A stretch of DNA of 37,301 nucleotides from a virus (taxonomy: Duplodnaviria > Caudoviricetes). Shown here in pieces: positions 1-37,301 of this stretch. The stretch's first letter is position 1, and the number at the start of each line of letters is the position of its first letter. The stretch spans positions 1 to 37,301 of IMG/VR virus record IMGVR_UViG_3300016478_000029, one strand, 5' to 3'. A model generated the notes under the pieces. It ran no database searches and was not told the origin of the DNA. It saw only the letters and a program-made list of their open reading frames with translations. The position numbers and the translations under genes were made by a program.

Positions 1-384
1 AGCGTCAGCGCCAGCAGCAGCGTATTCCACTACCTTGGTGATGACCAGCTTACGCAGCGTCGGGCTAACACCCTTCTTGTTCTTAAACTCCCACTCGTAG
101 ATGCCGATGGTAGCGTTAGCCTCAGAGCCGTTGCCCAATGCCATTTCGTTATCCAACTCGGCACCGCCATCGTCAAAGATACGGATGGGGTTAGTGCTCT
201 TGCAGGTGATGTAGTGACCTTTGCCCTCTTTGTACGGGACGGTAACACCCAGCTTTTCCAATGCCTCGACAGCTTTGTCGGACAGCTGACAGAGGTCAAC
301 TTGATACTTCTCGCTCATGTCATTCTTCTTAGCGAGGAATGCCCACATGATTTCAGCTTTGATTTTGATAACGGGAGTGCTCAT
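1..384 (-). CDS. Single-stranded DNA-binding protein (T7 gp2.5-like), N-terminal 128 codons; continues across the circular junction
   Basis: Hand translation, absent from the ORF track: MSTPVIKIKAEIMWAFLAKKNDMSEKYQVDLCQL...GNGSEANATIGIYEWEFKNKKGVSPTLRKLVITKVVEYAAAGADA. AAGGA RBS upstream, GNGS motif, and position between polymerase and exonuclease. Confidence 0.75.
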   Translation of the reverse strand, partial: MSTPVIKIKAEIMWAFLAKKNDMSEKYQVDLCQLSDKAVEALEKLGVTVPYKEGKGHYITCKSTNPIRIFDDGGAELDNEMALGNGSEANATIGIYEWEFKNKKGVSPTLRKLVITKVVEYAAAGADA

Positions 385-398
385 GACTGTTTCCTTTT

Positions 399-584
399 TC
401 AATGTAACGTTTGGTTTGGGTCTGTATCGACCATGTGATACAGCTTCGTTGTTGCTGCTGACAGCATATCCAAGACAGTGCTTTCTTCCATGTTTTCGCT
501 GAAGTACAGATACAAGTTTCCATCTGTAATTGACAAAATAACTAGGGCTTCAGAGTCTTGAATCATCTCTTCTAATTCACTCAA
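399..584 (-). CDS. Hypothetical acidic protein
   Basis: ORF fills the gap between polymerase and SSB. Probable TTG start overlaps the polymerase stop; start uncertain. Confidence 0.55.
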   Translation of the reverse strand: MSELEEMIQDSEALVILSITDGNLYLYFSENMEESTVLDMLSAATTKLYHMVDTDPNQTLH

Positions 585-2293
585 TGGGTATCCTTCCAAG
601 TTAGTCCTGCATTCCACTCTCCTGTTAAAGGACAGCGTAGGTTGAAGTAGCGACCTGCTTCTTCGATTGCCTCCACTGCCATCTTACCAACAACTTCCTC
701 TTTTCCCTGCTCAACTTCCATCTGCCACTCGTCGTGTACATTAGCAACGAAGTGTACATCTATTCTAGCACACTTTATCTTCTTTTGCAACAGTACCAAC
801 GCTTTTTTCATCACAATCGCACCTGCCCCCTGAAGAAGCGAATTAAGTGCTGCGTGCTCGGAGCGTACCCATATCTTGCGACCATCAAGCCCCGGTACAT
901 AGCCCTTACCCGCATAGACGGCAACTTTATCTCGTAGTTTCTGTAGGGAGGGAGTCGCCCTAAGAAATCTGGAAATAAGTCTTTTACCCTCTGTCGGCCC
1001 ACCCCCAACAATAGAACCGATCTTTCCCGGCCCAGCACCGTAGAGGAACGCATAGATGAACGTCTTTGCATGATCCCTCGTTGGTAGCCCTGCTGCTTTC
1101 TGGTTCTTCGTGTGGACATCCGTTCCGTCCTTACTCGATCCCTCAACGACAGTTTTGACATACGCCGAATCCCTCATGTAATGTGCCAACATTCGCAGCT
1201 CTAAGCCGCTAGCATCAGCACCTACTAATGAATAACCATCCCTAGCCTTGAAACATGCACGACACTCAGGGCCAAACTCAGACCCGCTGTTAGGAATCTG
1301 TGCCATGTTAGGGCTATGATGGGTCATTCGACCAGTAACAGCACCATTAGTGATAACACGACCGTGAATAGCACCATCATCCTTCACCTCATCGAACCAC
1401 GATGAAATCTGTGAGACACGTTTTTGGAGTAACAGGTATCGTGCCATCAGTTTCGCTTCGGGTAGGTCGATTTTTGACAGAACCCTTTCGTCGATGATGA
1501 TGTTACCTTTTTCTGTTACCTTGTCAAACTTGACACCCAGCCCCTGAAGACGTTTCGCAATCTGTTGACGACTACCGGGATTGAACATCTCCACATCGTC
1601 TTTAAGGCGTTTACCAGTCTTCGCAGATACCCTTTCTGTAACGATCGGCGGAAACACACTTTGCAAGTTGCCTTCAATATCAGCAAGTTCACTAGAAACC
1701 TGCGATAGTAGCGACGTAGCAGCCTTGCGGTCGAAGAAGAAGCCTCGTTCTTCCTGTTGTCGCACAATGTTTGCCACAGCGTGTTCAAGCGCGATCGACT
1801 CACCCCAGTCGTTGACTTCATTGCTCAATCTTTCATAAACACGAACCAATAACTCGACATCTCGTTTGCAATACGCAGCCATCAGTGGGATATCAGGGTT
1901 GTTCCAGTGCGACATATCTTTCTTGTCATACTGTCTAACACCCTTACGTCGCCAATACAGACGCTGATAGTCACTCTTCTTCTTCCCGCCCAAACGTTTG
2001 CCCCATGCGTCGAGACTGTGACCCCCTTCGATGTCGGGACTGAATAAACGACTGAGAAGCAACGTATCCATCGATTTCTTCAAGGAGAGCGTCGTCCCCC
2101 AGCAGCGATTCAATACTGGCCCATCGAAGCCGATTAAGTTGTGTGCGATCACTTTGTCGGCTTTGTTTATCAAGGGTATGAGAGTCTTCGGTTCTTTGTG
2201 ACATATGTACTGTGCAGATTCCGTATCGTACGTGTAACACATCCAGATTTTACGATGGGTTGTGTCGGTCTCGATGTCTAGGAAGAGCGTCAT
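581..2293 (-). CDS. DNA polymerase family A (T7 gp5-like) with 3'-5' exonuclease
   Basis: ExoI LDIET, ExoII HNLIGFD, ExoIII YCKRDV; motif A DASGLELR, motif B AKTFIYAFLYG, motif C VHDE. Alternative start at 2314. Confidence 0.97.
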   Translation of the reverse strand: MTLFLDIETDTTHRKIWMCYTYDTESAQYICHKEPKTLIPLINKADKVIAHNLIGFDGPVLNRCWGTTLSLKKSMDTLLLSRLFSPDIEGGHSLDAWGKRLGGKKKSDYQRLYWRRKGVRQYDKKDMSHWNNPDIPLMAAYCKRDVELLVRVYERLSNEVNDWGESIALEHAVANIVRQQEERGFFFDRKAATSLLSQVSSELADIEGNLQSVFPPIVTERVSAKTGKRLKDDVEMFNPGSRQQIAKRLQGLGVKFDKVTEKGNIIIDERVLSKIDLPEAKLMARYLLLQKRVSQISSWFDEVKDDGAIHGRVITNGAVTGRMTHHSPNMAQIPNSGSEFGPECRACFKARDGYSLVGADASGLELRMLAHYMRDSAYVKTVVEGSSKDGTDVHTKNQKAAGLPTRDHAKTFIYAFLYGAGPGKIGSIVGGGPTEGKRLISRFLRATPSLQKLRDKVAVYAGKGYVPGLDGRKIWVRSEHAALNSLLQGAGAIVMKKALVLLQKKIKCARIDVHFVANVHDEWQMEVEQGKEEVVGKMAVEAIEEAGRYFNLRCPLTGEWNAGLTWKDTH

Positions 2294-2310
2294 GGGAGAC
2301 TTGTTATCCC

Positions 2311-2475
2311 TCAAAACGGTGCCTCCGGGGTGTCGGTGATCAGTTTGTTAAGCTGAGCAGCGCGGACAAGTTTGTACGCTTCCTCAACCTCTTTCAACTG
2401 TTCATCGTTTAACCGACCAAAGGGCCACATCTTAGACACACGGTCAATGATCTCGTTTGCCTCTTCCAGCGTCAT
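2311..2475 (-). CDS. Small hypothetical protein (54 aa)
   Basis: Hand translation MTLEEANEIIDRVSKMWPFGRLNDEQLKEVEEAYKLVRAAQLNKLITDTPEAPF; GGAG RBS; fills the gap exactly. Confidence 0.65.
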   Translation of the reverse strand: MTLEEANEIIDRVSKMWPFGRLNDEQLKEVEEAYKLVRAAQLNKLITDTPEAPF

Positions 2476-2476
2476 G

Positions 2477-2776
2477 TTATTGCTCCAAGTTAAATTCGTC
2501 TTGTGTTGATGTTACCACAAAATCAAGCGTCAGTGTATATTCACTGTTGCCAAAATATGCCTTTGTTGCTTGAAAGCCACCAGAACGCACTAAAATCCAA
2601 TCTTTACATTCCATTTCGTAAGCACGATTAAGAACTTCACGTGCTGCTCTACGTAGATCAGAAATATACATAGGGCCATCAACGTGATAATAACTCCAAT
2701 CCAATGCTTCCATTGTTTTTAACACACGATTAAAGTTAAACTCGTCAAGGATGTCTTCTACAACTTTGTAATACAC
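2477..2776 (-). CDS. Hypothetical protein
   Basis: Tightly packed ORF with GGAG RBS. Confidence 0.7.
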   Translation of the reverse strand: MYYKVVEDILDEFNFNRVLKTMEALDWSYYHVDGPMYISDLRRAAREVLNRAYEMECKDWILVRSGGFQATKAYFGNSEYTLTLDFVVTSTQDEFNLEQ

Positions 2777-2777
2777 A

Positions 2778-3395
2778 TCAAATCTCCAGTGATGGAAACA
2801 ATGAGTTGATTATAGCACGGGCTTGCTCTGCTACTTCACGATGTTCCTTCTGTGTTGCTTTTTCGCAACGGATGTTACAGTAGTGAATCCAGCTTCGCAG
2901 TGTACCGTTCATATACATTGTACTCTCTGTTAACCCCTCTGGCAACAACTTTCGTGCTTGTTCTTTCGCAATGCCTTGCTCCAACGCCTGATTGTACAGC
3001 TGAGAAGCATCGCTAATAGCACGTTTCTGAGCAGCGTCCCACCATGTTTTAACAAAATAATCATCAGTCTCCAAAGAGTTCTGTCGGTTTTTGGTGTCCT
3101 GCATTCGCGGTTCGGAAATAGCGAAGTGTTCTGCAACGGCATACCGCTGACTGAACTCTTGAAAGCTGAACGAACGGTGTCGCAGAATCTGTCGTGCAAT
3201 GTCACGCGTTGTCACAATCTCCATACAGACGTTAACCATCTCGAAGGGAGACCAGTGGTTATTCTTAATCAGATACGACAGCAGCTTCGGTGCAGTTTCC
3301 GGGTTATTTTGATTAGCCGGATTACTGACACGCGCCATGTATGCAATCTTTTCTTCAGCTTCAGGGGTTACCCACACCAACGTCACATTACTCAC
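2778..3395 (-). CDS. thyX: FAD-dependent thymidylate synthase
   Basis: HWSPFE, the ThyX signature RHRSFSFQEFSQRY, ARKLLP and TQKEHR. Confidence 0.96.
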   Translation of the reverse strand: MSNVTLVWVTPEAEEKIAYMARVSNPANQNNPETAPKLLSYLIKNNHWSPFEMVNVCMEIVTTRDIARQILRHRSFSFQEFSQRYAVAEHFAISEPRMQDTKNRQNSLETDDYFVKTWWDAAQKRAISDASQLYNQALEQGIAKEQARKLLPEGLTESTMYMNGTLRSWIHYCNIRCEKATQKEHREVAEQARAIINSLFPSLEI

Positions 3396-3528
3396 TACGC
3401 ATAACCTCCAAAATCATGTTAACACCCTGAACAACCATCATTTGTTGCATTGGATGAAGTTGTTTCCACGGGATACTGTCAGGAAAGTGTTTCCTAGCTG
3501 ACTCGTAAAAGCGTTCAACGTCATTCAT
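3388..3528 (-). CDS. Small hypothetical protein (46 aa)
   Basis: MNDVERFYESARKHF...; AAGGAG RBS; overlaps both neighbours. Confidence 0.6.
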   Translation of the reverse strand: MNDVERFYESARKHFPDSIPWKQLHPMQQMMVVQGVNMILEVMRSE

Positions 3529-3925
3529 CGGTTTTCTCCTTAAAATCAGGGTGATACTTCTTCGCTTCCTCGATGCCACGCTCCAACGCAGTGATAACAC
3601 CTAGACGAAGCAGTGCATTTTCTTCTTCCGTGCTAAAATTCATGTTATAGACAGCACTTCCGTCAGCTTTCTCTACAACAAAGGTCAGCTTACTGTCAGG
3701 AATCGGTTCAACCTCACCACCCATCCACTCAATGATTAAGCGAAAGGCATTGCAATGGTTAAGCAACTCAGACATATCTTTAGCTTTATCATTAGAGAAG
3801 ATGCTGATGAACTCTGTTCCCCCATCTAGATACTTCTCATACTGCTTTTTGAAATAGTCATAGCTTCCTTTCAGACTTTCCAATATAGCATCATCAAGTT
3901 GTTCCTCATTGATTTCGATCATCAT
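3521..3925 (-). CDS. Hypothetical protein
   Basis: ATGA overlap with the upstream gene; GGAG RBS. Confidence 0.7.
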   Translation of the reverse strand: MMIEINEEQLDDAILESLKGSYDYFKKQYEKYLDGGTEFISIFSNDKAKDMSELLNHCNAFRLIIEWMGGEVEPIPDSKLTFVVEKADGSAVYNMNFSTEEENALLRLGVITALERGIEEAKKYHPDFKEKTDE

Positions 3926-4227
3926 TTGATTTTCTCCAGTTCGGTTTCAACAAGTCGTGCATAACCAGCGATGTCGTGCCAGCTGTCATCGTAATACGGA
4001 TTACCATTAGCAATACGAGCTAACTTGTTACAAATCATGTCAAGGCTCTCTTGCATGTAGAACTCCATATGCCCCCATGATGCACTGTTACGGATCGTGT
4101 TTTTTAGCATTTGTGCTGTTAGGCTAACATCAATGTACTGTCCGTAGTTCTCACCACGAGCATCCAATGTGTCTTCAATATCCCTTGTTTCAATCATATC
4201 AATCGCTAGGTTCTTCATCTTACCCAT
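3922..4227 (-). CDS. DUF6378-like phage protein
   Basis: RGENYG...KLARI..GNP...DSWHDIAGYA pattern recalled for this family. Confidence 0.7.
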   Translation of the reverse strand: MGKMKNLAIDMIETRDIEDTLDARGENYGQYIDVSLTAQMLKNTIRNSASWGHMEFYMQESLDMICNKLARIANGNPYYDDSWHDIAGYARLVETELEKIK

Positions 4228-4228
4228 G

Positions 4229-4669
4229 TTACACCATTCCTTTCATGTCTGCAGGTGAGAAGTTGTCACCTTTCTTGATCTTACCATTCTTATCGAACGT
4301 TGGATAGCCATCCTTGTCAAATTTACTCCAGTTACTGCGACTCACCTCTGCAAGACCTCGAACGCTATCCATACCAGCGCAATGAGCGACACCAATAGCA
4401 GTAACCATACCATCACACAGCTCCTTAAGAAAGTTTTTTCGGTCGTTAATGCGAATGTCCAGTGTACCTTGCTTAAGACGCATTGCCAACATTTCAAGAG
4501 CGTCCAATGCTGCTCCTATTGTAGCACGATCTGAGACATCTGACAAGTACAGCCCATCCATCTGCTCAATAAACTCTTCGATGTGGCATCCCAGCTGAAC
4601 CTCAAAGTCTTCCCACTTAGGGGACGGTCTAGCACGTTTATGCCACAAATTGATACTCTCAACACTCAT
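4229..4669 (-). CDS. MazG/PRA-PH-like NTP pyrophosphohydrolase
   Basis: IEEFIE...ELCD acidic motifs and EVSRSNWSK...NGKIKKG tail; AGGAG RBS before the ATG at 4669. Confidence 0.8.
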   Translation of the reverse strand: MSVESINLWHKRARPSPKWEDFEVQLGCHIEEFIEQMDGLYLSDVSDRATIGAALDALEMLAMRLKQGTLDIRINDRKNFLKELCDGMVTAIGVAHCAGMDSVRGLAEVSRSNWSKFDKDGYPTFDKNGKIKKGDNFSPADMKGMV

Positions 4670-4715
4670 CTTCTCTCTCCTGTTCTCTATCATCTGATTG
4701 ATTAGCCTGTCCACA

Positions 4716-4901
4716 TCACTTGATCTCATTGTCTGAAACCTGTTCACCATCCTGTACAAAACCACCCTTTTTGTCCATTATAGCGCACACTTCATCGGTT
4801 TTCTGTCGTTTTTGTGTGCCAAAAATAGCATCCCATCCTTTGCTGTATGCCTCTTGGTCTTGCGTCTTTCTAGGGGCGCTGCCCTTACCTCCGTCACTCA
4901 T
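4716..4901 (-). CDS. Small hypothetical phage protein
   Basis: MSDGGKGSAPR...WDAIFG; ATGA overlap. Confidence 0.65.
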   Translation of the reverse strand: MSDGGKGSAPRKTQDQEAYSKGWDAIFGTQKRQKTDEVCAIMDKKGGFVQDGEQVSDNEIK

Positions 4902-5242
4902 AGCTCCATCTCCTTAGCCTTCACCACCATAGCAGTGATTCCGTCTTTGTTGTTGAGTTGATTCATAATCTGACCTAAGACACCGGTGTTGTGGCTGCCC
5001 ATTGGCCTGCCTTCACCTGTCTTGTAGCATCTATAAGCAGAGCCACTAGCACCATAGAATGTATAGTAGGTATCGTGCTCTCCCACTTTGGTGATTCCGC
5101 TGTTAAGTCGCCAGCTGTCACCATCAGCAAAGCCACCACGCCAGCTACCGAATACCTTGTACAGCACTTTCAAATCATCTTGGTCTGTCTTGTCGTTGAT
5201 GATCTTGATAATCACCCACGATTCTGGATTGTATTCACTCAT
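4898..5242 (-). CDS. Conserved hypothetical phage protein
   Basis: YKVFGSWRGGFADGDSWRLNSGI..GASGSAY pattern; AAGGAG RBS. Confidence 0.75.
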   Translation of the reverse strand: MSEYNPESWVIIKIINDKTDQDDLKVLYKVFGSWRGGFADGDSWRLNSGITKVGEHDTYYTFYGASGSAYRCYKTGEGRPMGSHNTGVLGQIMNQLNNKDGITAMVVKAKEMEL

Positions 5243-5529
5243 GTGTCATTCTCCTTAATTACACGGAAAAATATCATACTCATGTTGAGATTACTCAATA
5301 ATATGAATAGAATTCCGCGCAAATGAACAATCTACGCTAACGGCTCCTACTGCTGTGCTGGCTGTTCAGGTTTTAAGTCTTGCTTAATAGCTGGATGCTC
5401 TAGTGCTTGTTCGCAGATTGTGATTCCTTCTTTGTAGTAGTTGTCTTCCCAATCCGTGTCATTGCAGTACGCTGTCTCAAGTTTTTCCAGCACACTGCGC
5501 AGGTCTGCTTCTTCAATTTGGATTTTCAT
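5239..5529 (-). pseudogene. Hypothetical gene interrupted by two in-frame TAG codons (intact part 5347..5529)
   Basis: The frame reads PAQQ*EPLA*IVHL...IKENDT* and ends in an ATGA overlap with the next gene. Confidence 0.45.
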
Positions 5530-5538
5530 TTCAATTCC

Positions 5539-5688
5539 TCACTTAATGTTAAGCCACAACCCAACCTGAGCAAACGCATACCCCGTCCAGATCATACCAT
5601 TAGCTGTCTCGCCTTTGCTCCATTGTAGCACACCTACGATCAGATAACCAAGGCCAGTGGCCCCTACAATGATGTGTTCTACTATCAC
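5539..5688 (-). CDS. Small membrane protein (49 aa)
   Basis: Hand translation MIVEHIIVGATGLGYLIVGVLQWSKGETANGMIWTGYAFAQVGLWLNIK; GTGA overlap with the helicase stop; two hydrophobic segments. Confidence 0.65.
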   Translation of the reverse strand: MIVEHIIVGATGLGYLIVGVLQWSKGETANGMIWTGYAFAQVGLWLNIK

Positions 5689-7283
5689 AGTTCTTCCTCT
5701 TCAAGAATTGGCACCTCAGTCAGGATACCGTTGTCCTTATTGTACATCAAACCAAACTTCGCTGCAGTAGCCCTACCGGTAAAGCGGTCTTTCAACACAC
5801 GGAAGGTGGTTGTCTGACGCTGAATAGGGTCACTGTGCTGTTTATCACGCTCCAATCCGAACATATAGTGCGACCAGCGTGCAATGGCCCGTGAGCCAGT
5901 GAAATGCTTTTCCATCACTCGTCCACCTTCTTCGTGCGGTTTCCCGTCCGGTGTTGTCAGGTGACTGATGAAGTGAATAACAACTCCCAACTCCTGCGCC
6001 AGCGATGCCATATCTGCCATGATGCCGTCCAATGCTCGTCGTTCATCTTGCTCGTTTGCTGACAGTGCCGTGAGGTGGTCAAGGTAGATGTGTTCAATGT
6101 CATACGCCTTGTTAAAGAAGCGGATGATGTTCTTGATAACACCCCACGACATCGCACCGAAATGCTCAAACAGGAAAAGCTGGTCACGCTGCTCAATGCG
6201 GTCAATGCTGGCAATGTACTGCTCACGAGTCCACGCTGCATCGGGTACATGGTACAAACGTTTATCCAACTTGCCTGCAATGCGCTGCACTGTCTCCACT
6301 ACGTTCTGTTCCAGATAGATAACACCCACCTTCTTGTTCAGCTTCTCGATGTCATAGGCAATTTGCTGTGTGAAAACGTCAGTTTTGCCAATGCCAACAC
6401 CTGCACCGAAGGCATACAACTCACCCTTGCGTCGTCCATACGTTAAGTCTGTTAACGTGTCGAAGGCCCACGGTACACCCGGCACTGGAGGTTCTAACAG
6501 GCGCTGTTTAATGTCAGCTACTGTGACGATTCCTTCAGGCTTATACCCCTCAGCGTCCCACCAACGGGTTAACCACAGTGCCTCGGCTTTGTCTGATAAC
6601 CAATCGCAAGAGTCTTTATATTTCTCAATACCTTTAAACACCTTGGATTTTGCACCGAACAACTCTGCCACCCCTTCAGCGGCCTTCTTGCCAACATCGT
6701 CATTATCGAAACAGATAACGATATTCTCAAAGCTGTCCAACCAATCAAATGAGGCCTTACAGTCTTTAACTGCATTACCCGCACCATTCTTAATTGAAAC
6801 TACCGGGTATTTACTTCCTAACATCTGATATGTAGCCAGTGCATCAAATTCACCTTCAACGATGGTAACATATTTACCGCCTTTGCTGAACAGCTGCTGA
6901 CCGAATAACAGACCCTCCTTTATATTACCAGTTGAAGAGAATTGTTTATCCGCTGTTCGTCGCTTATAGGCAATAACGTCCCCATTGCGGTCAACATAGG
7001 GGAAAAACACATCACCGTTGCTGTTCTGTGTGACGTTGTAGGCCTCAGCGGTGTCCACGCTGATGCGTCGGTCTTTAAAACCCCCTAGAAACGCATCAGA
7101 AGGGCTTGTAACGAGCTTTCGTGGTGCGGTTGATACCTCGGTAACCTCAGCGTCGTTAAACGCCTCTACGGGCCTTGTATACGTTTCGCAGCTAAAGCAG
7201 TAGGTGCTACCGTCCTCGTTTACTGACAGAGCATCGCTACTGCCGCAATCGGGACATGGCAAATGTTTCTGTTTAAATGTCAT
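5685..7283 (-). CDS. DNA primase/helicase (T7 gp4-like)
   Basis: Zn-binding CPDC..CFSC, TOPRIM EGEFD and FDND, Walker A GVGIGKT, LDHL, ISHL and KDRFTG. Confidence 0.97.
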   Translation of the reverse strand: MTFKQKHLPCPDCGSSDALSVNEDGSTYCFSCETYTRPVEAFNDAEVTEVSTAPRKLVTSPSDAFLGGFKDRRISVDTAEAYNVTQNSNGDVFFPYVDRNGDVIAYKRRTADKQFSSTGNIKEGLLFGQQLFSKGGKYVTIVEGEFDALATYQMLGSKYPVVSIKNGAGNAVKDCKASFDWLDSFENIVICFDNDDVGKKAAEGVAELFGAKSKVFKGIEKYKDSCDWLSDKAEALWLTRWWDAEGYKPEGIVTVADIKQRLLEPPVPGVPWAFDTLTDLTYGRRKGELYAFGAGVGIGKTDVFTQQIAYDIEKLNKKVGVIYLEQNVVETVQRIAGKLDKRLYHVPDAAWTREQYIASIDRIEQRDQLFLFEHFGAMSWGVIKNIIRFFNKAYDIEHIYLDHLTALSANEQDERRALDGIMADMASLAQELGVVIHFISHLTTPDGKPHEEGGRVMEKHFTGSRAIARWSHYMFGLERDKQHSDPIQRQTTTFRVLKDRFTGRATAAKFGLMYNKDNGILTEVPILEEEEL

Positions 7284-7477
7284 GTTGTTTCTTTCGTTAT
7301 TAACAGGTCACCGATTATATCTTTTTCAATATCGTTAAATGGATAACGTCGTCGGTTTAGTTCATTAACACAAGCTGAGAATATGTCATAAAATCCCATA
7401 TCTTCAGCAACATCAGCAAAATCATTTACTGTATAGATCAATGATGCTTCATCAGCAATATCAAGTTGGTTTGTCAT
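7280..7477 (-). CDS. Hypothetical protein
   Basis: GAGG RBS; ATGA overlap with the primase gene. Confidence 0.6.
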   Translation of the reverse strand: MTNQLDIADEASLIYTVNDFADVAEDMGFYDIFSACVNELNRRRYPFNDIEKDIIGDLLITKETT

Positions 7478-7478
7478 T

Positions 7479-7736
7479 TTAATGTTCCTCTTCATTGTAG
7501 TAGTTCAAATTATCATCACAATAATTATCTAACTTGTTCTCTTCTTCATTGTCTATATAGTTAGCAACTTCCGTGCCATCTTCATGTTCAAGGGTGTTAT
7601 TGACCACCACAGGTACATCTTCTTTGATGAATTTGTAACACTTAGTACACAAATCTAAGAACTCACCGGATGTTGAACTCTTAAATGTTGATTCAAATGG
7701 TGTTAGAATATTATTACAAGCAACGCATCGCATCAT
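7479..7736 (-). CDS. Zn-finger hypothetical protein
   Basis: CVAC...CTKC with an acidic tail. Confidence 0.7.
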   Translation of the reverse strand: MMRCVACNNILTPFESTFKSSTSGEFLDLCTKCYKFIKEDVPVVVNNTLEHEDGTEVANYIDNEEENKLDNYCDDNLNYYNEEEH

Positions 7737-7882
7737 TCAGCTCCTTTAACAAGTTTATAAAGTCCGATTATATCACCATTTTCATCGGTGTCATTCCATT
7801 GCATCCATAACAGGGCATAACCCCTGCTGGTGCTACTGAATGCGGTGATACCACTTGAACGATGCACTATGCGATAAATCAT
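7733..7882 (-). CDS. Small hypothetical protein (49 aa)
   Basis: Hand translation MIYRIVHRSSGITAFSSTSRGYALLWMQWNDTDENGDIIGLYKLVKGAE; ATGA overlaps at both ends; GGAGG RBS. Confidence 0.65.
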   Translation of the reverse strand: MIYRIVHRSSGITAFSSTSRGYALLWMQWNDTDENGDIIGLYKLVKGAE

Positions 7883-8136
7883 GATGTTACCTCCATGCGT
7901 ACCCCTTCAATTGTCAAAGCCTTAATTGTAGCACGGTTTACTGCCCTATAGCCCTTGTTTTGAACGTCGTATATGGTTATGTACTGTTCGGGATCTAAAG
8001 TACTTACACCTCCCTTTAGATGCTTTTTAACACCCAAGCGGCCCGTTAGCTTTCGCAGGGTACCATCTTTTTTAATAAATTCTACAGTGACGAATCGACC
8101 TTCACTGTTTAAGACAAAAAAATCAAGTTTGTTCAT
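7879..8136 (-). CDS. SH3/WYL-like beta-barrel protein (DUF2693-like)
   Basis: FVTVEFIKKDGTLRKLTG...YDVQNKGYRAVN pattern. Confidence 0.65.
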   Translation of the reverse strand: MNKLDFFVLNSEGRFVTVEFIKKDGTLRKLTGRLGVKKHLKGGVSTLDPEQYITIYDVQNKGYRAVNRATIKALTIEGVRMEVTS

Positions 8137-8180
8137 GATGTGTTATCCTTAAATGTGCAACCAAAGCAACAAGACAATCG

Positions 8181-8372
8181 TTAATGTGATGATGTGCAGC
8201 ATTTGTCTTGCCCGTGTTTTGCATTGTACTCCATCACTGCAGGGGCTGCAAGTACATCGTAAAGTTCAGCCAATAGTGCCTTCGCATCTTCAGGCGTAAA
8301 TGTCAATTCTAGGTCAATGCCTGCATCCCTGCATTTACGCATGGCCTGCAATAGTGTTTTTATGTTTTCCAT
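8181..8372 (-). CDS. Hypothetical early protein
   Basis: TAACATG coupling to the upstream gene. Confidence 0.6.
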   Translation of the reverse strand: MENIKTLLQAMRKCRDAGIDLELTFTPEDAKALLAELYDVLAAPAVMEYNAKHGQDKCCTSSH

Positions 8373-8373
8373 G

Positions 8374-8682
8374 TTAAACCCCTAAGCATTCGCAGATTTT
8401 ATTGTACACGTCGCGTTTAGAATGATAATACTCTGCATCACGTTCACCCGGTGCAAAGTTTGACCATTGATTGAAACGCTTAAACTGTGCAATGTCGCGT
8501 CGCAGTGCACGCCCGTCGCCATAATAGGCTTTAAACCCGTTCACGTTATAATGCGCGATAAACCCGCTGCATAGGTACAAAAACTTATACCCTCGCCCGT
8601 TCAATCGTTCAATGTCTTTACATGCTGCAATCACGTTTCGCACAATCAAGTCTTGTTCGCGTGCGTCAATCGGTTTTAACAT
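8374..8682 (-). CDS. Hypothetical early protein
   Basis: GAGGT RBS; LCSGFIAHYN..GF motif. Confidence 0.7.
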   Translation of the reverse strand: MLKPIDAREQDLIVRNVIAACKDIERLNGRGYKFLYLCSGFIAHYNVNGFKAYYGDGRALRRDIAQFKRFNQWSNFAPGERDAEYYHSKRDVYNKICECLGV

Positions 8683-8759
8683 GGTTTTACCTCATTAGGT
8701 TACCCCTGCGACAATGCAGGCCACAAGATACGCCTAAGCATACCCTGCAGTCTGTACTG

Positions 8760-8990
8760 TTATCTATTCGCCCAGTCTTCATAGCATTCGTCGTCAATGC
8801 GTGATTCTATTTCCCCATAGGTAGCATCGTCGAGCAATTCTGCGACGTCAACACCTTCAAACCATACCGCGACAATTTCAACCTTGCATACTCCGTCGCA
8901 TTCGTCGCCATATGCCCTAGCGTCAACCTTGCACAATGTACCGTTAACCATATGATCAAAGCTAACGTCATATGTAGTGGTATAGAACAT
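8760..8990 (-). CDS. Acidic hypothetical early protein
   Basis: AAGGAG RBS; TAACATG coupling. Confidence 0.65.
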   Translation of the reverse strand: MFYTTTYDVSFDHMVNGTLCKVDARAYGDECDGVCKVEIVAVWFEGVDVAELLDDATYGEIESRIDDECYEDWANR

Positions 8991-8991
8991 G

Positions 8992-9648
8992 TTAAACTCC
9001 TTGTGAATGTTTCATGATACGGATAACTTTAGCCATTTTTGCACCGTGAGCAGGGTATGCAATAGTGGCTACGTTTTTATCCCAGCAAGCCCGGCATCCG
9101 TCGCATTTACCGCTGCGTTGGTATGCTTCGCAGACTGTAACGCCTAACGGTGCATTGTCTGCATCGGGAATGATAACGCTACCATGCACCCAAGTATCAA
9201 ACGTACCGTCAACTGTATCGGCACTAGGGCGTACCATAACATTGTCCAATGCCTGCATATCGGCTAACACCTGCGAAAACTTAGGAAATTTATGCATGCG
9301 TGTAGGTAGCCAATGCTTACACCACGGTGTACGCTGCATAACCTGCAAAATCTTTTCAGCCAATCCTAATGCGTACATGTCGCCACTATCAAACCAGCGA
9401 AAGTAACGGCTAGAATCTAAGGATGCAACCATATCGTCAACCCAGCGATCACGCTTCCAGTCTTGTTTGTTGAACGCTCGCGGGGCTTTCACGTTCGGGT
9501 AATTATAGTTTCCCGTAGTGGCATAACACCCGCTGCAAGCTGCAACCAATGAACCATTAGCACCTATTGCACCCGGACATGTTTCAATGGCCTGCAGCGA
9601 CCATGATAGGATACCGTCAAGTTTGCTTGTTTTCGATAGTTTGATCAT
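8992..9648 (-). CDS. GP88-like (gene product 88 family) Cys-rich protein
   Basis: TCPG..ACSGCYA, FRWFDSGD, HWLPTR and C-terminal KCDGCRACW. Confidence 0.75.
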   Translation of the reverse strand: MIKLSKTSKLDGILSWSLQAIETCPGAIGANGSLVAACSGCYATTGNYNYPNVKAPRAFNKQDWKRDRWVDDMVASLDSSRYFRWFDSGDMYALGLAEKILQVMQRTPWCKHWLPTRMHKFPKFSQVLADMQALDNVMVRPSADTVDGTFDTWVHGSVIIPDADNAPLGVTVCEAYQRSGKCDGCRACWDKNVATIAYPAHGAKMAKVIRIMKHSQGV

Positions 9649-9662
9649 GTTAGGCCCCTTGT

Positions 9663-9737
9663 TCAGTATGCAAGCATTACACCGATTGCAGCGAATACTG
9701 CGAATGTCAGAATCATATAGATTGTGTCTTGTTTCAT
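9663..9737 (-). CDS. 24-aa hydrophobic peptide, first early ORF
   Basis: MKQDTIYMILTFAVFAAIGVMLAY; AAGGT RBS; lies just downstream of a promoter. Confidence 0.55.
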   Translation of the reverse strand: MKQDTIYMILTFAVFAAIGVMLAY

Positions 9738-9774
9738 TGTCTGCACCTTGTTAGGTTTTGTTGAACATGGGTGC

Positions 9775-9802
9775 ATTGTATCGCATAACATAGCCTTGTC
9801 CA
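9775..9802 (-). promoter_or_regulatory. Sigma70-like early promoter
   Basis: TGGACA-16-TACAAT on the minus strand, upstream of the early operon. Confidence 0.6.
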
Positions 9803-9826
9803 TCTACTTTACAATTCTTTACATTT

Positions 9827-9842
9827 CTGTATGGATGTACAG
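9827..9842. promoter_or_regulatory. LexA (SOS) box 1
   Basis: CTGT-ATGGATGT-ACAG. The reverse complement CTGTACATCCATACAG matches the E. coli sulA operator core as I recall it. Confidence 0.8.
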
Positions 9843-9871
9843 TATTTTATGCCTTGTCTGCCTTGTCTGTG

Positions 9872-9900
9872 TTGACTACTGTATGTCTGTACAGTACTGT
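9872..9900 (+). promoter_or_regulatory. Putative LexA-repressed sigma70 promoter
   Basis: TTGACT-17-TACTGT; box 2 fills the spacer and box 3 covers the -10 element. Confidence 0.5.
9877..9896. promoter_or_regulatory. LexA (SOS) box 2
   Basis: TACTGTATGTCTGTACAGTA, a full TACTGT-N8-ACAGTA site. Confidence 0.85.
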
Positions 9901-9914
9901 ATAGAATGTCAGTA
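9895..9914. promoter_or_regulatory. LexA (SOS) box 3
   Basis: TACTGTATAGAATGTCAGTA (CTG-N10-CAG), sharing a TA with box 2. Confidence 0.65.
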
Positions 9915-9945
9915 GGGGCACCTTCACCGTCACTCACGCCTACCC

Positions 9946-10005
9946 TGTGGATAACCTGTGGATAACTATGATGACCTGCATAGTCTGTGGATAACCTGTG
10001 GATAA
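9946..10005 (-). promoter_or_regulatory. Four perfect DnaA boxes (TTATCCACA)
   Basis: TGTGGATAA at 9946, 9957, 9986 and 9997, forming two copies of CTGTGGATAACCTGTGGATAACT. Confidence 0.85.
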
Positions 10006-10172
10006 CTTTCATGGCTGCGTAGAAACAGGGCCGGGGGAGGGGGTTGTCGCTGTTGATAAATTGTTGCACCCTCTTAGATACAAAAAAGGGTAGATTTAAC
10101 AGATCATTAATGAATTATTAAAGAACTTAAAAGCACATTAAATACACCTTAAATTACATAGTCAAAAAAGAC

Positions 10173-10201
10173 TTGACAAACCTCTAAAAACCTGTTAACA
10201 T
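10173..10201 (+). promoter_or_regulatory. Sigma70 promoter
   Basis: TTGACA-17-TAACAT with an extended TG, upstream of ORF 10233. Confidence 0.7.
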
Positions 10202-10232
10202 CAAGGCATCGAGTAACTTTTAAAGGATTAAC

Positions 10233-10598
10233 ATGACAACAACACAACTGGATGAAAAAATAATGAAACAGAAGTGGTACAGTAAGAAGGCCAGCACTAA
10301 GAACAGGGTAGACAAGAATGGAAATCCTATAGAGTTTTTATTGACCTTTGAAGACTACTATGACCTGTATAACACCTTTGGTAAGTACCCGTCAGCTACC
10401 CATGTGTTATGTAGAAAAGATGACCTTGGTCACTATGAAAAAGATAACGTGTACGTTGCTCACTATTTAGATAACCTGTCAGAAGCTCATGGATTAACAA
10501 GTGATCTAGATAAAAAGATCAATGAGTACTGTAAAAAAACTGGTTATAAGCGAAGGATTGTTAAAAGCATGTTGAAGAGAAACGAGCTAGTGTTGTAA
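10233..10598 (+). CDS. HNH-like endonuclease-related protein
   Basis: IEFLLTFEDY...LCRKDDLGHYEKDNV...N pattern; AAGGA RBS; AT-rich. Confidence 0.55.
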   Translation: MTTTQLDEKIMKQKWYSKKASTKNRVDKNGNPIEFLLTFEDYYDLYNTFGKYPSATHVLCRKDDLGHYEKDNVYVAHYLDNLSEAHGLTSDLDKKINEYCKKTGYKRRIVKSMLKRNELVL

Positions 10599-10658
10599 AA
10601 AAACTACATAGGTGTTGACAAGCAGAATCCTCACAGAACCCCTATGTAGGGTATAACA

Positions 10659-10687
10659 TGTACAGTTAAGGAAAAATATGCTAGAAT
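10659..10687 (+). promoter_or_regulatory. Possible promoter for the packaging/structural operon
   Basis: TGTACA-17-TAGAAT with an extended TG. Confidence 0.4.
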
Positions 10688-10855
10688 AAGTGTACTGTAA
10701 AGAAAACAGCTACTATATAGACTATGACGGTGGGTTCATAGACTCTGTGCTACTTCTAGTTGGTTTATTAATTATAATTAAAATAACTAGAGTTCGATGA
10801 CTGCACTGTTAGTATGATGTTTCTTCATAACCTATATAGATAACATAGGACACTT

Positions 10856-11305
10856 ATGAACAACGAAGAAAACAATGAAGCAGCATCGCTGCAACAAGTT
10901 AGTAATCCTTCATCTGTTAATCCCTTAGCGAAGCGTGGCAGAGGACGACCAAAGAAGAGTGAGATTGCAGCCGCGAAGAAGCGCCCTGTTGGACGACCAA
11001 AGGGAGATGCTTCAGCTATCGAGGAATTCAAAGCTCGTTTAATTGCTTCACCGAAGAGTAAACTAGTCTTTGATACAATCCTTGATGCAGCGTTGGATGA
11101 TGAACACAAGAATCAAGCTGCTGCGTGGAAACTGTTAGTTGATCGTCTGCTTCCCATGTCGTATTTTGAGAAGGATAAAAACGGAGGAGGTCGTCCTTCT
11201 GTTAACATCACTATCAGTGGCATCGGGGGTTCGGTGAATATTGGCGAGGGCGGCGATGAAAACGAGGATGATGATTCCTCACAGAACGACTACATAGATG
11301 TCTAA
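10856..11305 (+). CDS. Terminase small subunit (putative)
   Basis: AT-hook-like RGRGRPKK and VGRPKG; QAAAWKLLVDRLLP helix; position upstream of terL. Confidence 0.75.
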   Translation: MNNEENNEAASLQQVSNPSSVNPLAKRGRGRPKKSEIAAAKKRPVGRPKGDASAIEEFKARLIASPKSKLVFDTILDAALDDEHKNQAAAWKLLVDRLLPMSYFEKDKNGGGRPSVNITISGIGGSVNIGEGGDENEDDDSSQNDYIDV

Positions 11306-11615
11306 TTATCGTTACCCGCTAATACCCGTTATCATTGTTCCTTATGCTGTCGTTAAACTAGAACCCCACGCTGGTGTATTATGGGTTCACTGTACTGTCA
11401 CCGATTTCTCCAAGAGCATCTTCAAAGATATGGATGTTCAGTGGAGAATCCTGACAGAACACCTACAGCAAGACCTCTACGTGTTATACGATCCTTCCGT
11501 TAACACACCATCTAAAAAGTATATTGAACATTTCGGTTTTCGTTATCTTAAAACAATAGAACACGAGAATAAAGAATACCAAATTTGGAAAAGGGATAAA
11601 CTATGGGCGGCGTAG
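11298..11615 (+). CDS. Hypothetical protein, possibly GNAT-fold
   Basis: WVHCTV...KYIEHFGFRY resembles the GNAT C-terminal motif. Confidence 0.5.
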   Translation: MSNYRYPLIPVIIVPYAVVKLEPHAGVLWVHCTVTDFSKSIFKDMDVQWRILTEHLQQDLYVLYDPSVNTPSKKYIEHFGFRYLKTIEHENKEYQIWKRDKLWAA

Positions 11616-12517
11616 TATCTGACATTGGAAATGCTGTTGGCGATGTCGTCGGTGGCGTTGTAGGCGGTGTAAAAGACGTTGTTAGCAATGCCGTTGATAC
11701 CGGCGTTGGTCTTATCAATGATATTCCTGTTGTCGGTAACATTGCCGACAATGTGCTAGGCCTCGATCCTAACGGAGGTGGTATTGTCCCTATTGTTAAA
11801 GATGTAGGAACAGCCGCTGCATTAAGTGGCCTAGGAAGTGCTGTCGGTGGTCTGTTAACTGGCAGTACAGCTGTCGGTGCTGGAGCCGCTGCTGATGCTT
11901 CTTTTATCGCTGCTGACGCCGCACAGCTGGCAGCACAGGGGATCGGTGAGTCTCAGATCGGTGAAATCCTAGCGTCTTCTGGTGTTTCTTCTGGCGCTGC
12001 TAGTCTTGCTGCTTCTATGGCAACCAATGGTGTGTCAGAAGGGTTGATGACAGACCAACTAACCAACTTGTCATCTAACACAGGTCTGCTTACTCAGTCG
12101 TCTGACGCTAATGCTGTTGCCGAAATAGGACAAGCTGACGCTTCTCAGTTGGCAGCACAAACAAACAATAACGTAGCTGCTATCGAGCAAAACCTTGTTG
12201 CTGCTGGCTATGACCCTCTGGAAGCTGCTTCGATGGCTCAAAATGCTGTTTTAGCGTCTTCTTCGCCAACGGTGGATATGTACAAGAAGTTCTCTGACTA
12301 CATGCAGCAGAACCCGTCTGTAGCTAATAAGCTGGCTGGTGTACAGCAAGCGCCCACAACGACAACAACAGCGCAACCTGTGACAACAAATGTTATCCAA
12401 CAACAGCCTCAAGACGGTGGATTCTATGTTCCTTTTGGTGGAACAGGTCTTGAGAACCCCTTTGCTCGTTCCGCTAAAGAACGTCAGAGTCTAGTTGGTT
12501 CGATTTTCGGTTTTTAA
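11603..12517 (+). CDS. Gly/Ala-rich putative internal virion protein
   Basis: Glycine-zipper N-terminus MGGVVSDIGNAVGDVVGG; internally repeated ADAxQLAAQ units. Confidence 0.55.
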   Translation: MGGVVSDIGNAVGDVVGGVVGGVKDVVSNAVDTGVGLINDIPVVGNIADNVLGLDPNGGGIVPIVKDVGTAAALSGLGSAVGGLLTGSTAVGAGAAADASFIAADAAQLAAQGIGESQIGEILASSGVSSGAASLAASMATNGVSEGLMTDQLTNLSSNTGLLTQSSDANAVAEIGQADASQLAAQTNNNVAAIEQNLVAAGYDPLEAASMAQNAVLASSSPTVDMYKKFSDYMQQNPSVANKLAGVQQAPTTTTTAQPVTTNVIQQQPQDGGFYVPFGGTGLENPFARSAKERQSLVGSIFGF

Positions 12518-12520
12518 TCT

Positions 12521-13771
12521 ATGGCTGATCTAAAAATTGATCTACTTCCGTGGCAGCAAAAAGTTTGGAATGACCAGCATCGTTTCAAAGTGGTTGCAGC
12601 AGGCCGACGAACGGGAAAAAGTAGGTTGGCAGCGTATCTCCTCATTGTATATGCACTGCAAGCCGACAAAGGACACGTCTTCTACGTTGCTCCTACCCAA
12701 GGACAGGCGCGTGACATCATGTGGCAGACGCTGCTAGAGGTTGGGCATCCTGTTATTTCCGGCTCGCACATCAACAACTTGCAAATACGCCTCATCAACG
12801 GTGCCACCATTTCTCTTAAGGGTGCTGATCGCCCTGAGACAATGCGCGGTGTGTCGTTAAAGTTCCTCGTTATGGACGAGTATGCCGACATGAAGCCCGA
12901 GGTGTGGGAACAAATCTTGCGTCCTGCGCTGGCTGACCAGAAGGGTGATGCTCTATTCATCGGCACTCCGATGGGTCGTAACCACTTTTATGACCTCTAT
13001 CAGCACGCTGGTAAGGGCGATGACCCAACATTCACATCATTTCACTTCACATCCTTTGATAATCCCTTGTTAGACCCCAACGAAATCGAGGCAGCTAAGA
13101 AAAGCATGTCTTCTTTTGCGTTTCGTCAGGAATTTATGGCTTCATTTGAGGCTCAGGGAGGTGATTTATTCAAAGAAGAGTGGATTAAGTTTGACGAAGA
13201 GGAACCCGATCGTGGAGATTATTACATTGCTATCGACTTGGCAGGCTTTGATGATGGAACCAAATCCTCTAAGAGTAAGCGGTTGGACAACAGTGCTATT
13301 GCTGTCGTCAAAGCCAACGAAGATGGGTGGTATGTTCAAGAAATCATCTATGGTCGGTGGGAAGTAAAGCAGACGGCTAAGAAAATATTTGATGTTGTTC
13401 AGAAGTATGAGCCGGTAGCGGTGGGTATTGAACGTGGTATTGCCCGTCAAGCTGTTATGCCCTACCTGACAGACATCATGAAGCGTCAACAAACCTTCTT
13501 CCGAGTGGACGAGTTGTCTCATGGTAACAAGAAGAAAACAGATCGTATCGTCTGGGCACTTCAGGGTCGCTTTGAGAACAAACAAATCGTCTTGAATAAA
13601 GGTGACTGGAACTACGAATTCCTCGATGAACTGTTCCAATTCCCAAACCCGATGGTGCACGATGACTTGATCGATGCTCTGTCATACATCGAACAACTCG
13701 CTAAAGTGTCTTATGCCCTCGACTACGAAGAAGAGGACTATGAGATGATAGATAACGTGTCAGGATACTAA
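12521..13771 (+). CDS. terL: Terminase large subunit
   Basis: Walker A AGRRTGKS, Walker B LVMDE, GTP coupling motif; nuclease IDLA and HDDLIDA. Confidence 0.97.
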   Translation: MADLKIDLLPWQQKVWNDQHRFKVVAAGRRTGKSRLAAYLLIVYALQADKGHVFYVAPTQGQARDIMWQTLLEVGHPVISGSHINNLQIRLINGATISLKGADRPETMRGVSLKFLVMDEYADMKPEVWEQILRPALADQKGDALFIGTPMGRNHFYDLYQHAGKGDDPTFTSFHFTSFDNPLLDPNEIEAAKKSMSSFAFRQEFMASFEAQGGDLFKEEWIKFDEEEPDRGDYYIAIDLAGFDDGTKSSKSKRLDNSAIAVVKANEDGWYVQEIIYGRWEVKQTAKKIFDVVQKYEPVAVGIERGIARQAVMPYLTDIMKRQQTFFRVDELSHGNKKKTDRIVWALQGRFENKQIVLNKGDWNYEFLDELFQFPNPMVHDDLIDALSYIEQLAKVSYALDYEEEDYEMIDNVSGY

Positions 13772-13772
13772 T

Positions 13773-14237
13773 ATGAACTGCCCTCCTTCAATAATTAGCA
13801 ACAAGGTAAACATTCGTCACCATTTGTCCACTGTTGCAGAACACGGTCTTGGCCCTGCTAACCCAAAAGAGAGCAACGATCAGTTTTGGCAGGACAAAGC
13901 AGCTATCTGGGGCGGTACAGAAGGTGATGCTCGTGGTCGTTTGTGTGCCAACTGTGAGCATTACATCGCCACCACGTTCATCAAAAACTGCATTGATGAC
14001 AACGAGGCTGTAGATTTCAAGACATCGATGGTTGATCCGTCGTTTATTGATATTGAAAGTAAGCCTGTTGCTTGGTGTTCACTGTACGACATCACTTGTT
14101 CTCCTACACGCACCTGCGATAGCCAAGAACCCGGTGGCCCTATTGATGATCTGAAGATGAAAGCTCTAGAAATGGCTAAACAGGCCAGCGAAGAGTACGA
14201 TTTTGAAGATTTTCCCTTTGATAGTTCTATTGACTAA
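13773..14237 (+). CDS. Cys-rich hypothetical protein
   Basis: GPANP, CANC...WC..ITC...TCD. Confidence 0.7.
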   Translation: MNCPPSIISNKVNIRHHLSTVAEHGLGPANPKESNDQFWQDKAAIWGGTEGDARGRLCANCEHYIATTFIKNCIDDNEAVDFKTSMVDPSFIDIESKPVAWCSLYDITCSPTRTCDSQEPGGPIDDLKMKALEMAKQASEEYDFEDFPFDSSID

Positions 14238-14245
14238 GGACGAAC

Positions 14246-16219
14246 ATGGAAGAACAAAACAATTACCCAGATCAGAAACTAGAATCATGGGTCATGGACA
14301 AGGTGGAGTCGTGGACTGATCACTACAATGGCTCCTACCGCGATAAATTCGACGAATACTACCGTCTGTGGCGCGGTATTTGGGACGCTTCTGATCGTAC
14401 CCGAGACAGCGAGCGTAGTCGTCTCATTTCGCCTGCTCTGCAACAAGCTGTTGAGAGTTCTGTGGCTGAAGTGGAAGAAGCTACGTTTGGTCGTGGTCAA
14501 TGGTTTGACATCCGTGACGATGTTGCCGATCAAAACCCACAAGACATCGCTGTTCTACGCAAAAAGCTGACAGAAGACTTCAACTTCACCAAGACACGCA
14601 AGGCTGTTGCTGAGTGTTTGCTGAACGCTGCTGTGTTTGGCACTGGTATTGGTGAGTTGGTGTTGGAAGAGATTGATGATCTTACCCCTGCATCGCAACC
14701 TGTAATGGACGGCGCACTGAAGGCGGTGGGTGTTAACAAGCGTAAGCGCGTGGTTGTTAAGCTGCGCCCTATCATGCCTCAGAACTTCCTGATCGACCCC
14801 GTAGCGTCGTCTATCGAGGAGTCTATCGGTGTTGTTATTGACGAATACGTTCCAAAACACCAAGTTGAATTGAATATTCAGAATGGCATCTACAATGATG
14901 TAACGCTGGATGTGGCTAACACAGATTCTAAGCTGGAACCCGACCAAGACTTGACGATGTACACTGAGGATAAGGTACGTCTAACCAAGTATTACGGACT
15001 TGTTCCCCGTCATCTCTTCGTTGATGCAACTACCGAGAAAGACTCAGAAGAGCAGGACACCAGCGACCTGACCGAAGGCGAAACAGATAAAGAAACTGGC
15101 TATGTTGAGGCCATCGTTATCGTCGCTAACGGTGGTGCGCTGCTCAAGGTGGAAGAATCTCCCTTCATGATGCAGGATCGCCCTGTTGTTGCTTTCCCGT
15201 GGGACGTTGTTCCGGGTCGCTTCTGGGGTCGTGGTGTCTGCGAGAAGGGTTATAACAGCCAGAAGGCCTTGGATGCTGAGTTGCGTGCTCGTATCGATGC
15301 TCTGGCCCTTACCGTACACCCAATGATCGCTATGGATGCATCTCGTATGCCTCGTGGCTCTAAGTTGGAGGTTCGTCCGGGTAAAACCATCTTGACCAAC
15401 GGCAACCCAGCAGAGATTCTGCAGCCCTTCAAGTTTGGTAGTCTTGATCAGGTGACTTTTGCTCAAGCCGGTGAACTGCAGAAGATGGTGCAGATGGCTA
15501 CTGGCGCTATCGACGCAGCTGGCATCCCCGGCAGCATCAATGGCGAGGCAGCTGCTGGTGCTGTTTCCATGTCTCTGGGTGCGATTATCAAGCGTCACAA
15601 GCGCACGCTGATCAATTTCCAAGAGAGTTTCTTGATTCCGATGATCGAGAAGACGGCGTGGCGTTACATGCAATACTCGCCGGAGGAATATCCTGTCAGT
15701 GATTACCGTTTTGTGCCTTCTTCCTCGCTGGGTGTTATTGCTCGTGAGTATGAAGTAACTCAGTTGGTGCAACTTTTGCAAACACTGGGTCAAGATAGCC
15801 CGATGTACCCGATGTTGGTGGAAGCTGTTATCGAAAATATGTCGATCAGCAACCGCGACGAACTAAAGGCCAAGTTGCAACAGATCAACCAACCGACTCC
15901 CGAAGCAGCTGCAGCGCAACAGCAGCAGATGCAGGTTCAGATGGCTCAGATGCAGGCTCAAATGGCTGTTCTGCAAGCTCAAGCTCAGAAGTATCAAGCC
16001 GAGGCTCAGAAGACAATGGTTGAGGCTCAGTTGGAACCTCAAGTTGTTCAGGCTAAGTTGGCAGCTGCCATCTCCACCAATTTGCAAGCTGGTAACGCCG
16101 ATGACGCTGAGTTTGCTAAACGGGCGAAGATGGCTGAACTGATGCTCAAAGAACAGGATATTAAGAGTAACGAGCGTATCGCTATGGCTCAAATGGCTAC
16201 GAAGCGTTCAGTTCAATAA
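14246..16219 (+). CDS. Portal protein
   Basis: 657 aa, after terL; FGTGIG and FWGRG motifs; Q-rich C-terminal helical barrel. Confidence 0.92.
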   Translation: MEEQNNYPDQKLESWVMDKVESWTDHYNGSYRDKFDEYYRLWRGIWDASDRTRDSERSRLISPALQQAVESSVAEVEEATFGRGQWFDIRDDVADQNPQDIAVLRKKLTEDFNFTKTRKAVAECLLNAAVFGTGIGELVLEEIDDLTPASQPVMDGALKAVGVNKRKRVVVKLRPIMPQNFLIDPVASSIEESIGVVIDEYVPKHQVELNIQNGIYNDVTLDVANTDSKLEPDQDLTMYTEDKVRLTKYYGLVPRHLFVDATTEKDSEEQDTSDLTEGETDKETGYVEAIVIVANGGALLKVEESPFMMQDRPVVAFPWDVVPGRFWGRGVCEKGYNSQKALDAELRARIDALALTVHPMIAMDASRMPRGSKLEVRPGKTILTNGNPAEILQPFKFGSLDQVTFAQAGELQKMVQMATGAIDAAGIPGSINGEAAAGAVSMSLGAIIKRHKRTLINFQESFLIPMIEKTAWRYMQYSPEEYPVSDYRFVPSSSLGVIAREYEVTQLVQLLQTLGQDSPMYPMLVEAVIENMSISNRDELKAKLQQINQPTPEAAAAQQQQMQVQMAQMQAQMAVLQAQAQKYQAEAQKTMVEAQLEPQVVQAKLAAAISTNLQAGNADDAEFAKRAKMAELMLKEQDIKSNERIAMAQMATKRSVQ

Positions 16220-16760
16220 ACTCTGCGATGGCCCAGTGTTCGTCCGCTGTGCCATCGTTTTTAATCCTATTAGCCCGCTGAGAAACGATAAAGACATTGC
16301 CCTTCACATAACCTCGCTCAGGGATAAGACAGTCAAACGAAGGGCTGTTGTCTGAAATCTCTTCATTGAAGTAGTTTAGTTCAATGTTGAGAATAGGGCA
16401 ATGAGAAGGAAACTCTAAATCACCAAATTCAATATCCCATGCTTTGCCGATTCGAGTTGCATTCGCTTTCTTTTGTCGAAACTTCTCTCGCATCGTCTGA
16501 TAAACATAGGATTTACGTAGATCGGCATCTTTCCAGTTAACACCCCATTTAGCAATCATCCTATCTGCATGTGCATTTTCTTCGTTTTTAGCGCGAATAG
16601 AACGAGCACTGATTTTAAGTTTTTTGCAGATTTGAGATACACGTTGTTTTGATACCTTGAAGTCGATTGCTTCTTGGATTTCAGAGTAACGCTTACCCTG
16701 CGCTGCCAGTGTACAGATAGTGTTAAGGTCTTCTTGGGTTAGTGTAGGTCTAAATACCAT
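16197..16760 (-). CDS. HTH plus HNH-like endonuclease, antisense insertion
   Basis: YSEIQEAIDFKVSKQRVSQI helix-turn-helix; CPIL...PSFD..PERGYVKGNV..S.RANRIK; AAGGAG RBS. Confidence 0.75.
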   Translation of the reverse strand: MVFRPTLTQEDLNTICTLAAQGKRYSEIQEAIDFKVSKQRVSQICKKLKISARSIRAKNEENAHADRMIAKWGVNWKDADLRKSYVYQTMREKFRQKKANATRIGKAWDIEFGDLEFPSHCPILNIELNYFNEEISDNSPSFDCLIPERGYVKGNVFIVSQRANRIKNDGTADEHWAIAEFIELNAS

Positions 16761-16783
16761 AGGTTCTCCTTGTTAAAACGCTT

Positions 16784-16812
16784 ATTGTAGCATATGAAAC
16801 ATGGTAAGTCAA
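16784..16812 (-). promoter_or_regulatory. Sigma70 promoter of the antisense gene
   Basis: TTGACT-17-TACAAT with an extended TG. Confidence 0.75.
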
Positions 16813-16862
16813 CCTTAAGTGTTGTAAAATAGAGACATCTCTCCAAAAGAAAGGAAAAAGAG

Positions 16863-17111
16863 ATGACGACTGATCCGGAACTTATTAAGTATTATGAAAA
16901 TTTACTAGAGTTGTTCAATACCGAAGGATGGAAGCAGTTCCAAGAAGACATTTCCGACAATATGGAAATTCTTCAGGACATTACGACCATTCCTGACGAG
17001 AAACAATTCTGGTTTCGTCGCGGTCAAATCGAAGCAGTATCCCGTATTCTGAGCTACGAGCAAGCAATTATTAATAGCTACGAAGATTTTGAGAATGCGC
17101 AGACTATTTGA
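16863..17111 (+). CDS. Conserved post-portal hypothetical protein
   Basis: LFNTEGWKQF...FRRGQ; AAGGA RBS. Confidence 0.75.
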   Translation: MTTDPELIKYYENLLELFNTEGWKQFQEDISDNMEILQDITTIPDEKQFWFRRGQIEAVSRILSYEQAIINSYEDFENAQTI

Positions 17112-17325
17112 TTTTGAATGTGACAAAGGCCATATCTTTGAGGCATTTGTGGAGTCGGACACCCGAGAAACCCAATGTTCAGAGTGTGGTAGCAGTGCTC
17201 ATCGCTTAGTGTCAGCACCTAGTTTTAAGTTGGAAGGCTGCTCTGGCGCTTTTCCGGGGGCTTATTACAAATGGGAAACTGACCGTAAGAAGCAGATTGA
17301 GCACGAGAGGAAGCGGAACGGCTGA
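17095..17325 (+). CDS. FmdB-like zinc-ribbon protein
   Basis: FDFECDKGHIFE...CSECG...RLVSAP. Confidence 0.8.
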   Translation: MRRLFDFECDKGHIFEAFVESDTRETQCSECGSSAHRLVSAPSFKLEGCSGAFPGAYYKWETDRKKQIEHERKRNG

Positions 17326-17381
17326 TAGGTCGCAACCCGCATAATTTTATTCTGAGAATGCTGTAAAGCACAGGAGTTTAC

Positions 17382-18185
17382 ATGGCAACTATTTATAACG
17401 AAGGCGACGATAACGTCGAAAACCTAGCGGATAACGAAGAACTCGTAAATGTATCTGAAGAACAGGTTAAAGAATCCTCAGCACCGGTAGAGGAAGCTAA
17501 ACCCGCTGAAGATGATATTCCAGATCGTTACAAAAATAAAGACATCAAGGAAATCATCAGAATGCACCAAGAGGCTGAGAAAGCACTTGGACGACAAGGT
17601 TCTGAAGTAGGCGAACTGCGCCGCGTGGTTGATGATTATGTCAAAGCACAACTCGTTACCAAAAAACAACAAGCCCCGGAAAAGATCGAAGACGTTGACT
17701 TCTTCGCAGACCCAGACCAAGCAGTAGCTAAAGCTATTGAAAACCATCCCAAGATCAAAGAGGCCGAACAGCTTTCTGTTCAAATGCGCCGACAGCAGAT
17801 TCAAGCTCAACTTGCAGCAACACATCCAGACTTCCAACAAATTATCGGTAGTCCAGAGTTTGTTCAGTGGGTTACGGCATCTCCTGTGCGCAAAGAACTG
17901 TTTGCCCGCGCCGATGCGAATTACGACTTTGCAGCCGCTGACGAGATTCTGTCAGGATTCAAGGAACGTAAGGGTGTGGTTAACAACGCTGTAGCCGCTG
18001 AGAAGGCTAATCGCAGTGCTCAGATCAAACAAGCATCTACGGGAAGCGCTAAAGGTACTGGTGAAACATCTAAGAAGATTTTCCGACGTGCTGACATCAT
18101 TGAACTCATGCGCAATGACCCAGAACGCTATGAGGCTCTTCAACCTGAAATCATGAAAGCCTATGAAGAGCGTAGGGTTCGTTAA
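17382..18185 (+). CDS. Capsid scaffolding protein
   Basis: Acidic, coiled-coil protein immediately before the capsid gene. Confidence 0.8.
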   Translation: MATIYNEGDDNVENLADNEELVNVSEEQVKESSAPVEEAKPAEDDIPDRYKNKDIKEIIRMHQEAEKALGRQGSEVGELRRVVDDYVKAQLVTKKQQAPEKIEDVDFFADPDQAVAKAIENHPKIKEAEQLSVQMRRQQIQAQLAATHPDFQQIIGSPEFVQWVTASPVRKELFARADANYDFAAADEILSGFKERKGVVNNAVAAEKANRSAQIKQASTGSAKGTGETSKKIFRRADIIELMRNDPERYEALQPEIMKAYEERRVR

Positions 18186-18208
18186 AACATTCTTAAAAGG
18201 AAATTATT

Positions 18209-19123
18209 ATGGCTCTCGGTACTAACCACGTTACTAACACCACCGCTGCAACCTTCATCCCCGAACTGTGGAGTGATGAGATTGTTGCTGCTTATAAATC
18301 CAACCTCGTGATGGCCAATCTGGTCAACAAGATGTCCTTCCGTGGCAAGAAGGGTGACACTCTGCACGTTCCGAAACCTACCCGTGGCAATGCTTCGGAC
18401 AAGGCCGCTTCGACGCAAGTGACTCTGATCGCCGCTACCGAATCGGAAGTGGTTGTGAACATCAACAAGCACAAGGAATACAGCCGTCTGATCGAAGACA
18501 TCACCGAAGCACAGTCTCAGGCTTCCCTGCGTCGCTTCTACACTGCTGACGCTGGCTATGCCATCGCTAAAGCCGTTGACAGCGATCTGGTTGCTCTGGG
18601 TCGTACTGTTCAAGGTGGCTCCGGCACCAACGCCTACAACAAGGCTGTTATCGGTTCCGACGGCTCCACCCTGTACACCGCTGGTGCTTCCAACGCCGCT
18701 GCTTTGACCGACGCTGCTATCCGTAAAGTGATGCAGACTCTGGACGACCAAGACGTGCCTATGGACGGTCGTGTGCTGGTGTTGCCTCCCGTCGCTCGTA
18801 ACACGCTGCTGGGTCTGGCTCGCTTCACCGAACAAGCCTTCACCGGCGAAGTTGGTGGCGGTAACAGCATCCGCAACGGTCAGATCGGTGACATCTACGG
18901 CGTGAAAGTGTATGTGTCCACCAATGCTGACACCACCAGCGCTTCTGACCGTATTGGCCTGATGTTCCACAAGGACGCTTTCGTTCTGGCTGAACAGATG
19001 GGTGTCCGTTCGCAAACTCAGTACAAGCAGGAATACCTCGGTACCCTGTTCACCGCTGACATGCTGTACGGTGTGGCTGAAATGCGTGACAACGCTGCTG
19101 TTGCCATCGCTATTCCGGCCTAA
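18209..19123 (+). CDS. Major capsid protein
   Basis: FIPELWS, KGDTLHVP, ADMLYGV; strongly biased codons; terminator follows. Confidence 0.93.
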   Translation: MALGTNHVTNTTAATFIPELWSDEIVAAYKSNLVMANLVNKMSFRGKKGDTLHVPKPTRGNASDKAASTQVTLIAATESEVVVNINKHKEYSRLIEDITEAQSQASLRRFYTADAGYAIAKAVDSDLVALGRTVQGGSGTNAYNKAVIGSDGSTLYTAGASNAAALTDAAIRKVMQTLDDQDVPMDGRVLVLPPVARNTLLGLARFTEQAFTGEVGGGNSIRNGQIGDIYGVKVYVSTNADTTSASDRIGLMFHKDAFVLAEQMGVRSQTQYKQEYLGTLFTADMLYGVAEMRDNAAVAIAIPA

Positions 19124-19131
19124 TAGCTGAA

Positions 19132-19165
19132 AGGGGAGGACTTCTTCGGAGGTCTTCCCTCTTTT
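19132..19165 (+). terminator. Intrinsic terminator after the capsid gene
   Basis: Stem with TTCG loop followed by a T tract. Confidence 0.8.
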
Positions 19166-19207
19166 GTTAAGTATATTTGACAAAGTGTACTTACTGAAAG
19201 GAAAACA

Positions 19208-19366
19208 ATGGCTATTTTCAAGTGTAAAGTTAGTGGGAACACTGTCGAATTCAAACAACAACACGACATTGATCAAATGCGACAGCATCCCGGATACGAA
19301 GAGGTGGTAGAGGTAGTTAAAGCACCTACACCCCCTGTTAAAAAACAAGAGAAGAAGGCTGAGTAA
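19208..19366 (+). CDS. Small hypothetical protein (52 aa)
   Basis: Hand translation MAIFKCKVSGNTVEFKQQHDIDQMRQHPGYEEV...; AAGGA RBS; TAATG overlap. Confidence 0.7.
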   Translation: MAIFKCKVSGNTVEFKQQHDIDQMRQHPGYEEVVEVVKAPTPPVKKQEKKAE

Positions 19367-19881
19367 TGGAAACTAAATGGTGTTATCATTGTTCTTCACA
19401 AAAACCTTTAACATCATTTAGCCAAAACAAAAGTAAAAAAGATGGCCTCGCTGATGAATGTTTAGATTGTAAAAGACAAAGAGACCGTGAGTACGCTAAG
19501 AAGCACAGAGAAGAAGCCAAAAAAAGAGCTTCAGAGTGGTTTACTGCAAATAAACACGATCCTGTCTTCATGAAACGTTTTAAAGAAAATCAAAAACGTT
19601 ATCAAGCAAAGACTAAAGATAAACACGCAGCTATACAAGCAAAACGAAGAGCTTCAAAACTACTAGCAACTCCTAAATGGTTGTCTGAGGCACAATTAAA
19701 AGATATACAGACAGAGTATGCTTTGAGAGACTGGTGCTCTAAGGTCATGGGAATAGAGTTTCATGTAGATCATATTGTCCCATTAAAAGGAGAAGAGGTC
19801 TGTGGCTTGCATGTTCCGTGGAATTTGAGGGTTATACCGGCTAAGGTAAACTTGACAAAAGGAAACAAACATGTGGTGTGA
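19366..19881 (+). CDS. HNH homing endonuclease
   Basis: CYHC..CLDC N-terminus; HVDHIVPL..VCGLHVPWNL...N. Confidence 0.9.
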   Translation: METKWCYHCSSQKPLTSFSQNKSKKDGLADECLDCKRQRDREYAKKHREEAKKRASEWFTANKHDPVFMKRFKENQKRYQAKTKDKHAAIQAKRRASKLLATPKWLSEAQLKDIQTEYALRDWCSKVMGIEFHVDHIVPLKGEEVCGLHVPWNLRVIPAKVNLTKGNKHVV

Positions 19882-20902
19882 TTTTCCAAAGAATAAACAT
19901 CTTAAGCAATCTTATTATCGTGGAGTAGGCGGGGCTGGAGATGCTGTCAATGACGCATCCATCTCGCAAGTAACACAAGCACAGGTTGCTGCAGAAACAG
20001 CTGCGAACACTGCCACGGTAAAGGCTAACGAGGCTTCTACCAGTGCTACAGCAGCGGCTACGTATGCCAGTGCATCACAAAGCAGCGCCAATGCAGCAGC
20101 GACAAGCAAAAACGAAGCAGCAGCTCTGGTAGCTTCTGTTAGCTCTGTTGCAGCCGACGTAGCGGCAGCGGCGGCATCAGCAACTGCAGCGGCTACCAGC
20201 GAGACAAACGCAGCCAGCAGCGCCTCAGCAGCGTCTACCAGCGCCACAGCAGCGTCTACCAGCTCTACCAATGCAGCGTCCAGCGCAACATCATCGGCCT
20301 CCAATGCTACCAGCGCGGCTAACAGTGCATCTGCAGCTGCTACCAGTGCTACGTCGGCAGCGTCTTCGGCAACATCAGCGACATCCTCAGCTACCGCAGC
20401 GGGTGTTAGTGCTACGGCAGCAGCAGCATCAGCGTCAGCAGCGTCTACAAGTGAGACTAATGCAGCTTCCAGTTCGTCATCTGCGTCTACCAGTGCTTCC
20501 AGTGCCTCGACATCAGCAACAGCAGCAGCTACATCAGCTACCAATGCAGCATCCAGTGCAACGTCATCAGCCTCCAGTGCTACCAGTGCAGCCTCTAGCG
20601 CCTCTGCAGCGTCAACAAGTGAGAGTAATGCTTCTACTAGCGCATCTAACGCTTCAACGAGTGCAACAGCAGCTGCGTCATCAGCAACCGCTGCTGCCAC
20701 AAGTGCAACAAACGCTGCTTCTAGTGCTTCTGCTGCTGCTACTAGCGCGACTAACGCAGGAATAAGCGCCTCTAACTCCGCATCGTCGGCTACAGCGGCT
20801 GCATCATCAGCTACCAGCGCAGCAACAAGTTATAGTAATCTGTTATCCACTCTTTCTACATACATCACTGTGACAGACACCATCAACGGTGGCTCATTCT
20901 AA
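19871..20902 (+). CDS. Ala/Ser/Thr-repeat fiber-like virion protein
   Basis: Repeats such as AASSASAASTSETN; ends INGGSF. Confidence 0.75.
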   Translation: MWCDFPKNKHLKQSYYRGVGGAGDAVNDASISQVTQAQVAAETAANTATVKANEASTSATAAATYASASQSSANAAATSKNEAAALVASVSSVAADVAAAAASATAAATSETNAASSASAASTSATAASTSSTNAASSATSSASNATSAANSASAAATSATSAASSATSATSSATAAGVSATAAAASASAASTSETNAASSSSSASTSASSASTSATAAATSATNAASSATSSASSATSAASSASAASTSESNASTSASNASTSATAAASSATAAATSATNAASSASAAATSATNAGISASNSASSATAAASSATSAATSYSNLLSTLSTYITVTDTINGGSF

Positions 20903-20911
20903 GGAAATCTA

Positions 20912-22990
20912 ATGGCAAATACAATCATCACGAAAAACAGCAGCACTGCGGCATCAGTGCCTAGTGCTGGTTCTTTGACGCAAGGTGAACTGGCTGTTAA
21001 CGTAACGGATAAACGACTGTACACAAAAGACAGTGGTGGTAACGTTGTCGAGGTGGGTACAAATCCGTCTACGATGGCTGTTGCTGGTAATGCAACTGTA
21101 GGCGGTACTCTGGGTGTTACTGGCGTAGCTACTTTGACGGCTAACCCTGTTCTTTCTGCGGGAACCGCCAACGGCCTAGCATTCTTGAATGCGTCCAAAG
21201 TCCTGACCAGTGGCAGTGCGCTGACGTTTGATGGGACTAGTGTGATGACCATGACGGCCAGCGATTTGCCTCGATTAAAGTTTGTAGGTTCTACTGGCGG
21301 TGGAAACGGATGGATTGATACGTATGGAACTTCGCTTCGTCTTGTAAACAATACAGCAAGCGGGACTACATCAATACAAGGCAATGGACAAATTGATTTG
21401 TCGACTGCTGGTGGTTATCCGATTGTCTTTACTACAAGCGGCTCCGAACAAATGCGCCTGACCTCCACAGGTCTTGGCATTGGGACGAGTTCGCCGGGTG
21501 TTAAGTTGGATGTCTCGGGTCAAGGTCGTATCTTGTATGGCACTGGCGCAACAAACACTGGCGATCAATCGGTCTTGACTGTCGGAGCAGTAACGACTGG
21601 TGCCTATGCATCTTCGTATGGTGCCGGTCTTCAATTTCAGATCACAAACTCTGGCGGCGGATACTCCGGTGGCCGCATCGTCAGCCGATTGGGCGCGGAC
21701 AACTTCACTGCAAACCTTGTATTCCAAGCGCGGAACTACGGGTTTGCGGACAGTATGGTGCTCAACTCCTCCGGCAACCTCGGCCTCGGGGTGACGCCGA
21801 GTGCTTGGAGTTCAAAAGCTTTTGAAACTGGTTATGCGGGTTCGGCTGTTTGCGGGCGTGCTGTCAACACCACGGACTATACGCAGGGCGCTTATTTCAA
21901 CAGCGGTTGGAAGTACGCAAATAGCTCTTACGCACCTGCCGTGTACGAACAGCAAAGTGGCGCTCACTATTGGCTCACCGCCCCCTCCGGCACAGCAGGC
22001 AACGCCATCAGCTTTACGCAGGCTATGACGCTGGATGCGAGTGGGCGTTTGTTAATTGGTCTTACAAGCAGTATTGCTAGTAATGGTGTGGCTCAAATTG
22101 GTGGAAACGCAGATACACGACTAATTGTTGATGGTAGTTCTACGCAAGGTATCTACTTCACCAAATCTGGCGCTGATAACGGAACCTTTCGAGTTGATGG
22201 TTCTGGTAATTACAACTGGTTTGTTAAGGGTGCTGGCTCTGCGAACATGACGCTGGATGCGAGTGGGCGTTTAGGGGTTGGTCGTACTTCTCCTAGCTAT
22301 ATGCTGGATGTTGAAAACGCTACTCAAGCAGATATGCGTTTGTTAGCAACAGGCAACGTTGATTTTCTGATTTCGTCTATTGCATCTGGTCTTGAGGCAC
22401 GCTTTACAAAAACAGGTGGTGCTGGCCCTATCACGTTCTACAACGGTGGCTCCGAACGCGCCCGCATCGACTCCAGCGGTAACTTGCTGAGGGGGCAAAC
22501 GATTTCCGGAAACACCAATGGCAACGGCTTCTACTCAGATACAGCGGGCTACTTTGGACAAAATCACATTAACGGAACAGCTTCTGGGGCCGTTTATGCG
22601 TATTTTGGGTACAACGGCGCAACCATCGGCTCCATCACCCAAAATGGCACCACAGGCGTTCTGTACAACCTGACCTCTGACTACCGACTCAAAAACAATC
22701 CTGTTGCTTTGACTGGTGCAAAAGCCTTTGTGATGGCTTTGCAACCTAAGACATGGGACTGGTGGGATGGATCTGGTAAGGGTGTTGGCTTTATCGCTCA
22801 CGAATTCATGGAAGTTGCAAAGTATTCTGGCAACGGGACAAAAGATGAGGTGGACGCTGAAGGTAAGCCTGTGTATCAGTCTATCCAACCTTCTAGCTCT
22901 GAAGTGATGGCAAACCTTGTGGCCTTGATTCAAGAGCAACAAGCCATCATCGAATCACTCAAGGCACGTTTGGATGCCGCTAACCTGTAA
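20912..22990 (+). CDS. Tail fiber with C-terminal intramolecular chaperone (peptidase S74)
   Basis: GELAVN N-terminus; repeated MTLDASG/ERARIDSSGN units; SDYRLK cleavage motif; GFIAHE; terminal coiled coil. Confidence 0.9.
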   Translation: MANTIITKNSSTAASVPSAGSLTQGELAVNVTDKRLYTKDSGGNVVEVGTNPSTMAVAGNATVGGTLGVTGVATLTANPVLSAGTANGLAFLNASKVLTSGSALTFDGTSVMTMTASDLPRLKFVGSTGGGNGWIDTYGTSLRLVNNTASGTTSIQGNGQIDLSTAGGYPIVFTTSGSEQMRLTSTGLGIGTSSPGVKLDVSGQGRILYGTGATNTGDQSVLTVGAVTTGAYASSYGAGLQFQITNSGGGYSGGRIVSRLGADNFTANLVFQARNYGFADSMVLNSSGNLGLGVTPSAWSSKAFETGYAGSAVCGRAVNTTDYTQGAYFNSGWKYANSSYAPAVYEQQSGAHYWLTAPSGTAGNAISFTQAMTLDASGRLLIGLTSSIASNGVAQIGGNADTRLIVDGSSTQGIYFTKSGADNGTFRVDGSGNYNWFVKGAGSANMTLDASGRLGVGRTSPSYMLDVENATQADMRLLATGNVDFLISSIASGLEARFTKTGGAGPITFYNGGSERARIDSSGNLLRGQTISGNTNGNGFYSDTAGYFGQNHINGTASGAVYAYFGYNGATIGSITQNGTTGVLYNLTSDYRLKNNPVALTGAKAFVMALQPKTWDWWDGSGKGVGFIAHEFMEVAKYSGNGTKDEVDAEGKPVYQSIQPSSSEVMANLVALIQEQQAIIESLKARLDAANL
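22025..22272 (+). repeat. 26-bp exact direct repeat in the tail fiber gene
   Basis: ATGACGCTGGATGCGAGTGGGCGTTT at 22025-22050 and 22247-22272. Confidence 0.9.
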
Positions 22991-23001
22991 AGGAAACTGA
23001 A

Positions 23002-23304
23002 ATGACTATCTCTTGGAAAATCTCCCAACTTGACCGTAAAACTGCTGATGGTTTCGTAACCACTGCTCACTGGATTTGCTCTGGTGTGGAGGTCAGCGGT
23101 AGCGAAGAGTTCTCTGGCAGCGTCTATGCCTCTTGTGGCTTTGAGGGTGAACTGTCTATCCCTTACGAGTCACTGACTGAAGCTACTGTCCTTGAGTGGG
23201 TATGGGCTAAGGTTGACAAAGCTGCTACGGAAGCTGCTGTGCTGGCTCAGATTGAGGCTCAGAAGAACCCCGTAAGTGCATCTGGCACACCTTGGAGTAA
23301 ATAA
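23002..23304 (+). CDS. Tail fiber-associated protein
   Basis: WKISQLDR..VTTAHW..IPYESLTE..VLEWV..GTPW; follows the fiber gene. Confidence 0.7.
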   Translation: MTISWKISQLDRKTADGFVTTAHWICSGVEVSGSEEFSGSVYASCGFEGELSIPYESLTEATVLEWVWAKVDKAATEAAVLAQIEAQKNPVSASGTPWSK

Positions 23305-23513
23305 TGACAGAGCCGATAGATCCTGTAGAGTATGGGAAACTATTGGCTAAGGTTGAAGGTTTAGAGGCTAAGATTGTAGGGATGGATAATGACATCAAGA
23401 CTCTCTTAGCCCTAGCCAACCAAAGCAAGGGTGGTTTCTGGATGGGAATGGCTATAGCATCCTTTGCTGGTGGTATCATCACTTGGTTTGCTAATCATCT
23501 AATTAAAGGATAA
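23304..23513 (+). CDS. Small coiled-coil protein with C-terminal transmembrane segment
   Basis: LLALANQSKGGFWMGMAIAS. Confidence 0.7.
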   Translation: MTEPIDPVEYGKLLAKVEGLEAKIVGMDNDIKTLLALANQSKGGFWMGMAIASFAGGIITWFANHLIKG

Positions 23514-23518
23514 CAAAC

Positions 23519-23680
23519 ATGGCTACTAAAGCTCAAAAGAAAACCGGTAAGGTTATGCACGAATACAAAACAGGTACTCTGCACAGTGGCAAAGGTGGCC
23601 CTGTTGTTACAAATCGTAAGCAGGCCATTGCCATTGCTCTGTCAGAGGCCGGTAAAGCTAAGAAAACGAAGAAGAAATGA
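23519..23680 (+). CDS. DUF6496-like basic protein (53 aa)
   Basis: Hand translation KVMHEYKTGTLHSGKGGPVVTNRKQAIAIALSEA; AAGGA RBS. Confidence 0.8.
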   Translation: MATKAQKKTGKVMHEYKTGTLHSGKGGPVVTNRKQAIAIALSEAGKAKKTKKK

Positions 23681-24024
23681 AACAGTCGGTAGGTAAACAG
23701 CTGACAGCGGGTACAGCGAACACTTTATTCATTGTACCTACTGGTTATAAAGCCATTGTTTCCATGCTTTTCATCTCTAATCTGGATGCCAATAACAAAA
23801 CAACATCAGCACAATGGTATCAAAACGACACTGCTACAAGTATCTATATAATTCAGCAGTATCCTATGGCTTCCCATACCTATATTCAGTTTAGCAATGG
23901 TGAGTTGGTGCTTCAAAGTGGTGATAAAATACTTATAACACCAGAAGCAGGGTCTACTCAGAGTGCTATGGCAACATTCGATCTGATAAAGCAAGGAACT
24001 GTACCGTATATTGCATACAGTTAA
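23677..24024 (+). CDS. Hypothetical beta-rich structural protein
   Basis: LFIVPTGY...LVLQSGDKI; ATGA overlap. Confidence 0.65.
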   Translation: MKQSVGKQLTAGTANTLFIVPTGYKAIVSMLFISNLDANNKTTSAQWYQNDTATSIYIIQQYPMASHTYIQFSNGELVLQSGDKILITPEAGSTQSAMATFDLIKQGTVPYIAYS

Positions 24025-24062
24025 GCATATATCTGTTATACTCATTGTATTAGGAATAACAA

Positions 24063-24710
24063 ATGACGTACCTAGAAATCATCAATGCGGTGCTGCGCAG
24101 ATTGCGTGAAACCGAAGTCACTGATGTTAATGAAACTGATTATTCAAAACTGATCGGTGAGTATGTTAACAGCGTGAAAAAAGAAGTGGAAGCTGCTTGG
24201 GACTGGAATGCTCTACGAACCACCCTTTCTGTTAATACTACTGACGGGGTGTTTAATTACACGTTGGGTGGTAGTGGTAGTCGATTCCGTTTGTCCGATG
24301 TGGTAAACGACACATCAAATTACTTGTTGCAGCCTCGTTCTGCACAGTGGATGAACCAGCGATTCCTCACAACAGACGTTTCTCGCAGTGCACCGTCCTT
24401 CTATGGCTTTAACGGCACAGACAGCAATGGAGACAGCAAAGTTGATCTGTACCCTATCCCCGACGGTGTGTACTCTGTTAGATTCAACGTCACTATCCCT
24501 CAAGATGATCTGTCAGCAAACACTGATGTGTTGCAGGTGCCTTATGAGCCTGTTGTTCTCGGTGCGCTGGCACGAGCGATCAGCGAACGAGGTGAAGACG
24601 GTGGTCGCTTGAGTAATGATCAATACATGCTCTACCGCAGTGCTTTGGCTGATGAAATCGCCATTGAAGCTGGTCGGTTTAGCGATGAAACCCTCTGGTA
24701 TACAGTATAA
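24063..24710 (+). CDS. Head-tail adaptor (tail tubular protein A-like)
   Basis: MTYLEIINAVLRRL, WDW and LYPIPD; gene order. Confidence 0.8.
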   Translation: MTYLEIINAVLRRLRETEVTDVNETDYSKLIGEYVNSVKKEVEAAWDWNALRTTLSVNTTDGVFNYTLGGSGSRFRLSDVVNDTSNYLLQPRSAQWMNQRFLTTDVSRSAPSFYGFNGTDSNGDSKVDLYPIPDGVYSVRFNVTIPQDDLSANTDVLQVPYEPVVLGALARAISERGEDGGRLSNDQYMLYRSALADEIAIEAGRFSDETLWYTV

Positions 24711-26224
24711 TGACAGCATCCGCATTAACTCCCATTACAATTTCCGCACCCGGCTTCTATGGGCTTAATAGTCAGGAAGGGGCTGTTGCAGTAGGTGAGA
24801 ACTTCGCACTTGTTGCAGATAATGCGGTTATTGATACATACGGACGTATCGGTGCTCGTAAGGGCTACGTCCTCTTCTCTGACACCGATGCTGCTGACAC
24901 CGTACAGTGCATCCATGAGCATGTTAACCAAGACGGAACAACCTCGCTGTTCTTTGCTGGCGGTAACAAGTTCTACAGCCTTGCCGCTGACGGTGTGGTA
25001 ACAGAAGAGTATACACACGCAGGAACAGGTGTTACAGGAAATTGGCAGAGCATGTCGTTTAACGGTGATGCTTATTTCTTTGAAGAAGGACAGAACCCCG
25101 TTGTTAATAACGTAGGTGTCGGCTGGAACACACTGAACAGCTACGCAACAATGCCTACGGGTGTTACTACTGCTGGTGTTGGTCTGTCAGCATACGGTCG
25201 TATCTGGATGGCACGTACCAACCTGAACAAAACCACAGTGCATTGGTCTGATACGTTGATCGGTACGGATTTCACCGGAGGCACTGCAGGCGCTATTGAC
25301 CTCGAATTCGTGTTCACCAACGGTACCGATGAGATTGTTCATCTGGCAGCGTTTAACGGGTCTTTGGTGGTGTTCTGTAAGAAATCCATCAGCATCTATG
25401 ATGGCGCACAAGACCCCGCTACAATGGCTCTGAGGGACGTTATTGACGGTGTGGGCTGCGTTGCTAGGGATTCCGTACAGGACATTGGCACAGACCTAAT
25501 CTTTGTGTCTGATACGGGTGTTAGAAGCCTCGGTCGTGTTATTCAAGAAAAGAGTAGCCCGATGCGAGACCTATCAAAGAACGTTCGTGACCAATTCCTC
25601 GCAGAACTCTCTGGTGAAGCTGGTGTTATCAAGAGTGCATACTACGAGAAAGAAGCATTCTACCTTGTTACCATACCGACACTGCAGAAAGTATGGTGCT
25701 TTGATCTACGCTCTCAGTTGCAGGACGGATCATTCAGGGTAACAACTTGGTCTTCGATAACACCGACAGCATTCTGTGTTAGCCGAAGCCGCACGTTGTA
25801 TCTGGGTACATCGCTTCGAGTTAGTAAATATGATGGTTATCAGGACAATGGTGCTGCGTACACAATGTCATATTACACAACGTATATGGACGTAGGTGCT
25901 CCATCTAACCTGAAGATGCTCAAAGATGCTTCGTTCATTATCATCGGTGGCAGTGGGTCTACTATCTCTGTTAAATGGGACGTAGATTATGGCTCTAACT
26001 ACACTTCACGGGTGTTTTCATTCCCTAATAGCGCTGCTGGTGAGTTTGGAGTAGATGAATACACCGTAGCTGAGTTTTCTGTTGGTGAGATTATTAACAG
26101 GAAATCAATTAACTTGTCCAAAACAGGGCGTGTGTTTCAGCTTGGTTTTGAATCACAGATCAATGGCAGTCCATTATCCATTCAACAGATTAGCATATTC
26201 GTTAAAGGCGGGAGAACCGTATGA
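24710..26224 (+). CDS. Tail nozzle/stabilization protein (P22 gp10-like)
   Basis: Beta-propeller-like sequence with GVGCVARDS; follows the adaptor. Confidence 0.8.
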   Translation: MTASALTPITISAPGFYGLNSQEGAVAVGENFALVADNAVIDTYGRIGARKGYVLFSDTDAADTVQCIHEHVNQDGTTSLFFAGGNKFYSLAADGVVTEEYTHAGTGVTGNWQSMSFNGDAYFFEEGQNPVVNNVGVGWNTLNSYATMPTGVTTAGVGLSAYGRIWMARTNLNKTTVHWSDTLIGTDFTGGTAGAIDLEFVFTNGTDEIVHLAAFNGSLVVFCKKSISIYDGAQDPATMALRDVIDGVGCVARDSVQDIGTDLIFVSDTGVRSLGRVIQEKSSPMRDLSKNVRDQFLAELSGEAGVIKSAYYEKEAFYLVTIPTLQKVWCFDLRSQLQDGSFRVTTWSSITPTAFCVSRSRTLYLGTSLRVSKYDGYQDNGAAYTMSYYTTYMDVGAPSNLKMLKDASFIIIGGSGSTISVKWDVDYGSNYTSRVFSFPNSAAGEFGVDEYTVAEFSVGEIINRKSINLSKTGRVFQLGFESQINGSPLSIQQISIFVKGGRTV

Positions 26225-26436
26225 GTTCATATACAAAGACGACGAACTTCACAGCAAAGGATACGTTGCCTAGCGGTAACGCAAATAAGAAGGTTCGTGG
26301 TGCTGAATTTGACACAGAATTCAACAACATTCAAACAGCTGTTAACACCAAGGCAGACAAAGCATCTCCTACCTTCACCGGTACTGTGACTCTTCCTACT
26401 GTAGACGGTGCAACAATTAGTGGAGGTACGTACTGA
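26221..26436 (+). CDS. Small tail protein
   Basis: EFDTEFNNI..KADKASPTFTG. Confidence 0.7.
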   Translation: MSSYTKTTNFTAKDTLPSGNANKKVRGAEFDTEFNNIQTAVNTKADKASPTFTGTVTLPTVDGATISGGTY

Positions 26437-28274
26437 TGGCTTTGCTAACCGCTTCTCCGTATTTATTTGACGATGTTCCAACTAACTATCAGCCTACTCA
26501 AATCGGCGGTATAGCGAATATCGGGAACCAAGCCCCTGCGGGTATTGCTTCAGGTCTTCCTGCTTCTCCTTATTCTTTTACGCCCACTGCAGGGACTACC
26601 GGTACAGGGTCTTATAACACCCAAGACTGGCTTTCCCTGTTATCCGGCTTGAGCGCTGGTGGCCTCACTGGTGGCGCTTCTTCAGCGGCTATCAACGAAC
26701 AGGTTGCTCGTCTGCGTGCTCTCGGTAGCTCTGCTGCCAGCGACTACGGTACTCTGGCACAGCAGGCAACACAAGGTACACAATTTACACCGTACACACT
26801 GACGAATGCTCTGGGTACAGTGCAGCAGACGGCTCCGGGTGTTGTATCTCAGACGTTAACCCCTCAGCAGCAAGCTAACGTCAATGCTGCTACGGCTATG
26901 CAGGGTAGTTTGTACGGTCAAGCTCTCCCTGATACCAGCGGTATTCAGCAGGCTGCTTTTGGTCAAGTTGGTGGTTATTTGTCACCTACTGGCAATCAAC
27001 AGCTTCAGAACCTCTCTGGCATGTTCGGTAATATCGCTGGCACCGCTGGTGCTGCTTACGGTGCTCCAACAGGTCTTGAGGGTACCACAGCACAGGCTCT
27101 TCAGGGAGCTGCCACGGGGATGTCGGGGATCGGTGGTGGTCTCGGTGGTCTTCAAACACTGCAGCAACAATACACACAGCAGGCTCAACAAGCAGCAAGT
27201 GGTCTTGGTGGTTCGACTCAAGACATGGCTAACCAGCTGTTCCAAACGCAGCAGGCAATGGTTACCCCTGAGCAGCAGCGTCAGCAGCTGGCTTTGGAGA
27301 ATCGTCTGCGTGCTCAAGGGCGTTTGGGCACTACCACTGCTATGTACGGGGGTACTCCTGAACAACTGGCAATGCAGAAGGCCATTGAAGAACAACGAGC
27401 TGGTAGCGCCTACAGTGCATTGACCAACGCAGAACAGATGGCAACATCTCAACAAGCTCGTGCATTGGGGTTGGGTCAAGCAGCTGTTGGTACTCAGCAA
27501 GGCATCTCTGGACTCACCACAGACCAACAGAACCGTGCGTTGGGACTCCTCACAGCAGGCCAACAAGGTACTTCGTTGCAAAATCAGCTGCAGGCTTCTC
27601 AGTTGCAGCAAGCAACCACTGCAGGTCAAGCATCCTCGGCTCTGGCTGCTGCTAACCAAGCTCTCAAGCAAGGTGATGTACAGACTGCTGCCTCATTGTT
27701 TAACATCGGTAGCTCCGCTGCTCAGTTGCCTTCTCAGCTGCAAGGTCAGAATATCACTCAGGCTGGTCAGTTGCAATCTCAGGCATTGGCACCGTCGGCT
27801 CAACAGCTGCAACAAGCTCAGTTGGCTGCATCGATGGGTCAACAGAATGCATCGGCTAATTTGGCTGCTGGTACTTTGTTCGGTAACTTGGCTAGTACGG
27901 GCCTGCAAGAACAGTTGACGGCTGAAAGCGCTGCTGCGGCTCTGCGAGGAAAGCAATATACCTCTGCGCTGTCTGCATTGTCTACAACAGGTGGCACTAC
28001 AGGAACAGCTGCTAACACCATCAACAGTTTGATTAACCAAGGTGTACAAAAGGTCGGTGAGAACCTTGTTAGCGCTACCGGTCAGGTGTTGGGTAAGGCT
28101 GTTGATCTGTTAGGCGCTTCTGCTTCTTCATTGTGGGACAGCATGGGCAGCATCTTTGACACCAACGCGTCGTTTGAATCTGATTGGCAGAAAGCGCTGG
28201 CAGGTCAACTGACTTCTACCGATACCAACGTTATCTCTAGTGCATGGGATACTGTGATGGGTTGGTTCTCTTAA
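26436..28274 (+). CDS. Putative internal virion/DNA ejection protein
   Basis: Q/A/G-rich helical protein in podoviral gene order. Confidence 0.7.
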   Translation: MALLTASPYLFDDVPTNYQPTQIGGIANIGNQAPAGIASGLPASPYSFTPTAGTTGTGSYNTQDWLSLLSGLSAGGLTGGASSAAINEQVARLRALGSSAASDYGTLAQQATQGTQFTPYTLTNALGTVQQTAPGVVSQTLTPQQQANVNAATAMQGSLYGQALPDTSGIQQAAFGQVGGYLSPTGNQQLQNLSGMFGNIAGTAGAAYGAPTGLEGTTAQALQGAATGMSGIGGGLGGLQTLQQQYTQQAQQAASGLGGSTQDMANQLFQTQQAMVTPEQQRQQLALENRLRAQGRLGTTTAMYGGTPEQLAMQKAIEEQRAGSAYSALTNAEQMATSQQARALGLGQAAVGTQQGISGLTTDQQNRALGLLTAGQQGTSLQNQLQASQLQQATTAGQASSALAAANQALKQGDVQTAASLFNIGSSAAQLPSQLQGQNITQAGQLQSQALAPSAQQLQQAQLAASMGQQNASANLAAGTLFGNLASTGLQEQLTAESAAAALRGKQYTSALSALSTTGGTTGTAANTINSLINQGVQKVGENLVSATGQVLGKAVDLLGASASSLWDSMGSIFDTNASFESDWQKALAGQLTSTDTNVISSAWDTVMGWFS

Positions 28275-28281
28275 TTAAGGA

Positions 28282-29412
28282 ATGAACATGGCTGGACTTT
28301 TTTCTAGTGATAGTAATGATCTGTTAACCCGGATCACACAAGAACGTCAACAAGCAAACCAAGCCCTAGGCTCTCCTTACGGTAAGTATTCTGGCATCGT
28401 TTCCACCGGTGCCGGTCTTGCTGACATCGGTGCTGATGCTATGGCATCCGGAGGCGCTGGTGGTGCTGGCGCTTCCGATCCACGTATGCAACAGATGAAC
28501 ACTGTTAAAAACATCTTTGCTCAAGTTGGAATGCAAGTTGGTAATACTTCTTCCCCTGAGTTTTACAAAGCATTGGCACAAGCGTTCACTCAACAAGGCT
28601 TTGCAGATCAAGCACAGAAGGCTAGTGAAAAGGCTACCGAAGTGGAGGCCTATGCTACCGATTTGGAATTGAAGAAACAACAACTGTCTACTGCTAAGCT
28701 GTCGGCTGACAAAGAAGCTGCAATGCGTAAGGATTTGGCTGCGCTTGGTGAGAAAGCAACGGATGATCAAATCCGTGGTGTTGTTATGAAGTATGGTGAT
28801 GCATCGGCAATCATTGCAGACCTCTCTCGCCGCGATGTTGCTAAACAAGCTGCTGAGGCTCGTAGGGATGCAGCTGCTATGGCTGCTCAAGCCCGTAAAG
28901 ATGCTTTGGATCAACGTGCTCAAGATAAAGCACTTAACAAACCGAAAGACGTTGCTGAAAAAGAAGCTCTCACTGCTACTATTCAAGCTGAGTCGGGTGT
29001 TATTGACCGATACCTGCCTATGCTGGAAGGCAAACGAGATGAAAAGGGTAACTTGATTGAGAAGCCCACTGTTGACTTCAGCTTGTCGGGTAAAACAGCT
29101 GCTTGGTTGGATTCATTTAGTGGTAATCCAAGACAAAGCACCTTGCAAATGGGCAGCATTCAGAAAACCCTGTTGCGTCAAGCCAACCTTATTTTGCAGG
29201 CCGCTAAAGGTACACAGACTGAAGGCGATGCTCAACGTGCTTATGACAGCTTGACTAGTGCTTTTGAACGTAACAGCAATGCCGGTGTTGCACAAGCGCT
29301 GAAAGAACTTAAGGATGTTCAGCGTACAGTTATCACCAGCAACAACGCTTACATCAAAGCCCGTGGTTATGGAACAGAAGACGCTGGTTGGTCTATCTCA
29401 GTGAAGAAATAA
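28282..29412 (+). CDS. Putative internal virion/DNA ejection protein
   Basis: Coiled-coil; KGTQTEGDAQR; gene order. Confidence 0.7.
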   Translation: MNMAGLFSSDSNDLLTRITQERQQANQALGSPYGKYSGIVSTGAGLADIGADAMASGGAGGAGASDPRMQQMNTVKNIFAQVGMQVGNTSSPEFYKALAQAFTQQGFADQAQKASEKATEVEAYATDLELKKQQLSTAKLSADKEAAMRKDLAALGEKATDDQIRGVVMKYGDASAIIADLSRRDVAKQAAEARRDAAAMAAQARKDALDQRAQDKALNKPKDVAEKEALTATIQAESGVIDRYLPMLEGKRDEKGNLIEKPTVDFSLSGKTAAWLDSFSGNPRQSTLQMGSIQKTLLRQANLILQAAKGTQTEGDAQRAYDSLTSAFERNSNAGVAQALKELKDVQRTVITSNNAYIKARGYGTEDAGWSISVKK

Positions 29413-29421
29413 AGGAAACGT

Positions 29422-31632
29422 ATGCCTACCTATGTAATTACAGCACCTGATGGCACTGAATTGGAAGTAACAGCCCCTGAAGGCGCTTCTCAAGCACAAG
29501 TGTTGGCATACGCTAAGGCCAACTATAAAGCCCCAGCCAAAGAAGAAGCAAAGACCGAAGAAGCCCCAAAAGCTAAACAACAAGAAGAGGACACTGGCTT
29601 CTTTGCTGGTCTTCGACGTGCTGGTTTGTTACCCGAGCTAGGTTCAAAACAAACAAAAGAAGAAGGACTAAATCGTATCGCTGATCTTCTGCACAAGACC
29701 ATCACTGCTCCGGCTGGTGGTTTTGTCAAAGCAGCTATGGATATTCCTGTTGGTTTAGTTCAACTTGCTGTTAACGCTCTGGGCAGCGATGCTTCCAAGG
29801 ATGAGATTAACAAGTGGGTTAAGGAATACGACAAGTTCGGTGACACGTCTGAGGTTACTCGCTTTGTTGGGTCAATGGCGCTGCCTCTCGGTAAAGCGTT
29901 GGAAGCCAAAACTGCTCTGGGTGCTGTTGGTAAAAGTGCTGCTGTTGGCGGTGCTGTTGCAGCTTCTACACCCACGATGACAAACACTGAGAACTATTGG
30001 GGTGACAAAGCCTTCCAAACAGGTGTTGGTGCTCTCGTCGGTGGCACTATCCCTGCTGTGGGTCTTGGTTTAGGTAAGGTAGCTAAGGTTCTTGAAGACG
30101 TTAACTTGTCTAAGGATGCCAAACAGAACGCTATCCGTGATTATCTGAACAACCTAGCAGGCCCGGAAAAAGAACAGGTGGTTAACAAGCTACGAAATGC
30201 TGGTGAACTTGTTGCTGGTTCTAAGCCTACCGCTGCTCAAGCGTTGTCAGATATGCCTTCAGCTGCTTCGTTGGTTGCTGAACAAGGTCGAGTTGGTCGT
30301 ACTCCTGATTTTGCGGTACGTGAGGCTGAACAAGCTGCTGCACGTCAACAAGCATTGGGTACCATCGCACAGCCACGAGGGATAACACAAGAACAAATGA
30401 TGGCTGCTCGTGAGGCTGCTACGGCTCCTTCCCGTGAAGCTGCTTTGGCTCAAGCGAACATCTACGGTGAGGTTGCTCCGGGTTTGGAAGCTGACATTGC
30501 TGCTCGTGATCAAGGTGCTGTTCAGGCTCTTCAAGTGCAGGGTAAAACAGCAACAGAATCCGCACAGGCCGGTGTTAGAGCCGCTGAGGGTAAGCCGGGT
30601 TGGTTGTCTAACGCTGACCGTGCTGTTGAGTTTAAGAATGCTGCCATTGACTCCGGTAATATTGTTGATCAACGTAAGGCAGAAAAAGCCTTCAAAGAGT
30701 TGCAACTGAAGAGTCTGAAAGATGAAGGATTCTTCCCACTCGAATCTGCACCGGTAATCGACAAACTGGAATCGTTAGCTAACACCAAAGGCATTCGTGC
30801 TAAAGATGGTGTACCAGAAGCACTGCGAGAGGTTTCTCAGAAGCTGCGTGATCTGTCATCCGAGAATGGTGTTATTGACAGCGCTGACCTGTATGCTGTA
30901 CGTCAAGAGTTGGGTAACACAATCCGTTCCTCGTTGGCTGGTCGCAATGTAACCCCTAACGAAAAGGTGTTAGCTGGTCTGTCGAGTTCTGTGCAGAATA
31001 CGATTGATGAGGCCATTAAGAAGGCTTCTGGGTCTACTGTGTGGGATAACTACCTGCAGAACTACACCAAGTACAGTCAGCGTTTGGATCGGATGAAGGT
31101 CGGTCAGGCTTTGGTGGACAAGTTGGGTGGTAGTGGTAAGTTTGATGTCGAACAGGCTGGTGCTTTTGCTTCCGCTATTGACAAAGCTGCACCGCTGATC
31201 AAGGAAGCAACGAAGACTACGGCAGAAAAGACTCTTGGCGATGTGTTAACCCCTCGTGAGATGTCTATCGTGGCTAATGTCGCTGCTGACCTTAAACGAA
31301 CCAAGCAAGCTGCTCTGTTAACCTCTAAGGTGGAAAAACCCACAGGCGAACTTGGTAAGGCTATTCCTGACATCAAAGTTTTGGATCGTCTTGCAACTAT
31401 CGCTGAATCTTTGTTCCGTTACATCAAACAAGGTAACCAGAAAAAGATGGACGCATTCATTGCCGATATGATGCTTAATCCACAGAAACTGGCAGATTTC
31501 CTTGAAGCAGTACCCAAAGGTAAGATGGATGTGTTTATTCGTGGTATGGTTAACACCTCGTCTCCTGAAGTAGCGACTGCTCTGGTGCAACGCTTCGGTG
31601 TTGCTGCTGGTCAAGAAGCACGGAGAGACTAA
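29422..31632 (+). CDS. Putative large internal virion/DNA ejection protein
   Basis: YVITAPDG..EVTAPEGAS N-terminus, glycine-zipper segments, helical body. Confidence 0.7.
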   Translation: MPTYVITAPDGTELEVTAPEGASQAQVLAYAKANYKAPAKEEAKTEEAPKAKQQEEDTGFFAGLRRAGLLPELGSKQTKEEGLNRIADLLHKTITAPAGGFVKAAMDIPVGLVQLAVNALGSDASKDEINKWVKEYDKFGDTSEVTRFVGSMALPLGKALEAKTALGAVGKSAAVGGAVAASTPTMTNTENYWGDKAFQTGVGALVGGTIPAVGLGLGKVAKVLEDVNLSKDAKQNAIRDYLNNLAGPEKEQVVNKLRNAGELVAGSKPTAAQALSDMPSAASLVAEQGRVGRTPDFAVREAEQAAARQQALGTIAQPRGITQEQMMAAREAATAPSREAALAQANIYGEVAPGLEADIAARDQGAVQALQVQGKTATESAQAGVRAAEGKPGWLSNADRAVEFKNAAIDSGNIVDQRKAEKAFKELQLKSLKDEGFFPLESAPVIDKLESLANTKGIRAKDGVPEALREVSQKLRDLSSENGVIDSADLYAVRQELGNTIRSSLAGRNVTPNEKVLAGLSSSVQNTIDEAIKKASGSTVWDNYLQNYTKYSQRLDRMKVGQALVDKLGGSGKFDVEQAGAFASAIDKAAPLIKEATKTTAEKTLGDVLTPREMSIVANVAADLKRTKQAALLTSKVEKPTGELGKAIPDIKVLDRLATIAESLFRYIKQGNQKKMDAFIADMMLNPQKLADFLEAVPKGKMDVFIRGMVNTSSPEVATALVQRFGVAAGQEARRD

Positions 31633-32024
31633 TGTTTTCGTTCGGTCAAAAAAGCACAGAACATCTGGACGGTGTACATCCTGATCTGGCGAAGGTCATG
31701 CTGGAGGCTATTAAACAGTCTCCGTATGACTTTTCCATCACTCAGGGTGTCCGCACTATAGAGCAACAGCAAGCATTGTTTAACGCCGGTAAGAGCCAGA
31801 CAATGCGTAGCCGTCACCTGTCAGGACATGCTGTGGATATTGCTATCCTAGAGAACGGTAAGATCACATGGGAATTTGATCGTTATAATACTGTTGCAGC
31901 TCACATCAAAGCCGTCGCTAAGAGTATGGATATTCCTGTTGAGTGGGGTGGTGATTGGGTGTCTTTCAAAGATGGCCCTCACTTCCAACTTAATAAGGGT
32001 AAATACCCTGATGAAAGGGGGTAA
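31632..32024 (+). CDS. Endolysin, peptidase M15 family
   Basis: RT.EQQ, SRHLSGHAVD, WGGDW and DGPHFQL. Confidence 0.93.
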   Translation: MFSFGQKSTEHLDGVHPDLAKVMLEAIKQSPYDFSITQGVRTIEQQQALFNAGKSQTMRSRHLSGHAVDIAILENGKITWEFDRYNTVAAHIKAVAKSMDIPVEWGGDWVSFKDGPHFQLNKGKYPDERG

Positions 32025-32026
32025 AG

Positions 32027-32431
32027 ATGCTACTAGATACCCTATTACCTTTTGCTGGTAAGCTGTTAGATAAATTCTTCCCAGATCCCGCACAGAAGGC
32101 TGAGGCGCAGTTGAAACTGCTAGAGTTAACACAATCAGGGGAATTAGCTAAGATGGCTAACGATGCTGAGATGTTCAAGACTGAGCAGGATAACCTCACA
32201 GAACGCCTGAAGAGCGATATGGGTAGTGACAGTTGGTTGAGTAAGAATATTCGACCTATGACCCTTATAGCTATCTTAGCGGGGTACTTTACCTTTGCTC
32301 TGATGTCTGCCTACGGAATTAACACCAATCAGTCCTATGTTGAACTGCTCGGACAATGGGGTATGTTAATTATGTCCTTCTACTTCGGTGGACGTACTCT
32401 TGAGAAAATCATTGACATGAAAGGAAAATAA
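32027..32431 (+). CDS. Holin (3TM/GTA-holin-like)
   Basis: LLDKFFPDP, SDSWLSKNIRP, FYFGGRTLEK; follows the endolysin. Confidence 0.8.
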   Translation: MLLDTLLPFAGKLLDKFFPDPAQKAEAQLKLLELTQSGELAKMANDAEMFKTEQDNLTERLKSDMGSDSWLSKNIRPMTLIAILAGYFTFALMSAYGINTNQSYVELLGQWGMLIMSFYFGGRTLEKIIDMKGK

Positions 32432-32488
32432 TATGGCGTGCAAATCTAAAGGTAAAAAACCACCTAAGAAGTAATATTCTTAGAAATG

Positions 32489-32525
32489 AAAAAGCCCCTA
32501 CAGTGTAATGCTGCAGGGGCTTTTT
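32489..32525. terminator. Bidirectional intrinsic terminator
   Basis: AAAAAGCCCCTACAG-loop-CTGCAGGGGCTTTTT where the two arms converge. Confidence 0.88.
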
Positions 32526-32526
32526 G

Positions 32527-32709
32527 TTATTCAGCGTCGTAGAAGTCGCCGATGTAGATAGCAAAGAATGGTATTTTGATAATCAGTCCTTGATAAGCAA
32601 CGAGGCTCTGTGATTCGTAGTCGTCTTCGTTAGACTCTACCAAATGCAGGATATCCTCGTTATGCTCAATATCAAAACCGATGCCTAGTCGATATTTGAT
32701 AACAACCAT
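32527..32709 (-). CDS. Hypothetical protein
   Basis: TAATG overlap; last gene before the terminator. Confidence 0.65.
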   Translation of the reverse strand: MVVIKYRLGIGFDIEHNEDILHLVESNEDDYESQSLVAYQGLIIKIPFFAIYIGDFYDAE

Positions 32710-32870
32710 TACTCGACCACTTTAGCGTCTTCAACGCCTTCTTGTTTGTCTTGCTCTTGGTATTGTGCCACCAGCTTCTGATGCAGAGGGAATGCACCGG
32801 ATTCAGTAGGCATACCACCAATAACACGGATGATGAATGCTGCTTCGTTTTGTTCGAGGTTAAAGTTCAT
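32709..32870 (-). CDS. Hypothetical protein
   Basis: MNFNLEQNEAAFI...; AAGGA RBS. Confidence 0.65.
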   Translation of the reverse strand: MNFNLEQNEAAFIIRVIGGMPTESGAFPLHQKLVAQYQEQDKQEGVEDAKVVE

Positions 32871-32881
32871 GGTTTTTCCTT

Positions 32882-32974
32882 TCAAAAATGTCGCCATGTG
32901 TTAACAATGATGTGAATGCAGGTGATCATCTCGACCACCCGCATAGCTATGACAACCTTAGAAGGCAATTTCAC
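32882..32974 (-). CDS. Possible 30-aa peptide
   Basis: MKLPSKVVIAMRVVEMITCIHIIVNTWRHF; GTG start overlapping the end of the RNR gene. Confidence 0.35.
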   Translation of the reverse strand: MKLPSKVVIAMRVVEMITCIHIIVNTWRHF

Positions 32975-34868
32975 AAGCACCAGCCGTACAAGCAAGAGTC
33001 TGCGCACCTTCAACGTTGTCGGTGTTCTCTAGGAAAGATTCCCAGTCGATCGTTTCCGGCATTTGAGCCTTCAACGTATTATAGACGGAAACATCAATAG
33101 TCTCATAAGGAGCCTGTCGATACGTTCCACCGTCCATTGGCAGGAAGGATACCCCTGTTATCTCATCAAAGTGTTTCCATACCCACGCTCCAACTTCAGG
33201 CCATTCATGCTCCTGCACCGAGATGGTAACAGAAGGTTTATGTTCACAGTAATGACGTTGGAAGGTCAACCACAAACGAAGGTGCTTGATCGCATCCAAA
33301 TCCTCACGGAACACCGCACCAGCCTTAACTGCCATAGGGAAGCTAAACACTGTGGTACTGTCAGGTTTCATAACACAAGGTTCTGATGGGAAGCCCTGAC
33401 TCTTCAAGAAAGCTGTCAGAGGGTCTTTGTTATCAGAACGAACCCGGCGAATGAAATACTGGCTATGCTGAGGATGAATACCACTAGCCGTGCCCGTAAG
33501 CTGAGAGACTGTACCCTCCGGCTTAATGGCAGTGATAGCAGCGCTACGGTTGATACCGATAGCATCAGCAAACTCAGCGTTAGTAGCAACAGCGACACTC
33601 TTCAGTCCTTCCAACAAGTCAGGTAGTTTTTCATCATCCGGATTGTTCAACAAGGTGTTATCCAAGATGCCTGTCATCGAGACACCCAACAGACGCTCTT
33701 CTTCAGTGTTCGTTTGCCACACCTTACGAAGATACGGGAAGTTGGTCATCGTCGATTGAAAAGTCCCCAGAATCGTTGCCAGACGAACCTTATCCCGAAG
33801 TCGATCCACAGTGTCATCGCTACGAACAATAACAGAAGAAAGATTGCAAAACTGGTAAGGACGTAGAATAATTTCAGAGCAAGGGTTAGTGCCCCACTCC
33901 CGATCCAACTCACGCCTACCATTCTTAGCCGCCTGAAGCTCCGAAGCGTATCGGTTAAAGATGCCACGCTCGCCTGAATGACTTTCATAGATAGATGACC
34001 ATTCTCTCATAAATTGACCAACATCGGGCTTAACATCGTACACCGCGCTGTTATTTGCCAACGCACGCTGTCCGTTACCATCCCACCAGTTACCTGCCTT
34101 AGCGTGTGCCATACGATCATCGCTGAGGTCAGACAAGCTGATCATAGCAGAGCGACGGACACCACCAACAACGACTACTTCTCCGATTTTACAGAGGATG
34201 TCATGGGCTTCAAGGCTTGTAAGTTTTCGACCACATGCTCCTTTAAACTTTGACACAACGTACGCAAAGAGTTCGACCAAAGGTTCTGGGCCGGAAGCAC
34301 GGCCTCCAAACGTTTTAAGGCGTGTTCCTGCTGGTCTAACAGCACTAACATCCCATTTAGGTACTTCTCCTGCATAGAGTAGAGCAATGAGTTGTCGAAG
34401 GGATTTTGCCCATCCTTCTTTGCTGTCTTTGACGTGGATGATTGTTTCTGACTCATAAAGTTTCTCCGGAATCTCTGGTAGTTTACGAACGTATTTCTGT
34501 TCAACACTGAAACCAACACCAGTGCCGCACAGCAGAATGTACATGGCCTCATCGAACGCTTTCGGATCATCGATGGGCAGGTACGAGCAGTTATAACCAG
34601 CGATGTTCTGACGCTCCAGCGCTTCACCGGCAGTCATAATCGATCGCATGGACGGAACGACCTCCAGATTAACGACAGCACTCTCCAGTTCGTTACGCAA
34701 TTCGCTACTAAGCGTGTAGTTGTGCTTAGTCTGCAAGTGTTTCTGCATGAAGTCAAAGTATCGTGCCACTGTTTCGTTCCAGTGCTCACGTCGTCCTTTA
34801 TCATCCAAGAAACGAGCATAACGGCTTTTGGCAATGTACGTTTGGTATGGGGTCATGTTACTTGTCAT
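32958..34868 (-). CDS. nrdJ: Class II (B12-dependent) ribonucleotide reductase
   Basis: PSMR, YNCS, GGVRRSA, TNPCSEI, KPEGT and C-terminal CTAGAC; no small subunit in the genome. Confidence 0.95.
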   Translation of the reverse strand: MTSNMTPYQTYIAKSRYARFLDDKGRREHWNETVARYFDFMQKHLQTKHNYTLSSELRNELESAVVNLEVVPSMRSIMTAGEALERQNIAGYNCSYLPIDDPKAFDEAMYILLCGTGVGFSVEQKYVRKLPEIPEKLYESETIIHVKDSKEGWAKSLRQLIALLYAGEVPKWDVSAVRPAGTRLKTFGGRASGPEPLVELFAYVVSKFKGACGRKLTSLEAHDILCKIGEVVVVGGVRRSAMISLSDLSDDRMAHAKAGNWWDGNGQRALANNSAVYDVKPDVGQFMREWSSIYESHSGERGIFNRYASELQAAKNGRRELDREWGTNPCSEIILRPYQFCNLSSVIVRSDDTVDRLRDKVRLATILGTFQSTMTNFPYLRKVWQTNTEEERLLGVSMTGILDNTLLNNPDDEKLPDLLEGLKSVAVATNAEFADAIGINRSAAITAIKPEGTVSQLTGTASGIHPQHSQYFIRRVRSDNKDPLTAFLKSQGFPSEPCVMKPDSTTVFSFPMAVKAGAVFREDLDAIKHLRLWLTFQRHYCEHKPSVTISVQEHEWPEVGAWVWKHFDEITGVSFLPMDGGTYRQAPYETIDVSVYNTLKAQMPETIDWESFLENTDNVEGAQTLACTAGACEIAF

Positions 34869-35022
34869 TGAAGATTTCTCCTTCTAGTTGTGACATCTTA
34901 TCTTCGATTTCGTCTAAAAATTTATCAATGAGATCACTTGTTCTTATCTCTAACAGATCGAGCAATGTAACCTCATCAATCTCCCTTAGCGCTTCGCACA
35001 GATCAATTAGTCGTTGTTCCAT
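34858..35022 (-). CDS. Small acidic hypothetical protein (54 aa)
   Basis: Hand translation MEQRLIDLCEALREIDEVTLLDLLEIRTSDLIDKFLDEIE...; overlaps both neighbours. Confidence 0.65.
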   Translation of the reverse strand: MEQRLIDLCEALREIDEVTLLDLLEIRTSDLIDKFLDEIEDKMSQLEGEIFNDK

Positions 35023-35776
35023 ACTTACGCTGCAAATAATCCATTGAAAGCAGCATTTCGTCGAATGCCCCGTCTTTTACTTCGTTCATAACTAAAAGGC
35101 CCCTCCAATGTCGATTAGAAAGCTGATCCATATAGGACTCATCATGCAGATAATAACTCCCAACAATGATAGCAGTGATAGGAGTTCCATCTGCACGTTT
35201 CCCATAGGCGATTTGCTTCCCTTGTTGATGCCCAGCAATGCAAGACATATGAAGTTTGTTGATAATAGCAGCAGCAGTACCGGCAGGTCTCCCCATCGCT
35301 CCCACAGGCCAGTAATGACTAAAACCCACGCCATCAATAAAGACAGGGCGAAGGAAATCATGAACTTCCCAATCTTTATCATAACACAAGTCCTTGGTTG
35401 TTATTAGACCTTCAAGGGTCGGGTTGTTATTCACTGCCCGGTCAATGCGGTTTTCATGGTTACCCATCAGCATAACAAGTCGGGGTTTGTACACCTTTTC
35501 CTTGTTTGTCCTCTGTCGGGATTGTAGGTCACGCAGCGGCTTTAACAGCTTTTGCATGGCCTCTTTAGCTACTGCAATGTCAGTCTTGTAACGTAACCCT
35601 TCAAAGTATTTACTGCCTTTAACATCGTGGCTGCTGAGGCTAGGCATATCAGCGAAATCACCCAGATTAACCACAACGTCAGGGCGATAGTCACAGATAG
35701 CCTTTCCTGCCCACGTAAGATGTTCGGTCGGAACACCATCCTTAATCTGACAATCCGGAATGACTAGAATTCTCAT
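35003..35776 (-). CDS. Calcineurin-like metallophosphoesterase
   Basis: IPDCQ, LGDFAD, GNHE, FSH and GHQQ. Confidence 0.9.
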   Translation of the reverse strand: MRILVIPDCQIKDGVPTEHLTWAGKAICDYRPDVVVNLGDFADMPSLSSHDVKGSKYFEGLRYKTDIAVAKEAMQKLLKPLRDLQSRQRTNKEKVYKPRLVMLMGNHENRIDRAVNNNPTLEGLITTKDLCYDKDWEVHDFLRPVFIDGVGFSHYWPVGAMGRPAGTAAAIINKLHMSCIAGHQQGKQIAYGKRADGTPITAIIVGSYYLHDESYMDQLSNRHWRGLLVMNEVKDGAFDEMLLSMDYLQRKYGTTTN

Positions 35777-35996
35777 CTTGTTCCTCTTCCATCCACATAA
35801 TCATTTCGCTGACACGTTGATACACACCAACATACCCACAACCCTCTAGGAAGGCAGCGAATTGTAGCATGATAGGCATCCACGGTGTCGATTCACGAGT
35901 CATGTAGCTGTGCTCAATACTGGTTGTCGCTTCGGTTTCGTCATCGCTTTTGGCGTGAGTAAACTGAAACGACACAATCGGATCGTTATAACTCAT
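35742..35996 (-). CDS. Hypothetical protein
   Basis: AAGGA RBS; ATGA overlap. Confidence 0.65.
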   Translation of the reverse strand: MSYNDPIVSFQFTHAKSDDETEATTSIEHSYMTRESTPWMPIMLQFAAFLEGCGYVGVYQRVSEMIMWMEEEQDENSSHSGLSD

Positions 35997-36373
35997 CGGT
36001 TTTCCTTTCGTACCTTAGCCTCTGTCGTTGTCTTTGACTTATGACAGGGGCGACATAACACTTGAAGGTTATCAGTCTCACAGAACATACGATCGATGAA
36101 TGTTTCCCAATCTACAAAGCCTACCTCTGGATCGACTACAGGGGAAATATGATCCACCTGAACGTCCCGTAGAACAAACAAATCACCGCAATCAGCGCAG
36201 CAATAATGTTTAGCTTTGCGTCCTGTCCTCTTGTTAACCCTCTGACCAACACAAGCCTCCTCTAGAGCATCACGTTTCGGTTCCCAGCGCATCATCGCAC
36301 GCCGCAGGATACCAATAACCCAAGCCCTGAACTTAGCCGGTGTCCACTTATCACCGTTGTAGCTGTTTCTCAT
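35993..36373 (-). CDS. HNH endonuclease
   Basis: CADC..VQVDHI..NLQVLCRPCHKSKT. Confidence 0.85.
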   Translation of the reverse strand: MRNSYNGDKWTPAKFRAWVIGILRRAMMRWEPKRDALEEACVGQRVNKRTGRKAKHYCCADCGDLFVLRDVQVDHISPVVDPEVGFVDWETFIDRMFCETDNLQVLCRPCHKSKTTTEAKVRKENR

Positions 36374-36605
36374 ATTGATACAGCAGCTGTGCAAACCCTT
36401 CAACGAACCGTTCATCGTGCTGATGTTCACCCATTGTAAACATAATGGCATGAACTAACTCGTGATAAAACGTCACGTCTTTGGATTGTCCTGTTAGTCG
36501 TTTGTTAATGATGATCTGTGCGTTTTCTGGGTCGGTGAAGCCCAACTCAGTGCACTCACTTTCAACAACTTTCCAAGTAACACCAGCTAGTTTAAACTGT
36601 TTCAT
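36351..36605 (-). CDS. Small HExxH metallopeptidase-like protein
   Basis: TFYHELVHAI...HDERFVE; GGAG RBS. Confidence 0.7.
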   Translation of the reverse strand: MKQFKLAGVTWKVVESECTELGFTDPENAQIIINKRLTGQSKDVTFYHELVHAIMFTMGEHQHDERFVEGFAQLLYQYEKQLQR

Positions 36606-37278
36606 TCGGCGGCTCCCACATTTGGTTCTCTGTCCTGCGAAGCCACAACAGCCTTGCATCCTCTAACACACGTTCTTCGCCCATTACCTCCACACAAGAC
36701 CGGTACAGCTGGTATTCCGTCTTCGCATCGGCAAGGATTTTCTCCGCTTTCTTGGGGCCAATCCCCGGCGCACCCTTCACATTGTCTGCAATATCCCCCG
36801 TCAACACTTGGGTGTAGAAGAATCGCAGGCCTTGTTCCGGTGTTACCCATGTCTTTTCCCTTTTGTTAAAGTTGTAGTGCCAACCGGGAACCTGTAAGAA
36901 GTCTTTGTCGATAGAGACGATAACGCATTTATCAACACCCAATTCAGTGGCTCGGATGGCAATAGCATCATCTGCTTCTTGACCATCTGTTTCCACTGCG
37001 CCAAACGCCCATTTGACATACTCACGCAACGCTGGTAGGTGCTTTGGTCGTGGTTTGTCAACTCGGTTTCCTTTGTAGGGTGCTGTCTTTGCAATGTCAT
37101 ATCTAAAGTTGTTCTTTCCGGTGAGGTATAGTTCAAATTCATATACATCCTCCAAGTCAAACAACATCAAGTCTTCAAGAGAGGTAGCCATCGTAGTGAG
37201 TGCATACCCCTCTGGTTCATCTTCGGTGGTGGCAGCTACCCGATAACAGAGGATGTCAGCATCGAGTAGCGCAATCAT
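36592..37278 (-). CDS. 5'-3' exonuclease (T7 gp6-like)
   Basis: LLDAD, YKGNR, EADD, DKD and GDIADNVKGAPGIGPKKA. Confidence 0.95.
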   Translation of the reverse strand: MIALLDADILCYRVAATTEDEPEGYALTTMATSLEDLMLFDLEDVYEFELYLTGKNNFRYDIAKTAPYKGNRVDKPRPKHLPALREYVKWAFGAVETDGQEADDAIAIRATELGVDKCVIVSIDKDFLQVPGWHYNFNKREKTWVTPEQGLRFFYTQVLTGDIADNVKGAPGIGPKKAEKILADAKTEYQLYRSCVEVMGEERVLEDARLLWLRRTENQMWEPPNETV

Positions 37279-37301
37279 CACAGAACTTCGTCGTCTTCGT
37301 C
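37278..37301 (-). CDS. C-terminal acidic tail (DEDDEVL*) of the SSB gene
   Basis: In frame with 384..1 when the ends are joined. Its TGA overlaps the exonuclease ATG (TGATG). Confidence 0.8.
   Translation of the reverse strand, partial: DEDDEVL

Follow-up and report, generated by a model that had tools for sequence, protein, structure and literature searches.

The stretch of DNA analysed here (the window, 37,301 bp) is a complete, circularly assembled phage genome, the source contig from a freshwater run being a closed circle of one unitig with flat depth. The genes are arranged in two opposed arms. The leftward arm encodes a Gp88-like protein, a primase-helicase, ThyX, a family A DNA polymerase, an exonuclease and a class II RNR, while the terminase, portal, capsid, tail and lysis genes lie on the rightward arm. 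The stretch at 9775-10201 is, on comparison with related phages, the predicted genome end of what is likely a virulent podophage. The features of the locus are as follows.

581-2314, minus strand: family A DNA polymerase with Tyr762 motif B (PHROGs and motif reading)
8992-9648, minus strand: Gp88-family early gene (PF17338, Pfam), first large gene of the early arm
9775-9802, minus strand: putative sigma70 early promoter TGGACA-16-TACAAT, a pattern call that would drive the leftward replication arm
9825-9844 (core 9827-9842), no strand: predicted LexA box 1, 24 nt upstream of the early promoter -35, 4 mismatches to the E. coli consensus
9877-9896 (core 9879-9894), no strand: predicted LexA box 2, 3 mismatches to the E. 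coli consensus
9895-9914 (core 9897-9912), no strand: predicted LexA box 3, 18 bp from box 2 and ending 6 bp before the inferred repeat, 5 mismatches
9915-9939, plus strand: landmark A, conserved, left border and likely terminase cut motif, cut near 9921
9921-10067, no strand: inferred direct terminal repeat of 147 bp, at both virion ends (from contig ends of relatives and the repeat of relative G038)
9946-9965, minus strand: DnaA box pair 1, two perfect boxes, 11-bp period
9986-10005, minus strand: DnaA box pair 2, two perfect boxes, 11-bp period
10033-10087, plus strand: landmark B, conserved clade-wide, with G-run, right repeat border and AGATACAAAA motif, cut after ~10067
10095-10598, plus strand: likely mobile insert with AT-rich tract, promoter (10173-10201) and 121-aa ORF (10233-10598), from a relative's skip and the distance to terS
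10856-11305, plus strand: likely small terminase (terS), from position and an AT-hook, no family match
12521-13771, plus strand: terminase large subunit (TerL; PHROGs)

The first early gene is probably a hydrophobic ORF of 24 aa that has a ribosome-binding-like site (9663-9737, minus strand). The early arm also encodes a small IrrE/SprT-like metallopeptidase (36351-36659, minus strand) and a stand-alone WYL_2 protein (7879-8136, minus strand), which could target host regulators or defences. Two ORFs of 105 and 304 aa without a family match occupy the terS-terL interval (11298-12517), the spacing of which is highly variable among relatives. Four ORFs are endonuclease-like (10233-10598, 16197-16760, 19366-19881 and 35993-36451; three by PHROG match and one HNH-like by eye), and at least one of them was apparently inserted together with its own promoter.

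The phage belongs to a large uncultured clade, with TerL proteins up to 84% identical in three IMG/VR scans. No close cultured relative was found: all 23 portal matches were at 21-28% identity, the best capsid match was 36% among the best 40 of 402, and the best TerL match was 44%, and partial, among the best 40 of 1742. No single-subunit RNA polymerase was found among the 61 ORFs of the complete genome, which speaks against placement in the Autographiviridae. Two opposed arms, a short repeat and a class II RNR are features of the Zobellviridae (cobavirus-like phages) and all are present here; membership was ruled out on capsid and portal similarity, the terminase likewise having no close cultured match.

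The intergenic zone of the relatives conserves landmarks A (GGGT/RCY...CTCACAC) and B (G-run...ACCC...AGATACAAAA). Eighteen of 45 distinct contig ends located up to 780 nt left of B sit 40-135 nt from it (p = 3e-6), and 9 of 21 nearby contig ends, read by eye, start within about 1 nt of a single base, 12 nt before CTCACAC. One of these nine belongs to relative G038 (35,752 bp, TerL 71%), which has an exact 146-bp repeat running from that base to landmark B and containing two perfect DnaA boxes. The right border is shared by a long contig of G001 and the record G039, both of which terminate there. On the basis of (i) the contig-end pile-up, (ii) the G038 repeat and (iii) these right-border ends, the terminal repeat was placed at 9921-10067, with borders that derive from assembled contigs; early-side contig ends are scattered and insufficient alone to fix the border on that side. 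Landmarks A (9915-9939) and B (10062-10087) resemble inverted copies of a GGGT/RC motif flanking the repeat, and are a candidate terminase cut signature for the whole clade.

The AT-rich tract reported by the original prediction was confirmed (10095-10200, 75% AT). However, it probably belongs to an insert, because one relative's contig jumps from 10099 to 10615 and because the landmark-to-terS distance is longer here (828 vs. a median of 410 in relatives). The stretch 10095-10598 is thus likely a mobile insert rather than an origin element. Its 121-aa ORF (10233-10598) has an HNH-like motif by eye only; Pfam gave no support and no family was found.

Four perfect DnaA boxes (TTATCCACA, minus strand) are located at 9946-9954, 9957-9965, 9986-9994 and 9997-10005, forming two tandem co-oriented pairs of 11-bp period, with the pairs 40 bp apart. 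An 11-bp period is known for the low-affinity DnaA arrays of oriC. With a relaxed consensus the same four boxes are the sole matches across 37.3 kb, a count which is itself unremarkable (4 vs. 4.1 by chance), but the perfect boxes were expected at 0.34 per window and 0.004 per 430 bp, against four observed within 60 bp (shuffled windows: mean 0.37, maximum 3). As they lie inside the inferred terminal repeat, the boxes would be present at both virion ends, 26-85 bp from the end of the DNA. The LexA 20-mers at 9825, 9877 and 9895 are the three best matches of the window to the E. coli consensus (4, 3 and 5 mismatches; next best 6), and box 1 shares 19 of 20 positions with the sulA operator of E. 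coli. These boxes are located between the inferred repeat and the early promoter, on the early side. Four perfect DnaA boxes and three SOS boxes near an early promoter, as originally described, are therefore real, the former being unique and the latter the best of their kind in the window. The promoter itself is less secure: the pattern is present at 9802-9775, and relatives too have a leftward promoter in this zone, but promoter-like sites (including the rightward one at 10173-10201) total 5 in the window vs. 4.0 by chance and so are not evidence on their own. A sulA-like rightward promoter under LexA boxes 2-3 (TTGACT-17-TACTGT) was set aside because its -10 hexamer belongs to any LexA box, similar calls being found at six other LexA-bearing loci. 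By these counts both site types are non-random, predicted host-protein sites in a phage without an integrase or repressor.

Conservation was examined in loci from the three IMG/VR scans (80 loci kept per scan), where 239 oriented loci yielded 141 with landmark B and 107 with 600 nt to its left. Set 1 comprises 91 distinct relatives besides the window, with sites counted over the 500 nt to the left of landmark B; because relatives enter the p-values as if they were independent, these are optimistic. Perfect DnaA boxes numbered 103 in these 45.5 kb vs. 12 in 817 kb elsewhere, a 154-fold enrichment, and were co-oriented 95:8. At least one box was found in 35 of the 91 relatives, two in 26 and four in 13. 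Their spacings are phased at 10.6 bp (R 0.54; R 0.52 for consecutive spacings above 12 bp), as expected for a cooperative DnaA oligomer. LexA boxes, carried by five of the 91, were found five times in the zone and not elsewhere (5 vs. 0, p = 4e-7), and lie between DnaA pairs in two relatives (L335 and L321). For set 2 the landmark pattern was the sole criterion (132 of 160 loci had the landmark, 66 relatives being new and distinct). It carried on its early side 11 DnaA sites in 5 genomes, 10 LexA sites in 8, 13 sigma54 sites in 9 and 26 Fur sites in 11, compared with none, none, none and 7 on the late side; the DnaA orientation bias was not repeated (6:5). Set 3 consists of loci picked because a DnaA box lies close to the G-run (36 of 80, of which 25 distinct; overlap with set 1 kept). 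Its orientation was 90:16 and its phasing R 0.71, and 1 of 25 carried LexA. Co-conservation of DnaA and LexA sites, originally proposed as a check, was not borne out by this comparison. Set 1 divides into 4 relatives with both, 31 with DnaA only, 1 with LexA only and 55 with neither (Fisher p = 0.07), and both were present together in just 1 of 66 relatives in set 2. Four other phages with a Gp88-like gene and no clade landmark (L154, L182, L174 and L186) have parS-like palindromes and perfect SOS boxes upstream of that gene.

The zone also contains sites for other host regulators. In de novo word counts the DnaA box came top, followed by TCTTATATAAGA-type, GCAC-N7-GTGC and TGGCAC-N5-TTGC words. 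Fixed motifs gave 56 sigma54 sites in 31 of the 91 relatives, 39 NtrC in 24, 28 SdhR in 11, 20 SlmA-like in 14, 10 Fur in 9, 9 IclR in 5, 5 parS in 5 and 7 LexA in 5. All of these counts exceed those of shuffles, the margin being smallest for LexA (shuffle mean 1.6, maximum 4), and CRP, FNR, matS and the alpha- and Gram-positive LexA motifs were at chance level in the same scan. The consensus sequences behind the labels sigma54, NtrC, SlmA-like, Fur, IclR and parS are those which we take to be standard; that for SdhR is as printed in PMC4494728. The SdhR motif was found in 28 of 61 Burkholderiales genomes (the order of the MAG to which G001 belongs) vs. 3 for a reversed control, and at one Burkholderiales locus lies between mdh and a GntR-regulator gene, followed by sdhC (genes identified by eye from translations). 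The SlmA-like motif showed no enrichment in 41 candidate host genomes, which weakens that label. Two to five SdhR operators with a 23-30 bp period fill the repeats of five relatives (L144, L293, L324, L350 and L312), and SdhR governs TCA-cycle genes in Burkholderiales. CtrA-like TTAA-N7-TTAA words were seen 14 times in 12 of the 66 set 2 loci on the late side (400 nt right of B) and not on the early side, perhaps reflecting only AT-richness.

In the 63 relatives with both borders, the repeat itself holds 51 DnaA, 39 sigma54, 26 SdhR and 8 SlmA-like sites, and the next 150 bp on the early side 16 DnaA and 16 NtrC sites, NtrC being found mostly just outside the repeat; the 300 bp on the late side hold 7 sites in all. 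Comparison along a quick TerL tree (78 rows) indicated that the contents of this slot change between sisters. Three phages with identical or near-identical TerL carry four DnaA boxes with LexA (L335), three DnaA boxes (L352) and none (L355), and arrays also differ within further sister or identical-terminase groups (L246/L251/L243, L312/L334 and L359/L345). None of the listed motifs was found in 22 of the 91 relatives, nine of which have other repeated words.

Integrase, CI, Rep and Par had no match in the 61 ORFs searched with PHROGs, the 50 with Pfam or the 28 with NCBIfam, and six-frame searches of the window for PF00589 and PF13614 (ParA) found neither; serine recombinases and Rep families were covered by the ORF scans. 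No HTH or S24 match indicative of a conventional repressor was found in the window ORFs (PHROGs, Pfam). Since the contig is a closed circle, the absence of integrase, repressor and ParA extends genome-wide, about 20 small ORFs being without a family match. The original prediction was thus correct that no such gene is recognisable. The same holds in 36 relatives (18 of them at least 90% complete), where the tyrosine integrase PF00589 was not found and HTH_3 did not score above the cut-off, with one weak match. The genome also has markers of virulence, namely a Tyr762 polymerase, a class II RNR and a gp4-type helicase, and lacks the Leu762-type polymerase without RNR that correlates with temperate phages. 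Phe762 and Tyr762 have been reported solely, and RNR overwhelmingly, in virulent phages (PMC6302109).

A TerL scan of 185,579 prokaryote genomes returned only eight MAG contigs, mostly short, and none from an isolate. They are binned as Verrucomicrobiales, Sphingobacteriales, Flavobacteriales (three), Nitrosopumilus and Burkholderiales (two), and were probably misbinned. In one Burkholderiales MAG (G001, contig C1, ~358150-390534), a 32-kb relative is joined to a broken glcE-like host gene and ends at the repeat border. It was rejected as a prophage, as it has no integrase and its DNA continues up to the repeat border, where the contig stops, leaving a chimera or stray join. Whether a chimera or a host-phage hybrid molecule, the join is a weak hint of the host.

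It had been proposed that the phage persists as an oriC-mimicking episome, replicated by host DnaA and silenced by host LexA, which switches to its own replisome on DNA damage. Both site types are genuine and adjacent, neither integrase nor CI is present while small ORFs without a family match are, and IrrE-like and WYL-like ORFs occur, all of which would suit such an element. However, the DnaA boxes lie at a linear DNA end within a terminal repeat, and the anatomy of oriC is missing. AT content 5' of the first box is 53% vs. 75% in E. coli oriC, no AT-rich unwinding element was found on the side it occupies in oriC (5' of the TGTGGATAA-oriented box), GATC occurs once in the window region vs. 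11 times in oriC, no IHF consensus was found in that region, and a simple pattern for DnaA-trios matched 0 of 36 arrays. A cumulative GC-skew minimum in the region was rejected as evidence of an origin because gene orientation confounds the skew switch. Nor does the array appear to be a captured origin, since only one of the 61 candidate host chromosomes examined has a tandem perfect DnaA pair. An unpublished genome, G062, was among those sampled for the host counts (SdhR, SlmA-like and the tandem pair) and contributes nothing beyond them. The missing ParA, the Tyr762 polymerase and LexA boxes lying off the early promoter also argue against persistence, as do the relatives, most of which lack the sites; 8 of the 18 near-complete ones have no perfect DnaA box anywhere and no integrase either. 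The scatter of MAG contigs over unrelated phyla, with no isolate, points the same way, although likely hosts are poorly cultured. We consider a DnaA-replicated, LexA-silenced episome highly improbable. What stands of the original proposal is a set of non-random host sites in a phage without integrase or repressor; the dormancy switch does not.

DnaA might instead serve as a helper at an origin or concatemer junction, bending or opening DNA for the primase-helicase, or marking the repeat for duplication and terminase cutting, in a phage lacking an RNA polymerase of its own. Phased, co-oriented boxes between two inferred cut motifs and the skew minimum would fit. Against this stand the confounded skew, the modest AT content and absent trios, near-identical phages without boxes, and the occupation of the slot by non-replication factors, and we regard such a role as improbable.

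Gating of the lytic start by host state (lytic deferment or pseudolysogeny) would place the early promoter under a host regulator reporting a useful state; here LexA, aided by DnaA, would keep early transcription low until the DNA is damaged. For some relatives gating is clearly plausible. NtrC sites tend to be paired with a sigma54 promoter that points leftward and lies at enhancer distance (13 of 24 vs. 8 of 67, p = 8e-5), a geometry which is real transcriptional wiring and not mere occupancy, and by their motifs these relatives' early genes are apparently wired to the host nitrogen-starvation system. NtrC-type sites ~80-160 bp upstream of such a promoter were seen in L214, L213, L348, L172, L345, L326, L321 and L300 (600 nt left of B). 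In two sets the vicinity of the early promoter is also enriched in LexA boxes (5 vs. 0, and 10 vs. 0 on the late side). Precedents exist. CtrA sites in terminal repeats of Alphaproteobacteria phages, including virulent ones, were shown to be bound and to regulate, leading to the term 'lytic deferment' (Mascolo et al., 2022, PMC9437464), and both there and with Spo0A in phi29 the host regulator sites are concentrated in terminal repeats or gap regions (PMC9437464). That study concerns one promoter-tied regulator and found DnaA sites without positional bias (PMC9437464), whereas here at least six different factors share one slot and the LexA boxes are off the promoter. In tectivirus GIL01, LexA binds dinBox1 at promoter P1, and gp1 and gp7 are needed for stable lysogeny (PMC4551915). 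The present phage resembles GIL01/Bam35 in having canonical LexA boxes near an early promoter and no CI or integrase, but its boxes are 24-94 nt upstream of the -35 rather than on the promoter (itself a pattern call), are rare in the clade, and accompany a virulent-type replisome. The best leftward promoter is overlapped by a LexA box at none of the 15 landmark loci that bear such boxes; at the 11 loci where a promoter was called, again by pattern, the gap is 21-261 nt. Tandem sigma54 sites (up to five) and parS-like sites in or beside the repeat would be senseless as operators, and no means to maintain a deferred genome was found. As a general account of the slot, gating therefore appears unlikely to us.

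The original prediction had alternatively suggested that amplified genomes sequester DnaA and LexA. Widened to the whole slot, this would make the arrays DNA-encoded decoys, with DnaA titration stopping host initiation, LexA titration releasing SOS, SdhR titration derepressing TCA genes and Fur titration iron uptake. The sites are near-consensus, multi-copy and in untranscribed DNA, the LexA boxes are off the early promoter, and the SdhR motif was verified at the mdh/GntR-sdhC locus and across Burkholderiales genomes. By estimate, 100 genomes with four boxes each would rival chromosomal DnaA-box numbers. However, titration cannot act at entry, the sites are strongly biased to the early side, the many other host regulators filling the same slot must all be covered, and the IHF consensus seen in datA, with which E. 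coli oriC and this array share high-affinity DnaA boxes, was not found in the window region. Similar arrays are also carried by T7-like phages and by T5, which destroys host DNA within minutes (10.1101/866236), making titration of little use in T5. We keep decoys as a less likely rival explanation.

T5 provides a close parallel. Eight DnaA boxes were described in T5 iss and membrane anchoring was proposed, LexA being unmentioned in the available portion of that account (Davison, 10.1101/866236); the injection-stop mechanism is termed poorly understood elsewhere (PMC13250531). In T5 iss a DnaA box was found at 9510 and a 1-mismatch SOS box at 9409. Paired DnaA boxes with a neighbouring SOS-like palindrome in non-coding terminal-repeat DNA of a virulent phage are thus common to both, and a cis role in DNA entry has been proposed, though only proposed, for T5 (10.1101/866236). 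As far as described there, the T5 pairs are 3 bp apart, form inverted repeats ~9.4 kb inside a 10-kb repeat and are conserved in all 25 phages compared, whereas the present pairs, with a 2-bp separation, share one orientation, lie 26-85 bp from the end of a 147-bp repeat and can be swapped. T5-type A1/A2 genes had no match here, and the ~147-bp repeat is gene-free, unlike the long T5 repeat with its inverted repeats.

Cultured phages unrelated by capsid and portal also have arrays of three to six perfect DnaA boxes in or close to the genome end, which are unannotated in their records. Shigella phage A7 (Berlinvirus; NC_048180.1:1-177; L363/L379) has four in an exact 177-bp repeat, Klebsiella phage ZK1 (Molineuxvirinae; OK625527.1:1-200; L753) has six in its first 200 bp, and Microbacterium Squashvirus phages (e.g., OR159650.1:350-700; L364) have arrays near a genome end. 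No LexA box was found near these arrays in the stretches read. Tandem DnaA-box matches were also seen in several Microviridae records, small circular ssDNA phages without DNA ends; DnaA-dependent priming by the ABC primosome is a possible role there. Host-regulator sites in phage terminal repeats are thus known singly (DnaA in T5, CtrA), and a multi-regulator dock of the kind proposed here, in a short repeat and rapidly swapped within one clade, was not found in the open-access literature searched. Nor did that literature yield anything on arrays of host sites in the short terminal repeats of podophages.

Instead of a dormancy switch, the region is likely to be a docking site for host proteins whose contents can be swapped. 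Our tentative reading, to which we give somewhat less than even weight, is that the DnaA and LexA boxes are one version of an exchangeable array that would dock abundant host DNA-binding proteins and so coat or anchor the DNA end in cis. Proteins of a host that may be betaproteobacterial would dock on the terminal repeat and adjacent early DNA, and would act on the end that probably enters the cell first, the early end being the likely leader by analogy with T7. The coat may shield it from end-loading nucleases or end-sensing defences, or may keep it in the cytoplasm until transcription by host RNA polymerase begins from the early promoter. Selection would then favour occupancy and not the signal of each regulator. 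This reading is favoured because unrelated factors substitute for one another, several of them oligomerise on DNA, the sites concentrate in the repeat and on the early side, and T5 keeps its sites though destroying host DNA; the convergent DnaA arrays in T5, A7 and ZK1 also support it.

Several observations count against a coat. It is not visibly obligatory, as 22 of 91 relatives lack the listed motifs and only nine of those have other repeated words. The NtrC-sigma54 geometry argues for a transcriptional function, and the zone is the main untranscribed DNA, a position which fits decoys too. RecBCD displaces many bound proteins, and the sites could not block end capture itself because they start at least 26 bp from the tip. 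The orientation bias is absent in set 2, and most motif labels are presumed consensus sequences. The functions are not exclusive, and repeat-internal sites and promoter-side sites may do different jobs.

Short terminal repeats are usually regarded as serving packaging and the replication of ends; here they carry arrays of host-regulator sites that are hypervariable and near-consensus. In general terms, we would put just under an even chance on terminal repeats of lytic phages being plug-and-play docks, rewritten within this one widespread aquatic podophage clade faster than the terminase diverges (DnaA, sigma54, NtrC, SdhR, Fur, ParB, LexA), whose bound proteins protect or pull in the entering end or, as non-coding decoys, reprogram the host. 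The arrays form a natural substitution series for asking if a specific host signal is needed or just any protein bound at the DNA end, a question of signal or occupancy that has stood for the T5 injection stop since 1987, and cultured T7-like coliphages with similar arrays offer a tractable test system. The SdhR, NtrC, sigma54 and gamma/beta-type LexA sites hint at Burkholderiales hosts for the uncultured clade. LexA or DnaA boxes alone should not be read as lysogeny. If terminal repeats do act as such docks, they would constitute a general form of phage counter-defence or host takeover that requires no genes, which would also explain the injection-stop boxes of T5.
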